Origin: Dictyostelium discoideum
Lineage: Eukaryota
Assembly (NCBI GenBank): GCA_000004695.1
Contig: CM000152.2
Location: 160,001 to 224,000 of the forward strand
DNA: 64,000 nt
Direction: 5' to 3'
In this document: positions 1 to 64,000 of the stretch, piece by piece
Layout of the letters: each line of letters begins with the position of its first letter
Numbering within the stretch: the stretch's first letter is position 1
The notes under the pieces: model-generated
Seen by the model: the letters and a program-made list of their open reading frames with translations, nothing else
What the model was told of the DNA's origin: nothing
The model's database searches: none
Translations under genes and position numbers: made by a program

Positions 1-68
1 ATAGTAACAAGATAATTTTTAATAAATTTTTATTAAAAATAGAAAATTCTTTATTTTTATTTAATCAA

Positions 69-1593
69 ATGTTTAAGCTGGTACATCAAGATGTTATAGA
101 TTCAATTATTAAATTAGATATTGAAGTTTTTTTAAATAATTGGATTGTAAAATTGGAGCAACACCATAGTATGTCTATGCACTATTCCAAATCAAGTATT
201 GATCATTCACATTTTGGTCTTGATGGAACAGTAATTGGAGTACCATTTGAAATTGAAACCATTAAACAAATAATAACAAAGCTTACTAGGTTGAAAATAT
301 GTTTAACAAAAAAGAAAAATATAACTCATTTTGATATATTAAAATTACTTGAACCATTGATTTCTATCAAATATAAACCATTAATCTCTGATAAATCCAT
401 TTCAATTATAAATAAATTTTTAAAGTTAAGGGAATCTAAAGAAATTGAATATTCAAATTTATTGAAAATATCAACATGTTCTATAAATAGTTCGAAAATT
501 ATTTTAAAATCTAGATTCATAAAAAATACTTTAAATATTCAAAGTGATTTATTTAATGGTCAATATAGACCAAATCTAATTACATCACAAATATCAAGTA
601 TTATTAAAGGTTACTCAAATATTAATCAAGTATTAGAAGATATTAAAAATAATAAATCAACTTTAAAATTATCAGATCACCAATTAGAGACATTATTAAA
701 AGATGAAAATTTTGAAAAAATGGGAGAGAATGAACAAGGTTTAGTATTCTCGTTAATTGAAAAATCATCTTTAAGATATCTTAAATTAAAAGGTAGTTCA
801 TTAATTAAATTTTCAATTTTTAAACAATTTGATTTAAATTCAATTTCAAAAATCGACTTTGAAAATTGTAATAATTTAAAATCTTTTGGAGATTTAACTA
901 TTTTTAAACCAATCTTTTTATCTTCACTAGTAGTACTAAAATTTAAAAATTGTAAAATGTTAACATCCATTTTCATAAATGCACCAAATTTAGAAAAACT
1001 TTATGTAAAGAATAGTCCAATCATTGAAAACATTGAAACATTCTCACCAAATTTAAAATCCTTAAATTTAAATAGATCAATAAATAATTTAATAATATTA
1101 GATTCTATAAATAATTATAAATATTTGGTGAATTTAAATATATCAAACATATCAAAATCTATATTAAATTCAAAACTTCACTTTTATTTTAACGAATTAG
1201 AATATTTAACAATTAAAAATAATGAAATTTTAAAAGTTTTTTATTTTATACTTCCAAATGTTAAATCAATTAATTTACAAGGTTGTAAAAATATAACTGA
1301 AATTTATTTTAAAGAAAACGAAACTGAAAATTTAATAGGAATTTCAAATAAATCTATTTCATTCAACCAAGGTTTAGACTACATAATTGAAAAATCATTA
1401 CTTTTTACAGAGTCAAATATAGAGGAGCTAAATCAATATTATTTACATTCAAAAGGTAAGTCATTATATATAATTCAAAAAATTAAAAAAAAAAAAAAAA
1501 TTATTAATATTTAATATTTACTTTTAATTTTTTAAAACAGGTGCAAAGGAGAGATTATTTATGTATTCAATAACCAATGTACCTGAATTTTAA
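69..1593 (+). CDS. Leucine-rich-repeat-like hypothetical protein, two exons (join 69..1455,1541..1593)
   Basis: ORF 69..1514 has a GTAAGT donor at 1456-1461 and a tttaaaacAG acceptor at 1539-1540. Splicing keeps the frame (G|GT Gly codon) and reaches TAA at 1591-1593. The protein is full of LxxLxLxxN/C leucine-rich segments (NLEKLYVKNSPIIENIETFSPNLKSLNLN...). An AT-rich 5' flank supports the ATG at 69. Confidence 0.6.
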
Positions 1594-2119
1594 ACTATAC
1601 ATTTGAGATATGGTAATTTCATGAGAAAAAAAATAAATTAAAAAAATTAAAAAAACTAAACAAAATTAAAAAAAATAAAATAAAATAAAATTTTAAATAA
1701 AATTTAAAAATAGACCAATCAATCAATCAATAAATAAATAAATAAACAAAAAAAAATGTTTAAAGAAGGGTAATTTTAGTGAATATTGTTTTCTAAGAAA
1801 TTTTTTTAATACAAAAGATTGTAAATCCACTTTCATATTTTTGCAGCATTTAAAAAACATTGATATTTATTTTATTTTATCTTATTTATTTTAATTTAAT
1901 ATCATGTAAATTAATTTTTTTTTTTTTTTTTTATTTCTTTTATTTAATTTTATTAAAAAAAAAAAAAGAAAAAAAAAAAAAAAAAAAAAGAAAATAAACC
2001 AAATAATTGTTTTTTTTTTTTTTTTTTTTTACAAAAATACAGTGTTTTTTTTAGTTTTTTTTTTATTATTATTTATTTATTTACAAAATTTGTATATAAA
2101 TTTATATATACAAATAAAA

Positions 2120-2377
2120 TTAGCTTGGTGATGGGTTGAGAGCTGGATTACCACTATTGTCACCTACTTCTTCTAAGAATCTTTGTTCAGCAGATAAAGT
2201 GTTGAAACAAGATTTGTGGATAGCATACAATGAAGCGAATCTTTCGTTCTTACTACTTAAATTAAGGGTTGATAAGAATTTGCTTGAATCTATGGTATTC
2301 TTTGAAAAGTTAACGAGGTTTGAACCGTTTGAATAAACTTTAGTTGATGATTGAATTAATTTACCAATGGAATTCAT
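2120..2377 (-). CDS. Small hypothetical protein (85 aa, Ser/Asn-rich)
   Basis: Intact 85-codon ORF with higher GC than its surroundings, and a GC-containing 5' leader on the minus strand at 2380-2470. I recognise no family. The overlapping plus-strand ORF 2136..2336 is judged spurious. Confidence 0.45.
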   Translation of the reverse strand: MNSIGKLIQSSTKVYSNGSNLVNFSKNTIDSSKFLSTLNLSSKNERFASLYAIHKSCFNTLSAEQRFLEEVGDNSGNPALNPSPS

Positions 2378-3635
2378 TTTTGATTTGTATTGAATTTTTT
2401 TTTTTAATACGACGGGAATTGATTAGATTTTGTGCGTTTTAATTTGGATAAAATTGAATTTTTATGTAAAGAGTTGTTTATAATGATATTATTTATCGAA
2501 GCCAATTTAAAATTTAATATAATATAGCTTTTAAAAAATATTATATATTAAAATTTAAAAAAATTTAAAATTGGTAATTATGAAATATTAAAAGGGAAAT
2601 AAAATAATTATTATTGGTAAATGTTTAATGAAAATTGAAAATAAAAAATAATTTTTTGATTCTGTTGTTTTTTTTTTTTTTTGTTTTTTTTTTTGTATTT
2701 TTTCAAATAAATAAATAAAAAAAATAATAATTTAAAAAATAAAAAAAATTAATAATTAGTATAAAAAAGTAATAAAAATAGAAATTATAATAATTATAAA
2801 TTTTTTTTTTTTTTTTAAATACATTATTAAGAAAAACTGCCTTTAAATAAAAAGAAAAAAAAAAAGAAGGCAACCAGTACAAAAAAAAATTATTTTTCAC
2901 CACAATACTCAAATTTTTATGTATCCAGCCAGCTTATAGATTATAATAATTACTATTATTATTATAATATTTTTTTAATACATCTTTTGTTTGTTGGTAT
3001 GAGGTGTGGTAAAATAATATTTTTTATTATAATTATTTGCCATATTTTTTTATTTTTTTTTTTTTATTTTATTTGCTTTTGTTTATTACATCATTGGATT
3101 TTTTTTTTTTTTTATTTTATTTTTTTTTTTTTATTTATTTATTAAAAACTTACAAATTATTTCCTTTTTTTTTTTCTTTTTTTTTTTTGAATTAATTGAT
3201 TGCGAGAGTGAATTAAAAATGATTAATATTTGTGAAACCTTTTTGCCTTTTATTCTTTTTTTTTTGTAATTTTTTAAAAAAAAAAAAAATTAAATAAAAT
3301 AAAATTTAAAATAAAAAAAAACAAAAATTAAAAAAAAATATTATTATTTTTTAGCATTGAAAAATTGACATTTTGTGACACTTTTCAAATAAACTTAAAA
3401 AAGATTTTCAAATCTAGATTTTAAATTCGATAATTATAATATTTTTTTTTTTTTTTATTACAATAATGGTTTTTTTTTTACTTTATTTTTGGGAATTTAT
3501 TAATAATTTATGATTATTTTCGTAATAGTTGAAACTTTATTTTTATTTTTTTTTTTTTTTTTTTTTAATTTTTTATTTTTTTTTTTTTTATAATAATAAA
3601 ACAAGGGGTTAAAAAATTAAGTTTTACTATTTTTT

Positions 3636-3670
<35 letters not shown>

Positions 3671-3789
3671 GTTTTTTTTTTACTGTTTTTTTATCTTAAA
3701 AACTAACCCTTTTAGGTGTGCCTGTGTCACTTTTTTTTTTTTAGAAATTTTTCGAAAATAGAAAAGAATAGGATCACAACAATTCTTGA

Positions 3790-3793
<4 letters not shown>

Positions 3794-3836
<43 letters not shown>
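3794..3836. repeat. poly(T) homopolymer (about 43 nt), one of many long A/T homopolymers in the 2.4-4.6 kb spacer
   Basis: Uninterrupted T run. Confidence 0.9.
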
Positions 3837-3841
<5 letters not shown>

Positions 3842-4514
3842 TATTTTTATTTTATTTGTTTAATTTCATTTATTTTTCAAATGGTTTTTGTTATTGATTT
3901 TTTTTTTTTTTTTTTATTATTTTATTATTTTTTTAATTTTTTTTTTCTTTCCTTTGTGTTAAATTAAAATAATAACTTGTGAAAGTAAATATCTTTTTAT
4001 TTTTATTTATTATCATAATAATAAAAGTGTGAGAAAATTGTTGTAAAAGTATCTTAAGATATTATTTTTTAAGTTATTATTAGAAAGAAAAAAAAAAATA
4101 AAAAAATAAAATAAAAATAAAAATAATTTAATTTTTTTTTTATTTTAATTATTTTTTATTTTAATTTTTTGTTGAAATTAATTCCAAAAAAAAAATATTT
4201 ATTTTTAGTGACCAATTAGGGTGATTTGAGAAAAAAAAAATAAAAAAAAAAAATTGAAAATAATCCAAAAAAAAAAAAAAAAAAAAAAAAAAATTTAATT
4301 TTATTAAATTATTTTATTATTATTTTATTATTATATATATTTTTTTTATCTTTATTAATTTTCATGAATTACTAAACGATTTTCGTTTAAACCCAAAAAT
4401 TGGTCACTAACATCCAACTCACTCACCAATTGATGAATTGATTTTAAAATTGATTGATTATAAAGTAATGACTTTGGTAATGGTGGATTTGATTTAACTT
4501 GATAAATCTATTTT

Positions 4515-4552
<38 letters not shown>

Positions 4553-4576
4553 TAAATATAAATATAATCAAATGTT

Positions 4577-4607
<31 letters not shown>

Positions 4608-4615
<8 letters not shown>

Positions 4616-5921
4616 TACATACATTATCTTGAAACTCTTTATGTAAATAAAAAGTAGCATGACAAAAGATAAATCTAATAATGAAAGATCTTAAGAAATC
4701 ATCCAATAAAAAGAAAGAAAAGGATGGATGTAAATCAACACATTCAAACAATAATTTTGAGATGATCTCTAAACTGTTTTGAGCCAATAAACTAATGTTA
4801 TTAAATGTTTTTGATGGTATCTTATTGCCACAAGAGATATCACAAAAAGCACTAATTGGATCGTGTAAAAAGAATGTAAATAAATTACCACATTTTAAAT
4901 TTGATACCAATTCTAAAAATAAATGATAGAAAATAAAGATATCAATAAATATGTATATTGTATGTGAGATATATAAATAATGTACATACTCTTTGGTATT
5001 GATTGTGGGGATAATAGTGAAACGAATGGTTGATTAAATGTTGGAAGTTCATTGAAAATATCACTTGATTGAGAGTTCACAATTAAAAAGAATGGTTTTC
5101 TACAAAATGGTAATAAATCCATTGGATATAATGATTCAACCTTTGTATTGAAAGGTGCTTCATTATATTTATAAATTGGAATATTTGATGTTGTTGATGT
5201 TGAAGTTGAGTTTGTTGTTGTTGTAGTGGTGGTGGTTTGAGCTGTTACATTTGTTGCTGTTGTTGTAGTGGTTGGAACTGTTACATTTGTTGTAGTATTG
5301 TTGTTGTTATTATTTACTGTTGGTGAATTTATTGCTTGTGAGGGTTTTTGCATATTTAATGTTAAACCTTTTGTAAACAATTTATTATATAATGGATTTG
5401 TTGCTGTTGCTGTTGTAGTAATTGGAATATTTGTATTTGAATCATCAATCAATGATGGTACAGTTTCTTGTTGAATTGATGGTGGTGGTTGTATATGTTG
5501 ATTTACATGATTATCTTCATTTGTGAAACCATCAGCACAAATATAGAGTAACATTGCTTTATTATCACCCAATTCCTTGAATGAATATGATAAAAATAAT
5601 AATATTTGTGAAATTGTTGGCCTATACAATAAGTATTTATGTGGATTCCTTTTCTTAATTCCACTACCATTACCATTTTGTTGTTGTTGTTGTTGATGAT
5701 GTAAATGTTGTTGAAGTGGTTGTGAGGGTATTGTTGTGTTTTGTTGATCTGTTCCATTATTCTTTTCTTTTGCCTCTGCTGCTTGTTGTTGTTGTTGTTG
5801 TTGTAATGCTGTTAATTGTTGTTTTAATTTCATATCATTTTCTTTTGCTTCACTCATTGGTTCATATTCTAATGATTGTGTCATTCTAAACATATCTAAT
5901 GTAATTTCACTAAATTTAATC

Positions 5922-5961
<40 letters not shown>

Positions 5962-7062
5962 TATTTTTTAAAATATATTAAATAATGATAATATCTATTG
6001 TTTACTATATTAATTACTTACTTGATTTTGTTGACTTCCAACTAAAATTGCTTGTTGTAAAATTTGAGTAGATTCTAATGGGAAAGGTGGTGATGGGCAA
6101 TTTAAATGATTTAAACGATGTGATTGAACTGTATTATTTGTATGTTCACCATTATTATTGTTGCTATTGCTATTATTATTTATAATATTACCACTATTTG
6201 TTAAAGATGGTGATTGATTTGTATCAGAGAAAGTTGCACATTGATCAGCTTGTAAGAAAGAAAAGATTTCTTGTAATACTAAACTCCATTCTTGAGCATC
6301 AGATGGTTTATAAATTTTAGTATAATCATTAACATGTTTTAATAACTCTTCAATTAAATCGAATACTACTTTCTTTTTATTTAATAATAAACAAACTACA
6401 ATGAATCTTGCATAGTAACGTAATTGTTTAACCATCATATCTGGTGTTTTATCTAATGAAACATCTTTAAAATATGATCTTAATCTAATAGCTTCATAAA
6501 ATATATATGATTCATTTAAATAATTTGTGTCACTAGTTCTTAAATAATAATGATAATATAATCTTTATAATTATTGATAATAATAATAGTTTGAAATTAG
6601 TATTTAAATATATATATATATATATATGTAAATTATAATTTACATTGAGACTTACTGTCCAATTTTTGAAGCGATTTCACCAATTTCACATCTTTTTAGA
6701 CCATATTTTGATTTATCTTCAAGAATTGAACGATATTGTTGTTGAAATTTCCATAATTTTGTATAGAGTTCAAATGTTTTTTGAAAGAATGGTTGCCATT
6801 GTCTACCAAATTGTGGAAGATCTCTTAATCCTATAAATAATCTTTGTGATTTTCTTAATAAATGTTCAAATGTTTTAATAATCTCTGTGGGTAATACTGT
6901 TATTGGTTGTGCTGATGTTGATGAAGTTGTTGTTGTTGTTGAATTATTGGGTGGTGATGTATGACCAGTTGCACTATTTTCTGATTTTATTGGTGTTACT
7001 GTTTTATTATTATTATTATTTAAATCATCAGTTGTTGTTGATGATTTTGTAGTGATTTCCAT
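4608..7062 (-). CDS. scai: SCAI-family protein (suppressor of cancer cell invasion homologue), 4 exons: complement(join(4608..4912,4990..5920,6022..6562,6656..7062))
   Basis: Exon 1 ends CA|GTAAGT at 6655. The acceptor AG at 6563-6564 gives ...IGQ-LYYHYYLRTSDTNYLNESYIFYEAIRLRSYF...LRYYARFIVVCLLLNK..., which matches the SCAI domain. The second intron runs CAA|GTAAGT at 6021 to TAG at 5921-5922. The third runs A|GTATGT at 4989 to tttttAG at 4913-4914, and the frame continues to TAA at 4608. All phases are consistent and the total is 728 codons. Confidence 0.7.
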
Positions 7063-7303
7063 TATTTAATTTATAAATACAATGCAATGTATTTAATTAA
7101 TATGAAAAAAAAAATATAAAAAAATAAAAACACAAAAATATTAAAAAAAAAAAAATTAAAAAAAAAAAAAAATTGAAAAAAAAAAAAATATATTTTTTTT
7201 TTTGTTTTTATTAATTTGGATCCCTTTTTATTAATATAGTATTTTTTTTTTTTTTTGTTTTTATTTATTTTATTTTTTTTTTTTTTTTTTTTTTTTTTTA
7301 TTA

Positions 7304-7864
7304 TTATAAAGCAATTGCACGGAAATCATTAGCCAAACTACCAATTACACCAAATGCATCAAATTTATCTTGTTTTTCATTGAATGTTCCCAAAATAAAA
7401 GTTGTTTTAGTTTTTTCAAGTGAAAATCCACATTTGGTTTTAGAATTAAAACCGTAAATAGAATATTTTGATACACCTTCAACAATATAACCGTCACCCA
7501 ATAATTCAATACCACAATTTGCAACCACTTCTTTATTTAATTGACCCAATGGAGTTTTTTCAAAATATTTTGATAAATTAATACCTTGTTTTGGAAATGA
7601 TTTGGTATTAATATTTTTATTTGTAATTACAATTCCATTCAAATCAAAAATAACAACACCACTAATATAATCATGTTCAAATAAATTTGTAATAATTTGT
7701 TTCCAAAATTGACCACCATCTTCATTTTCAATTACATCATTTAAATTTTTTTTATTATTATTATTATTATCGTTACTACCACCAGCTTCATTATTTAAAA
7801 TTTTTTTTTTATTTTCATTTTGTTTATTATTATTATTATTTTTTTTGGAAGTTCTGATTGACAT
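7304..7864 (-). CDS. Profilin-like protein with N-terminal Asn/Lys-rich extension
   Basis: Single ORF. The C-terminal about 130 aa align to the profilin fold (GIELLGDGYIVEGVSKYSIYGFNSKTKCGFSLEKTKTTFILGTFNE ~ GLxLGGxKYMVIQGExGAVIRGKKGxGGVTIKKTxQALVIGIYDE). The first about 50 aa are low complexity. Confidence 0.6.
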   Translation of the reverse strand: MSIRTSKKNNNNNKQNENKKKILNNEAGGSNDNNNNNKKNLNDVIENEDGGQFWKQIITNLFEHDYISGVVIFDLNGIVITNKNINTKSFPKQGINLSKYFEKTPLGQLNKEVVANCGIELLGDGYIVEGVSKYSIYGFNSKTKCGFSLEKTKTTFILGTFNEKQDKFDAFGVIGSLANDFRAIAL

Positions 7865-8536
7865 TTTTTTTTTTTTTTTTTTTTTTTTTAATAGAATCTA
7901 ATAATATAATAAATTTTTATTGTTACAAAAAAAAAAAAAAAAACAATAACAAAAAAAAAAAAAAAAATACAAAAGTACAAAAAAAAAAAAAAAATAAATA
8001 AATAAAATTAGTAAAATAATAAATTAAAATAATAAGTGAAATATATTACAAAAATATTTCATAGAGGTGTGGGTGTGTTAATAAAAAAAATATGAAAAAA
8101 ACAAGTTTGGGGGTTTGAATATATGCCATTGCTTTGTTTGGTGGTTTAAATAAATAATAATAATAATAATAATAGTAATAATAATAATAAAAAAAAAAAA
8201 AAAAAAAGAATATTCATTAATATTAGAAAAAAAAAAAAAGATTTCAGTTTTGAACCAAAATAAATCAATAATTTTATATTTCCAATAATCCCTCCTCATA
8301 GGGGAGAAAAAAAAAAATAAAAAATAAAAATAAAATAAAGTGTTTAAAAATAAAAAATAAAAATAAAATAAATTTTTTTTTTTTTTTTTTTTTTTTCTCT
8401 TTTAATCCTCAAATTGTCTAAAAAGAATTTTATTATTAAAAAATCGATCATCAATTATAACTTTTGTTTATTTTATTTTTATTAATTAATTTTATTTATT
8501 TTTTTATTTTTTTTTTATTTTTTTTTTTTTAATTTT

Positions 8537-8575
<39 letters not shown>

Positions 8576-8686
8576 GATAATTTTTTATTTTTTTTTATTT
8601 TGTTAAATATTTCTTTTTTTTTTTTTTTTTGGTTTTAAAAAATTATATATATTATTTATATATATATTTTATTTATATATTAAAAA

Positions 8687-10015
8687 ATGGCAAAAATAAT
8701 TAAACCACCAACACAAGAAGAAATGAGAGATTTAACATCATTATTATCATCAGGTGAACCATATGAAATATTAGGATGTGATCCTGATTCAACACAAAAA
8801 GAAATAACAAAAAGATATAGAGATTTAGCAAGAAAACATCACCCAGATAAACAACAGCATAATGGTAATAATAAAAACGATGGTGGTGATATGATGACAA
8901 AGATTAACAATGCATACAAGTTACTCTCAAATGAAAGATTTAAAGAAGTCTATGACGTCTATCTATTACAAGAGATGATGATGGATGGTGATGGTAGTGG
9001 TAGTGGTGGTGTTGATTTTGATACAGATAGAATATATCGTGAAGCTAGATTCAAAAACATCTTATTAACCTCACTTGGACTCTTATTCAACACTTTCTCA
9101 ATCCCATTCAGAACTATAGCTGTTGTAATTCAATCAAATCCAACCATAATCAAACCAATGACTGTACTAAAATCAATGACCAAAGGACACGGTTTCTTCA
9201 AAGGTCTATTCAGGGGCACCGCCTTCCTCCTCTCTTCATCAGTATTAGAATTAATTCGTGAGAAATCAATTGAAACTTCATTTAAATATATTGACAATTT
9301 AATAATACCATCATCATCATCATCTGACAGTGGTAGTGGTAGTGGTGGTAGTAAAAAATTACAAATTTTAAAATCATTTATAAATATATTCACTAAAGCA
9401 ATATTAAATTTCCCAATTCGTATGATTGGTAATATTTTAATATTGTCACCACCTGGGTATGGTGTATTTAGAGTTATTAAGGATGTAATATTACGTTATG
9501 ATCAAGCCACCACTGGTAATATCATTATGAGCGTTAGCAATGGTAGAGCCCCGCCAATTCAGTGGAAGAATTTATTCTACTCGTTGGGTTATTCATTGGC
9601 AATTGTTTATAGTAAAAAGTTGATTATAAAAGGTTTGAAGGTTATTGATATTCATGTTTACGAAGGTAGTATCAAAGATCCAAATAGTAAACTCTATCGT
9701 TACTCAAACTATCTCCTTAGTAAAACTTTATTCCGTGTCGCTTTGCAAACCATCCTCGTTAATCCATTCGATGTTTTGCATTCTCAATATCCACGTATCC
9801 TTTTAGATAGTTGGTTAAATGGTTCCATACCTGTACCTGTTGCTCAGAATCCAATCTCATTGGCAATCGATATCTATCGCTCAAATAATAATAGTATAAC
9901 TAAATTCTTTAATGGTGTAATTCCATTATTCTTTTGTAAGATTTTCGAAGATTTTTGTGAGCAATGTGATGTTAGTGATATTGATGATTATGAAGATGAC
10001 GATATTTATGCTTAA
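8687..10015 (+). CDS. DnaJ (J-domain) protein, 442 aa
   Basis: N-terminal J domain with the HPD motif (YEILGCDPDSTQKEITKRYRDLARKHHPDK...AYKLLSNERFKEVYD). Intact single ORF ending in an acidic DDYEDDDIYA tail. Confidence 0.88.
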   Translation: MAKIIKPPTQEEMRDLTSLLSSGEPYEILGCDPDSTQKEITKRYRDLARKHHPDKQQHNGNNKNDGGDMMTKINNAYKLLSNERFKEVYDVYLLQEMMMDGDGSGSGGVDFDTDRIYREARFKNILLTSLGLLFNTFSIPFRTIAVVIQSNPTIIKPMTVLKSMTKGHGFFKGLFRGTAFLLSSSVLELIREKSIETSFKYIDNLIIPSSSSSDSGSGSGGSKKLQILKSFINIFTKAILNFPIRMIGNILILSPPGYGVFRVIKDVILRYDQATTGNIIMSVSNGRAPPIQWKNLFYSLGYSLAIVYSKKLIIKGLKVIDIHVYEGSIKDPNSKLYRYSNYLLSKTLFRVALQTILVNPFDVLHSQYPRILLDSWLNGSIPVPVAQNPISLAIDIYRSNNNSITKFFNGVIPLFFCKIFEDFCEQCDVSDIDDYEDDDIYA

Positions 10016-10688
10016 AAAAAAAATAAAAAATAAAAAATAAAAAATAAAAAATAAAAAAAGAACTAAAAATAGAAATTTTAAAAATTTAAAAAAAAAAACT
10101 AAAAATAGAAATTTTTTAAATATTAAAAAAAAAAAAACTAATATTCAAGATTGGAATTCATTATTACTGTTTTGTTTTTTTTTTTTTTGCTTTTATACCA
10201 AAAAAATAATAATAACGTTTAATTAAAAAAAAAATAAAACTTCTCAAATAGCCAAGATATTCCTGATTTTTCTTTAAATAAAGATATTAGAAAAAAAAAA
10301 ATAAAAAAATAAAATAATAAAATAAAAATAAAAATTTTAAAAAAAAAATTTTATTTTATAAAAAAAAAAATAAAAAAATAGAAAAACCAAATAAAAAAAA
10401 AAATTACAAAAAAAAAAAAAAAAAAAAAAAAAAACTCACACATTTTAAATTAAAGAAACAATTAGTAAATTATTTATTTCAAAAGGAAAAATAAAAAAAA
10501 TAAAAAAAATAAAAAAAAATAAAAAAAATAAAAAAATAAAGGGATAGGAAAAATAAATAAAAAAAAAAAAAAAAAAAAAAAAAGGTTACAAAAAAAATAA
10601 AAAATAAAAAAAAAAAAAAACAAAAAAAAAAAAAAAAAAAGGAAAAAAAAAAAAAAAAAAAAACTTATTCTTAAAAAAAAAAAAAAAA

Positions 10689-11377
10689 ATGAATATCTCA
10701 CCACCGCCACCTCTATCACATCCACACCACTCATATTCCAGTCACCAAAACAACAACAACAACAATAACAACCACCATCATAGCTCTAACAGCCATAGTC
10801 ATCACAGTAATAGCAATATGTACTCTCAGCAACAACAACAACAACAACAACCGCCGCCACCACCACCATCCCAGCAACATCATTTAAATTATCATAACAC
10901 TTCAACTCCACCACCACCTCCACCATTACAACATCATAGTGGTCACAATAATTCATACCATCATCAATATAGTAGTGTGACGCAACCAAGTATAGTTATA
11001 AGCCATTATCCGCCACCACCTCCACCACCTCCAACGGTGCCACCTCCTCCACCTCCATTACCTTCAAATAATACAATCGAACAACAACAACAACAACACT
11101 ATAACAACTCTTTTCAATCCAATGTACCATATAATAATCAACAACACTCACCTCAACAAACCACCCCATCAAAAAAAAATAATCCGCATGCTTCTCAAAA
11201 TAATAAAAATTGTATGTTTAATAATTAAATCGTATTTTATTTAGTAGTGAAAATATATAAATAAAAAATAAAAAATAAATAGTAATAACAATAATAAAAA
11301 TAAAAAACAAAAAAAAAACAATAAATAATAAATAATAATAATAATAACAATAATAAAAAATAAATAAAAAAACAATA

Positions 11378-11412
<35 letters not shown>

Positions 11413-11547
11413 TATAAATTTACTAACAAATCCTATTAATATTAAATAGTTAAAAAACAAAACCCATTCAATGGAAATACTACTGGTAACTCTACAGTTG
11501 TTTCAAAAAGTTTAACACCACCCTCTCATAATAATGTAAATAATAAC

Positions 11548-11621
<74 letters not shown>

Positions 11622-12374
11622 TAACAACAATAATAATAGCGGTAAGAAATATAAAAATGATCAAAGAAAAAGGTCATCAAGTGATAGTAATGCAAAACGT
11701 AATGGAGGTGGTAATGACTATTATAATCATAATAACTATTACAATAATAATAATAATAATAATAATAATAATCACCACCATCATCATCATTCAAATAGTA
11801 ATAGTAATTATTATAATTCAACTGCCGAAAACTATAATAACAATGGCTATTATAATAATAACAATAATAACAATAATAATGGTAATAATAATAACAATAA
11901 TAATGGTAATAATAATAATAACAATAATAATAATGAACCAATATTCTTTAAGGATTCTGATAAAGCAATACCAGAACTAATGAAAGAATATTTAGGTAGC
12001 TACTCTGAAGTTCATTTGGATCCTCATCCTCAACCAAATATTTACGCAATATTAAAAGAATATTTAAAAGATTTCTCTGCTCATAAAGAAGAAAGAGAAA
12101 GAAATAAATATCAACCAACAAGATGGCAAGAATATGCTATAAAACTTTTTATGTATACTGTATGTATTATTAAAAATTACAAATTAAAAATTAAAAATAA
12201 TAATAATAAAATAAACAAATTAACTAACCCAAAAGTTTTTTTTTATTTATTATTATATATTTTTAGTTGAAATTAAAAGAATTTGAATATGCTATTCATA
12301 AAAATGATTTACAAAGCTTATTAAACAGGGCAAAGAGTCATAAAGAGATTGAATTGGAGAATATTATCAATAAC
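10689..12374 (+). CDS. Asn/Pro/Gln/His-rich low-complexity hypothetical protein, 3 exons (join 10689..11211,11450..12159,12267..12374)
   Basis: Exon 1 is Pro/Gln-rich, with a GTATGT donor at 11212. A 238 bp AT-rich intron ends at attaaatAG (11448-11449). Exon 2 is open in frame 1 from 11450 to 12159 (poly-Asn, a His6 run, then non-repetitive EPIFFKDSDKAIPELMKEYLGSYSEVHLDPHPQPNIYAILKEY...). The second intron runs GTATGT 12160 to ttttAG 12265-12266, and the terminal exon reaches TAA at 12372-12374. Confidence 0.6.
11533..11640. repeat. (AAT)n coding poly-Asn tract in the N-rich gene
   Basis: Near-perfect AAT array, in frame 1 of exon 2. Confidence 0.9.
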
Positions 12375-13054
12375 TATATATCAACAATCAGTAATAACAA
12401 TTGATCTGTAAAAGGATGGATTCAAAAAAAAAAAAAAAAACAAAATAAATAAAATAAGAAAGCAACGACAAAAACTAAAAAATAAAAAATAAAATATATA
12501 AACAACACTAATAAAAAAAAAAAAAATAAAAAATCATATGATAAATTTGTATTAATAATGTAATTTCATTATAAATATCCACATACATTTATCATCTTTA
12601 TATTTATTCTAATTAAAATTGATAATGTACTACAAGTTTTTTTTTTTTTAATCTTTTTATTTTATGGATTATAGTGTTACATATTATCCATCTTTTTATT
12701 TTTTATTTTTTTATTTTTTTTTTTTATTTATTTATCTGTATGTCTTGTTCATAAAAAATTGTAAATAAAGTTGTTGTTGTTGTTGTTGTGTAATTGTTGT
12801 TTTATTATTGAATTGCGTCGTTTTGAGTTTTCTTTATACATTCATGTTGTTTGTTTGTTTATTTGTTTATTTGTTTTTTTTTTTTTTTTTTTTTTGGATA
12901 TAAAAAAAAAAAATTATATATATATTTAATAAAATGATAGTAATTTTAATTTTTCTTTCTGCTAATTTTTTCTTCCTATAAATATTATAAAAAAAATATA
13001 CATATTAATATTTCATAGTTTCGTTTTATTTAAAACTATTATTGTAATTCCGTA

Positions 13055-13098
<44 letters not shown>

Positions 13099-13171
13099 GG
13101 TAAAACATATGTATATATATAATTTCTTGACCAAAATTATCAATTAATTTGATTGATAATAATAATAATAA

Positions 13172-13351
13172 TTAATAATTTAAACTTACTTTAAATAAAA
13201 CGTGTTGTCTAATTACTGGATCATATTTTCTAAGTAATAACTTTTTAGTGCTGAGTAAAGCACTTTTGGTTGTTCTATAAAAGTAACCAGTATTGGCTGA
13301 TGAAACCATTTTAATAATTACTGTACTAATCTTTTTAATTGGTGTACCCAT
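13172..13351 (-). CDS. mrpl33: Mitochondrial ribosomal protein L33 (bL33), 59 aa
   Basis: Minus-strand ORF, ATG 13351..13349 to TAA 13174..13172. It translates to [59 protein letters not shown] and aligns to bacterial L33 ([20 protein letters not shown]...KLELKKFDPVVRQHVIYKE). The ORF track omits it because it is below the 60-aa cutoff. Confidence 0.8.
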
Positions 13352-13408
13352 TTTTATATTAAACTTTTATGTGTGATTTGTAAAATTGAAATAATAAAAA
13401 ATATTGAT

Positions 13409-13442
<34 letters not shown>

Positions 13443-14206
13443 AAATGAAAATAAAAAAAAAAAAATAAAATAAAAAAAATAAAAAAAAAAAAAACGAAAA
13501 AAAAAAAAGCAATCATTTTATTTATTCCAATGTTTAGTAATAATTATGGAAATTTACCAATTTATTAGATGTAACCATTTGGAAAAAAAAAAAAATAAAA
13601 TAAAAAAAAAATAAATAAAAAAAAATGTTTAAAAATTATAAATAAAAAATAAAATAAAAAAAAAAAAAAGAAAAATGGTCTCTTCAAAAAAATTACTTTA
13701 TCTATTATTATTATTTTAAAAATAGAGTGAAATAAATAAAATAAATAAAATTTAAGTTTTAAAAAACTAGTTTTAAATAACCATTTTTTATTAAATATCC
13801 AATATTCATTACTCCAATTTATTTAAAAATATCCAAATATGAAAAAAAAATTTTAATTTGGAATTTTTAATTAGTGTTTAGGAAAAAAAAAAAAAAAAAA
13901 AAAAAATACAAAAAAAAAAATAAAAAAATAAAAAAAAAGATGGTTTGGAAACCCAATTTTATTGTAAAAAAAAAAAAATCATTTTCAAAAATGAAAAAAA
14001 AATTAAAAAAAAAAAAAAAAAATCTCAACTTTTTTTTTTTTTTTTTTTTTTTTTCTTCATTATTAACATTATTTTAAAAAAATACAATAATTTATATAGG
14101 ATGGATTTACAAGCAGAATACATTTCATTGAAAAAGGTATTGACATAACATAACCCCTTACACTAAATCATTATTAAAAAAAATATCTTTTTTTTTTTTT
14201 TTTTTT

Positions 14207-14246
<40 letters not shown>

Positions 14247-14285
14247 ATATTTTAAAAATAAAAAATGTTATTAAAAAAAAAACTT

Positions 14286-14318
<33 letters not shown>

Positions 14319-14452
14319 CCCATTACAACACAATAAAATAGATATATTAAAATTTTAATATATTAACCTTTTTTTTTTTTCCCCAAAAAAATTTTTTTTA
14401 ATAAAATCTAAAAATAATAATAAATAATAAATAAATAAATCAAAAATCAAAA

Positions 14453-15235
14453 ATGGCACAGGAAATTGCATATCTTTCAGAATTAGCAAAATTAGTTCAA
14501 GAAACAGCTTCAATTAGAAAAGAATTGGAATCAATTAGAGTCGAAGCAAATAAAGTACAATCTGCTCCAAAATCAACTCCAGCACCAGTTGAAACTAAAC
14601 CAACTCCAGCACCAGCACCAACTTCAGTACCACATGTTGCAGCATCAACTAAACCAGCAGCAGTAGCACCAAAAACTGTTGTTGCACCAACTCCAACTCC
14701 AACTCCAGCACCAGCAGTTGAAAGTAAACCAGTTGATACAAGAACAACCCAAGAAAAATTAAATACAATTTCATCAGTTAAACAAGTTGTTACAACACCA
14801 GCTGGTTTCAGAGTAACAGGTTCTCCAGCTCCAACTCCAACACCAACTCCAGCACCAGCTAAAACTTCAACAACACCAGTTTCATTCAATTCACCAGCAA
14901 AACCAGCTCCATCAACAGCCAAAGATGGTGTTTCTCCACAAATTGTAAGTTTATTAAATTTTTTTTTTAAATCATAGAAATATTAAGATTATTAATACTA
15001 ATTTCCAATCTTAAATTCCTTTTTTTTTTTTTTTTTTCATTTTTTTATTTAGAAAACAATTGTTGATGCAGTTAAAGCTAAATCTAAAGTAGACAAGACA
15101 ATGGATCCAACTAAACTTGAAAACTATTTATCAGAATCAGACTTTTTGGTTGTATTTGATTGTTCATTAGCTGAGTTCCAAAAATTACCAAAATGGAAAC
15201 AAGATAGTAAAAAGAAAGAAACTGGTATTTATTAA
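14453..15235 (+). CDS. Hypothetical protein with N-terminal coiled coil, Pro/Thr/Ala linker and small conserved C-terminal domain (join 14453..14944,15053..15235)
   Basis: ORF 14453.. ends in ...SPQI with a GTAAGT donor at 14945. The acceptor tttatttAG at 15051-15052 continues [60 protein letters not shown] to TAA at 15233-15235. No family recognised. Confidence 0.65.
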
Positions 15236-15306
15236 ATTATTTTTAGTTTTTTTTACCTTTTTTTACACAACAACATTTAAGTGTATGTGTAGGATTTGAT
15301 ATTAAG

Positions 15307-15346
<40 letters not shown>

Positions 15347-16080
15347 GGTCTTTGGTAATTGGTTTTATGTCAAATAATTAATATTAATTTTTTTTTTTTT
15401 AATTGAAAAAAAAAAAAAAAAAAAAAAAAAAGATTTTTTTAAAATTAAAATAAATATTTATTTTATATGTTGTAATATTAAAAAAAAAAAAAAAAACATT
15501 ATTTGTTTTCTATTCTTTTTTTTATTTTGTTATTTTGTTATTTTTTTACTTTATATTATTATTATTTTAAAATGTTGGTAAAAATTGGAAAACTTTGTTG
15601 ATCAGAATTTTCAACAAAGAAAAAAAAAGGAAATATGAAAATTTTTTAAAAATTTCATTTTTTGACGATCATTTTTTTTTTTTTTATTTTTATTTTCAGT
15701 GTTTCATTCTAAAAACAATAAAAACCATTGTATATATTAATACCCAAAAAAAAAAAAAAGGACAAATAAAACCTATTTATTGTTTTTATATTCATTTTAA
15801 ATTCTCACACAAAAAAAAGAAAAAAAAAAGAAAAAGAAAAAGAAAATAAATAACACTCAAAATAAAAACTAAAAATACTCAATACATACACATACATATA
15901 TAATTATAAAGAATGAAATTAGTAAGGTAAGAACAATAAAATAATTATAGGAATTATATAAAATAATAGCCACAAAATAAATAGGGATGTGGAGGGGGAA
16001 TGAATAGTAGTTGATTAATTATCATTTATTATCATTTATTATTATTATTATTATCATTTATTATTATTATTAGATTTTTA

Positions 16081-16563
16081 ATGAAATTACATAATGAAAC
16101 AGTTACAATTGAATTAAAGAATGGAACAATTGTACAGGGATCAGTTGCAGGTGTTGATGTTAGTATGAATACTCATTTAAAAACAGTTAAACTCACACTC
16201 AAAGGAAAGAATCCTGTAAATTTAGATACATTAAGCATTAGAGGAAATAATATCAGATATTTCATATTACCAGAATCTTTAAATCTTGGTACACTTTTAG
16301 TTGATGATACTCCAAAAGTTAAAGCAAAGAAAACTACTTCAAAACCAGGTGGTAATTATCAATAACATTATTAATCATTTATTTATTCATTATTAATTAT
16401 TAATTTATTTATTAATTTTAATTACTAACTATTATTATTAATTTATTTTTAAAATATAGAATCTAAACCAAGTATGAGAGGTGGTCGTGGTGGTGGTCGT
16501 GGTGGAGCAAGAGGTGGTTCAAGAGGTGGTTCAAGAGGTGGTTCAAGAGGCGGTAGAAATTAA
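16081..16563 (+). CDS. snrpd1: Small nuclear ribonucleoprotein Sm D1 (join 16081..16351,16460..16563)
   Basis: [84 protein letters not shown] is near-identical to the SmD1 Sm fold. A GTAATT donor at 16352 and aaaatatAG acceptor at 16458-16459 join exon 1 to the C-terminal RGG/RG-repeat tail ([29 protein letters not shown]), stop TAA 16561-16563. Confidence 0.9.
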
Positions 16564-16620
16564 ATAAATTTGTAAAGAAAATAAATTATAATAATAAAAA
16601 AAAAAAAAATAAAATAAAAT

Positions 16621-16651
<31 letters not shown>

Positions 16652-16736
16652 AAAATCAATGTTATTATTATTTATTTATTTATTTTATTTATTTTTTTAT
16701 TTTTTTTATTTATCTATTATTATTATAATTAATTTA

Positions 16737-18182
16737 TTATTTTTGGTATGAAAAGATTTGATTTTCTTTATCATGTTTTTGGAAAACTTTCATTGATAAA
16801 ATATTTGAATTATTAATACAAAGTTCTTGAAATTGATTTGTGGTTAACCATTCATGTTGAATAATTGTGTAATGAGAAATATACGGATTTGAATCTACTA
16901 TTCCTTTAAGAATTAACCAATCTTCTGGATTATGAATTTCTAAATATTTCACAGATTCTGGTAATTTATTAAGTAATTGATTTAAAAAAATTGGTAATTC
17001 CAAATTATATTTAATATCATCTAAATAAGATCTAATGTTATCACTTAAACATTCATTTTTAACTGATAATGATTTTAAATTTTTATGATTTCTTAATGAT
17101 TCAATTAGTGATTTCCAAATTGAATTAAACTCAATTTCATCGCATTCTCGTGAATTGTAAATTGAACAAAGACATTTTGTTGAAGGTAAATCATCTGTTG
17201 GTGGTGGTGATGTTGGTTCAGATAATTTAAGATTATTTTTAATATCTGAATAACAAACTGAAATTGAAATTTCATTAAGTAATGGGAAATTTTCAAGTAG
17301 TCTTAATAGATTTGGTATATCTAAATGTTTGGCTCTAATTGATGTTAAATTTGAGAAAATTTTATGATTTGAGAAATTGTTTAAAAATAAACTCCAAGTA
17401 AAACTGAATCTTTCATGTGATGGACTAACATATGTGCATGTATTTGAAATACCATTTGAATTAATATCCATTTCTAAATCTAAATAATATTCATCTGTTA
17501 CATTTGGATATTTTTGAGCTTTAATACCTCTAATTATTAATTTTTTATTATTATCATTATAATAATTTTCTAAGTGATTAATTTTCCTTAAAAATGGTTT
17601 ACTTTGATTAATTAAAACATTATTTATAAATTTTAAATTTGGATTTGTAATTTTCTTCATATATTGACAACTAATTTTACGAATTTCAATAGTGGTTGAT
17701 GGTGGTAATTTCAATTTATTTACAAACTCTAAGCTATTAAGTGCATTTGATACATTATTATGTTCAATATCAATTGAAACATTTTGTAAATTTGTAAATT
17801 TTGAAATTAATAAATTTACATGACTTATCATTGCTTCAGCATTCTCTTGTTTATATCTGTATTCACGATGATGTAATTTCAATGTTGTTATATTTTCAAA
17901 TTTATAAATTGAATATTTACTTGTACTGATATACACTGTTTTGGTTGTTAATGGTGGTGGTGGAAAAAATGATTCACCCCATGGTTCAAAATTAAAATCT
18001 TGAATACAATATAAATAATTTGATAAAGTTTGATGATATGACCAACAAACTAATGATAAATTAACTAAAATTTTATTATATCTTCTTTTCTCTTTATGAT
18101 TTAATATTTTCTTTACATTAAAATAATGTAGACAATAAATTTGAATTATTTCTTTTTGAATGTAAATTGGTAATAGTGCCAT
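16737..18182 (-). CDS. Hypothetical protein (LRR-like, Dictyostelium-type family), 481 aa
   Basis: Long minus ORF. The first 36 codons of track ORF 16737..18290 are a poly-F read-through of a poly-A tract, so the start is placed at the internal ATG 18182 (MALLPIYIQKEI...). The protein is N/L/I-rich with leucine-rich-like segments, in the same style as the gene at 69..1593. Confidence 0.6.
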   Translation of the reverse strand: MALLPIYIQKEIIQIYCLHYFNVKKILNHKEKRRYNKILVNLSLVCWSYHQTLSNYLYCIQDFNFEPWGESFFPPPPLTTKTVYISTSKYSIYKFENITTLKLHHREYRYKQENAEAMISHVNLLISKFTNLQNVSIDIEHNNVSNALNSLEFVNKLKLPPSTTIEIRKISCQYMKKITNPNLKFINNVLINQSKPFLRKINHLENYYNDNNKKLIIRGIKAQKYPNVTDEYYLDLEMDINSNGISNTCTYVSPSHERFSFTWSLFLNNFSNHKIFSNLTSIRAKHLDIPNLLRLLENFPLLNEISISVCYSDIKNNLKLSEPTSPPPTDDLPSTKCLCSIYNSRECDEIEFNSIWKSLIESLRNHKNLKSLSVKNECLSDNIRSYLDDIKYNLELPIFLNQLLNKLPESVKYLEIHNPEDWLILKGIVDSNPYISHYTIIQHEWLTTNQFQELCINNSNILSMKVFQKHDKENQIFSYQK

Positions 18183-18407
18183 TATTTTGTCAAGTTTTTT
18201 AAAAAAAAAAAAAAATAAAAAGTAAAAAAAGGAAAACAAAAAAAAAAAAAGAAAAATAAAAAAAAAGAGCCGTTTCCAAAATATTTCCAATTTTTATATG
18301 ACAAAACTCACCAACTATTTTTAATTTTAAAATTTTTTTTTTTTTTTTTTTTTTTATTTATTTAATAAATTAATAATTTAAATTTTAAATCAATACGATT
18401 TAATTAT

Positions 18408-18445
<38 letters not shown>

Positions 18446-18450
18446 TTTTT

Positions 18451-19156
18451 TTAAAAATTAGAAGGTAATGAATTAAAATAATCAATATATGTTAAATTTA
18501 ATGTGCCACCATATTCAAATAAAACTTTTGATTGATCAATAGTTGTAAAGATTTGATCATTTTTACAAATTTCAATTCTTGAAATTAATTTATTCTTCAT
18601 AAAAGTTTTAGCAAGTGATAATAATGGTTTTAATACCCATGGTGGATTTAAAATATAAATTTTTTGAATTCTACCAATGAAAACATCTTGCATATCATTT
18701 AATTTATTCTTTTTAAGAAAATCTTGTAATCTTGAATCAAAATGTTTAAAAATTGATATTTTATGTAAATCTTCAATAATTGTCATACCATTTCTATGAA
18801 CTGATGAATGATCATGTGCACTTTGATCTTGTGACCAAAGTAAAAATGTCATATATTCTTTTAATGTAAAATCCTTTGGTTTCGCTTTTGATGGATGTAA
18901 ATATGAAATTGAACAACCATTATTATCTCTATAGCCAATAATATTAAAACTACTTGATTTCATTGCCAATTCTGGATTAACTTGATTTTTAACAACTGGT
19001 AAACTAATTTCTAATTTCTCCCTTATTAATAAATTGTTTTTAATTAATGTATGTGCTTTTTCTAAATCAAATTTCTTTGAAAATAAAAATAATAATAAAT
19101 ATTGATCTTTTATATCTATAATTTTTTACAAAAAAATATTTATTATTAGTAAATTG

Positions 19157-19194
<38 letters not shown>

Positions 19195-19303
19195 TACCTT
19201 TGCAAATTGGAAAATCTTTAAATTTACTTAATGCAATTAATTCGTCATTTGTTAAATCTTCAAGAATTTTAAATTCTTCTTCATTTAATTCAAAGGAAAC
19301 CAT
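18451..19303 (-). CDS. Sec14/CRAL-TRIO domain phosphatidylinositol-transfer-like protein: complement(join(18451..19115,19198..19303))
   Basis: Exon 1 (MVSFELNEEEFKILEDLTNDELIALSKFKDFPICK) ends G|GTATTT at 19197. The acceptor attatAG at 19116-19117 continues in frame with DIKDQYLLLFLFSKKFDLEKAHTLIKNNLLIREKLEI (CRAL-TRIO N) and ...ILNPPWVLKPLLSLAKTFMKNKLISRIEICKN...LFEYGGTL (Sec14 lipid-binding domain). 771 nt in total, in frame. Confidence 0.85.
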
Positions 19304-19899
19304 CTTGTATTTTTTATAAGATTAAAAAAATAATTATTTTTTTTTTTTTTTTTTTTTTTATATTGAAAATGATTATAATATTAAAATAATTTAATTTAAA
19401 TGATTAGTTTTTTTTTTTTTTTTTTTAATGAAAAAGTTTTTTATCATGCTTTTTATATTTTTTTTTTTTTTTTTTACTGGGTGGAACCTTTTCATTTAAT
19501 TCACCAGGCAAGAAAAATGTCCGAAAAAAAAATCTAATTAATTTGATTTTATAAGTATCCCAAATAAAAAAATATCTATTTTTTTTATAAAATTTATTAT
19601 TTTAGGTTATTATTATTTTATTTTTTATTACCATTTTTATTTTATTTTTAAAAACAGGTTATTGTTATTTAAATAATTTAATCTTAAAAAAAAAAAAATT
19701 TAATATAAATATAAAGAATCTAAATTTAAAAAAAAAATGAATTCAAATTGATATATTGATTAAAAAGTACAAAATAATTATTTTATTTAATGAATTTTTT
19801 TTTTTTTTTACCATTATTTTAGTTTTCTAATATCGAACATTTTTAAACAAATAAATTATATACATTGAAAGAAAAAAAAAAAAAAAATTTCGCCTATTT

Positions 19900-21995
19900 T
19901 AACCAATTAATTTATTGCATACTCCACCAGTCAACAAATTCACGTTCACTTAATGAACCACTGTAATCACGATCAATTGAATGGAATAACATTTTAGTTT
20001 GACCTTTAGAGAAATAGTAACCTAAATGTTTAATGAGCTAATAAATTAAAAAAGTTAGTATTAATGAATTATTGTTTTTTTTTTTTTTTTTTTTTTTTTT
20101 TGTGCACATAAATGTTAAATTCATACTTTTTTAAATTCTTTTTTAGATAAAGTACCACTACAATTGGAATCATGAATTCTGAATGCAGCACTTGCGGCCA
20201 TCATTTTTTGTACAACATGTGGTGGTAAACCAACTGGAACTACAAAAGCAGCGGTTCTAGAATATGGAGTTGCATAAGAGTAAGTTGGTCTAGTGTAAGA
20301 ATAAGTTGATGTTGCACCATAACCGATAGCAGTTGTTTGATAGGCAGCATATGCAGTAGTTTGACCTGGATAAACACCCATTGGTGTTTGACCTGGATAA
20401 GCACCAGTTTGATAAGCAGCGGTAGTTTGTGAATATGCTGATACACCATATTGTTGTTGACCTGGATATGCACCCATTGGTGGTTGACCTGGATATGCAC
20501 CTTGTTGACCTGGATATGCACCTTGTTGACCTGGATAAGCACCTTGTTGACCTGGATATGCACCTTGTTGTGGTGGATAAGCACCCATTGGTGGTTGTTG
20601 ACCTGGATATGCTACTTGTTGTTGTTGTGGTGGATAAGCTCCTGGTTGACCTTGTGGTGGATAAGCTCCTGGTTGACCTTGTGGTGGATAAGCACCCATT
20701 GGTGGTTGTTGACCTGGATAGGCACCTTGTTGTGGTGGAACACCTGGTTGACCTGGATAGGCACCTTGTGGTGGTGGAACACCTGGTTGACCTGGAGCAC
20801 CTGTCTTGGCAAGTGTATTTTGTACACCTAAAAATAAAATAAAATATTTGTTATTATTACAGTGTCCTACATTTTTGGTATTTTGGTTTCAAAATAACTA
20901 AATAGCCAAGAAAACTTACCTTGTTGTGGTGGATAGGCACCTGGTTGACCTGATTGTTGTGGTGGGTAGGCACCTATTTATTATTTATAATTTATAATTT
21001 TTATTATTATTTTTTTTTTTCCAAGTTTTAAAAATAAAATAAAATAAAGAATTAATAAAATCCAATTTGTTTCCAAGAAATGATGATTTGTCAAAATCTG
21101 GAAAAAAAAAAAAAAAAAGTGAAAGGTTGTAGTAATTAAAATAAACATACCTGGTTGACCTGGTTGTTGTGGTGGATATTGACCTTGTTGTTGTGGTGGA
21201 TATTGACCTGGTTGACCTGGTTGTTGTGGTGGATATTGACCTGGTTGACCTTGTTGTGGTGGATATTGACCTGGAGCACCTGGTTGTTGTGGTGGGTATC
21301 CTAAAAATAAATAAAATAATTTAAATATTAATTAACTATAAAATTAAATTTGGATGGGTATAGTTTTTTAAATTATAAATTTCGAAATTTCCAAGTATTT
21401 GTGTAATCTTCAAATCCAATTACTATATATTAATGATAAATCCAATATTTTTATATAACCTCTACTTGAACTATCCCTATCGTAAAAAAAGTGAACATAC
21501 CTGGTTGACCTGGTTGTTGTGGTGGATATTGACCTGATTGACCTGGTTGTTGTGGTGGGTATCCTATAAATAAATAAAAATATAACCAAAATTAGAGTTT
21601 TTTCAATATTGTATAAAATTTCCCTGTAGTGATTTATGTTTTTTTTTTTTTTTTTTTGTTTTTTTTTTTTTTTTGTTTTTCTTCTTTTCCTTATTTCCAA
21701 TGTGATTAATAATAAAATCCATACCTGGTTGACCTGGTTGTTGTGGTGGGTATTGACCTGGAGCACCTGGTTGTTGTGGTGGGTATTGACCTATTAATAT
21801 TCAAATATCAAGAGTTAATATGAGAAATGTTTGAAATTGGATATATATATAAAAAAAAAAATATCTCCAATTTTAAATGAAATCCAAAACATTTTTTTTT
21901 TTTTTTTTCTATTAATTTCTTTTTCCATATCTATATTCCTATTGTATAAAAGTAAACATACCTGGTTGACCTGGTTGTTGTGGTGGGTATTGGCC

Positions 21996-22081
<86 letters not shown>

Positions 22082-22605
22082 TATTTATTAATTAATTTAT
22101 TAATTTATTTATATTAGTAGTTTACTTTTAAGAAGAATTTGAAGGTACTCCGATAAATCATCAATTCTATTCCTCTTTTATCATATAATTAAAAACATAC
22201 CTGGTTGTTGTGGTGGGTATTGACCTGGAGCACCTGGAGCACCTGGTTGTTGAGTACCTGGATATGGTGGTAAATTAGAACCTGGAGCACCTGGTTGTTG
22301 TGGTGGATATTGACCTGGAGCACCTGGAGCGCCTAATTTGTGAAAGTTTGAGAACTAATTAGTTTTTGTTTATTTTTTATTATTTTTTTTTTTTTTATTT
22401 TTCATTTTTTTTTTATTTTTTTTCAGCCTAACCCGATGATTAAATTGTAAGTGTTATTATTAAATCGGTGTTAAATAATTAAATATACAATACCTGGAGT
22501 TGATTGGCTACCTGGAGCACCTGGAGTACCCATTACTTTAACTGGCATTTGTGAGTAAAAATCAGCAGCTGAACCAGCTGGTGGTGGGTTTTGTGGATTT
22601 TGCAT
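19900..22605 (-). CDS. [11 protein letters not shown]-repeat protein with C-terminal EF-hand pair, 9 exons: complement(join(19900..20037,20127..20827,20920..20973,21151..21300,21501..21563,21725..21790,21962..21994,22201..22332,22494..22605))
   Basis: ATG at 22605 opens [37 protein letters not shown]. Each of the first seven exons ends ...CCAG|GTATG (or CAAG|GTAAGT) in phase 1. Each following exon starts just after a (T)nAG acceptor with two bases that complete a Gly codon. Exons 2-7 are 132, 33, 66, 63, 150 and 54 nt and encode (G)[15 protein letters not shown] repeats. Exon 8 continues the repeats and runs into the track ORF 20121..20699, ending ...[19 protein letters not shown]|GTATGA. The terminal exon (acceptor ttattAG at 20038-20039) encodes a second EF-hand ([14 protein letters not shown]) and stops at TAA 19900-19902. 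Total 1449 nt, in frame. Confidence 0.75.
21997..22078. repeat. (ATT)n microsatellite, about 27 units, inside intron 2 of the GYPPQQ/EF-hand gene
   Basis: Perfect trinucleotide array seen directly in the sequence. Confidence 0.95.
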
Positions 22606-22764
22606 TGTATATAATAGGCTTTATTTATATGTAAAAAAAAATAAAAAAATAAAAAAATATATGTAATATATAAATGAAGGTGTTATATATTAACAATTTA
22701 AATTGGTGGTTTAAAAAAAAAAAAAAAAAAAAAATTTGTAAAAAAAAAAAAAAAAAAATCAAAA

Positions 22765-22800
<36 letters not shown>

Positions 22801-23062
22801 CAAATTATTCACAATTTCGATCAGTGATCACAAAATGGTTTAACACACAAGCAATCAAAGAAAAAAAAATGAAAAAAAAATAAAAAAAAAATAAAAAATA
22901 AAAAAATGAGACTTTTTGGTTTTTTTCAAAAAAAAAAAAGAAAAAACTTTTTAAATTATCTCTATTTTTTATTTTAAAAACTAATATTATTATTATTATT
23001 TTATCACAACTATATTATTACTCTATATTACTATATTTTATTATTCTATTATTACTATTATA

Positions 23063-23068
<6 letters not shown>

Positions 23069-23152
<84 letters not shown>
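23069..23152. repeat. (TTA)n microsatellite, intergenic
   Basis: Perfect trinucleotide array. Confidence 0.9.
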
Positions 23153-23213
23153 TATTCTTTTTTTTTTTTTTTTTTTATTAATTGTGTAAAAAAAAAAAAA
23201 AAAAATAAAACTT

Positions 23214-23262
<49 letters not shown>

Positions 23263-23266
<4 letters not shown>

Positions 23267-23872
23267 TCTTGTTTGGTATTATCATCTTTTTTTTCATCGG
23301 AAGTTATCATTTTCTTGGACATAACATAACAATCAGCTGGTTGAATATTACGATAATAATTATTAATAGTTGATTCGATTGAGAAAGAAAACTTTTTATA
23401 AAAATCGATTGCATCTGAACCAACTTGAACATGTAATGATATTTTTTCATATTTTTCAGTTTTACATAATTCTTCAATGTATTCCAATAATTTACGACCA
23501 ATACCTAAATTTCTATATTGAGCTAAAACACAAAATGTCATTATATATAAAGATGGTTGTTCACCTTGAACTTGTGATTGATCAATTTTACAACATACTG
23601 CACCAACCATAATATCATTGAAAAATGCTATATAAAAATTTATTATTATTATTAATATATAATTTCATTTTTTTTTTTTTTTTTTTTTTTGTATTTTAAT
23701 TAATATGTGTGTTTTAGTATTACTTACCTAATTTTGAAACAAAACCAGTGGATAATAATTTTGAATAGAATTTTTCTTCATATGAAACTGGAAGTGTAGT
23801 ATTATTTAATAATACTAATTGACCAAGATTCTTGTCTGTCAAATCTCCTAATTCAATTAAATTTTTGCCCAT
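23263..23872 (-). CDS. naa50: N-alpha-acetyltransferase 50 (NAA50/NAT5, GNAT family): complement(join(23263..23627,23728..23872))
   Basis: Exon 1 (MGKNLIELGDLTDKNLGQLVLLNNTTLPVSYEEKFYSKLLSTGFVSKL) ends G|GTAAGT at 23727. The acceptor tatatAG at 23628-23629 continues AFFNDIMVGAVCCKIDQSQ...YIMTFCVLAQYRNLGIGRKLLEYIEELCK...ISLHVQVGSDAIDFYKKFSFSIEST, which aligns along its length to human NAA50. 169 aa. Confidence 0.85.
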
Positions 23873-23922
23873 TTCGATCGATATTTATGAGTGTGGTGAT
23901 TATTCGTTTTGAAATGAAAATG

Positions 23923-23958
<36 letters not shown>

Positions 23959-24301
23959 AAAAAAAAAAAAAAAAAAAAAATTTAAAAATAAAAATAAAAA
24001 TAAAAATTCAATTTCCCATCAATTGTTAACAATCAAATATAAAAAAAATAATAAAAAAAAAAAAAAAAAAATAGTTATAATTTCAATGAAAAAAAAAAAA
24101 AAAAATGAAATTTTTAAAAGGTTTCCAAAAACGACAAAGAATAAAAGATTCATAAAACAAAACTAATAAAAAATAAAATAAAAAAAAAAAACAATTGTTT
24201 AATAAAAAAAAAAAACCTTTTTTTCCATTATTTTTATTATTATTTTTTTTTTAATAAAAATTTTTTTATTTGTATATTAAAAAAAAAAAAAAAAAATAAT
24301 A
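23873..24301. promoter_or_regulatory. Bidirectional intergenic promoter region between divergent NAA50 (minus) and SAHH-like (plus) genes
   Basis: 429 bp A/T-rich spacer between two divergently oriented start codons. No specific motif can be supported. Confidence 0.3.
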
Positions 24302-25878
<1,577 letters not shown>

Positions 25879-26226
25879 ATATCTAAACAAAAATAGGAAA
25901 TTTTTCCAAATATATCTCAAATTAAAAATAGAAAAATAAAAATAAAAATAAAAAATAAAAAAAAAGATTTATTATTTTTTTTTTTTTGGAATTATTCATA
26001 TTTTTTTTTTTTATTTTTTTTTTTTTTGTCAGTTTTTTTTTCGTAAAAATATTTAAACGCTGAATTTTTTATTTTTTATTTTTTTTTTTTTTTTTTTTTT
26101 TTATTGTCTAACCAAACGATCATTTATTATTTATATTAATTAATAAATAAATAAATTAAAAAAATATAAAAAACACCCCACAGATACACACACACACACC
26201 CACATAAAACATAAATATATATAAAG

Positions 26227-27053
26227 ATGACATCTATACTTTTTGAAGACACTTTTGAAGTCAAAGAAATTGATCCAGATGGAAAAAAGTTCGACAGAGG
26301 TATGTTGATGATCTTTTACATCTTCAACAAAAACCACAACAACAACATTATATATTAAAAAAAAAGTAATATTATTTTTATTAAGATTTTCTTTTTTATT
26401 AACATTCTTTTTTTTTTTTTTATTTACTTTTTTTAATAATAAAAATAGTTTCTAGATTCGTATGTTATAGTGAAAATTATGAAATGGATTTACAAATTGA
26501 TATTGCAACACATATTTATCCATTAGGACATGAAAGATTTAAAATGGTTTTAGCATCATCATTAAATTTAGATGGTTCATCAGATAATAGTGGTTCATAC
26601 GATACTAATAAACCATCTTTAGCTGATAAATATGATTATGTTATGTATGGTAAAATTTTTAAATATCAAAAAGAAAACTCTTCTTCAAAAGTGTAAGTTT
26701 TTGAAAATAATAAAAAACACACAAATTTTCTATACCCCCTATATCATTTTTGATCAAATCAACAAACAAATTCAATAAAACCATATTCACACAATACCAT
26801 ATACATACATACATATGTAACACATCAATACCTACCATTCTATACCATACATCACACATACACCACACATAAATCAAATATACCTTTCACTAGATCAAAA
26901 AAAAAAAATAATACTAATATGAACTTATTAAATTATTTTAGGTCTGTTTTTGCATCATTTGGTGGTTTATTGGTTCTCCTTCAAGGTGACCCAAGATACT
27001 TACCAGGTATTGAATTAGATGCTCGTATTTATTTATTAATTAAAAAAGCTTAA
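26227..27053 (+). CDS. rpb8: DNA-directed RNA polymerases I/II/III subunit RPABC3 (Rpb8): join(26227..26299,26449..26692,26942..27053)
   Basis: Exon 1 ([24 protein letters not shown]) is near-identical to the human POLR2H N-terminus and ends G|GTATGT at 26300. Exon 2 (acceptor aaaatAG 26447-26448) encodes [39 protein letters not shown]...[11 protein letters not shown] and ends GT|GTAAGT at 26693. Exon 3 (acceptor ttttAG 26940-26941) encodes [36 protein letters not shown], stop 27051-27053. 142 aa. Confidence 0.9.
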
Positions 27054-27949
27054 AACCAATAGATAAAATAAATAAATAAATAAAAAAAAAAAAATAAAAA
27101 AAAATTTAATAAAGATAAATACACGTGTAGATTTATTAAATACATTAATAATAAATATGGAACACATAATTATATTTAGATATACTAACTTTTATTATGT
27201 AGTATAAGCCAACAAAACTTATACCAAATTTTAGTATTTTGAATTTTTATTTTTATCTCATCAATTTCATTATTACCAAAAAAAATTGTAATAACGCCTC
27301 CGATTGATGAATTTGAAACCATTGTTGATTTTAAAACAATTATGTATAAAAATGAAATTATTGTTAAAATTGTTAATTATAGATCACCTGCTCAAAATAA
27401 TAACAATAAAATATCATTTAAATTATTGTTAACATACAATAAAGAGATTGTCTTTAAGAATTCATTTTAATCATTTTTTTTTTAATTAAATTTAACTTGA
27501 AAATTTATTAATGGTTGGATTTAGATGATTAAGGAAAATAGCAAAAAATAAATGGAAGTGTAAAAATGTTGATGATTTTAAAGATGGTAAATCAAAATTT
27601 GAATGATAAATAGTTTTAAATTAACTAATAGTTCTTTTAACTTTAAAAAAATTACTTATGTAGTTTTTGAAATTAATGGAATAGTTTTTAAATACCAAAA
27701 TTAACTGTTTGGTTATTAAGATTAATTGTAAAAGTGATTAAATTAAATATGAAATTTTGGACAAAAAAAAAAAAAAAAGAAAAATTTATATAAATTATAT
27801 TTTTCAAAAGACTAGTAATAAATATAATATTTATTATAATTTGAATTTTTTTTTTTTTTTAATTTAATATACTATAACAACATTTTGGTTTTTTTTTTTT
27901 TTTATTTTTTTTTAAATCTAAAAATGGAATAAATAATGAATGACTAAAT

Positions 27950-29267
27950 TTATTTAGTCATTTCAACTTGCCATAATGAAGCGAAAAGGGTTAAAACCAT
28001 CTTTGGTTTAACTTCAACAATATCTTCTGGAAGAGCGAAAACAACAGCACCAACTTTACGAGCGGTAGAAACAGCGAGTTTAGCATTTAATAAGTTATCT
28101 TCAGCAGAACCAGAGGTAGCAACTAAAGCTGGATCAACTGAACCTGGTCTAACAGCTTCAATGACATCCAAGATTGGAATACCGGTAGAGATGGTGGAAT
28201 CTTTGAAACCAGAGATTTGTTTCTTACCAGCGGCAGAGAGTTTAGAGTTTGTCCAATTGACGATATCAGCATCAGCGATTGGTTTACCAGAACCAGAGAG
28301 AGCAGTCAAGATGGAAATAACATGACCTCTCATCAATTGCCATAAGATTGAGAGGGTGAGAGTCTTATTTTTATCATAGACATTCTTACCATCGATACCA
28401 ACCAAAGAGTATTTACAATCTTTACCAAGTTGAATGGCGTAATTACAATTTTCAATCTTTTTCATTTCAGCACCCATTGCCTTGTATGGTGGATAGTTGA
28501 CTTTCTTATGATCGACGAGACCTGGGTAAATCTTATCGAATAATTGAATTAAGATTAAACCATCATAGGTACCTTCGTAGAGATTGTTAACGAATGGATC
28601 TACACCTAAAGAATTCATCCAATTACGGAAAGTCTTTTCTTCACGAGTCTCTTCAATTATAACAACATCTTCAACTGGTTCCAATGCTGGATGAGTATTG
28701 AAAAGATTGGCAACGAATGCTAAATTAAGTTTTTGGAAACCAGTTACGATATCCTTTGGTTTAAGGAACTTCTTACAACCTAATTTATCGGCATTCTCTA
28801 AAACTTTAACAGCACGTTGATCTAAATTTGAGATATTCAAAGCAGAGGTTTCGACACCAGCATCCTTTGGTGCGATTTGTTTCAAAAGGATTGTATAACA
28901 TTCTGAATCTTTAATATCACCAGAGAAATTCTTTACTCTTCTTTGTGAGCCAGCAGCGGCTAAATGATAATTGAACCATCTCAATAAGATCTCTTCAACT
29001 GGAAGTTTCAATAAATCTTCAATTGTTTCACCATCATGTAAAAGACGATACAACTCTGGATGATTAGTTAAATTAATACGTGCGAATAAACCAATCTTAA
29101 TAATTTGCCATGTTAAACCCATAATTAAATGAGCTCTACCTTCAACTAAATCACCTGCACCAATATTAACAACATTACAACCAATTGCTTTTGCTGAATT
29201 AATACAAAGTACTTGATTTTCATTAATACGGAATGCATTTAAATTCTTTTTATTTAAAACACGTTCT

Positions 29268-29314
<47 letters not shown>

Positions 29315-29871
29315 TTTAATATTATTATTTATATATATTTATATATATATTTACCATCAATTGTATCTGGTACAGCATCATTAATTAATTTACATAATAA
29401 TAAACCATCATTACATGCTGCAAAGAATTTATCACCATCTTCTGGAATTGGTAATCTTGATTTGAGATCAACATCTTTTGCTAAACAATTGTTAATCCAA
29501 TCAATGTAGGCAACTTTCTCTTCATCGGAATAGGAATGTTGTACACCAGATGCTGTTGAACCAGAATAACCACCAATGGTATTGACAGCGCCAACTTTTT
29601 TAACAGCTGATGCAAATGCTGGTGATGCATTGGCAGAGTGTTGTCTTGCTTTTTGCATAACTTGGAGGAACTCTTTGAAATCAATTGAACCATTTCCATC
29701 GGTATCAACTTCTTTAATCATATCTCTAACTTCGACACCAGTTACTTTTTCACCACATTTGGTTAAAATCTTTTGTAATTCTAATGCACTAATTTGACCA
29801 TCACCATTTTCATCAAATTGATTAAAACTTGCTTTAAATTCTGAAATTTCTGATTCACTAAAGTTTGTCAT
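27950..29871 (-). CDS. fimA: Fimbrin/plastin (2 EF-hands + 4 CH domains), 610 aa: complement(join(27950..29265,29355..29871))
   Basis: The N-terminal exon has two EF-hand loops (DENGDGQISALE, DTDGNGSIDFKEF) and ends ...VPDTID-G|GTAAAT at 29354. The acceptor aaatAG at 29266-29267 continues ERVLNKKNLNAFRINENQVLCINSAKAIGCNVVNIGAGDLVEGRAHLIMGLTWQIIKIGLFA (calponin-homology domains) to TAA at 27950. 1833 nt, in frame. Confidence 0.93.
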
Positions 29872-30300
29872 GTTTTTTTTTATAAAAATTGAAAAAAAAA
29901 AAAAAAAAATCTATTTATAGAATTATTTTAATTTAAAATTTAAAATTTAAAATTTAGTATAAAAATTAAAAAAATTATTTTATTTTTTTTTTTTTATTTT
30001 ATTTTTTAAGAATTTCACACCTACAAATATTTATATCAATAATGAAGAAAAAAAAAAAAAAAAAATTATGATTTTATAATTTCAACTTAAAAAAAAAAAA
30101 ATATTTTAAAAAAAAAAAAAAACCCAAAAAAAAAAAAATCAAAATAATTTTATTTGAATTTGATGGTTGGTTGATTATTAAAAAAAAAAAAATAAAAAAA
30201 AAACTATGTATAAAATGGGAAGGGGTATGGCAAAAAATGTTTTTTTTTTTATTTTTTTTAAATTTTTTTTTTTTTTTATTTTTAGTTATTTGAACCATTA

Positions 30301-30340
<40 letters not shown>

Positions 30341-30689
30341 AGGGAAAGATCCAATTTTATCAACAATCGTTTAGTCATATTTTTATTATAATAAAGAAAT
30401 AATAATTTTACTATATCTCATTTGAAATTTTTTTTTTTTTTTTTAAAATTGTTTTGTTTTAAAAAATTAAAATTTGAACTTCATTTTTTTAATTAAAATT
30501 CCAATCTCAATCCCTAGTAATTTCCAAAAAAAAAAAAAAAAAAAAAGAAAAATGGACTTTATTTCAAACTAAATTATTTTTTATTTTTTTAATCTTTCCA
30601 GATTTATTTTTTATTTTTACCAATTTAGGCAATAATTATAATAATAATAATAAAATTAAAAATAATAATAATAATAATAAAAATAAAAA

Positions 30690-30765
<76 letters not shown>

Positions 30766-30793
30766 TATAATATAAATAATAATAATAGTAAAA

Positions 30794-31792
30794 ATGAGTG
30801 AAACATTTTCTTATTGGATAGAAGATAATATATATCCTAAAAAATGGGATATTATTTATAAACAAAGAGAAAATCAAGTTTTTTTAATTAAAATTAATAA
30901 AGGATCAAGTGAATATATAATAGTTTCAGAAAGATTTAATGAAACTATGAGTAATTCATTTGAAATTATTAAAATAGAAAGAATTCAAAATAAAAGTTTA
31001 TGGAGAAATTTTGATGAATCAAGAAAAAGGTTAAATGAGAAATATCAAGTTTCAAATTTAGATTTCCTTGAAAGTACTTTATTCCATGGCACTAGAGCTA
31101 ATGATCCAAAATTAATATTTTCATCAAAAGTTGGATTCGATATCGGTAAATCTTCATTTGGTAATTATGGCATTGGTTTATATTTTGCATTAAATGCAAG
31201 TTATTCCAATAATTATAGTTTTGAAGAATCACCAACCAGTGGTTGTAAACAAATGTTTCTATGTAGAGTATTATTAGGCAATAGTGCACCTCCAACTCAA
31301 AAAGAATTAAAAAATGATAGTACTCAAGATAGTATAAAAGGACCAGGAGGTGAAATGTTCATTTTAAAATCAAATCATACTGCATATCCTGATTATTTAA
31401 TTTCATACCGTCAAAAAGTAATCGTTAATAATAACACTAACAACAATAATAAAAATAAAAATAAAAATAATAATAAAAATAATAATAAAAATATTAAAAT
31501 TCAAAATGAAAATAAAAATGAAAATAAAATTGAAAATAAAAATGAAAATGAAAATCAATTTGATAATTATGGTTTCAATACTAATTTTAGTCAAAATCTT
31601 TATGATAAATATGGTTTAAAATATCCAAGTCAAGAAAAACCAAAACCTGGATTTTTCACTCCAAATAAAGAATTGGAATATGAAATATTCCCTCTTTTAT
31701 TTGAAAAAAATGAAAAAGAAGAAGAATTAGAAGAATTAGAAGATTATCAATTAGCTTTATTATTATCAACTAGTTCTTTAGGGTCAAAATAG
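30794..31792 (+). CDS. PARP catalytic-domain protein (ADP-ribosyltransferase)
   Basis: Single ORF. It carries the H-Y-[E] PARP signature core LFHGTRANDPKLIFSSKVGFDIGKSSFGNYGIGLYFALNASYSNNYSF...CKQMFLCRVLLGNS. The C-terminal third is an N/K/E-rich low-complexity tail. Confidence 0.8.
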   Translation: MSETFSYWIEDNIYPKKWDIIYKQRENQVFLIKINKGSSEYIIVSERFNETMSNSFEIIKIERIQNKSLWRNFDESRKRLNEKYQVSNLDFLESTLFHGTRANDPKLIFSSKVGFDIGKSSFGNYGIGLYFALNASYSNNYSFEESPTSGCKQMFLCRVLLGNSAPPTQKELKNDSTQDSIKGPGGEMFILKSNHTAYPDYLISYRQKVIVNNNTNNNNKNKNKNNNKNNNKNIKIQNENKNENKIENKNENENQFDNYGFNTNFSQNLYDKYGLKYPSQEKPKPGFFTPNKELEYEIFPLLFEKNEKEEELEELEDYQLALLLSTSSLGSK

Positions 31793-31971
31793 GTTAAAAA
31801 AAAAAAAAAAAAAAAAAAATATTCAACTTGTTTGTGGTATAGTTATCATTAAAAACATTTAATATTTCACTTCCCCTTATTATTATATTATATATTATTA
31901 AATAAAGTTTTTAATTTTTTAATTTTTAATTATTTTATTTTATATTTTTTTTTATTTTATTTTATTTTTTT

Positions 31972-33220
31972 TTATAACCATTTTGCTCTTTTAAATAAAC
32001 TACCAACAATAATTGAGAATAAAAGCATAATTAAAATTATACCAATAAAGAAATAATAAGAATCACCATGTGGGAAACCAACCATACCAGGTAATCTAAC
32101 ATTCATACCCATGATACCAGCCAAGAGTGTTAATGGAATGAAGATTGTAGAGATTGCAGTGAACTTTCTCATATTTCTATTTACAGAATTAGAAGCATCA
32201 CTAACTTCTAATGATACTCTTGCCATATATATATTATTTAAATTTGAAAGTAAACGTTGAGATAACGTTAACTTTTGTAACATTCTAAGTATATGATCTT
32301 GTACATTCTTTAGATATCTCATCATATCTATTGGTATTAATTTCTCATCTCTAAGTAACACAGAGATAATTTCACTCTTTCCAAATACACCACTATGTAA
32401 ATTTGTAACACGACGACCTGCTAAACCAATACGTGTGAACAGTTCATTCTGTTTTATACCACTCAACACCAATACTAATTCATCGAGTGATTGAGTTTCC
32501 AACATTATCTTATCCACCAAGTCAATGTAAATATCTACAATACTATCGAGGAATGCATATATCATCCAACCACTAGATGGTAAACCACCACTTTGATTGT
32601 ATTTCATCATACGAATCACTTGATAAGTACTTTGCAATTCCTCTTGATGAAATGTGAATACTATACGTGGGAATAACAACATATTCAATGTACCTGCAAC
32701 CAATACATTTGATCCTGGTGCATAATGAATTTCACTCACAACTAAAAAGATATGATTTGAAAAGAATTCACATTTCTCTCTTGTCTCTTGTCTAATTATA
32801 TCCTTTTTAGTTAATGGATGAATTGATAAAATATCACAAATCTCTGAAATTTCCGAATTTGTTAAACTTTGTAAATCAACCCAATAATGAATTTTATTTT
32901 CCATCTTTTCTTTATTATTTTCATTTAATTGATCTTTTAAAAATATTTTTAATTCTTCAAATGAAACCAATTCATTAATTAAACTAGTTTGATTAGTTAT
33001 AAAAATATGCTAAAAAAATTATTAACATATGTAAAAATTGAGTTAATAAAATATAATTATATATATATTTCAAATTTTAAAAAATAAAATATACCTTTCC
33101 TTCAGAGAGTAAAGTCTTTCTATTATTATTATTAGTTCCATTTGAACAAACACTTGTACTTTCTGTTGCTGCACCTTGTGATTCATTTAATACATCAAAT
33201 TCAAATTCATTATCATTCAT
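31972..33220 (-). CDS. CorA-family Mg2+/metal ion transporter (GMN motif): complement(join(31972..33009,33095..33220))
   Basis: Exon 1 (MNDNEFEFDVLNESQGAATESTSVCSNGTNNNNRKTLLSEGK) ends AAG|GTATAT at 33094. The acceptor tttttttAG at 33010-33011 continues HIFITNQTSLINELVSFEEL... into track ORF 31972..32970. The C-terminus has two TM helices flanking GIMGMNVRLPG, the CorA GMN signature. Confidence 0.85.
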
Positions 33221-33563
33221 TTTATTTTTATATATATGATTTTTAATTTGTATTTTTTTTTTATTTATTTATTTGTTTATTTGTTTGTTTTTTGTTTTTT
33301 TGTTTTTTTTTTTTTTTTTTTTGACTTTATTTATTCTATTTTAAAATTTTAATATGGCGAGCTATAAATAGATTTTATTGTGTGATAAAAAATAAAAAAA
33401 TAAAAAAAAATCGATTCTATAAGTTACTTGTTTTCTTCATTATAACTATTTTGTGAAAAAAAAATAATAAAATAAAAAATCGATTTTAAAATTACAATGA
33501 AAATAATAATTTATTATATCGATGTATTTTATTTTATTACTATTTATGTTTGTGTTGTGTTTG

Positions 33564-33596
<33 letters not shown>

Positions 33597-33603
33597 TTTT
33601 TTA

Positions 33604-33668
<65 letters not shown>

Positions 33669-33897
33669 AATTTTTTTTTTTGAGTATTTTTGACACCAAA
33701 AATATGGAAATTTGAATAAAAATAAAATAAAATAAAAAATAAAATAAAATAAATAACAAAAAGTCTTTTTTACTAAAAATAAAAAAAAAAAAAAAAAAAA
33801 AAAAAACAAATCATTCATTCATTCACACAGGCTTCAGATACATACCAGGTACAAATACATACATCAAAACAACAAACACATACATACTACACATACA

Positions 33898-34077
33898 ATG
33901 TCATCAGATAGTTCATTTGCATTATATATTCATAGAGAAAGAAGATTAATTGATATTGTTGATAATAATTGGGAACAAGAAACTTTACCACAAGAATTAA
34001 TTAGACATCCAACTATAAATGAAAATATAACTTTAAATGAAGAATTTGAAGAGTTACAAAGTAATTATAAAATAGAC

Positions 34078-34111
<34 letters not shown>

Positions 34112-34202
34112 TTTATTTTTTACTCACAATATCTCTCCCTCTCTCTATTTTATTTTTAAACAGGACAACAATGTAAGAAAGAAAAAGCATGGAATGAATT
34201 AG
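33898..34202 (+). CDS. Small hypothetical protein, probably 2 exons (join 33898..34077,34164..34202) with a (TA)15 intron
   Basis: A 60-codon ORF ends at GAC|GTATATATA.... The intron holds a (TA)n microsatellite and a CT-rich tract ending aaacAG at 34162-34163. A phase-0 continuation gives 12 more codons to TAG. The 3' structure is uncertain. Confidence 0.3.
34078..34107. repeat. (TA)15 dinucleotide microsatellite
   Basis: Perfect TA array directly after a GT donor at 34078. Confidence 0.9.
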
Positions 34203-34634
34203 CTTTAAATAGTTTCAATTAATTTGTGTATATTAGAAAAAAAAAATAAAAATAAATAAGTGTTGTAATTGTCAATTTTACAAAATCAAAATTATTTCAA
34301 TAATACATTGTAAAAAATGAAATAAAATGAAATGAAATAAAATAAAAGTGATTGAAGCTATAATTTTAAAATATTTTAAAATATTAGTTCAAAATTATAT
34401 ATATTAATTAAAATAATTAATTTGAAAATATGAATTCCATTTAATATTATTTTTATTTTTATTTTTATTTTTATTATTTTTTAATTATTTTTTTTTATTT
34501 TTTTACTATTACAAATTTATTATATATATTTTTTAATTTTTTTTTTTATTATTATTGTTAATTATTGTTGTTGGTTAATTATTGTTGGTTAATTATTAAT
34601 CATTGTTGGTTAATTATTAATTATTGTTGGTTAA

Positions 34635-37181
34635 TTATACAGTTCTAAAATCAAAATTATCAGGTAAAATTGGAATTTGAGGAGTTTCTTTTGGAATATC
34701 AATACCATCTAAATCCAATAATTTAACAGAAGTATTTATTGATAATAATGAATGATAATCATCTAAACCTTCTTGACTCTTAATTTCTTGACCTGATAAT
34801 AATTTAATAGAATCCCAAAAGTTTGAAACATCATCTCTATTTGAAGATATTAAATCAATTGTAAATAGATTTGGATTTGATGAAGATGATGAAGATGATG
34901 AAGATGATTGTAATGATGGTGATGATAGTAATACTGGTGATGATGGTGTTGGTGTTGAACTTTGTTGATGTTGTACTGATAATGATGATGATTGTGGTTG
35001 TTGTTGTTGTTGTTGTGGTATTAAAATCGGTGATGTTGTATTTGGTGATAATTGACCACTATTATTAATATTAATACTACTCATACTAACACTATTACTA
35101 TTACCATTACCATTGCTTGTATTATTATTTGTATTATTTGTATTTGTATTTGTATTATTATTTGTTAAATTATCTTTAATATTATTATTACTACTACTTA
35201 TATTAATTATACTATCTTTAATACTATTCATACTTGTTGAAGAATCAAGTTGTAAACTATTACTACTATTATTTAAATTTGAAAGTGGTAATTGATTTTG
35301 AATTAATGATTGAATTTGTTCATCTTTAATTGAAATATTAAAATAAGATAATGATTTATCTTTTTTTTTATTATTTGAATTTGTAGATTCACCATTAAAA
35401 AAAAGATCACTAATTTTAATAGTATTATAATTTGTTGGAATTGATTGATTTGGTAATGGTGGTTGATTTAATTCAGTTGATAAAAAACAATATTGAATTT
35501 CATATGAACAATTTTCATTATTGTTGTTATTATTATTATTATTATTAAATAAACGTATAAAAATCCAATTTAATGGTAAAGATTGTTTAGTTTTTAATTG
35601 TTTATGTAATTTAAATTGAAAACCTTCTTGAAAGTATGATATTTTTTGAGACTTTATTAAATCTAAAACTTGATAATTTACACCAGTTAACAACTTTTTC
35701 ATATCATCTCTAGATGATGAACTTAGGTCATTTAATAAAGATAGTAATGAAGAACCATTTGCAAAATTTGATAATAGTAAATTTGATGATGAATTATTTT
35801 GATTTGAATTTGTACCACCATTTGAATTTTTAGTATTTTTTTGACATTTCCAATCAAAAGCTTCCAAAGTAGTTGGTTTTGATTCTAATGCTGTAATAAT
35901 TAAATTTTTAACAGATGACATAATCTTTTGAAAATGCATATAAGTACCATTCATATCATCCCATGTTGAATCTAATATTTGAAATGTTGTACAATAAACT
36001 TCCTCAAATGCATGAGGATGTGAGAAAAATAGTGGAAAGAAAGGTAAATCATCGATATTGGTAGTGCTAGTGGTATTGCTAGTGGTATTGCTAGTGGTGC
36101 TATTATATGGATTTAAATTTGGTGTACCCATTTTAAAGATTGAGTTGTATAATTCAAATGTTAAGACTATACCAGCTGTAGCAGTTGGATATTCACGTTC
36201 TTTTCTGTCTATTTGACTATTAACAATTTTTCTAAACTTTTCATTATAATTTTGAGCGAAATAAATTAAATTATCTAATCCCCAAATACCCATAGCACGA
36301 AAGTCTGTACATGGATCAGTACCTTGAAAACCCATTTGTTTCCATTGTTCAGATACACGTGATTCTAATTTCACACCTGGATATGTTAATGACCAAAGTT
36401 TCATTAACAATGCATCATGCTCACTAGACTCTTTATTAAATGTAACATTCTTTCTATTAGTTATAACTTGGAATCTATGACGTTGGTAAATGTATAACTG
36501 TCTCTTTAATTCCGGTGCTACAATAATTGATTCAACCAATTTCTTTAACTTTTGATTTATCTCATATTCATCCAACTCTTTTAATAATTTATTAAACCCA
36601 TTCTCACCACCGGTGACACTGCCATTCTCTAAACCTGGAATGGTTGTTGACATAGTTTTACCAATTATTATATTTATCAATGTTAATGCATTCAATTGAA
36701 CATCTACAGTATTTGAAGAACTTAATAATTGCACTAGAGTATGGTTATAATTTCGTTTAGTTTTTTCATTATATTCCAATACTAATGTACTTGAGAATTG
36801 TTTGAAATTTAAATTATTACTTTGATTTAAAAATAAGCATAATAAAGATAAGGATGTTTTTGAAATACTTGGATTACTTGTATTCTCAGTTAATGGTAAT
36901 AATTGAGTTATCAATGATGCAGTATCTGTCGATGTCATTGATGTAATAGTAAACTCATATGACATTATAGTTTGTAATGCTGATAATGCATAACTCAATG
37001 TGTTACCTGTCAATTCCTTTAATTGACATACAATAACTTCAATACCATTCTTTTCAACAAATTTTTTAATTAAAATTTCTTCTTTTAAATCTTTTAAATC
37101 AAAAAATGCTTTCTTTTTAAATGTATTATCTTTTAAATTATTTAATAAATTATTAATTAATGTATCTGGTGATAATTGAAC

Positions 37182-37219
<38 letters not shown>

Positions 37220-37654
37220 GAATTTGTTGTTGAATTTGTTGTTGAATTTGTTGACCATTAATATTTATACTTGATGATGGTGATGATGGTGCATTATTAT
37301 TTGTTGTTCCAACTACACTATTACTATAACCACTACCAATTGAAATTGTACCTAATCTATTTAAATGTTTAATTATAATTTCTGATCCTTCATCAATTAA
37401 ATTTATATTCTTTTTTTTTTTTTTTTTTTATCAATTATTAATATAATTTTAAAATAAATAAATATATAAATTTAAATTTTAAAAAAATAACCTACATCAA
37501 CTAATTGACCAGATGATAAAAATAAAGAATATGAATAATAATTTGTAATTAAAAATAACGAACATAATTTTTGAGTTACTTGTTGAAGATTTGTAATTTC
37601 TGTTTCAAAATTATGTTCAATTATCCTTTCTTGGAATGTAACTTTAATTTTCAT
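34635..37654 (-). CDS. ELMO (engulfment and cell motility) domain protein, about 977 aa: complement(join(34635..37409,37496..37654))
   Basis: Exon 1 (MKIKVTFQERIIEHNFETEITNLQQVTQKLCSLFLITNYYSYSLFLSSGQLVD, a ubiquitin-like RBD) ends GAT|GTAGGT at 37495. The acceptor aaaaaAG at 37410-37411 continues NINLIDEGSEIIIKHLNRLGTISIG..., a poly-Gln tract, and the ELMO core EQWKQMGFQGTDPCTDFRAMGIWGLDNLIYFAQNYNEKF. A PH-like and Ser/Asn-rich C-terminus follows to TAA at 34635. Confidence 0.85.
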
Positions 37655-37816
37655 TTTTTTTTTTTTTTTTTTTTTTGAAAAATTAATTTATTTTATTAAC
37701 TTTACAATTAAACAAAAAAAAAAATAAAAAAAAATTTTATTTTAATAACTTTCTGGTATTGCAATAAAAAAAAAAATAAAAAAAAAAAAAAAAACAATTA
37801 ATAAAAATGATTAATG

Positions 37817-37864
<48 letters not shown>

Positions 37865-38110
37865 AATATCAAAATTGGTGGGTTAAAATGCTTAAAAAAA
37901 AAAATTAAAAAAAAATTAAAAAAATTAAAATAATTAAAAAAAAAAAAATCTAAAAAAATTTGATTTTGATATTTTATTTTCATTTTTTTTATTTTTTTAT
38001 TTTTATTTTTTAATTCACAATGTTTAGTTTGTTTTTTTCTTTTTTATTTTTATTATTTTTATTTATTTTTTTTCATTAATCATTTTTAAATACCCAAATT
38101 ATTTTTATTA

Positions 38111-38143
<33 letters not shown>

Positions 38144-38373
38144 TCTATTATCTTTAATTAAAATTTTATTTTTATTTATTTTATTTCATTTTGGGCTATT
38201 TAATTTACTCATCTTTTTAAATTTTATACTTCAGTTGTTGCCCGTACCAGGGAAATAGTTTTTTATAAAAACCAACAATAATTGAAGAATAAAATTTAAA
38301 AGGACCAGAAAATTAAATAATTCAAAATAAATAAAATAAATAAAAATAAAATACATTAATTATAATAATAATT

Positions 38374-38408
<35 letters not shown>

Positions 38409-38472
38409 CACTATAACTACATTTAATAATTTTTTTTTATATTTATTTATTTTTTTTTTTATTTTTTTATTT

Positions 38473-40536
38473 TTAAGCACTAATTGAACCTTTTCTAAAA
38501 TCATTACGTTCAATTATACAATTAATAACAACTGGTTGTTGATTTTGATTTAAAATTTTATTTGATTCTTCTAAAGCAAATTTTAATTCAGATTCATTTG
38601 TTGATTTAAAACCTTTACCACCAAATGCTATTGCAACTTGATGATAATCAGTATAAGCTAAATTACAACCAACATCACTATTTAATTGTTCTTGTTGTTC
38701 ACGTAAGATTTGAATCCAACCTGAATCATTACCAATGATAGCACCAACTGAAATTTTATGACGTACCATTGTATCCAACTCTGGTATACTATAACCGAAA
38801 GCACCATCACCATAGATTGTCCAAACTTGATGATCAGGTCTACAAAGTTTGGCAGCAATTGAAAAACCAGCACCAACACCCAATGTACCAAATACACCAG
38901 GATCCAACCAAGATAATGGTGCTCTTGGACGAACGATATAACTTGCAGAACCAACGAAATCACCACCATCAGCCACCATAATGGTTTTGTGTGGTAATTG
39001 TTCATCAAACATTTGCAATGCTTTCAATGGATTTAAGAAACCCTCTTTTGATGGTGGAATATTGATTTTATTGGCAATATCAACATTTCTAGAGACATCA
39101 AGATTTGTCAATTCATTAATCCAATCTCTAAATTTCAATTCGATTATAGATCTATCTGATGATGGTAACTCTGAGATTGACTCTGACAATTGTACTAAAA
39201 ATGAACCAGGATCTAAACTGTATGGATAATTAGGTGACTTGTTTTTATATAAATCAATTGAATCCCTATTGATTGAGAATACCTTTGCACGACTATTAAT
39301 TGATCTACCATAATTTAAACGGAAATCACATGTTACACCTGCCAAAATAACCAAATCTGCTTTCTTTAATGCATGAGATCTACAATGTCTAAAAAGATTA
39401 GAATGACTTGTACCCAATAAACCTCTTGACATACTACTAGTGAAAACAGGTATACCCAATGATTGAACACTTCTTTGTAACGATTCAATTGAATAGGCAT
39501 CATTAATCAATGTAACTTGTGAACCAACGATCAACACTGGCTTTTTACATGCCCCGTCTTTATTTGAAACCAATCGGGCTAGTAATGCTGAAACGTGATC
39601 AGAGGTAACTCTAGTTTGATGTTGTCTCACTCTACCATGAATCACTATATTACTATCGATCGCTGAGAATATCTTCTTCAAATGATATGACATATACATA
39701 TTTATTACACGTGATGCCAATGATTTTGCTTGATCTTGATTCTTTAAATACCATCCCCTAACCACTGACTCTTGATATAGAACATCGATTGGGAATTCAA
39801 CAAACACAGGACCCGGTGTACCATTACGTGCCTCATAGAATGCTCTCTCCAACATTGGTACGATATCACTGTTAGTTGAAACATGTGAACACCATTTAAC
39901 ATGTGGTCTAAGTAATGCAAATTGATCAATGTCTTGTAATGATCCTTTTCCTTTCAATAAATCACTTGTTGCACCACCTATTAAAACAACACCACTTTGT
40001 GCCATCTGTGCATTCTTTACTGCTGTTATAGTATTTGTTAATCCTGGACCTGCTGTTACAACTGCAACACCTGGTATACCTGTTAATCTAAAGACACCAT
40101 CTGCTGCAAATACTGTTGTTGATTCATGTCTTACCTTTAGTTTTTTTTTAAAAAAAAAAAAAAAAAAAATATAAATATAAATATTTCAGTTTTAATTTAT
40201 TTTTTTTTTTTTTTTTTTTTTTTATTTTTTTTTTTTTATTTTTAAATATACACATATACATACATCAATAACTCTAATACCAATTTTATCAGATTCAACT
40301 AAAATTGGAGCAATATGACCACCAGTTAATGTGAATAAAAATTTAACACCTTGTTTTGATAAAACATTTGCAACTAATTCACCACCACTTGAACTTTTTT
40401 GAAATTTAAAATTGATAATTTGACCATCACAATCAATAATATTTCTATTTTCTAAAAAATATAATGAGAATAAAACTGATCCAACACTTGCTGCTATAAC
40501 AGCTCCTTTTGTAATATTTTCTTGTTCCAATAACAT
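38473..40536 (-). CDS. ilvbl: Acetolactate-synthase-like / 2-hydroxyacyl-CoA lyase family TPP enzyme (ILVBL/HACL2-like), 644 aa: complement(join(38473..40134,40264..40536))
   Basis: Exon 1 has an N-terminal hydrophobic anchor plus the TPP N-domain ([41 protein letters not shown]) and ends GAT|GTATGT at 40263. The acceptor ctaaAG at 40135-40136 continues [57 protein letters not shown]... The TPP-binding motif GDGAFGYS...GNDSGW and the whole central/C domains align to HACL1/ILVBL. Confidence 0.85.
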
Positions 40537-40805
40537 TTTTATTTTTATTATTATTATTATTATCTTTTTAAATAATAAAAATAAAATAAAAAAAATAAAA
40601 GTTTAAAAAAAAAAATAAAAATATTTGAAAATAAAAAAATAAAATTATGTGAAAAAAAAAAAAAAAAAAAAAAGATATTATTAAAAAAAAAAAAATTAAA
40701 AAAAAAAATAAATTAAAAAATAAATATCTATTTCCTTTTTGTGAAATTCAATTAAACCAAAAAAAAACTAAAAAAACTAAAAAACAATCCAAAAACAACC
40801 AATAC

Positions 40806-40839
<34 letters not shown>

Positions 40840-40994
40840 TTTTCTATAAATAGCATTTTTTTAATATTTTCATTTTATTATTAATTTTCCATCTTAAAAT
40901 AAAATAAAAAAAAAAAAAAAAAAAAAAGAATAAAATAAAATAAAAAATCAAAATTAAAATTTTTTTTTTTTTTTTTTATTATTTTATTTCTTAT

Positions 40995-41787
40995 TTACAA
41001 ATCATTTTTTCTATGTTTTTTAAGTTGTCTATTATCTTGAGTTATTTTATCAGATTTTTCTTCAATATATTTAATAGCACTTTCATTTGATAAAATATCA
41101 CCTAAAGCACCACGTTTCTTTTCTTTATTTGTGAATCTATTATAATAGTCAACATTTGAATTTTGGAAGACACCAATTTCGAAATGTTCTGGTAATTCCT
41201 CCAATTGTGATCTATTGTGTCTTTTAGTTGGATCAATGAATTTTTGTAATTTAATTAAGTTTGCTTCTAATTTCATCTCTTCTGTCACCTCTTTCTTACC
41301 GAACCCATACCAACCTTTATTCTTTAAATTTCTATCAACCTTTGGTTTTGTCTCTAATACTGATGTATTCTCAACAACTGGTTTCATTGACTTTTTTAAT
41401 AATTCTAATTTACTTGGTGCTATATCTTTAAAATCTTTTTTTGAAATATTTTTTGTAATACCTAATTGACTATTTTTACTTAATCTTTTTTTAAAATAAA
41501 ATGAAAATTAAAAAATATTAATAAAAATATTTTAAAAAAAATATTAATAAAATTTAAAAAATAATATATTATTTTACATTTTTTGTTGAGTTACTAATTT
41601 ATTTAAATGTACTGCTGTATTCTTTGCTAATTGATCAATAAGTTTAAATTCATCTATATAGTTTGTAAAATAAAAAAAAATAAAAAAAATAAAAAAAAAA
41701 TAAAAAGTTTTATTAGATTGAGAATTTTTTATTTTTTAGTTTTAGTCACACACATACCTTCTAATATATCATTTTCAGTCTTTTTTG

Positions 41788-41829
<42 letters not shown>

Positions 41830-41929
41830 CTGTTATACTAATTTCTTTATTTTTATTTGTTAATGAAACATTATTTAAATTTAAAACATCATAATTTTGA
41901 TCAATATTTGATTTCTTTGTTTTACTCAT
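40995..41929 (-). CDS. fcf2: Fcf2 pre-rRNA processing domain protein (DNTTIP2-like): complement(join(40995..41484,41578..41653,41758..41929))
   Basis: Exon 1 (MSKTKK...poly-N...KTENDILE) ends G|GTATGT at 41757. Exon 2 (acceptor tatatAG 41654-41655; DEFKLIDQLAKNTAVHLNKLVTQQK) ends AT|GTAAAA at 41577. Exon 3 (acceptor aaaaAG 41485-41486) continues ILSKNSQLGITKNISKK...KVDRNLKNKGWYGF...EELPEHFEIGVFQNSNVDYYNRFTNKEKKRGALGDILSNE, the Fcf2 C-terminal signature. Phases 1, 2 and 0 are consistent, 738 nt. Confidence 0.7.
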
Positions 41930-41997
41930 TTTATTTGATTTTATTTCTTAAAATTAATTTTGAGAAAAAGGGTTTCGTCAATTTGTTCGTTTTTTTG

Positions 41998-42033
<36 letters not shown>

Positions 42034-42241
42034 AAAAAAAAAAAATTTTAATTTTTTTTTTTTTTTTTTTTTTATTTTTATTTTTAAAAAATAAATAAAA
42101 TTAAAAAAATAAAAATAAAATTAGAATAAAACTATAAATAAAGAATAATCATATTTATTTACACTTTGGGGTGTCATTAAAAAAAAAAAATAAAAAAAAA
42201 ATTATAAAAATAGGAAAAAAAAAAAAAAAAAAAAAAAAATC

Positions 42242-42345
<104 letters not shown>

Positions 42346-42865
42346 GTGTCTATTTGGATAGAATGTTGAAATTCATTTATAATTTCCTTTTTTTTTATTG
42401 GATTTTTTTTTTTTTTTAAGTAAAATTATTATTTTTGGGTTAGTCAATTATGATAATCTCTGATGTTTTTTAATTAGGGTGCTAATATTATCCGATTTTG
42501 TGAGCCTGAAAAAAAAAACAAATTGTATGGGTTTTTTTTATATTTTTTTAATTTTTTTTTTGTTTTTTAATTTTTTTTTTTTATTTTTTTTTTTTTTTTT
42601 GCACTTTTTTTAATTTTTTTTTTTTGCTTTTTTTTTTTTTTTTTTTTTTTCATTTTTATGTGAAAAAAAAAAAACAAATAAAACGATTGGATTAATATCT
42701 TTACACACTTAATTGTCCTTTTTTTTTTTTTTTTTCTCTCTCTCCACATTGTATTTTTACACTTTGTATATATAATAATAATAATAATAATAATAGTTAA
42801 TAAATAAAATAAAGTAATAATAATAATTGTACAATAAAGAAAATCAATCACATTAATAACTTTCG

Positions 42866-42903
<38 letters not shown>

Positions 42904-42933
42904 AAAAAAATCACACACTATTTTTTTTATAAT

Positions 42934-42963
<30 letters not shown>

Positions 42964-42964
<1 letters not shown>

Positions 42965-45644
42965 TGTCTAATCCTGTATCTGTATGTAAATTAATGGGAA
43001 AAAAAAATAAAATAAAATAAAATAAAATAAAATAAAATAAAATAAAAATAAAAAATAAGATAAAATTATTCATATTTATTCCTTTATTTCAAATTATAAA
43101 TTAATATTTGTATAGATTAATAATAGTGGTAGTATTAGTAATTCTAATTTAAATAATGAAAGTTTATCACCAAGTAGATTATCATCTTCACCAAATTCGA
43201 AATCAAGTATGTATTTTTTTTTTTTTTTAAATACACCCCCCTCTCCTCCTCCCCTTCCTCTTCCTCTCATCATTAAATAAAACATATTACTAATTAGTGA
43301 AAAATATAATATAGTGGAGTTAAATGGTAAAAGAACATTGAAAAGTAGTGTTGTAAAAACATTATTAAATAGATCAAGTTCAGGTAATAATTTAAATAAT
43401 ACAGTAACAACAAGAAGAGCAGCAGGATCATTTACATCAAATTATCAAAATATATATACACCAAATAATAATAGTTATAATAGTAGTAATAATAATAATA
43501 ATAATAATAATGACGACGATACAGTATCAGTAGATGGTGATAATCCACCAGATTCACCAAAATCCACTAAAGATCATAGTAATAGTGTTGGAAGTAATAG
43601 TGGTGGTGGTGGTGGTGGTAGTAGTGGAGGATTAAATATGAGTATGAATAATATAAAACAACAACAACAAGATAATTTAATAAAACAGCAACAAAAGGAT
43701 AGATCATTGTGGACTGTTAGATCATTGAAAGAGCATGCAGAAGTATTGGATATAATGGAGAGATTGAAACCAGTGAATAGAGCCATCTCATTTGGTCAAA
43801 TTTATGCAAGAGAGGAGACACAATTTGATTTCGATCCATTGATTGGTCGTGATACAATGTTACAATTAATTCTACAACATTTACAATTTGAGGGATTGAT
43901 GGACTCTAGAAAGTTATTAGAAGAGGAGGCAAGAGTGCAATATCCAGAGTATGCAATCAACGAATCTAGATTAGTGACCCTACTTCGTACGGCTTTAAAA
44001 GATTCAGAACGTGTTTTCCAATTAACTTTAGATGATAAAAAAAGAGATTCACAACAACAATTGGAAGAGCATTTAGCATTCCTTGGTCTATTCAAAGATG
44101 AGACGGCAACTGATATAATGGGTGAAGATGTAAATATTTATGATGAACCTGAAAATTCAAATATTATATATGTAGATGATAAAGAAAAAGAAAAAGAAAA
44201 GGAAAAAGAAAAAGAAAAAGAAAAAGATAAATTTGGACCAAATTCAACAAATAGTTTAAGCGGTAGTGGTTCATCACCAAATATACCTAGTGGTATGAAT
44301 AATAATAGTAGTAGTATAGGTAATAATAGTATTGGTAATAGTAATAGTTATAGTAATGGTGAGTTATCACCATTGTCAGCATCAACATTGTTAATGATGT
44401 CACCACAGAATAAGAATTCAATAGAGACGAATAAACCACAAGTTAAGGCGGCATCATTAAATAAATTGGTTATTTTATTAACACCAGATAATAATCATGA
44501 TTTAGAGTATACAAAGACATTCTTGTTAACTTACCAATCATTTACAACACCAGAGATGTTGTTGGAGAAATTGGTCCAACGTTATCATGTACCACAGAAA
44601 CCAGGTCAATCATTGGACGATTGGAAAAAGAGTGCCGTACCAATTCAATTACGTGTTGCCAATGTTATTAGAACTTGGATAAAGGATTACTTTTCAGATT
44701 TCAATGATAAACTCATTCAAAATGTAAAATCACTCTATGAGAATATGAAACAGTCTGGTAATATGTCGCATGCAAAGATTCTATCAGAGTCGTTGAATGC
44801 AAAGATCAAGGGTATGGTTGGCATGGACGATCAAAAGAGGGCCCCCACTTTCACAAGTCCTGCACCCGAACCAAAGGTACCAAAGAATATTTGGTCACAA
44901 ACTTTAGACATTTTCTCTGTCGATGAAGAAGAAATCGCTAGACAATTGACCTTGATGGACTTTGAAATCTTTTCAGCCATTAAATCAACCGAATTGTTGA
45001 ATCAAAGTTGGAATAAACCAAAACTACGTCACCGTTCACCAAATGTATTGACTTTGATCAATAGATTCAATGAGATCTCTCAATGGACTGCAACTTCGAT
45101 TCTCTCTTATCCAAAGGTTAAGGATAGAGCTAGAATCATGGCTAAGTTCATAAAGATCGCTGAATATTGTATGAGACATTTAAATAATTTCAATACTTCA
45201 ATGGCAATTCTTTCAGGTTTAAACGCTTCCTCTGTTCATAGATTAAAATTCACCAAAGAAGAGTTACCAAAACATACTCAACAAGTTTACACAGAGTTAC
45301 AATTTCATCTAAGTTCAGCTCAAGCTTACAAAGAGTATCGTGCTCTTTTGGCAAAAGCAAATCCACCTTGTTTACCTTATCTTGGTGTTTATTTAACAGA
45401 TTTAACTTTCTTTGAAGAAGGTAATCCTGATTTCATTCAAGGTTTCATCAATTTTGGTAAAAGAAAGTTAATCTATGGTTCAATTTCAAATGTTCAAAGT
45501 TTTCAAAATGCAAAATATAATTTACAACCAGTTTATCAAATTACAAAATTATTAAAAGGTTTTAAACTTTTAGAAGAAAATGATTTATATTCAAGATCAA
45601 TGTCATTTGAACCAAGAAATAAAGAAAGAAGTGAAATTTTATAA
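42964..45644 (+). CDS. Ras guanine-nucleotide exchange factor with LisH motif, RasGEF-N and RasGEF (Cdc25) domains: join(42964..42981,43116..43206,43315..45644)
   Basis: The main exon 43315..45644 carries LisH (DTMLQLILQHLQFEGLMDSRKLLEEEA), RasGEF-N (LNKLVILLTPDNNHDLEYTKTFLLTYQSFTTPEMLLEKLVQRY) and the Cdc25 catalytic domain (ARQLTLMDFEIFSAIKSTELLNQSWNK...LPYLGVYLTDLTFFEEGNP). The 5' model is MSNPVS|GTATGT (42982), then tgtatAG|INNSGSISNS...NSKS-A|GTATGT (43207), then taatatAG|TG, which creates the first Met by a split A|TG. The 5' exons are less certain than the main exon. Confidence 0.85.
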
Positions 45645-45771
45645 AAAAACAAAAATCAAAAAAAAAAAAAAAAAAAAAAAAGTGATAATACAAATCCTTT
45701 AAAAGATTTTTATTTATTATTTTTTTTATTTTTTTTAATCCACAAACTAAAGAAAAAAAAAAACAAAAAAA

Positions 45772-45806
<35 letters not shown>

Positions 45807-46242
45807 TTTATATAATTAATTTAATATATAATAAATAAGCGATTTTTTAAAAACAAATCAAAGATTTTATTTCATTTTTTTTATTTTATTTTTTATTTAT
45901 TGGTTCACAAATCAAATTTTTATTTTTTTTTATTTTTTATTTTTTTTTTTTTTGTTTTTTTTTTATTTTTTATTTTTTTGAGAGCAATTGCTGACTTAAT
46001 CGATTTTTTATGTTTTTCATTTCAATTTTTTTTTTTTTTTGTTTTTTTTTTTTTTATTATAATTTTTTAATTTTTTTTTTTTTTTTTTTTAAATTAAAAA
46101 ACTTTGCTGTTGTGAAGCAAATTTTTTTATTTATTTTTAAAATTATTACAACAGTAGAATATAAAAACCAAAAAGGAATTCAAGATTTATATTTTAATAC
46201 GCACCTATATATCTTTATTTAATTAATGGAATTTCACCTGAA

Positions 46243-47086
46243 ATGGGAGGAATATTCTCTAAAGGTTACCTACCTGAATTACCAAATGGTTCTCTTATCA
46301 AATTAGGGATTATTGGTTTAGAGAATTCTGGGAAGGTAAATTTTAATTATTATAATATTAATAATAATAATAACAGTAATAATAATAAAAAAAAAAAAAA
46401 TACTAATTATGTAAATTTTTTTTTTTTTTTTTTTTTATTTTATTTTTTTTTTTTTTCAAAATCATGTTTTAATTATTATATAAAAAATAAAAAAAACAAT
46501 AATAATAAATTATTATTATTATTATTATTATTTTATTTTATTATTTTTACTATTTTATTTTATTTTTTTTATTTATTTTATTTTATTAAAGACAACATTA
46601 TTAAATAAATTTATAGATGCATCATCAAAAAAATCTATAGCATCAGTATTAATATCAACAGGAGTTTATATAGAATCTATAATATTTAAAGGATGGGAAA
46701 TATTTGCAGGTGATTTATTATATCCAAATTATATAAGTAAAATTTATAAACCATATTTATTAGGATCAGATGTAATTATATTTATGATTGATTCATCAGA
46801 TATTCATCAAATGACCGAGGCAAAGAATCAGATTGATCTATTGATCCAAGAACAATGTATTAATAGTAGTGTATTTTTAGTAATGGCAAATAAACAAGAC
46901 CAAAAACGGTGTGTTTCAATCCATCAATTGGAGCAGTATTTAGAACTGTACAGATTAACAAACCCTTGGAAATGTTTACCATTATCCTTAATTCAAGAAA
47001 AAGGTATTGAAGATTTAATAAAATGGATTTTAGAAAATACTGTAGTAAGAAAAACTTATAATAATCAATTACAAACTTTACAATAG
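46243..47086 (+). CDS. Divergent Arf-like small GTPase: join(46243..46335,46592..47086)
   Basis: MGGIFSK (Gly2 myristoylation-type Arf N-terminus) and P-loop GLENSGK|TTLL, split by an intron AAG|GTAAAT at 46336 to ttattaaAG at 46590-46591. NKQD is at the G4 position and the Arf-type C-terminal helix is present. The switch II WDxGGQ is replaced by WEIFAGD. Confidence 0.8.
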
Positions 47087-47406
47087 TAATAATAATAAAT
47101 AATAAATAATAATAAATAATAAATAATGAATAAAATATAAAAAAATAAAAAAAATAAAAAAAAATAAACAATAAACAATAATTTAAATTTAATCAATTAT
47201 CATCATAATCATTAATAATAATAATTATAATAATTATAATAATTCATCATATCCTCCCTCCTCTCTCTCACTCTCTCTTTTATTATTTTAAAATAATAAT
47301 AATAATAAAGTTTTAATGATAATTTTGAAAAAAAAAAAAAAAAAAAAAAAAGTGTATTGTTTTTATTTTATTTTATTTTGTTTTATTTTATTTATTTAAT
47401 TTTATA

Positions 47407-49554
47407 TTAAAGTTTTAATTTTTCAATTGGGGTTAAATATCTCTTTAAAACAAAATAAATAAAAACACCATAAATTATTGCACCAGTTGCAACGAGATAA
47501 TAACCATCTCTTTCAATTCTATATTTTCCATTTTGTTCGGCACAAAGTTCTTTTGATATATTATCATGTATTATTACTTGTTGTTGTTGTTCTTGTATTA
47601 TTGTTGTTGTTGTTGTTAAATTATTTGAAGAAGTAGAAATTAAAGAAGAAGAAGATGAAGAAGATGAAGAATTATCATTTGATATATTTACAATACATTC
47701 ACTTGTTGTTAATTTATCAATTAACATTAAAATAAATAATTTTGGATAAGTTCCAGCGAAATTGGCAATTGTATTTAATAAGGTTACATAAGTACCACCA
47801 ATACTTTTATCACTAATCTTTAAAAAGAAAGAACCTTGTGATACTGACATTAAATTATAAGAGAAACTTGAAAATAATGAAATCATCAATAACAAAAAGA
47901 AATGACTCCAACTAATTTCACCACCATTTAAATTTGGGAAATAAAATACACTACACATATTAACTAAAATAAAGAATACTCCAACTAAATATGCATTACT
48001 CCACTTTTTTTTATCATAAAAATTTAATAAAAGTTAATAAAAATTAATAAAAATTAATAAATTATTATTTAATAAATAAATAAATTTACTTACAATTGTT
48101 AATGGTTTATTTTTAACCCATTTACTTGAAATTATTGAGAAAATGATAATACTTGGGAATTGAATTAATGAGAACGAGGCGATATCTTCTTTTCTTAAAC
48201 CTTTTTCTAATAGTTTTAAATTTAATGCAGATTCATTTGGTTGAAAAACTATTTTTGAAATGATGAATAATATTGATAAAATTTTAATATGTGGTAAAGT
48301 AATAATCTTCCATAAAAGATAATAAACTTGTTTTGGTGTTAAATCAGATTCACTAATATCCATACCATATGTTTCTTGTACAATTGATTTTTTACCATTA
48401 TCATAATTATTATTACTATTATTATTATCAATAATTTCATTATTCTCATTATTCTCTTTAATTATTGTTATATCTTTTTTATCAATTGAAATATGTTGTT
48501 TATTCTTTTTATTTTGTTTTTTAACTGGTGATGATAATAATGATGGTGATAAGGATGATGGTGATGATCTCATTGATTTACTTTCAATTGACTCATTTTC
48601 AATTTTACTTTTAACTTGTTTATTTTTATCATCATTATTATTATTATTATAATTATCATGACGAGTAGTAGTAGTAGTAATTGTAGTTGATTCCTCATCT
48701 TTAAAAAATGCTAAATAAATACTAAGTATTATAAATAATATACCCCAAAACTGTAAATAACCAGGTAATGTTATTATACCCTCTTCTGATGGTACACTTC
48801 TTAAAAATTTATTTGCAAATTTTGGTGAACTTAATGTTAAAAATATTGTATATGATAAAAAGTATCCTGTATTTAATCCAATAGTCTATTTTTAATTGAT
48901 ATAAATTAAAATAAATTAGTAAAAATTTTAATTTATGCCAGTAATAAAGTGATAATAATAATAATAATACATACTTGACAAGTTGAAGCATAATGTAAAT
49001 AAGGTTTTGATAAAATAGTTAATGCCCACGCATCAACAGCAATATCTTGAGTTGCCATTAAAAATATTAATAAAAAGAATACTATTGTAATATAGATTAT
49101 TTTAGTTTCAGCATGTTCTAAAAGTGTTTCAATGAAAAAACTAATTGTTATGAAAACTATTCCAGCTAAAATTTGAATTGGTACAATCCATGATTTTCTT
49201 CTACCAAATGATTGAACGAAATAACTATCAACAATTGGTGACCATAATAATTTCAATGAATATGGATATGTACTAATTGTAAAAATACCAATTTGTGTAT
49301 ATGTTGCATGTTTATGTAATAAAAATGGTATTGTACCAAATGATAATCCAATCGGTATACCTTGAATTAAATCTATATATATATATATAATTTATATATC
49401 ATGTGTAGTATAAAATTATAATAAGTTAATAAATATGTAGGTGTGTGTATGTGTGTGTGTATATATATATATATATGTACTTACATAATAAAACCAACCA
49501 AACTATATTATTTAATTCATTTCCAAAATGTCTTTTTAATAAAGTAAATAACAT
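47407..49554 (-). CDS. slc33a1: Acetyl-CoA transporter (SLC33A1/AT-1 family, MFS), about 618 aa: complement(join(47407..48003,48094..48885,48975..49372,49485..49554))
   Basis: Exon 1 (MLFTLLKRHFGNELNNIVWLVLL) ends T|GTAAGT at 49484. Exon 2 (acceptor atatatAG 49373-49374) gives YLIQGIPIGLSFGTIPFLL...LKLLWSPIVDSYFVQSFGRRKSWIVPIQ...MATQDIAVDAWALTILSKPYLHYASTCQ, which matches human SLC33A1 closely, and ends CAA|GTATGT at 48974. Exon 3 (acceptor aaaaatAG 48886-48887) ends ATT|GTAAGT at 48093. Exon 4 (acceptor aaaaaaAG 48004-48005) contains IGGTYVTLLNTIANFAGTYP... and runs to TAA at 47407. All phases are consistent, 1857 nt. Confidence 0.85.
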
Positions 49555-49900
49555 GTCGACAAAGTGTATGTATGTGGTGGTACTACCCTTTTCTTGTTTT
49601 TGGTGAACAAAAAAGAAAATGAATTTTTAAAAATAAATAAAAAAAAAAAAAAAATGAAAAATGAAAAATGAAAAAAAAATTAAAAATTAAACCAAAACTG
49701 ATGACATTACACTCCTCTTTTTTTGCATATTTCATCATTTTTTTTTTAAAAAATTTTTTTGACGAAATATAAAAATAACTCAACAGTTTAAGTTTTTTTT
49801 TTTTTTTTTTTTTTTTTTTTCGGAAAATCAAAAGATTAAATAAAGAAATAACTCTTGGATTTAAAAAATTAAGTCAATAAATTATTTTTAAAATTTTATT

Positions 49901-49966
49901 TTATTTTGGGTCTTGACTGTCAATTGAAATATTTAAATTTGTTTGTTGTTGGTTTTGTTGTTGATT

Positions 49967-50005
<39 letters not shown>

Positions 50006-50273
50006 CATTCTTTCTTCAAGAGCTTTAACAGCTAATGCTCTTCTTCTCTCCATATCAGCTACATTATAGCTATCATCATTGTTATTAATATTATTATTAT
50101 TTGTTGTTGGTAAAATTGATTGATTTGAAAATCTTGATGATGAACATATTGATAATTTACAAAGAATTTTAAATACTATATTTGAAATAACTTTAATTGG
50201 TGCTCTAAATATATTTAAAAAATAAAAAAAAAGAGGGTTAGTATGAATGTGGTGAATAAATTATAATAATAAT

Positions 50274-50354
<81 letters not shown>

Positions 50355-51378
50355 TTACTGTACTGGGTCAGGGAAAAATGTATAAAATGAAAAAGATTCA
50401 TTAAGATCACCTTTTACACCAGATTTAACTTGATAAAATCTTAAATAAATCCAAGCTATAAATACACCATAAATGACCAATGTGAATGATCTGTCTTGAA
50501 ATCCAATGAATGAAAATACAATCACTCTAAATAAAATCAATATAAATGGTATCCATTTTGCTCTAATCTTTATTAAAAAGAAATTAAATTCTTGTTCTGT
50601 TATTAATTGTTTCAATGCAACTGAAAATGCTGCTATAACACCTGAAAATCCACAAACATTTGCTTTCCTTTTTTAAAAAATAAAAAAACAAATAATTAGT
50701 ATATATATATATATATATATATATTTATTTGATATAAAATACATACATTATAAGATCAATACCACCAAAAAACATAAATTTAAATACAAAGAAAAAGAAT
50801 GAACATAAACTTGAAAAGAAAATTACTACTAATATAAACTTTATAAATTCTCTTGAACCCCATATTGGTTCTAAATATTTCCCAATAAATAATAATGCTA
50901 CTATATTGAAAATTCCCTAAAAAAAAAAAAAAAATACATAAAATATAAAATTTATTAAGAGTTAGTATATATGCACATATAAATTGAACAATTAGTTATT
51001 GATATTTTGAAAAATTTTACACTAATAATAGAGGTCTCTGTTAAACTTGCTGTAAAAAAAGTCCACAAATAGAATCGGGGTGGTGCTATACTATAAAAAA
51101 AAAAAAAAAAAAAAATAATAATAATAGTGTTTTATTAATATTATATAAATAAAAACAACAAAGGAGAGAAGAGAGAGAGAGAGAAAGCTACTGTGTATTT
51201 ATTTTAATTTTTAATTTACTTACTATACAACATTTAAAGTTAAAATTTCCAATGAATTATAATAATTACAAATAATACCAAGGAATAGAAATACACTTAA
51301 AGTTATTGCAATGGATTTTGTTAACCTTGGGAAATTATTTAAATTTGATAAAACATTATTTGTTGATAAACCCTCCAT
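49901..51378 (-). CDS. tmem115: TMEM115/PL6 family rhomboid-like membrane protein, about 335 aa: complement(join(49901..50204,50359..50667,50747..50916,51021..51090,51224..51378))
   Basis: Five exons, all with phase-consistent junctions. Exon 1 (MEGLSTNNVLSNLNNFPRLTKSIAITLSVFLFLGIICNYYNSLEILTLNVV) ends TA|GTAAGT at 51223. Exon 2 is YIAPPRFYLWTFFTASLTETSIIS. Exon 3 is GIFNIVALLFIGKYLEPIWGSREF.... Exon 4 is KANVCGFSGVIAAFSVALKQ...AWIYLRFYQVKSGVKGDLNESFSFYTFFPDPVQ. Exon 5 is APIKV...MERRRALAVKALEERMQQQ.... It aligns through its length with human TMEM115 (SWVYLRFYQRHSRGRGDMADHFAFATFFPEILQP; AERRRQLALKALNERL). Confidence 0.85.
50272..50352. repeat. (ATA)n microsatellite inside the last intron of the TMEM115 gene
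   Basis: Perfect trinucleotide array between donor 50358 and acceptor 50205. Confidence 0.9.
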
Positions 51379-51385
51379 TCTTTTC

Positions 51386-51417
<32 letters not shown>

Positions 51418-51690
51418 GTTTTTCTTTGTTTTTCGTCTAAACTTCTATTATCTTCATTAATTTAGGAATTTGAAAAAATTTAAAAAAAAATTTTAAAAAA
51501 AAAAATAAAATAAAAATAAAAATAAATTAGCAAAAATTAAAATAAAAACAAATTAAAAAAAAAAATAAAATAAAAATAAAAAAAAAAAAAAACAATAAAA
51601 TTCATTTTTTTTTTTTTTTCCTATTTTTTATAAATTAAAAAATTTTTGAACATCACAAGCACTTCCATCAATAATAATAATAAATAATAT
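51379..51690. promoter_or_regulatory. Bidirectional intergenic promoter region between divergent TMEM115 (minus) and Lon (plus) genes
   Basis: 312 bp spacer with no ATG on the plus strand. Flanked by start codons at 51378 (minus) and 51691 (plus). Confidence 0.3.
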
Positions 51691-51915
51691 ATGTACATAT
51701 AATAATAAAAAAAAAAAAAAAAAAAAAAACAAATATAAATATAAATTTATATTTAGAAAAAAAAAACAAAAACAATAACAAAAACAAAAACAAAAACAAA
51801 AACAAAAACAAAAACAATAATAAGGTTATCAATAAATAATAAATTAAAAAATTTAAAATTATCAACAGTAAAAAATTTATATAATAAATCATCATCAATA
51901 TCAATAATACTTGTA

Positions 51916-51993
<78 letters not shown>

Positions 51994-54784
51994 TTTATTT
52001 CATTATCAACAACAAATTTATTTAATCAAAAATTATGTATAGAATCATATAAAAAAGTAAATTATTGTAAAAAGAAAGGAGGTGGTAATAAAAATAATGA
52101 TGATAATGATAATGAAAAGAATGAAAAAAATGAAAAAAAAGTAAAAAATGAAAAGAAAGAAAAAAATGAAAAAAATGATGGAAATGAAAAAGTTGAAATA
52201 GTTGAAGATAATGATTTAATTGTACCATTATCAAAAGAATTATTACAATTTGATAAACCATCAAATAAAAGTATGTAAAAAAAATATTGTATTTTTTTAA
52301 TAATATTATTAATTAAAATTATATTAATATAATTTTTTTTTTTTTTTTTTTAAAAAAAAAGGAAAAGATTGGCCATTAAATTCAGAAGTTGTAATTTATC
52401 CATCAAATTCAGTTAATTTTATTGGTACAACAGGACCAATTAATCTTGGATTTCAATTTATTACTAGATTAGTACCAAACGCAAGTGGTAAAACATTTCT
52501 TGGATTTTTTTTATGTAAAGATGCGTATAGAAATAATAATAATCAGATTGGAAGGACTATAGATAGTATTCATAATGTTGGTGTATTGGCTCAAGTTACA
52601 CTATCACCTAGTGGGATTTACCATTTTGAAACGATTAAAAGGATTAGAATAAAGGAGGTGCAAAATGGCCAATTCCCATTCATAGCGAGTATAGAACCAT
52701 TGTCAAACGATGAACGAGAATTAAAAGACCCCAGAATAGCAGAGTTAATGACGAAAATCAATGTATTGTCATTGGAATATAGGAAACTTTATCCAGACGT
52801 CTATACAATTAATTCGGTTGATTTTGAAAATCAGATTGAAGTAATTGATAACCCAGATTACTATTTGGCTGCAGTTATCAATTATTACGGTTTGAATTAC
52901 CCTGACGAATGTCAAAAAATATTAGAGACTCAATCGGTTGTGAAACGATTGGAGATGTTGTATCACATGATATTGAATGAGCAACCATTGTTGGCATTGC
53001 AACAAAAGATTGCAAAAGATTTAGATGATAAGACTACGGCTTATAAAAATAAATTATTATTAACTGAGCAATTGAAAAAGTTGAAAGCACTATTGGGTAA
53101 TGAAACCGACGAAAAGGAGAAAACAATCGAAAAGTATCAGAATAAATTATCAGAGTTAACTTTGATATCTGAATCATCGAAAAAGGTAATCCAAGATGAA
53201 ATTTATAAAATTTCAACAATTGACCCATCTTCATCGGAATATTCAGCATTAAAGAATTATTTGGAATGGTTAACTAATTTACCATGGGGTATTTACTCTG
53301 CTGACTATTTCGATTTAAAACATTCTAAAATGGTTTTGGATTCCGATCATTACGGTTTGGAGGATATTAAACAAAGAATATTAGAATTCATTTCAGTTGG
53401 TCATATAAAAGGCACGGTTCAAGGTAAAATACTTTGTTTCATAGGTCCACCAGGTACTGGTAAAACTTCAATAGCTAAATCCATTGCGAAAGCATTGAAA
53501 AAGGAATTTTTTAGATTCTCTGTGGGTGGTTTATTCGATGAGAGTGAAATCAAAGGTCATAGAAGAACCTATGTGGGTTCAATGCCTGGAAAGATCATTC
53601 AAGCTTTGAAAATAACTCAAACTTCAAATCCAGTGATATTAATCGATGAAATTGATAAAATTGGAAAAAGAAACCATGGTGACCCTTCATCTGCCTTACT
53701 TGAGGTACTAGACCCCGAGCAAAATGTTAGTTTTGTTGATCATTATCTAGATACACCCTATGATCTATCAAAGGTTCTATTCATTTGCACTGCAAACTCT
53801 GGTCAAGATATACCAGCTGCATTATCCGATCGTATGGAAATCATTCGTTTACCAGGTTATGTAGAAGAGGAACAAATTGAAATCGTAAAGAATTTCATCA
53901 TTCCAAAGACTTTTATAGATTGTGGTATTAAACTTGACCAATTATCAATCTCTGACGATGTCATCAAACAAATCGTTAAATTTTATAGTAGAGAAGTTGG
54001 AATTCGTGAATTGGAGAAATTAATTGAAAAGATTATGAGAAAGACTGCATTGAAGCTAGTGAATGGTACTGCTGAAAGAGTTGATCTAACTTTGGATAAT
54101 CTTGAACAATACTTGGGTATACCATCATATACATCCGATAGATACTATGATGTAACTCCAATTGGTGTTGTAAATGGTTTAGCATATACTAAAAAGGGTG
54201 GTGCAACATTATATATTGAAAGTACTTCTGAAGAAATTCAAAAACCTTTATCATCTCTACCACCATCACAACAACAACAAAACCAATTGGAACCATCCAT
54301 TAAAACTACAGGTAATTTGGGTGATGTCATGTCAGAATCGTCAACTATTGCCTACACTTTTGCTAAAAACTTTTTATACGAATTGGATCCTAATAATACA
54401 TTCTTCTCAAATCATAATATTCATTTACATTCACCACAGGGTAACATACCAAAGGATGGTCCATCTGCAGGTGTTACAATGGTAACTTCATTATTATCAT
54501 TGGCTTTAAATGAACCAGTTCAAAATAATTTAGGTATGACTGGTGAAGTTACAATCACTGGTAAAGTCATTACTATTGGCGGTGTAAAAGAGAAAACAAT
54601 TGCTGCCAAAAGATCAGGTTTAACTTCTGTTATTTTCCCTATTAATAATAGAATCAATTTCGAAGAGTTACCAACTTATATTAAAAACGATATTGATGTT
54701 ACATATGCAAATGATTATAAAGATGTTTTTGAAGTTGCTTTTCCAAATAAAAAATATCTTTTAAATAATTTAAAAACTTTTTAA
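51691..54784 (+). CDS. lon: Lon protease (mitochondrial-type), about 956 aa; proposed join(51691..51692,51825..52270,52362..54784) with a split AT|G start codon
   Basis: The main exon 52362..54784 carries the Lon N-domain, AAA+ Walker A (GPPGTGKTSIAKSIAKAL), Walker B (ILIDEIDKIG), sensor regions and the Ser-Lys protease domain (PKDGPSAGVTMVTSL...KEKTIAAKRSG). It is joined through A|GTATGT (52271) and aaaaaaaaAG (52360-52361) to an upstream exon, open in frame 1 from 51825, that encodes LSINNKLKNLKLSTVKNLYNKSSSISIILV-(N)25-...LIVPLSKELLQFDKPSNK. That exon has no in-frame ATG. The only ATG upstream (51691) can be brought in frame as AT|GTACAT...ataagAG|G (intron 51693..51824), giving MLSINNKLKNLKLSTVK..., a typical mitochondrial presequence. 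Total 2871 nt, in frame. The 5' model is tentative. Confidence 0.85.
51762..51815. repeat. (AAAAC)n pentanucleotide repeat in Lon 5' region / proposed first intron
   Basis: aaaaacaaaaac... about 9 units. Confidence 0.85.
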
Positions 54785-54914
54785 AAAGTAATAAAAAAAT
54801 AATAAATAATAAATAATAAATAATAAATAATAAAATATAAATGATAAATACAAATAAATAAATAAAAAATGTTATATTTATGTACAAAAAAGGTTTAATT
54901 AAATAGTTTTATTG

Positions 54915-54945
<31 letters not shown>

Positions 54946-54952
54946 TATATTT

Positions 54953-55198
54953 TTAAGCCATTAATGCTGGCTGACATAGTATATTATAACTTAAACCATT
55001 ATTATATGTTAAAACTACATTATTTTTATAGACTGTTGTTATATATTGAGTTTTATCGCTATTTTGTTTTGTCATTACAACATAATTATTATCATTCTTA
55101 TATTCTTCAACTTCTTTTATATTTTCATTGTCTATAAAGTATTTGAAAGAAACGGCAATAACAAAGTTTTCAAATTTTAAGTGTACAACTTCAAACAT
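54953..55198 (-). CDS. Small hypothetical protein (81 aa)
   Basis: Intact ATG-to-TAA ORF of non-repetitive composition (MFEVVHLKFENFVIAVSFKYFIDNENIKEVEEYKNDNNYVVMTKQNSDKTQYITTVYKNNVVLTYNNGLSYNILCQPALMA), flanked by poly-A/T. No family recognised. Confidence 0.35.
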   Translation of the reverse strand: MFEVVHLKFENFVIAVSFKYFIDNENIKEVEEYKNDNNYVVMTKQNSDKTQYITTVYKNNVVLTYNNGLSYNILCQPALMA

Positions 55199-56613
55199 TT
55201 TCTTTTTTTTTCTTTTTTCTTTTTTTTTTTTTTTTAATATGTATAAACTTGAAATTAATTTATTTATTTATTATTTTTTTAAAATTAAATAATGAATTTG
55301 TTTATATATTTTTTTTTTTTTTTTTACTGTTTTTTAAAATAATATTAATATAATTTAAAAATTATTCGAATAATTATTTAATTAAAAAAATATTTGTTTT
55401 TTTTTTTTTTTTTTATTAAATTTAATAATGATAATAATTTTTTTTTTTTTTTTTTATTTATATTTAAATTTTTTTTTTTTTACAATTAAAACCTAATTAA
55501 ATCATTATTATCGATAGTTTTTATTGAGAAAAAAAATTATTGAAAAGGAATTTATTGTGTAAAACAGCAAATTACAAATTTGTATAAAAATATAAAAAAG
55601 GAAAAGTATTTGTGTAAAAAAGGAAAAATCTCAACCTAACCCCATTAGAATTACTTAGAATGGAAGTGTTTTTTTTTGTGTGATTGTTAAAAATAGTTTT
55701 TTTTTTGATTTTGAATTTATTTTTAATTTTTTTATTTTTTTATTTTTTTAGAAAATTAAAAATAAAAATAAAAATAAAAAAATAACCACCACATATTTTT
55801 GTGAGTGTGAGAAAAAAAAAGAAAGTGGTAATATTGTATGTAACAATCCTTTTTAATCACACCAATAATTATTAAAACCAGCCAAAATTGCATCAAAAAA
55901 AAAAAAAAAAAAAATATAATAATAAAAAATAAACAATATTTTACCCATCAATGATAATATATAAATTTATTTCTTTTTTCATAATTTATTTATTTTTTTT
56001 TATATTCTATTAATGTGGTGTGAGTTGCTGGGAGTTGGTAAAATTTTTTTTTTTTTTTTTTTTTATTGTGTGTTGACTTTAGGCTTAAATTTGTTGATGT
56101 CTTTTTTATTTTATGGAAAAAAAAAAAAAAAAAAAAAAAAAAAAGAAAATTTGATGTCTGACAGTTTTTTTTAATTTTTTTATTTATTTATTTTTTTTTA
56201 TTTTTTTTTATTTAGATAAAATTAATTTGATTTGCTACGATGTTAATTTATTATATTTGATAGTTAAAAAGGTTATAATTAGAAAAAAAAAAAAAAAAAA
56301 AAAAATAATTAAACCCTTTTACCACACAAATGTAATTTTTTTATCTGTATTTTTTTTTTTTAATAATTTTTTTCTTTTCAAATAAAGATAGGCTTTAATA
56401 TATGATCATATAAAGTATTTTAAAATTTTTTAAATTTTGAAAAGGGGTAACTTATAATTATGAAAAAAAATAAAAAAAATAAAAAAAAATAAAAAATTGG
56501 ATTTGTATAATGATACAAATAAAAAAAAAAAAAAAAAAAAAATTTCCCAATCATATTAATATTAATTATTATTTTTTTTTTTTTAAATTTTTTTATTATT
56601 TATATATTTAGGA

Positions 56614-56688
56614 ATGAACAGCATTCAAGTATATAATAGTAATAATAATATTAATAATAGTATTATTAATATTTATAATAATAGTTTA

Positions 56689-56760
<72 letters not shown>

Positions 56761-57183
56761 TTTAATACTGCTATAAATGATGAATATTATTTTCAAAATT
56801 TAAATAAACATAATAATATTTATAATAATAATAATAAAAATTCATTGTATGAATATTTATATTTTTATAATGAACCAATTAAAATGGGTCACATACCATA
56901 CCAAACAAAGATATTAATATTTTTAGATGAATTTAATTTTCCAATAAATGTTGGTGATATTCCTCCTCAAGTTATTGAAATTCATTTTGGGAAAAAATTC
57001 AATCAACCTTTAAATAAAAATGTACTTCCAAAAGGTTTACAAAGAATTAGATTTGGTAGAGGTTATAAACATAATTTAATACCTGGGGTAAATTATAATC
57101 CAAACACATTATTATCAATTAAATTTGGTGATAATTTATTCGATTTTGAAAATGGTGGAGAAGCACCACCTCTTCAAATTTAA
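56614..57183 (+). CDS. FNIP-repeat protein (Dictyostelium-type FNIP repeats)
   Basis: The C-terminal half has tandem FNIP-repeat units (IPPQVIEIHFGKKFNQPLNKNVLPKGLQRIRFGRGYKHNLIPGVNYNPNTLLSIKFGDNLFD). The N-terminus is poly-Asn, encoded by an (AAT)n tract. Confidence 0.8.
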
Positions 57184-57218
57184 TTTTTTCTTTTTAGTTA
57201 ATCAAAAAAAAAAAAAGG

Positions 57219-57249
<31 letters not shown>

Positions 57250-57535
57250 ATAAAAAAAAAAAATTTTTTTGAAAAAAAAAAAAAAAAATTTTGTCGATTT
57301 CAAATTATATAATATTTCAAATTTATTTTTCTAAACACTTTTTGAATTAATAATTTTTTCATTTTTTTATTTATATTTTAAAAATTCATATGATTAATTA
57401 ATAAATTAAAAATATATCTTCAATAAAAAAAATAGATACCATGAATTAATAATGCTTGTCATTTTATTATTATTATTTTTATAAATATTATTATTATTAT
57501 TATTTTTATTATTATTTTTAGAAAATAAAGATTAT

Positions 57536-57740
57536 TAGGGTTGAATCAGTTCTATGACCATGATTCGAATACAACATGGTTTTAATTTATAATCCAAACA
57601 AAAGAAAATTATATCTTTGTTTGGGTGAAGTGCACATAGTTTATAATTATCAATATTATAATTTGTTATGTTGAGATAGGGTACAATTGTGTTTGTTTTG
57701 GAATTAATCTGGGTTGAGAAAAAAAAATGGATGAGTGATA
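57536..57740. other. GC-enriched non-coding island with a perfect 10-bp-stem hairpin; candidate small ncRNA
   Basis: ggttgaatcagttctatgaccatgattcgaatacaacatgg...ccaaacaaag-aaaattatat-ctttgtttgg... has much lower A+T than the surrounding 4 kb and no ORF. The stem CCAAACAAAG/CTTTGTTTGG is a perfect inverted repeat. Confidence 0.25.
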
Positions 57741-58042
57741 TTTTAAAAAAAAGATTTCTCTTTAATATGGTATTTTTTAAATTTTAATTTTTTTTTTTTT
57801 TTTTTTTTTTAATCAATAATATTTTTTTTTTTAATTATTTAATTATTTTCATTGTAGTTTGGAATTAATTGATTGTTTTTATAAGTTTATTTTGAATGAA
57901 AGAGTAAAAATTTTTAATAAAAAATTATTCTAAATTCAATGAATTGATCAATCACCTCAAAAAAATATGTTAATAAATTTATAAATTTATCATAATTATG
58001 GTGTTTTCAAAATCTCAATTTTAAATGGTATTAGTAATCAAA

Positions 58043-58100
<58 letters not shown>

Positions 58101-58293
58101 ATATTTTTTTTTTTAAATTGGAATATTGTAAAATATTGTGAACAGAACCCCCATTAATATTGCTCATTAAATATTAATATTGGAGTGAACTTATTATCCT
58201 TAAAAAAATTTCGGTTAATTAATTTATTGTTTTTTTTTATTAACAATAAATATTAACAATAATTTTTAAAATTCGATCGAGAGTGTCTTTTGG

Positions 58294-58333
<40 letters not shown>

Positions 58334-58859
58334 ATAAAAATCATAATTAAAATTAAAATTAAAATTTAATAAAAGTTATTCAATTAATTAATTATGATTC
58401 AAAATTAACATAAATTTGAACAACACTATTAGTATATACTCTTTTTATTTTATTTTTTTGGCCTTCAATAATAATAAAAAAAAAGAAATTACTAAAAAAA
58501 TTCATTATTTTATGTTGAGATATTTATAACACACTTTATTTTAAATTTTACCCACACAAACACAAGAAAATAGGTTAGAATATTAATTTGATTATATTGA
58601 AATTAAAAAAATAAAAAATGTATATATAGTATTTGGGTTTTTATTTAAAATTATTTTATTATTTAAATTAAAATTGAAAAATTAAAAATTAATAGATATT
58701 ATATTACTGATTTTTGTTATATCGATATCGATGGATGTGAGAGAATTACTACTGAAAAGATGGAATTATTACTTTAATTATGCTAATTATATTATATTTA
58801 ATTTTAAGTTTTAAATCACTTAAAAAATTTATTTTTTATAACTTTATTTTATATTATTA

Positions 58860-58891
<32 letters not shown>

Positions 58892-58953
58892 GCGATCGTA
58901 CTTTAAAAACGCATTATAATATGTATTTATTATAAAAACTTAATAACCACACA

Positions 58954-58995
<42 letters not shown>

Positions 58996-59123
58996 ACATT
59001 CCCACACACACAAAAAAACAGAATCAAGATAATAGCAAACCCAACAAGATATAAAATCCTAACCATTGTAACTTAATTGTTTTATCATTTATATATATTT
59101 ATATAATTTCGTGTGCTGGTGTG

Positions 59124-59158
<35 letters not shown>

Positions 59159-59214
59159 ATTTTAATAATTATTTATTTTAAATAATTATAAAAAAAAAAA
59201 AAAACAATACACCA

Positions 59215-59261
<47 letters not shown>

Positions 59262-59587
59262 TTCTTTATTTTTAATATAACAATTTTTTTATAATTATTT
59301 GTTACCGTGTTACGCATTATATTTACTATATAATAATTTAAATATTTTACAATTTTTAATTTATATATAAAATTTTTTTATTTTTTTTATTTTATTTTTT
59401 TTATTTTAGACACAATCATTTTTTTTTTTTTTTTTTTTTTTTTAAATAAATAAATTAAAAAAAAAAAAAGTATTTAATTAATTAATTATTTAAAATAAAA
59501 ATTAAACTATATTTATATGTAATAGTAAAAACATCAGTGTAAGGAAAAAAAAAATAAAATAAAAAAAAAATAAAAAGGTAAATTTCA

Positions 59588-59623
<36 letters not shown>

Positions 59624-61402
59624 TTGTTTAATTTTTTAAATTTTATTATATTGTAGTTTTTTTTTTTTTTACCAAAAATAGAAATTTTTATAAAAAAATG
59701 GTTTACTATAGTATTGGATGATTTAAAAATAGAAATTGTTATAGCAATAATCAGTCAACCTAATTTTTTACAATTTTGTCAAAAACAAAACCATCAATTT
59801 TAAAAAAAATTAAAAAAATTAAAAAAAAGAAATTAATTTAAAAAAAAAAAAATAACAATTCATAGAATAAAACACCAAATTTAGTTGTTCAATTTGTTGT
59901 TTTTGTTATTGTTGTTTTTTTATCTTTTTTGTTGTTAATTTAAAAATTTCACACCATACACAATTAATGAATAACACAGGCAATTACTTTTTTTGGATAA
60001 ATTATATATTCTATATTTATACTTTTTAATATATTTTTAAAAAAAAAAAAAAAAAAAAGGAAAAAAAAAAATTGTGAATAGAAAAAAAAAAAAAAAAAAA
60101 AAAAATTATTAAATTGGTGATAAATAATAATTTTTTGTGCATAGTATTAATATATAATTGGAGAGGTAAAATTAATTATTTTTTTTGGGGTTAAAATAAA
60201 ATAATAAATTTTTATCTGTTATTCATCATTCTCATATTCAATTATTTACGCCCAAAAAGAAACCAATTATTTTTTTAATTTGTTTGGTGATTTTTTTTTT
60301 TTTTTTCAACAAATATATTTTTATTCTAAAGGTTAAAACTAACAATTTCAATAAAAAATAATTATAATAATTAGTATCTGCTTTTTTAAAGTAACAATAT
60401 CAATCAATCATACACATTAAAAAAATTAATTACTCCACCTAAAACTCACACACACCCACCCCCTTTTTTTGAAAATTTAAACCATATATATGTTTTTTTT
60501 TTTTTTTTTTTAAAAAAAATATTTTCTACCACACAATCGAATCAAAATTGCATATCTCACTATAGTGAGAGAAGTAGACGGTGTGTTTGTGTGTTTTTTG
60601 TTTTTGTTTTTTGTGTGTTTTTGTTTTTTGTGTGTTTTGATTTTTTTTTTTTTTTTTTTTTTTTGGGTGTGAATGTGGTATTTATTGTTGTGAATTAAAA
60701 CTTTTATTATGATAAATAATAACAAGAATAGTATGGGTTTGAATTTTTTTTTCTATTTTTAAAAAAAAATAAAATAAAATAATAATAATAATAATAAAAA
60801 AATAAAATTAAAAAAAAAATAAAAAGTATTAGTTTTTTTTTTTTTTTTTTTTTTTATTATTTTATTTTTTTAATTTTATTTCTTTTAAAAGATAATTTAT
60901 ATTTTTATAAAAAAAACCAAAAAAAAAAAAAAATAAAAAATAAGGCAAAAATAATTATTTAAACCATTAAAGCTTGAAAATGGCTACCATTGTTTGTGTA
61001 TGTGTTAATATTAAAATTTAAAATCTAGATAAAAATTCTATAAATAATAAAAATAATAATAATAATAAAAATGTTTAAAAAAAAAAATAATAAAAAAAAT
61101 TATAAAAAAAAAAAAATACCAAAAAAAACAATAATTTTAAAAATAATAAAAATAATAATGATAAAAAAAAACAATTATAAATGTAACATGTGGTGTCATT
61201 ATTATTTGTGTGTGTTAGGAGTGTGTGAACACAACCTATAAGGATTTTGATAATTAATTTTTTTTATATTTTTGTTTTTATATGTTGAATTGTTTTTTTT
61301 TGTGTATTTTTATTATTATTTTTATTATTATTATTATTTTTGTTTTTTTTTTTTAATAATTAATTTTACTTTCCTATTTAATTTTATTTTTTTTATTCTT
61401 TT

Positions 61403-61455
<53 letters not shown>

Positions 61456-61611
61456 TTAAAAATTTATAAAAAGAATAAAAATAATAATACAAATTTTAAA
61501 TATATATATTTATATAAAAAGTATATATATTAATTAATTAATTAATTAACTTTTATTATTATTTTTTTTATTTTTATTTTTTTTTTAAAATTAATTAATA
61601 TTTAGAAAAAA

Positions 61612-63434
61612 ATGGTTAGAAAGTTATTTAATACATCACATAAAAAAGAATTAATATTAGATGTTGATACGACCATTGTAAAAATTGGAACACCAAAGAA
61701 TGTTGTATTATTAACAAAATGGTTAGATGCAAATGGAGCAATTAAAGAAGAAGGTGTATTTAGAGTAAATGGTAATACAACAACAATGGAACAAATTAAA
61801 AAGAATTTTAGTCAAGGAAAAGATGATTTAACTAAATACACTTCTGCTGATATTCATTCAATGGCTGGTTGTTTAAAATTCATTTTAAGAGAATTACCAG
61901 AACCAATATTCACTTGGGATTTTTATCCAATATTTATAAAAATACAATGTAAATATATGAATATATATTTAAAAATTATTTTAAAATTGAAAAAAAAAAA
62001 ATATTAATATTTATTTATTATTTATTTAATAGGTTTACAAGATGAATCAAGGAAATTATTTTTTTTAAAAATGTTAATTCACGGTTTACCATATACAAGT
62101 AGAACATTAGTATTTCAATTGTTTGGATTTTTAAGTAAATTTTCAGTACATCAAGATCAAAATAAAATGACTCCAAAAAATTTAGCAACAGTTTTTGCAC
62201 CAAATGTATTAAGACCTAAAAAAGAGGAAGATAATTTTCAATTAATGAATAATCAAGATTCAATCGGTGTTATTGAAACTTTAATAGAAGAATTTCAATA
62301 TATTTCAAATGTAAATAAATTTATATTTATTTTAATTTATTTTAATTTTATTTATTAACCTTTTTTTTTTTTTTTTTTTTTTAGATTCAAAAGAATACAT
62401 TAAATTCACAAGAAATTAAAGTTAAATCAGTATTACCATTTGATGAGACTACAAATGCAATTACTCAACAAAGTTTAGTTGAAGATTATTTAATTGCTAA
62501 AGCAAATACACCACAGGAATCATCAAGTTTTAAAAAGAATTTACCATTTAAAAAAGGTGATATTATAAAGTTATTGTATATTAAAAATGATGGTAATTTC
62601 ATTGGAGAAATTAATGGTATTACAGGTAACTTATCACAAACCTATGTTGATATAATCGATATTTCTGAACTTGCAGAAGCTTTTACATTAACTCCACCAC
62701 CAATTCCAACTTTACCAATTGCTTCAACCATATTACATACACCACCTACATCATCATCATCTTCATCTTCATCATCATCTTCTTCTATATTATTAACCGA
62801 TAACCAACCAAAATTATGTTCTTCAACACCTAGAATTAATAATTCTCCAAGTAGTTTCTCACCATCACTATCATCAACAACACCACAATTATTAGTACAA
62901 CAATCACCTAGACAATCACCTAGACAAATTCCATCTATTAGCTTAATAGTTGAACCAAATAATACTAATCAACCATCATTTGGCCATGGCACATTACAAA
63001 GAACAAGTACTGGTTACTTTAGTTCCAAACCATTATCGATTTCACAACCTATTAATATGTCAAAACCAACTAATATGTCACCACCAACTCATCATGCTAT
63101 GTCAATGCATAATTTACCACCATCAAACACAACTAGGGAAAATCATTTACCACCATTACCAACTAAACCTCCACCCTTAACAATACCTTCTTCAAGTAGT
63201 CTTCCAACTACTCCAATAAAACAACAACCACAACAACCAATACAACAACCATTAACACCACAGAACCATCATCACCATCATCATCACAATAATTTATCAT
63301 CATCTGTTAATACTGCTAATACTGGTAATTGTGCAAATATACTTTCACCAAATAGTGATAGATATTTATCAAGTCGTAGTCAATCAAGTGTACATTTATC
63401 AGGTTCATCTTCATCCTCCTCTTCCTCATCTTCC

Positions 63435-63466
<32 letters not shown>

Positions 63467-64000
63467 GACATCAAACAGAAAATTTGATTTTTCATTAAAA
63501 TCAAAGAGTTCAAAAAATTCACCTTCTAAAAATTTACCTCCACAACCAACTACTACCTCAACATTAACACCTCCACCACCACCAACTATTACAACCACTA
63601 CTACCACTACCACTACTACCACTACTACCACAATTGCAACAACACCACCTCCACCATCAAAACCATTACCAAATATTCCTGTAAAAGATCAACAATTTAA
63701 TACATTAAAAAGATCAACAATTGAAATTCCACCACCAACAATAACATCAACCAATATTAATAACAATAATAATACTATTAATCCAAGAACATTAAATTAT
63801 AGTTTTTCATCATTTTCAATTACTTATAATAATAGTCAATTAGGTGGACAATTATCACAAGAAGAACCTCCAGGTGGAGTCAAATCACAATCTTCTTACT
63901 TGGATAATAATAATTTACCATCCAGAAATACAAATATTCCAAATTTACCACCAAGACCTCCACCTTTAAATATTCCACAACAACAACAACAATATAAACC
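61612..64000 (+). CDS. RhoGAP + SH3 domain protein, 3' partial (runs off window): join(61612..61948,62033..62310,62385..>64000)
   Basis: Exon 1 (…EEGVFRVNGNTTTMEQIKKNFSQGKDDL…DIHSMAGCLKFILRELPEPIFTWDFYPIFIKIQ; contains the arginine-finger region) ends T|GTAAAT at 61949. Exon 2 (acceptor ttaatAG 62031-62032) gives CLQDESRKLFFLKMLIHGLPYTSRTLVFQLFGFLSKFSVHQDQNKMTPKNLATVFAPNVLRP... and ends AAT|GTAAAT at 62311. Exon 3 (acceptor ttttAG 62383-62384) encodes an SH3 domain (LPFKKGDIIKLLYIKNDGNFIGEINGITGNLSQTYVDII). A long Ser/Thr/Pro-rich tail is still open at 64000. Confidence 0.85.

What the first reader, a model, noticed from the sequence alone, without database searches (positions are those of the whole stretch)
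13172..13351. Mitochondrial ribosomal protein L33 gene hidden below the ORF-size cutoff
A 59-codon minus-strand ORF is absent from the track (60-aa minimum). It encodes a clear bL33 homologue (…[16 protein letters not shown]…[15 protein letters not shown]…) of the non-zinc-binding type. Its last sense codons overlap a GTAAGT, so an alternative spliced C-terminus is possible. The gene lies in a 2 kb stretch that otherwise looks empty.
Basis: partly seen in the sequence, partly recalled or inferred. Interest (0 to 1): 0.5.

Follow-up and report, generated by a model that had tools for sequence, protein, structure and literature searches.

The report
Known Dictyostelium mitochondrial L33 gene
The short ORF is the first exon of the already annotated, two-exon Dictyostelium discoideum gene for mitochondrial ribosomal protein bL33m, so it is a real but ordinary housekeeping gene that an ORF-length filter missed.

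Summary
The 59-codon minus-strand ORF at 13351..13172 exists exactly as described. It matches the ribosomal protein L33 family above the curated cut-offs (Pfam PF00471 E=4.6e-10; TIGR01023 49.6 bits). It is not the whole gene. Removing a 214-nt intron (13189..12976, 11.7% GC, GTAAGT…TTTATAG) joins exon 1 (13351..13190) to a 30-nt exon 2 (12975..12946). This replaces the tail VSLNY with EEKISRKKN and completes the family profile (47/47 positions; TIGR01023 59.1 bits). The 63-aa spliced product is identical to the deposited D. discoideum AX4 protein "ribosomal protein L33, mitochondrial" (XP_642075.1 / Q54YX7). The 59-aa read-through form is not on record. The intron sits at the same position in D. 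firmibasis, D. purpureum and Acytostelium subglobosum, gene order is conserved, and dN/dS is 0.15-0.29. The protein has no cysteine, so it is the zinc-free (C-) type. Mitochondrial location is inferred, not shown. The gene is already known, so interest is low.

The parts
13190..13351 (-). Exon 1 coding part: ATG at 13351..13349, 54 codons, MGTPIKK…RQHVLFK. This is the core of the bL33 fold.
   Evidence: sequence, ORF, translation. Pfam PF00471 residues 11-54. GC 27.8% against 11% in the flanks. 84.5% nucleotide identity to D. firmibasis over exon 1 plus about 130 bp upstream.
12976..13189 (-). Spliceosomal intron, 214 nt, phase 0, GTAAGT…TTTATAG, 11.7% GC
   Evidence: coordinates, and the only downstream AG that gives a family-like C-terminus. 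The same position has a GT-AG intron of 432, 140 and 79 nt in D. firmibasis, D. purpureum and Acytostelium. Removing it gives exactly the deposited protein.
12946..12975 (-). Exon 2 coding part: GAA GAA AAA ATT AGC AGA AAG AAA AAT TAA, giving EEKISRKKN and the stop codon (12948..12946)
   Evidence: the profile match extends to 47/47 positions, +6.8 bits on Pfam and +9.5 bits on TIGR01023. E55 and I58 are nearly invariant across the family. EEKISRKK is encoded by exon 2 in all four genomes.
13172..13189 (-). Read-through tail of the mechanical ORF (VSLNY plus TAA). This is intron sequence, not coding.
   Evidence: The read-through tails are not conserved: VSLNY, VCLNTY…, V and V in the four species. 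The 59-aa form is absent from the 15-billion-protein collection.
13352..14452 (.). 1.1-kb AT-rich (about 10% GC) intergenic region between the bL33m start and the divergently oriented villin-headpiece gene that starts at 14453 (+). It presumably holds both promoters (inference).
   Evidence: No Rfam or tRNA hit.
12405..12945 (.). 3' flank shared with the convergent plus-strand gene that ends at 12404. On the minus strand it has poly(A)-signal-like hexamers: ATTAAA at 12930 and AATAAA at 12871 and 12863.
   Evidence: The 3' end of the transcript was not determined.

Best explanation
This is the nuclear gene mrpl33 of Dictyostelium discoideum. It has two exons and encodes the 63-residue, zinc-free (C-) form of large-subunit ribosomal protein bL33. 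The pre-mRNA is spliced at 13190|12975, which removes a 214-nt AT-rich intron. The small, very basic protein is made in the cytosol, imported into mitochondria and built into the large subunit of the mitochondrial ribosome. There, as in bacterial and other mitochondrial ribosomes, it binds large-subunit rRNA near the tRNA exit (E) site. Shown here: the ORF, family membership, the splice model and its conservation, identity with the deposited protein, and purifying selection. Inferred: transcription and splicing in vivo, import, and assembly into the mitoribosome.
For: The ORF and its translation are. Family membership: Pfam Ribosomal_L33 E=3.5e-12, 46.9 bits against a cut-off of 25, profile positions 1-47 of 47; TIGR01023 rpmG_bact 59.1 bits against a cut-off of 23.95. 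The spliced 63-aa product is identical to EAL68184.1 / XP_642075.1 / Q54YX7, 'ribosomal protein L33, mitochondrial [D. discoideum AX4]', on a 6.36-Mb contig. It matches 48 solved ribosomal chains. Among them are E. coli-type bL33 (E=6e-14, aligned through …HVIYKEAKI, which spans the exon junction) and chains named bL33m or MRPL33 from mitoribosome structures. Apart from amoebozoan and environmental eukaryote-like sequences, the nearest relatives are alphaproteobacterial L33 (Thalassobaculum, Rhodospirillales), as expected for a protein of mitochondrial descent. The intron is at the same phase-0 position after HVLFK in three other dictyostelid genomes, and exon 2 is conserved. Gene order is conserved: DnaJ, a roughly 450-aa gene, L33, a VHP/LIM gene. 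dN/dS is 0.29, 0.22 and 0.15 against D. firmibasis, D. purpureum and an environmental relative. From established knowledge: bL33 is a bacterial-type protein absent from cytosolic 80S ribosomes, and Dictyostelium has no plastid, so the mitoribosome is the only home for it.
Against: No transcript, proteomic or localisation data could be consulted. The collections searched held no D. discoideum cDNA, and no paper in the library deals with this gene. There is no obvious long N-terminal presequence: the N-terminus aligns almost residue for residue with bacterial L33, so import would have to use an internal or uncleaved signal. The 'mitochondrial' label in the public record is itself a by-similarity annotation.
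Confidence: 0.95

Rival explanations
1. The unspliced 59-aa ORF is the real, or an alternative, product: the intron is retained, giving a bL33m that ends in VSLNY instead of EEKISRKKN.
For: The ORF is intact and already passes the family cut-offs. The read-through adds only five codons before a stop, so a retained-intron mRNA would give a near-full-length protein.
Against: The tail is not conserved: read-through gives V+stop in D. purpureum and Acytostelium, and an unrelated tail in D. firmibasis. The spliced tail restores the nearly invariant E55 and I58 and raises the profile scores. The exact 59-aa sequence is not on record. The intron has a canonical GTAAGT donor and a T-rich tract followed by TAG.
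Confidence: 0.03
2. The ORF is a non-functional relic: a pseudogene, a nuclear copy of organellar DNA, or a chance ORF in AT-rich DNA.
For: ORFs of this length arise by chance in 13% of simulations of the 2-kb stretch. No expression data were available.
Against: The family E-values of 1e-10 to 1e-16 cannot be chance. The reading frame is intact in four species at syntenic positions, with dN/dS of 0.15-0.29. It has a spliceosomal GT-AG intron and lies among nuclear genes on a 6.36-Mb chromosome. It is the only bL33 found for the species in the protein search.
Confidence: 0.02

Closest known systems
D. discoideum mrpl33 product (UniProt Q54YX7, XP_642075.1, EAL68184.1: 'ribosomal protein L33, mitochondrial' / bL33m)
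   Same: Identical over all 63 residues once the intron 13189..12976 is removed. This is the same gene.
   Different: Nothing in the spliced form.
Bacterial 50S ribosomal protein bL33 (RpmG), zinc-free C- type, as in E. coli ribosome structures
   Same: 46 residues align without gaps: [17 protein letters not shown]…[19 protein letters not shown] against [17 protein letters not shown]…LKKFDPVVRQHVIYKEAKI, E=6e-14. Both are about the same length and lack the four cysteines.
   Different: This one is encoded in a eukaryotic nucleus and interrupted by a spliceosomal intron. It has a slightly longer basic C-terminus (SRKKN) and four more N-terminal residues. It works in a mitochondrial rather than a bacterial ribosome (inferred).
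bL33m / MRPL33 seen in solved mitoribosomes (chains named bL33m or MRPL33: 8a22_AA, 7pkt_z, 6xyw_AC At3g06320, 3j7y_1 and 4ce4_6 mammalian MRPL33, 6ywe_X, 3j6b_X yeast MRPL39)
   Same: Same family and size class, all nuclear-encoded. E-values range from 7.5e-12 to 3e-05 over nearly the whole length.
   Different: The Dictyostelium protein is closer to bacterial L33 than to mammalian or yeast bL33m: 54 bits against 37 and 27 bits. The library consulted holds no paper on a Dictyostelium mitoribosome structure.

Membership tests
Ribosomal protein bL33 (Pfam PF00471; NCBIfam TIGR01023 rpmG_bact) | Sequence scores above the curated family cut-off | tested here: met
   PF00471: 40.1 bits unspliced and 46.9 bits spliced, against a cut-off of 25. 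TIGR01023: 49.6 and 59.1 bits, against a cut-off of 23.95.
Ribosomal protein bL33 (Pfam PF00471; NCBIfam TIGR01023 rpmG_bact) | Full-length coverage of the roughly 50-residue domain, including the C-terminal K-E-x-K-I motif | tested here: met
   The spliced product covers profile positions 1-47 of 47, the unspliced product only 1-44. E55 and I58 are nearly invariant and present only after splicing.
Ribosomal protein bL33 (Pfam PF00471; NCBIfam TIGR01023 rpmG_bact) | Conserved core residues (K-x-V-S…G-x-x-Y-x-T-x-K…K-L-x-L-x-K-Y-D-P…H) | tested here: met
   K14, V16, S17, G22, Y25, T27, K29, K37, L38, L40, K42, D44, P45 and H50 are invariant in the 12-sequence alignment, which includes E. coli and an alphaproteobacterium.
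bL33 zinc-binding (C+) subtype | Two CxxC pairs that form a zinc ribbon | tested here: not met
The 63-aa protein has no cysteine. The corresponding stretches read VSSANTG and YDPVIR, as in C- proteins.
Mitochondrial bL33m (nuclear-encoded mitoribosomal protein) | Encoded in the nuclear genome of a eukaryote | tested here: met
   There is a GT-AG spliceosomal intron conserved in four dictyostelids. The gene lies on a 6.36-Mb D. discoideum contig, flanked by DnaJ, villin-headpiece and Sm/LSM genes.
Mitochondrial bL33m (nuclear-encoded mitoribosomal protein) | Located in mitochondria and physically present in the mitoribosomal large subunit | not testable with these tools
   This is inferred only. 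bL33 is absent from 80S ribosomes and Dictyostelium has no plastid (established knowledge). The nearest bacterial relatives are alphaproteobacterial. No proteomic or localisation data were found.
Mitochondrial bL33m (nuclear-encoded mitoribosomal protein) | Gene is expressed and spliced as modelled | not testable with these tools
   No cDNA or RNA-seq resource was available. The junction search of metagenome contigs returned only an intronless environmental orthologue. Indirect support comes from the conserved intron position, the conserved exon 2 and dN/dS of 0.15-0.29.

The most novel reading that the evidence does not exclude
Regulated intron retention could yield a second bL33m isoform that ends in VSLNY and lacks the basic EEKISRKKN tail, giving D. 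discoideum mitoribosomes two variants. Separately, the phase-0 intron after HVLFK may be an old amoebozoan intron that was lost in at least one uncultured dictyostelid-like lineage (intronless contig L004).
Probability: 0.04. Interest if true: 0.15.

Novelty: already known. Interest (0 to 1): 0.05.

Why it matters
It matters little for biology. This is a housekeeping mitoribosomal protein gene that has been in the D. discoideum AX4 annotation since the genome was deposited. The lesson is about method. In intron-containing, very AT-rich genomes, a 60-aa ORF cut-off and ORF-only reading miss small ribosomal protein genes and misread their ends. The mechanical ORF here has five false C-terminal residues and lacks nine true ones.

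Tried and rejected
1. An exact look-up of contigs encoding the 63-aa protein found no gene position on record, so I got no independent copy of the D. discoideum locus or a cDNA.
2. A scan of metagenome contigs for the spliced exon junction returned only the environmental contig already in hand (L004 = L005). That contig is an intronless genomic orthologue, not a D. discoideum transcript.
3. Literature searches ('mrpl33' + Dictyostelium; Dictyostelium + mitoribosome) found no paper on this gene. The 2007 survey of mitoribosomal proteomes covers D. discoideum, but its table is a figure and no supplement is held.
4. I tested whether ORF length alone is significant. It is not: 13% of simulations reach 59 codons.
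5. I listed the other AG acceptors within 600 nt of the donor. None gives a family-like C-terminus except 12976.
6. I looked for anything else in the 'empty' 2 kb, using Rfam at E<=1, a tRNA scan and ORFs of at least 30 aa. There were only low-complexity poly-F/poly-K ORFs.
7. I did not run structure prediction or the large representative-protein search, because the sequence matches to solved ribosome chains were already decisive.

Full report
**Observation.** The minus strand of the window carries an ATG-to-TAA ORF of 59 codons at 13351..13172. A GTAAGT lies at 13189..13184 and overlaps codons 55-56. The ORF sits in a 2048-bp, 13.8% GC stretch (12405..14452) between two plus-strand genes. That stretch holds no other credible ORF, no Rfam match at E<=1 and no tRNA. 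ORF length by itself is weak evidence in this composition: 267 of 2000 first-order Markov simulations of the stretch contain an ATG-ORF of at least 59 codons. Three things set this ORF apart. GC rises to 0.28-0.30 against about 0.10 on either side. It matches a protein family. It is conserved in other species.

**Family.** The 59-aa translation matches Pfam Ribosomal_L33 (PF00471) at E=4.6e-10, with 40.1 bits against a cut-off of 25. It matches NCBIfam TIGR01023 (rpmG_bact) with 49.6 bits against a cut-off of 23.95. Both matches stop at residue 54, exactly where the GTAAGT begins, and leave the last profile positions unmatched.

**Gene structure.** I treated 13189 as a splice donor and listed every downstream AG. 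Only the acceptor at 12977-12976 (…TTTTTTTATAATATTTATAG|GAAGAAAAA) gives a family-like continuation, EEKISRKKN followed by a stop. The model is:
- exon 1: 13351..13190, 54 codons
- intron: 13189..12976, 214 nt, phase 0, 11.7% GC
- exon 2: 12975..12946, 9 codons plus TAA

The spliced 63-aa protein covers Pfam profile positions 1-47 of 47 (46.9 bits). Its TIGR01023 score rises to 59.1 bits. Against solved structures it aligns without gaps to E. coli-type bL33 through the exon junction, …RQHVLFKEEKI against …RQHVIYKEAKI, at E=6e-14.

**Identity with a known protein.** An exact-sequence look-up shows that the 63-aa spliced product is EAL68184.1 / XP_642075.1 / UniProt Q54YX7, 'ribosomal protein L33, mitochondrial [Dictyostelium discoideum AX4]' or 'Large ribosomal subunit protein bL33m', on a 6.36-Mb contig. 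The 59-aa read-through form is not in the 15-billion-sequence collection. The window is therefore D. discoideum nuclear DNA, and the gene is already annotated with this two-exon structure.

**Comparative test of the splice model.** Orthologues were retrieved from D. firmibasis (90% identity), D. purpureum (about 80%) and Acytostelium subglobosum (about 74%), together with their loci.
- In all three, a single GT-AG intron of 432, 140 and 79 nt interrupts the gene in phase 0 immediately after …HVLFK.
- In all three, exon 2 starts GAAGA(A/G)AA(A/G) and encodes EEKISRKK.
- Reading through the donor instead gives unrelated tails: VSLNY, VCLNTY…, V and V.
- dN/dS of the D. discoideum coding sequence is 0.29 against D. 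firmibasis, 0.22 against D. purpureum and 0.15 against an environmental relative, which indicates purifying selection.
- Gene order is conserved: DnaJ protein, a roughly 450-aa low-complexity protein, L33, then a villin-headpiece protein (D. purpureum) or a LIM protein (D. firmibasis).

**Subtype.** The protein has no cysteine. Where zinc-binding (C+) bL33 proteins carry two CxxC pairs, it reads VSSANTG and YDPVIR, like E. coli L33 and other C- proteins.

**Mechanism and what is inferred.** bL33 is a bacterial-type large-subunit protein with no counterpart in cytosolic 80S ribosomes, and Dictyostelium has no plastid (established knowledge). Beyond amoebozoan-like sequences, the nearest relatives are alphaproteobacterial L33. 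The protein also matches chains named bL33m or MRPL33 in solved mitoribosomes of plants, algae, fungi and mammals. The most likely account is therefore a nuclear gene whose small basic product is imported into mitochondria. There it would assemble into the mitoribosomal large subunit and bind rRNA near the E site, as bL33 does in bacteria. Transcription, splicing in vivo, import and assembly were not tested here. No cDNA was reachable, and no paper in the library treats this gene. The N-terminus aligns almost residue for residue with bacterial L33, so there is no long cleavable presequence. That is common for small mitoribosomal proteins (my own knowledge), but it is not evidence of import.

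**Rivals.**
- Intron retention giving the 59-aa form is possible as a minor species. The non-conserved read-through tails, the lower profile scores and the canonical splice signals argue against it.
- A pseudogene or chance ORF is excluded for practical purposes by the E-values, the intact frames at syntenic positions in four genomes, and the dN/dS values.

**Verdict.** The gene is already known (mrpl33, Q54YX7) and ordinary. Interest is low. The only lesson is that an ORF-length filter hides small, intron-containing ribosomal protein genes and mis-assigns their C-termini.

Noticed in passing
L004 1102-1290 (same contig as L005; JGI metagenome 3300028164, Ga0256895_1020277): An environmental, dictyostelid-like 1.6-kb contig (25% GC) carries a bL33m orthologue (79% identity) as one uninterrupted 189-nt ORF. 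It has genomic-looking AT-rich flanks and a second gene upstream. The intron shared by Dictyostelium and Acytostelium is therefore absent here, either lost or because the contig derives from a transcript.
   Followed up: partly
proteins P0013 and P0019: P0013 (…HVLFKASVVFPSRDFCFSHK…) looks like a prokaryote-style gene call that reads into an intron at the same post-LFK position in another eukaryote. P0019 is P0007 with a 19-residue insertion after TTRKSR, which looks like read-through of a different intron. Metagenome protein sets seem to hold mis-called eukaryotic bL33m genes.
   Followed up: no
window 14453..15235 (+): The divergent neighbour is a two-exon gene. It has a Pro/Thr/Ala-rich exon (14453..~14960) and a C-terminal villin headpiece domain (15101..15235; PF02209, E=8.7e-16). 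It aligns with the VHP gene next to L33 in D. purpureum. D. firmibasis has a LIM-domain gene call at the corresponding place.
   Followed up: partly
window 16081..16365 (+): A 94-aa ORF with an LSM domain (PF01423, E=2.5e-16), an Sm/LSM-type small nuclear ribonucleoprotein. It is another small gene close to the ORF-length cut-off.
   Followed up: partly
window 8687..10015 (+) and 10689..12404 (+): There is a 442-aa DnaJ-domain protein (PF00226, E=7.5e-17). Next to it is a low-complexity (poly-Q/P/N/H) multi-exon gene that ends at 12404, convergent with the L33 gene. Both are syntenic with D. firmibasis and D. purpureum.
   Followed up: partly
window 14025..14174: A small GC rise (about 0.19-0.20 against about 0.10) inside the otherwise very AT-rich intergenic region. 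It includes CCTATATAAATTATT on the minus strand. There was no ORF, Rfam or tRNA hit. It may be a promoter element, but this was not examined further.
   Followed up: no

Follow-up and report, generated by a model that had tools for sequence, protein, structure and literature searches.

The minus strand of Dictyostelium discoideum AX4 chromosome 3 carries, at positions 19912-22605 of the 64,000-nt stretch of DNA analysed here (the window), a protein-coding gene of nine exons. The origin of the window is shown by its open reading frame at 8687-10012, whose product is identical to XP_002649165.1. Joined as read from the sequence, the exons give a 1437-nt coding sequence for 478 amino acids with no internal stop. 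The predicted product combines a long N-terminal domain of Pro-, Gln-, Gly- and Tyr-rich repeats with a C-terminal pair of EF-hands. The parts of the gene are, in the order of transcription:

22494-22605, minus strand: exon 1, 112 nt, with the ATG at 22605-22603, ending with the first base of a Gly codon
22333-22493, minus strand: intron 1, 161 nt, GTATTG..TAG, phase 1
22201-22332, minus strand: exon 2, 132 nt, phase 1-1
21995-22200, minus strand: intron 2, 206 nt, phase 1
21962-21994, minus strand: exon 3, 33 nt, phase 1-1, a single repeat unit
21791-21961, minus strand: intron 3, 171 nt, GTATGT..TAG, phase 1
21725-21790, minus strand: exon 4, 66 nt, phase 1-1, two repeat units
21564-21724, minus strand: intron 4, 161 nt, GTATGG..TAG, phase 1
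21501-21563, minus strand: exon 5, 63 nt, phase 1-1, 21 amino acids, beginning GATACCCACCACAACAACCAGGT
21301-21500, minus strand: intron 5, 200 nt, GTATGT..TAG, phase 1
21151-21300, minus strand: exon 6, 150 nt, phase 1-1, five units with a DNA period of 33 nt
20974-21150, minus strand: intron 6, 177 nt, GTATGT..TAG, phase 1
20920-20973, minus strand: exon 7, 54 nt, phase 1-1
20828-20919, minus strand: intron 7, 92 nt, GTAAGT..TAG, phase 1
20127-20827, minus strand: exon 8, 701 nt, phase 1 to 0
20038-20126, minus strand: intron 8, 89 nt, GTATGA..TAG, phase 0, with a TACTAAC branch-like site
19912-20037, minus strand: exon 9, 126 nt including the TAA at 19912-19914, 41 amino acids

All eight introns run from GT to AG and measure 89-206 nt; seven start with GTATN and one with GTAAG. 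Introns 1-7 lie in phase 1 and intron 8 in phase 0. The GC content is 32-55% in the exons as against 11-22% in the introns, and retention of any one of the eight introns introduces an in-frame stop. About half of intron 2 is a (TAT)n microsatellite at 21996-22102. A preliminary description of this DNA had proposed a nine-exon minus-strand transcript, and that model stands: its exon sizes agree with ours and yield the single open frame of 1437 nt. The same description rightly observed that a six-frame track displays only fragments of the gene, among them the open reading frame at 20121-20699. Elsewhere in the 64,000-nt window, no paralogue or similar repeat was found.

The borders of intron 1 are provisional, as it has a weak donor and two in-frame alternatives. 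A CTAAT branch-like site can be read some 26 nt upstream of the acceptor at 22333. A donor 5 nt downstream combined with an acceptor 22 nt upstream (last base of exon 1 at 22489, first base of exon 2 at 22354) also keeps the frame, places the intron in phase 0 and adds IFSNFHKL, giving a product of 487 amino acids. This length is the one annotated in another strain assembly, GCA_054883475.1, where a gene with identical ATG and TAA positions spans 2688 nt at 99.74% identity to the AX4 locus; the alternative intron 1 is the only single-intron change that matches it. At this locus the two strains differ only by poly-A indels in two introns, the poly-A run of intron 4 being one that varies in length between strains, and by one exonic SNP at 20953 in exon 7, which changes S202 to P (S202P). 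A second strain assembly has a 506-amino-acid product at the equivalent place. The sequences obtained for D. cf. discoideum and for one further strain stop short of the gene.

An environmental orthologue extends the comparison. Contigs L003/L005 and L004, which JGI obtained from different samples, contain an uninterrupted, intron-free open reading frame of 485 amino acids that serves as transcript-like evidence; it comprises an orthologous N-terminus, GQYPP repeats and the EF-hand module, with 66% identity in the aligned C-terminal domain. The N-terminus encoded by exon 1 is conserved in the L003 sequence, where it reads MQNPSQPPPPGSAADHMSQMPVKV; the start MQNP..GSAAD..SQMPVKV is common to both proteins. 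The locus is thus confirmed, on sequence grounds, as a nine-exon protein-coding gene with a predicted product of about 478 amino acids, or 487 with the alternative intron 1. Inclusion of the mini-exons, above all of exon 3 with its 33 nt, and the precise ends of intron 1 are predictions drawn from the logic of the sequence and the product length in the other strain.

These counterparts also bear on whether the segments belong to one gene at all. The GC-rich segments might instead be non-coding relics, or the EF-hand exons a separate short gene; most family members are indeed only 110-190 amino acids long, a separate gene of this kind would resemble the homologues of 111-157 amino acids, and an in-frame Met that starts the open reading frame at 20121-20699 could initiate a short product. 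We consider either version extremely improbable, given that the annotated gene of the other strain shares both ATG and stop codon and has a 487-amino-acid product, and that the environmental orthologue holds N-terminus, repeats and EF-hands in a single uninterrupted frame. Moreover, the non-coding part of this genome has less than 20% GC, and segments that combine 50-55% GC with a perfect codon structure would not survive there if they lacked a coding role.

In a collection of 15 billion proteins, neither the 478-amino-acid model nor eight exon-skipped or read-through variants nor the 192-amino-acid open reading frame has an exact match, and word-indexed homology searches and an exhaustive phmmer search returned no D. 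discoideum protein for the locus among their matches. Swiss-Prot may contain a D. discoideum entry of this architecture, 'Calcium-binding protein P' (cbpP); if it does, the protein is already catalogued. A literature search on GYPPQQ or YPPQQ repeats or on cbpP found nothing relevant. One paper considered as a source for the gene was ruled out, as the protein described there is CBP3 (Han & Kang 1998).

Exon 8 holds a second repeat block, a stretch rich in Thr, Tyr and Ala, a conserved segment that precedes the EF-hands, and EF-hand 1; exon 9 supplies EF-hand 2. The C-terminal features are:

20217-20303, minus strand: conserved pre-EF segment, residues 379-407, just upstream of EF-hand 1
20136-20171, minus strand: predicted Ca2+-binding loop of EF-hand 1, residues 423-434, canonical 12-residue form
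19939-19974, minus strand: predicted Ca2+-binding loop of EF-hand 2, residues 459-470, canonical 12-residue form

Both loops follow the canonical pattern D-x-[DNS]-x-[DNSG]-G-x-[ILV]-x-x-x-E, and the protein ends eight residues past the second. The EF-hands that the preliminary description had read from the letters are recovered by a profile search, in which Pfam EF-hand_7 (PF13499) matches residues 417-475 with E=1.8e-9 and 38.2 bits (cut-off 30). Its claim that two canonical loops and the P/Q/G/Y-rich repeats are joined in one protein is likewise borne out by the gene model. The 45 residues that it allotted to the EF-hand pair fall short of the actual span, which is about 65 residues over exons 8 and 9.

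Four helices forming a calmodulin-lobe fold are predicted for the EF-hand pair by way of the closest homologue, P0001 (72% identity in the aligned module), whose AlphaFold2 model has pLDDT above 90 across the four helices. Between the pre-EF segment and the C-terminal end of that model pLDDT exceeds 80 throughout, with values of 81-93 in the pre-EF stretch itself. The top Foldseek matches are centrin, calmodulin lobes, troponin C and polcalcin, and HMM matches fall in the same set. Pfam matches are confined to residues 417-475, so that no Pfam model covers the pre-EF segment at residues 379-407. The consensus of this Tyr-rich linker is Y.RP.YSY..Y.R.AAF..P.GLPPH.

The pre-EF segment and the EF-hand pair together delimit a family. 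Its sequence places the protein in an uncharacterised family spread across Amoebozoa, with members in Acytostelium, Planoprotostelium and Physarum and among many environmental sequences; a profile search retrieved 44 members at E<=1e-8. The family pattern, Y.RP.Y.Y..Y....F..P.G..P followed directly by an EF-hand pair at the C-terminus, is present in the D. discoideum protein, and 21 columns of alignment A1 are invariant, among them R10, Y19, P28, G30 and P33 of the pre-EF part. Named relatives are SAMD00019534_074640 of Acytostelium subglobosum, a 'calcium-binding protein' of Planoprotostelium fungivorum and a transcript of Physarum polycephalum. Like the environmental orthologue, they share with the D. 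discoideum protein a C-terminal module of about 105 amino acids (Y.RP.Y.Y..Y...AF..P.G.PPH and two EF-hands; 49-66% identity) and an N-terminus rich in Pro, Gly and Tyr, in some cases also Gln. The length of this N-terminus varies widely: most members, at 110-190 amino acids in all, have short ones, whereas the D. discoideum repeats extend over about 380 amino acids and are among the longest. In some relatives there is a C2 domain, or the module is present in two to four tandem copies.

The distribution revises one point of the preliminary description, whose wording, a fusion of repeats and EF-hands in cis, suggests a local novelty. The architecture is common to orthologues and homologues across Amoebozoa and, as judged from these sequences, is ancestral to the family and not a local fusion. 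The phase-0 intron 8, after KKEFK(K/R), has the same position in D. discoideum and A. subglobosum, whereas the array of seven introns and mini-exons is confined to D. discoideum among the family members seen. The Acytostelium gene has one intron in total; the Planoprotostelium gene has three introns in its repeat region, all in phase 1, while its other three are in phases 0, 2 and 1.

The repeat domain is of extreme composition. Residues 1-400 are 25% Pro, 22% Gln, 17% Gly and 10% Tyr, with only five charged residues, and the nearly uncharged tail of about 380 amino acids is presumably disordered. The main repeat unit is QYPPQQ, present ten times; the literal GYPPQQ occurs twice, both times across a splice junction. 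Units are 11-mers together with 7- to 9-mers, and those of exon 8 are GAYPGQQ and GAYPPQGQP, with periods of 21 and 27 nt. The computed phases uphold the earlier statement that each mini-exon is symmetric (1-1, exons 2-7) and encodes an integral number of repeat units. A further statement, that all junctions split a Gly codon, applies to five of the seven phase-1 junctions (G/GT, G/GA or G/GC, the slash marking the exon border); junction 6 splits an Ala codon (G/CC) and junction 7 a Val codon (G/TA).

This uniform phase is a mechanical consequence of codon composition and not independent evidence of modular design. In the coding sequence Pro is always CCA (104 of 104 codons), Gln always CAA (91 of 91) and Gly mostly GGT (67 of 73), and these three codons make up nearly the whole of the repeats. 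AG/G and MAG/GT are the classical proto-splice patterns (PMC1574350). Within such repeats the AG/G exon consensus can fall only between the first and second bases of Gly, Ala or Val codons. Because of this codon usage, every one of the 60 AG/G sites in the coding sequence lies in phase 1, as do the 54 AG/GT sites. With all possible sites in phase 1, internal exons are automatically symmetric and made of whole repeat units. The three phase-1 introns in the Planoprotostelium repeat region fit this account.

Composition accounts for the phase of the introns, not for the presence of seven of them in the repeats. So many introns are unusual in D. discoideum. The preliminary description had called this exon arrangement unusual for an amoeba gene, and as to the number of introns a comparison bears it out: a C2-domain gene of D. 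purpureum encodes the same GQYPPQQP repeats in one intron-free exon. Tandem amplification of a module of exon plus intron by unequal crossing-over, as has been proposed for collagen and elastin genes, is a possible origin of the array, although we would not favour it on balance; the phase would then be inherited from one founder intron and not set by the sites available, though amplification is compatible with the explanation from composition. Several details of the exon DNA point in this direction. In each of exons 3-7 (5/5) the Tyr codon that comes first behind the acceptor is TAC, as against 3 TAC and 21 TAT in the rest of the repeat region (Fisher p=0.006), although a constraint on splicing near acceptors could equally produce this pattern. 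Exons 5 and 6 have their first 23 nt in common, including a rare split Gly codon of the G/GA type and a missing Gln, and exons 3-6 share the end CAACAACCAGGTCAACCAG, followed by GTATG. Given identical peptides and an extreme codon bias, however, identical exon DNA is expected anyway. The introns themselves speak against such amplification: self-BLAST similarity ends 5 nt inside them, and in pairwise alignments the intron bodies show no similarity past poly-A and low complexity, scores above those of shuffled sequences coming from poly-A runs only. The 506- and 487-amino-acid products of the two strains are consistent with ongoing gain or loss of units. Duplication of exon-intron modules is only weakly indicated.

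Symmetric exons also invite the idea that they serve as cassettes, alternative splicing tuning the length of the low-complexity domain. The reading frame survives the skipping of any one of exons 2-7, exon 3 has just 33 nt and the donor of intron 1 is weak. Isoforms of this kind arise by alternative splicing in tropoelastin and in the N-terminal domain of annexin VII. We regard regulated skipping here as quite improbable, as introns 2-6 all have strong GTATG donors and D. discoideum makes rare use of alternative splicing. The absence of exon-skipped products from the protein collection also counts against it, but the full product is absent there too.

The account that we prefer, as a whole, is of a single nine-exon gene from an amoebozoan family whose intron phase is dictated by its codons and whose product would be a Ca2+ scaffold, and we hold it to be probable. 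In functional terms, the C-terminal module would bind Ca2+, and the Tyr/Pro/Gln-rich domain would provide multivalent, low-affinity interaction or self-association, as do the N-termini of annexins A7 and A11 and of penta-EF-hand (PEF) proteins. The protein would then act as a Ca2+-regulated adaptor or scaffold.

A more specific proposal is that the repeats dock PEF proteins, namely the ALG-2 homologues DdPEF-1/2, and thereby link PEF-dependent membrane trafficking to Ca2+ sensing by the protein itself. The preliminary description had likened the repeats to ALG-2 docking motifs. The defined motifs are ABM-1, which is PPYP followed by four residues and YP, and ABM-2, PxPGF (PMC5037681). Strict ABM-1 (PPYP-x4-YP) and ABM-2 have no match in the D. 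discoideum protein. A looser likeness is present: the repeat domain has four occurrences of YP-x5-YP (residues 287-316), two of PGYP (PxYP) and one of PPYP, and its composition and YP-x5-YP spacing resemble GYPPPPGGYP, a type-1-like motif of annexins A7 and A11. In a sequence of 10% Tyr and 25% Pro such matches carry little information, and with the strict motifs absent we judge docking of PEF proteins unlikely.

A bolder elaboration of the scaffold would treat the array as a length dial for the Tyr-rich low-complexity domain, addressable by splicing or variable between strains, that sets the valency of a Ca2+-sensing assembly, with the pre-EF segment lodged in the EF-hand cleft and freed from it by Ca2+. 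Our expectation that this is correct is very low. If true, it would offer a compact, genetically tractable Ca2+-switched multivalent assembly in an amoeba.

Independently of function, the gene illustrates that in repeats of three or four codons the splice consensus permits one intron phase only. Exon symmetry in such genes is consequently no evidence of exon shuffling unless the distribution of AG/G sites has been checked. The analysis also defines a module of about 105 amino acids, a Tyr-rich pre-EF segment with an EF-hand pair, that is widespread in Amoebozoa without a family model. D. discoideum is tractable both for a knock-out and for comparing Tyr/Pro/Gln domains on Ca2+ sensors with the N-termini of annexin A7/A11 and PEF proteins.

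The gene structure had been compared with that of fibrillar collagens, a parallel that does not hold. In fibrillar collagen genes each exon opens on an intact Gly codon and closes on an intact Yaa codon, which is phase 0 (PMC2852846). With phase 0-0 exons of 54 bp and derivatives, they are not matched by the 1-1 exons 2-7. Collagens are built of Gly-X-Y triplets, whereas in the D. discoideum repeats Gly is not every third residue and a triple helix is impossible. Gly codons split at exon junctions are instead a trait of collagen IV (PMC5395295). Collagen IV and elastin offer a closer analogy than the fibrillar genes, with exons bounded by split Gly codons that can be added or dropped in frame, although the resemblance is one of gene structure only. 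In tropoelastin all exons are 1-1.

At the protein level, the PEF proteins ALG-2/PDCD6, peflin, sorcin and grancalcin resemble the D. discoideum protein in placing a hydrophobic extension rich in Gly, Pro and Tyr before their EF-hands. The PEF family has five EF-hands, of which EF5 dimerises, whereas the D. discoideum protein has two, with no EF3-EF5 and no EF5 dimerisation unit. Derivation of its pair from EF3-EF4 of a PEF protein was ruled out, PEF proteins scoring no better than calmodulin or centrin; a Leishmania PDCD6 homologue scored against the family profile like calmodulin. Annexins A7 and A11 and Dictyostelium annexin VII/C1 share with the protein a long N-terminus rich in Tyr, Pro, Gly and Gln on a Ca2+-binding C-terminal domain, and Dictyostelium annexin VII presumably carries GYPPQQ repeats as well. 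No match to annexin core repeats (Pfam Annexin) was found in the D. discoideum protein even at E<=1. The two designs differ in the part that binds Ca2+, which is the annexin core in annexins and a predicted EF-hand pair here.

The minus strand of the window between 22605 and 19912 carries a genuine, correctly reconstructed gene, and its product belongs to a conserved yet unstudied family of amoebozoan EF-hand proteins. The window is part of chromosome 3 of D. discoideum AX4, and a complete ORF in it, at 8687-10012, matches XP_002649165.1 exactly. The model was built on the minus strand by connecting GC-rich segments across GT..AG borders. This yields nine exons, as the preliminary description had proposed and with exactly the lengths it gave, in one open frame: a spliced coding sequence (CDS) of 1437 nt that encodes 478 aa without an internal stop.

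Exons of the EF-hand gene (window coordinates)
22605-22494, minus strand, exon 1, 112 nt
22332-22201, minus strand, exon 2, 132 nt
21994-21962, minus strand, exon 3, 33 nt
21790-21725, minus strand, exon 4, 66 nt
21563-21501, minus strand, exon 5, 63 nt
21300-21151, minus strand, exon 6, 150 nt
20973-20920, minus strand, exon 7, 54 nt
20827-20127, minus strand, exon 8, 701 nt
20037-19912, minus strand, exon 9, 126 nt

GC content is 44-55% in exons 1-8 and 32% in exon 9, in a window of about 20%. The introns (89-206 nt, 11-22% GC) begin with GTATN in seven cases and GTAAG in one, all end in TAG, and each would introduce an in-frame stop if retained. Introns 1-7 are in phase 1 and intron 8 is in phase 0. 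A search of the window found no similar sequence elsewhere in it. The ORF fragments mentioned earlier reappear in the six-frame list. Those at 20429-20842 (+), 20451-20831 (+), 20240-20584 (-) and 20612-20827 (-) are by-products of repeat periodicity in other frames or on the opposite strand (e.g., VVDLDMH and WWISTW repeats), and the environmental contig L003 has the same antisense ORFs annotated as 'genes'. Long (TAT/ATT)n microsatellites occupy half of intron 2 (21996-22102) and part of the upstream intergenic region (23050-23150). An ORF of adenosylhomocysteinase-type appearance at 24538-25878 (+) is broken by about 60 consecutive Asn; such homopolymer expansions within conserved enzymes are typical of D. 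discoideum.

In residues 1-400 of the protein, Pro makes up 25%, Gln 22%, Gly 17% and Tyr 10%, and five residues are charged. Exons 2-7 encode 11-residue units, QYPPQQPG[Q/A]PG (33-nt DNA period), while exon 8 encodes 7- and 9-residue units (21- and 27-nt periods) and then a stretch rich in Thr, Tyr and Ala. The predicted C-terminal EF-hands are borne out by a Pfam match to EF-hand_7 at aa 417-475 (38.2 bits, cut-off 30 bits), the sole Pfam domain found, and both loops are canonical. An AlphaFold2 model of the nearest homologue, built with the family alignment, has four helices and pLDDT > 80 throughout the pre-EF segment and everything C-terminal to it. Centrin, calmodulin lobes, troponin C and polcalcin were retrieved by Foldseek and by a profile search against PDB sequences; penta-EF-hand (PEF) proteins scored no better than calmodulin. 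A PEF identity is excluded by the presence of only two EF-hands, and an annexin identity by the Pfam search.

Other D. discoideum strains already annotate the gene. In GCA_054883475.1 it is called at L021:5591-8278 with the same ATG and TAA and 99.74% identity, the only differences being one SNP in exon 7 (window 20953, S202P), the sole exon difference from AX4, and the lengths of the poly-A runs in introns 4 and 8. Its 487-aa product uses 1464 of 2688 nt, essentially the coding content of the 1437-nt model with every mini-exon included. A second strain, GCA_054859355.1, encodes 506 aa at the same place (L024:21276-21341); the 19-aa difference hints at a repeat-length or exon-number polymorphism. 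Homology and profile searches of the protein collection returned no D. discoideum protein from this locus, though neighbouring AX4 proteins are present and other strains annotate the gene. This reflects either a database gap or masking and is not evidence for an unannotated gene.

Further support comes from an unbroken 485-aa ORF on JGI contigs from two different samples (L003/L005 and L004). The orthologue has the N-terminus MQNPSQPPPPGSAADHMSQMPVKV, followed by GQYPP(P/Q) repeats over about 330 aa and by a C-terminal module with 66% identity to D. discoideum over the aligned C-terminal domain. These contigs appear to resemble mRNA, lacking even the intron common to Acytostelium and D. discoideum and having short AT-rich leaders and trailers. 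They show that the repeats belong to one protein together with exon 1 and the EF-hand exons.

Intron 1 has two in-frame solutions: 22333-22493, as originally read, or alternative borders at 22489 and 22354, with the donor 5 nt downstream and the acceptor 22 nt upstream. The alternative inserts IFSNFHKL, is in phase 0, and is the only single-intron change that yields the 487 aa annotated in GCA_054883475.1. We slightly prefer the original borders because their exon flanks are AG|G, as in introns 2-7, and a CTAAT branch-like site lies about 26 nt upstream of the 22333 acceptor. Since neither candidate donor (GTATTG, GTATAT) has the G at +5 found in the other seven introns, the preference is only slight.

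The uniform phase can be traced to codon use. Pro is always CCA (104/104), Gln always CAA (91/91) and Gly mostly GGT (67/73), and because of this all AG|GT tetranucleotides (54/54) and AG|G trinucleotides (60/60) of the CDS fall in phase 1. AG|G, AG|GT and MAG|GT are classical proto-splice or exon-flank patterns (PMC1574350), and a consensus-flanked intron therefore has no other phase here. An internal exon is then bound to be 1-1 and to contain whole units. In the Planoprotostelium orthologue, likewise, all three repeat-region introns are in phase 1 (G|GA, G|GT, G|CC), and the three of the C-terminal module are in phases 0, 2 and 1. The regularity is real, yet it is no independent evidence of designed modularity.

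Composition explains the phase, not the presence of seven introns. D. discoideum genes are intron-poor, the only Acytostelium intron is the phase-0 intron common to D. discoideum, and a D. purpureum C2-domain gene encodes GQYPPQQP repeats in a single exon. An old amplification of intron-containing modules is compatible with the codon-use explanation and may be entertained tentatively: the first Tyr codon past the acceptor is TAC in all five of exons 3-7, whereas the rest of the repeats has 3 TAC and 21 TAT (p=0.006), and exons 5 and 6 share their first 23 nt, among them a rare G|GA codon. However, intron bodies cannot be aligned, similarity ends 5 nt inside the introns, and identical exon DNA follows from codon bias alone. 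Cassette splicing of the array is conceivable.

Relatives were sought using the C-terminus, the entire protein and a profile as queries. They include proteins of Acytostelium subglobosum (157 aa), Planoprotostelium fungivorum ('calcium-binding protein'), Physarum polycephalum and dozens of environmental sequences; exhaustive phmmer gave 45 representatives. All share a module of about 105 aa, the conserved segment Y.RP.Y.Y..Y....F..P.G.PP followed by the EF-hand pair (21 invariant columns in the family alignment), and a P/G/Y-rich N-terminus, usually of 20-100 aa. The architecture is therefore ancestral to an uncharacterised amoebozoan family. The repeats and EF-hands described earlier do form one protein, but not a local 'fusion'. 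The repeat domain is most expanded in D. discoideum and the L003 organism. Some relatives (P0058, P0059, P0060, P0063, P0065) contain 2-4 tandem modules separated by low-complexity linkers, and in P0012 a C2 domain stands at the N-terminus. The module behaves like a mobile domain, for which there is no family model yet. The 3' end of P. fungivorum P0011 (549 aa, 'calcium-binding protein') appears mis-annotated (L002:7440-7476): once a missed 37-nt GT..AG intron is spliced out, about 150 aa of unrelated sequence give way to the family C-terminus, ...SEREFCEYWVSTH and stop.

Near-identical GQYPPQQP / GYPPQQ repeats occur in C2-domain proteins of D. purpureum (DICPUDRAFT_153687, L025:1501-2712) and Entamoeba (P0016, Entamoeba dispar), so that one low-complexity domain is joined to different Ca2+-binding domains (EF-hand, C2) in Amoebozoa. 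Annexin is a further Ca2+-binding domain that bears such repeats there.

The protein combines a long, uncharged Tyr/Pro/Gln/Gly domain with a conserved pre-EF segment and two canonical EF-hand loops, and the EF-hand pair is confidently predicted to adopt a calmodulin-lobe fold. The module probably binds Ca2+, and the repeat domain may, like the N-termini of annexin A7/A11 and PEF proteins, serve multivalent interaction or self-association. The suggested ALG-2 docking is not supported: the spliced protein has zero matches to the ALG-2-binding motifs ABM-1 (PPYP-x4-YP) and ABM-2 (PxPGF) (PMC5037681), and type-1-like motif features weigh little given the composition.

The exon structure is unusual yet largely explicable. 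The gene does not represent a novel type of system and already has an annotation in assemblies of other strains; its product may correspond to a Swiss-Prot entry, 'Calcium-binding protein P', of the same architecture. Tropoelastin is the closest analogue with exclusively 1-1 exons. The proposed likeness to fibrillar collagen genes fails, as each of their exons opens with an undivided Gly codon (PMC2852846); it is collagen IV that characteristically has split Gly codons (PMC5395295).

Follow-up and report, generated by a model that had tools for sequence, protein, structure and literature searches.

A conserved, degenerate switch II motif in ArrL, an Arf-like protein of Dictyostelium discoideum and its relatives

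The 64,000-nucleotide stretch of Dictyostelium discoideum DNA analyzed here (the window) carries on its forward strand arrL, a gene of two exons (46243-46335 and 46592-47086) whose GT..AG intron falls within the P-loop of the encoded Arf-like protein, and which is organized as follows:

46243..46335, + strand, exon 1 of arrL, codons 1-31 (MGGIFSKGYLPELPNGSLIKLGIIGLENSGK), 36% GC
46336..46591, + strand, the sole intron of arrL, 256 nt, GTAAAT...TTAAAG, phase 0, 4% GC
46592..47086, + strand, exon 2 of arrL, codons 32-195 and the stop codon TAG, beginning TTLLNK

The base composition follows this organization, with 21% GC for the window, 4% for the intron, and 25-36% for the exons. The reading frame opens at the ATG at 46243 (MGGIFSK...GLENSGK) and closes with the TAG at 47084-47086, and splicing joins GK to TT to restore an exact P-loop. 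A previous reading of this DNA, made from the sequence alone, had described an Arf/Arl N-terminus (MGGIFSK), a P-loop split by an intron (GLENSGK|TT), and an NKQD motif, and all three are indeed in place, beginning from the ATG at 46243, across the 256-nt, phase 0 GT..AG intron, and at N131-D134, respectively. Exon 2 spans the last P-loop residue, switch I, the interswitch, switch II, G4, G5, and the C-terminus. As it holds G2 through G5 in their entirety, a different switch II cannot come from exon choice. The sequence-only reading had named a second exon with a canonical switch II as grounds for refuting its proposal; a search of all six frames of 45650-47400 for D..G[Q/H/E/K/G/C] returned none.

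arrL is an already annotated and catalogued gene. Its spliced product of 195 amino acids is identical to the D. discoideum AX4 protein XP_642095.1 / EAL68201.1 / UniProt Q54YV7, "ADP-ribosylation factor L" (hereafter ArrL), and also to the "DdiArlX4" entry among the sequences compiled by Vargová et al. (2021; PMC8358228). In that eukaryote-wide survey of the ARF family, DdiArlX4 is left "unannotated" and assigned to no ancestral ARF paralogue (Vargová et al., 2021; PMC8358228). A literature search on arrL, Q54YV7, and DdiArlX4 did not find a paper that studies the protein, and, as far as found, its degenerate G3 motif is undiscussed in the literature.

The orthologues of ArrL span a wide range of divergence among the dictyostelids, with identities of 96-97% for D. 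firmibasis, 76-77% for D. purpureum, 71-73% for a EukProt sequence, 69-71% for Acytostelium subglobosum, 67% for Tieghemostelium lacteum, and 65% for Polysphondylium violaceum; D. citrinum and D. dimigraforme sequences fall into one cluster with the D. discoideum protein. The position and phase of the intron, between GK and TT, are kept in all four gene structures compared (D. discoideum, D. firmibasis, D. purpureum, and T. lacteum), and the orthologous introns measure 354 nt in D. firmibasis, 95 nt in D. purpureum, and 76 nt in T. lacteum. The ratio dN/dS (Nei-Gojobori) is 0.085 between D. discoideum and D. firmibasis and 0.12-0.20 for deeper pairs, at which depth dS is saturated. arrL is thus a genuine gene, of two exons, on which purifying selection acts. 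Functional coupling with the RasGEF upstream was also considered and set aside, as the adjacency is seen in D. firmibasis and in neither D. purpureum nor T. lacteum.

The encoded protein is a divergent member of the ARF family rather than a non-member, because the match to the family is clear apart from G3, a single altered motif. The Pfam Arf profile (PF00025) matches residues 19-180 over profile positions 15-173 of 174 with 91.9 bits (E 4e-26; cut-off 22.3), and 113 Arf-family chains in the PDB match at E < 1e-3 (phmmer), the best among them being yeast Arl1 (7.6e-18), Candida Arf3p, and Arl3 (5e-17), with E of about 1e-17 to 1e-18. An AlphaFold2 model built from 17 sequences (mean pLDDT 85.9, pTM 0.84) places its elements in the order β1 α1 β2 β3 α2 β4 α3 β5 α4 β6 α5, which is the Arf topology, with β1 at residues 17-25, α1 at 31-38, an extra short helix at 41-46, β2 at 48-52 and 56-63, β3 at 66-72, and α2 at 76-88. 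The top matches of the model in a Foldseek comparison with the PDB are Arl3-GDP, Arf1-GDP, and Arf6-GDP (TM 0.74-0.78, rmsd about 2.1-2.6 Å), and GTP-bound Arf6, Arl3, and Arl1 deviate by more than 4.4 Å rmsd. At the level of the family signatures, the P-loop GL[D]xxGK[ST], with its acidic residue at the position of Ras G12, is present with a conservative D-to-E change; G4 (NKxD) equals the consensus; G5 ((C/S)A) keeps its Ser and has its Ala replaced; and the G3 signature W-D-x-G-G-Q (with F and H in Sar) is missing, its Asp alone being kept. These motifs and their neighbors map onto the forward strand as follows:

46246..46263, + strand, N-myristoylation signal G2-G-I-F-S6-K7 (MGxxxSK), followed by G8-Y-L-P-E-L-P14
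46315..46335, + strand, first part of the G1 motif or P-loop, G25-L-E-N-S-G30-K31, completed by T32 at 46592-46594
46655..46657, + strand, S53, opposite the switch-I (G2) Thr48 of Arf1 in phmmer and L-INS-i alignments, invariant
46694..46708, + strand, body of β3, W66-E-I-F-A70, opposite I61-S-F-T-V65 of Arf1; E67, I68, and A70 vary among orthologues
46709..46726, + strand, degenerate G3 and start of switch II, G71-D72-L73-L74-Y75-P76, opposite W-D-x-G-G-Q; all six residues invariant in seven orthologues
46889..46900, + strand, G4 (guanine specificity), N131-K-Q-D134, equal to the Arf consensus NKQD and invariant in orthologues
46985..46990, + strand, G5, S163-L164, opposite C/S-A of Arf/Arl in the L-INS-i alignment; S163 invariant, position 164 L, I, or F

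Across the seven dictyostelid orthologues (65-97% identity), the invariant elements comprise the myristoylation signal, GLENxGKT, S53, GDLLYP, NKQD, and S163. At the N-terminus, G2, S6, K7, and G8-P14 with the exception of E12 are invariant, and DdiArlX4 was scored "yes" for predicted N-myristoylation by Vargová et al. (2021; PMC8358228). In the P-loop, G25, L26, E27, N28, G30, K31, and T32 are all invariant. A further comparison is provided by the residues predicted to contact the nucleotide and Mg (G25, G30, K31, T32, S53, D72, N131, K132, D134, and S163), which are invariant in 10 of 10 cases versus 95 of 188 positions overall (seven orthologues; hypergeometric P about 8e-4).

The P-loop of ArrL is that of an ordinary Arf-family protein. 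GLENSGKT pairs without gaps with GLDAAGKT of Arf1, and E27 takes the place of the Asp of Arf-family proteins, at a position that corresponds to Ras G12 and is never Gly in the Arf family. Glu at this position recurs in the GLENSGKT proteins P0008-P0017, in DdiArlX3, and in PpoArl16. The Gly-to-Glu substitution in the P-loop that had been read from the sequence alone is thus ruled out by both MAFFT alignments: G25 and G30 of GxxxxGKT are present, and E27 lies where Arfs have Asp. Switch I is altered, with PTIGFN changed to ISTGVY and preceded by a four-residue insertion (D40-I47). Here the register of the G2 Thr depends on the alignment, in that MAFFT in its automatic mode pairs it instead with S49, which is likewise invariant.

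ArrL departs from the G3 signature of the ARF family at the start of switch II. Three independent alignments place GDLLYP opposite WDxGGQ, namely, phmmer pairwise alignments with Arl1, Arf3p, and Arl3 from the PDB; a MAFFT alignment of 17 sequences, consisting of ArrL and 16 database homologues; and a MAFFT L-INS-i alignment of 57 sequences, consisting of the seven orthologues and 50 references from the supplement of Vargová et al., which cover Arf1, Arf6, Arl1, 2, 3, 5, 6, 8, 13, 16, 17, Arfrp1, Sar1, SarB, and SRβ. An HMM-anchored extraction recovers the same six G3 columns as the alignments, and the AlphaFold2 model agrees with this register, its β3 ending at D72 and its α2 starting at P76. 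Asp72 is kept, the Trp of the Arf family is replaced by Gly71, the two glycines by Leu74 and Tyr75, and the catalytic Gln by Pro76, so that neither Gln nor His occupies the catalytic position. Within the examined part of the dataset of Vargová et al., DLLYP is found in ArrL only.

This register differs from that of the sequence-only reading, in which WEIFAGD took the place of WDxGGQ and homology of the segment to switch II was to be checked by alignment. That homology does not hold: the three alignments and the secondary structure of the model put WEIFA in the body of β3, and E67 is E, D, or Q among the orthologues, whereas GDLLYP is invariant in all seven. The loss of the switch-II Gln that had been read from the misplaced segment is nevertheless real, with Pro76 in its stead, and was if anything understated, as the DxxG Gly is lost as well (Tyr75).

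The phylogenetic distribution of ArrL is narrow. When a profile of the seven orthologues was compared with 1.84 billion representative proteins, the dictyostelid cluster scored 337 bits and everything else 137 bits or less; the top foreign scores belong to tandem two-domain proteins, and the best single foreign domain reaches 92.8 bits, a score that any Arf would attain. No orthologue outside Dictyostelia was found among these representatives. To place ArrL within the family, it was scored against mini-HMMs of the individual paralogues, made from two to three sequences each and with SRβ, Arl18, and SarB outside the scoring. The scores span 29-92 bits. The highest are those of Arl2 (71-92 bits), with Arl1, Arl3, and Arl5 next, and the margin of Arl2 over the next family, about 10 bits or less, falls short of the margin of at least 20 bits used for paralogue assignment in the published survey (Vargová et al., 2021; PMC8358228). 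Orthology to Arl16 or Arl13, the classic paralogues without the Gln, was considered and rejected, given that their scores are among the lowest (29-39 and 43-62 bits, respectively) and that the published survey leaves ArrL unassigned.

On these sequence comparisons, ArrL is a dictyostelid-restricted paralogue left without assignment to any of the ancestral ARF paralogues, and an Arl2/Arl3-like origin may be taken as a lead only. Arl2, Arl1, and Arl3 provide its best PDB and mini-HMM matches and have a similar P-loop and α1 (GLENSGKTTLLNKF versus GLDNAGKTTILKKF), but the identity with ArrL is only about 25-30%, and WDxGGQ is theirs. Moreover, canonical forms of both Arl1 and Arl2 occur in D. discoideum alongside ArrL.

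The absence of the switch-II Gln is in itself not very unusual in kind, and Arf-like proteins without it are well documented. ARL10, ARL13A/B, ARL15, and ARL16 lack this residue, and ARLs have been discussed as atypical or pseudoGTPases in a review that also defines the pseudoGTPase classes (PMC12722892). These animal proteins resemble ArrL in combining an Arf fold, a canonical P-loop, and NKxD with the missing Gln; however, none is an orthologue of ArrL, which is confined to dictyostelids. In the L-INS-i alignment, G3 reads DLGGG in Arl13 and RELGG in Arl16. The DxxG glycines are kept in Arl13, Arl17, and most others, whereas ArrL has D-L-L-Y-P. Within D. discoideum itself, five other paralogues lack the Gln, that is, DdiArf6 (WDLAGE), Arf10 (FDVKGG), Arf12 (WDLSGK), ArlX3 (WDIGGK), and ArlX1 (WDVGYE). 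ArlX1 shares with ArrL a Tyr at the position of the DxxG Gly; unlike ArrL, all five have the Asp preceded by Trp or Phe, retain one Gly or more, and have no DLLYP. ArrL alone among the Gln-less D. discoideum paralogues has Pro at the Gln position.

A broader comparison encompassed 224 Arf domains, which came from the reference sequences and from the 149 top-ranking hits of the profile. In this sample, which is biased to divergent proteins, 128 domains have D..G with Q/H, 57 have D..G without Q/H, and about 35 are without the DxxG Gly, six of these last being partial domains with no residue aligned at that position. Pro at the Gln position occurs elsewhere in domain 1 of P0031 (WDLCYP), P0057 (FDAFLP), P0084 (LDIGFP), and P0066 (WDVGSP). 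The first of these was examined as a distant relative of ArrL and discounted on its identity to Arl3 and Arf1 (44% to each) and on its BLAST ranking, ArlX4 being absent from its 12 best matches; its Tyr-Pro motif is therefore convergent. The occurrence of Pro or Tyr-Pro in P0031 and P0057 hints that the switch of Arf domains may have been frozen recurrently and convergently.

Parallels may also be drawn with other branches of the Ras superfamily. The RGK GTPases (Rad/Gem/Rem) and Rnd/RhoH keep G1 and G4 and bind nucleotide while lacking the canonical catalytic residues, and in RGK proteins the DxxG Gly is replaced (DxWE). ArrL would resemble them in retaining G1 and G4 without catalytic residues, by functional analogy only; RGK and Rnd/RhoH proteins belong to other branches of the superfamily and are without the Arf-type N-terminal myristoyl switch or interswitch. 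Such class II/III pseudoGTPases (RGK, Rnd/RhoH) are regulated otherwise than by a GEF/GAP cycle. The classes themselves are described in PMC12722892.

How the altered motif may bear on the function of ArrL is best considered against the chemistry that it departs from, and we regard it as the most likely reading and as somewhat probable, from the pattern of retained and lost residues, that ArrL is a class II-type pseudoGTPase, acting as a membrane-anchored adaptor that holds nucleotide constitutively and does not hydrolyze GTP. Classical small GTPases use the Gln of DxxGQ to orient the hydrolytic water, and their switch II movement is coupled to the γ-phosphate through the DxxG Gly, by virtue of its flexibility and its backbone NH; Ras and Gα mutants of this Gly allow GTP binding and block the activating transition. 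ArrL would be N-myristoylated and thereby attached to membranes. It is predicted still to bind guanine nucleotide, because the residues of G1 and G4 and the Ser of G5 are conserved across Dictyostelia, and to be unable to hydrolyze GTP by the Arf mechanism, because it has neither the water-orienting Gln nor a flexible, γ-phosphate-sensing Gly. The rigid, hydrophobic L-L-Y-P hinge, with its Pro capping α2, probably locks switch II in one conformation, and ArrL would be controlled through its expression, localization, or partners and not through a GEF/GAP cycle. By analogy with Ras A146 mutants, the bulky G5 residue that replaces Ala may speed nucleotide exchange, favoring a GTP-loaded state in cells. 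The affinity for nucleotide could be low, because a Ser, in altered surroundings, stands for the switch-I Thr and another residue for the Ala of G5. The GTPase deficiency predicted from the sequence alone is thereby retained in part: its grounds in WEIFAGD and in the P-loop fail, the absence of the Gln stands, and the core of the prediction would be stronger with the DxxG Gly and the Trp also gone.

The conserved G1 and G4 would be equally expected if ArrL cycles with the help of a partner, and the interpretation as a non-hydrolyzing adaptor has to be weighed against one in which ArrL is still a switch, its hydrolysis being non-canonical and sustained by a GAP residue in trans or by Tyr75 or a switch-I Ser/Thr acting as a substitute. 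Conservation of G1, the G3 Asp, G4, and the switch-I Ser is as expected for a full nucleotide cycle, and Tyr75 and Pro76 are invariant and not merely degenerate, which suggests a specific role. Precedents for cycling without the Gln exist in Rap, for which the Asn thumb of RapGAP supplies catalysis, and in Sar1, which uses His, as seen in the L-INS-i alignment. However, DxGG is intact in replacements of the Sar1 type, where the sole change is from Q to H, whereas in ArrL the DxxG Gly gives way to a bulky Tyr followed by Pro; we know of no candidate GAP for ArrL and consider a cycling ArrL unlikely. A permanently GTP-like state, for its part, would fit poorly with the GDP-like form of the AlphaFold2 model; this is weak evidence, and AlphaFold may favor the GDP-like state for Arf-family proteins.

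A further alternative is a nucleotide-free class I pseudoGTPase in which the Arf fold is an interaction scaffold. The nucleotide-free state was among the outcomes foreseen by the sequence-only reading, and appears less likely now that none of the ten predicted contacts varies among the seven orthologues. Decay of G1 and G4 is typical of class I pseudoGTPases, whereas GxxxxGKT and NKQD of ArrL are perfect and, along with D72 and S163, invariant across the Dictyostelia sampled. On the other side, deviations affect three of the five G motifs (G2 from PTxGF to ISTGVY, G3 from WDxGGQ to GDLLYP, and G5 from SA to SL/SI/SF), and human ARL14 and ARL15, which purify nucleotide-free (PMC12722892), count in favor of such a state; on balance it seems still less likely than a cycling ArrL. 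Finally, the degenerate motif might be a gene-model artefact or the mark of a decaying pseudogene, and a public annotation from another D. discoideum strain (P0002) does read into the intron and lose the end of the P-loop together with helix α1, an example of how automatic annotation can fail at this locus. Yet the splice yields exact GKTT, and GDLLYP, which does not vary among seven species, is encoded well within the long exon 2. Moreover, none of the six frames of 45650-47400 contains an exon with D..G[QH], and the RefSeq/UniProt protein is identical to the product. Given also the conserved intron (4/4) and dN/dS of 0.085-0.2, this explanation is exceedingly improbable and is excluded for practical purposes.

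Extending the interpretation of ArrL as a non-hydrolyzing adaptor, we tentatively suggest, with more doubt than assurance, that ArrL might be a dictyostelid invention in which the switch-II hinge, converted into a fixed hydrophobic L-L-Y-P surface, and GTP as no more than a structural cofactor would make a permanently "on," myristoyl-anchored adaptor, with the conserved, proline-rich SKGYLPELP as a docking motif and control residing in expression or partners and not in a GEF or GAP. As a Gln-less protein, ArrL adds a case to the known class of atypical Arf-like proteins and does not found a new category; it goes further than its animal counterparts, as both the Gly of DxxG and the Gln are lost. 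If confirmed biochemically, ArrL would provide a genetically tractable, non-metazoan example of an Arf-like pseudoGTPase, and could help explain how the Arf fold can signal without a GTPase cycle.

A minor observation concerns the segment that follows the myristoylation signal. G8-P14 (GYLPELP) is situated where Arfs have their amphipathic helix, contains two prolines, and belongs to a stretch (residues 1-16) that is helix-free in the AlphaFold2 model, and the conserved N-terminal SKGYLPELP of ArrL takes the place of the usual amphipathic helix.

Replacement of the Gly-Gln positions of G3, which in ArrL (GDLLYP) are occupied by Tyr75 and Pro76, is not confined to this protein. Among the matches retrieved with the profile built from seven dictyostelid orthologues, similar replacements are found in unrelated Arf-family proteins, namely, P0031 (residues 7–166; WDLCYP), P0057 (FDAFLP), P0084 (LDIGFP), and P0066 (WDVGSP). 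Proline at the position of the catalytic glutamine therefore seems to have originated repeatedly within the Arf family. Domain 1 of P0031 was itself considered as a relative of ArrL and rejected; it is Arl3/Arf1-like. Another unassigned Arf-like protein of D. discoideum, DdiArlX1 (XP_642368.1), carries the G3 sequence WDVGYE and shares with ArrL a tyrosine at the position of the DxxG glycine. Its G3 motif is directly followed by a very long poly-Asn insertion, located within switch II.

The features within and around the arrL gene discussed below are, in window coordinates:

46258–46284, + strand: ArrL residues 6–14 (S-K-G-Y-L-P-E-L-P), near-invariant in the seven dictyostelids
46226–46306, + strand: short ORF of 26 aa, overlapping arrL out of frame
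43314–45644, + strand: long ORF of a RasGEF protein directly upstream of arrL (RasGEF_N, 97.7 bits; RasGEF, 219 bits)
47407–47958, − strand: ORF downstream of and convergent with arrL, matching Pfam Acatn (99 bits) and corresponding to the C-terminal portion of an acetyl-CoA transporter

Because residues 6–14 of ArrL contain two prolines, they are unable to make the amphipathic helix typical of Arf proteins; the AlphaFold model likewise shows this segment as non-helical. This SKGYLPELP segment may instead represent a candidate docking motif. The ATG of the short ORF (46226) sits 17 nt 5′ of the arrL ATG, and this ORF could be a uORF or else a product of mere chance in AT-rich DNA.

In the protein annotated at the arrL locus of another D. 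discoideum strain (P0002; ACTFIW_003196), the public model runs past the splice donor into intronic sequence (…GLENSGKVNFNYNYNNSNSNNNNNNNASSKK…); helix α1 and the last part of the P-loop are missing from it. Judging by the conservation of this intron in four species, the read-through reflects an annotation error in this assembly, not a biological isoform.

Approximately 600 bp separate the end of the RasGEF ORF from arrL, and a RasGEF gene likewise adjoins arrL in D. firmibasis. When neighborhoods were compared, this adjacency was absent from D. purpureum and T. lacteum, and a conserved GEF–GTPase pairing is thus without evidence. On the opposite flank, the acetyl-CoA transporter ORF carries a low-complexity poly-Ser/Thr/Gln insert; in D. 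firmibasis, the transporter gene again lies next to arrL, followed by a DUF1751 gene.
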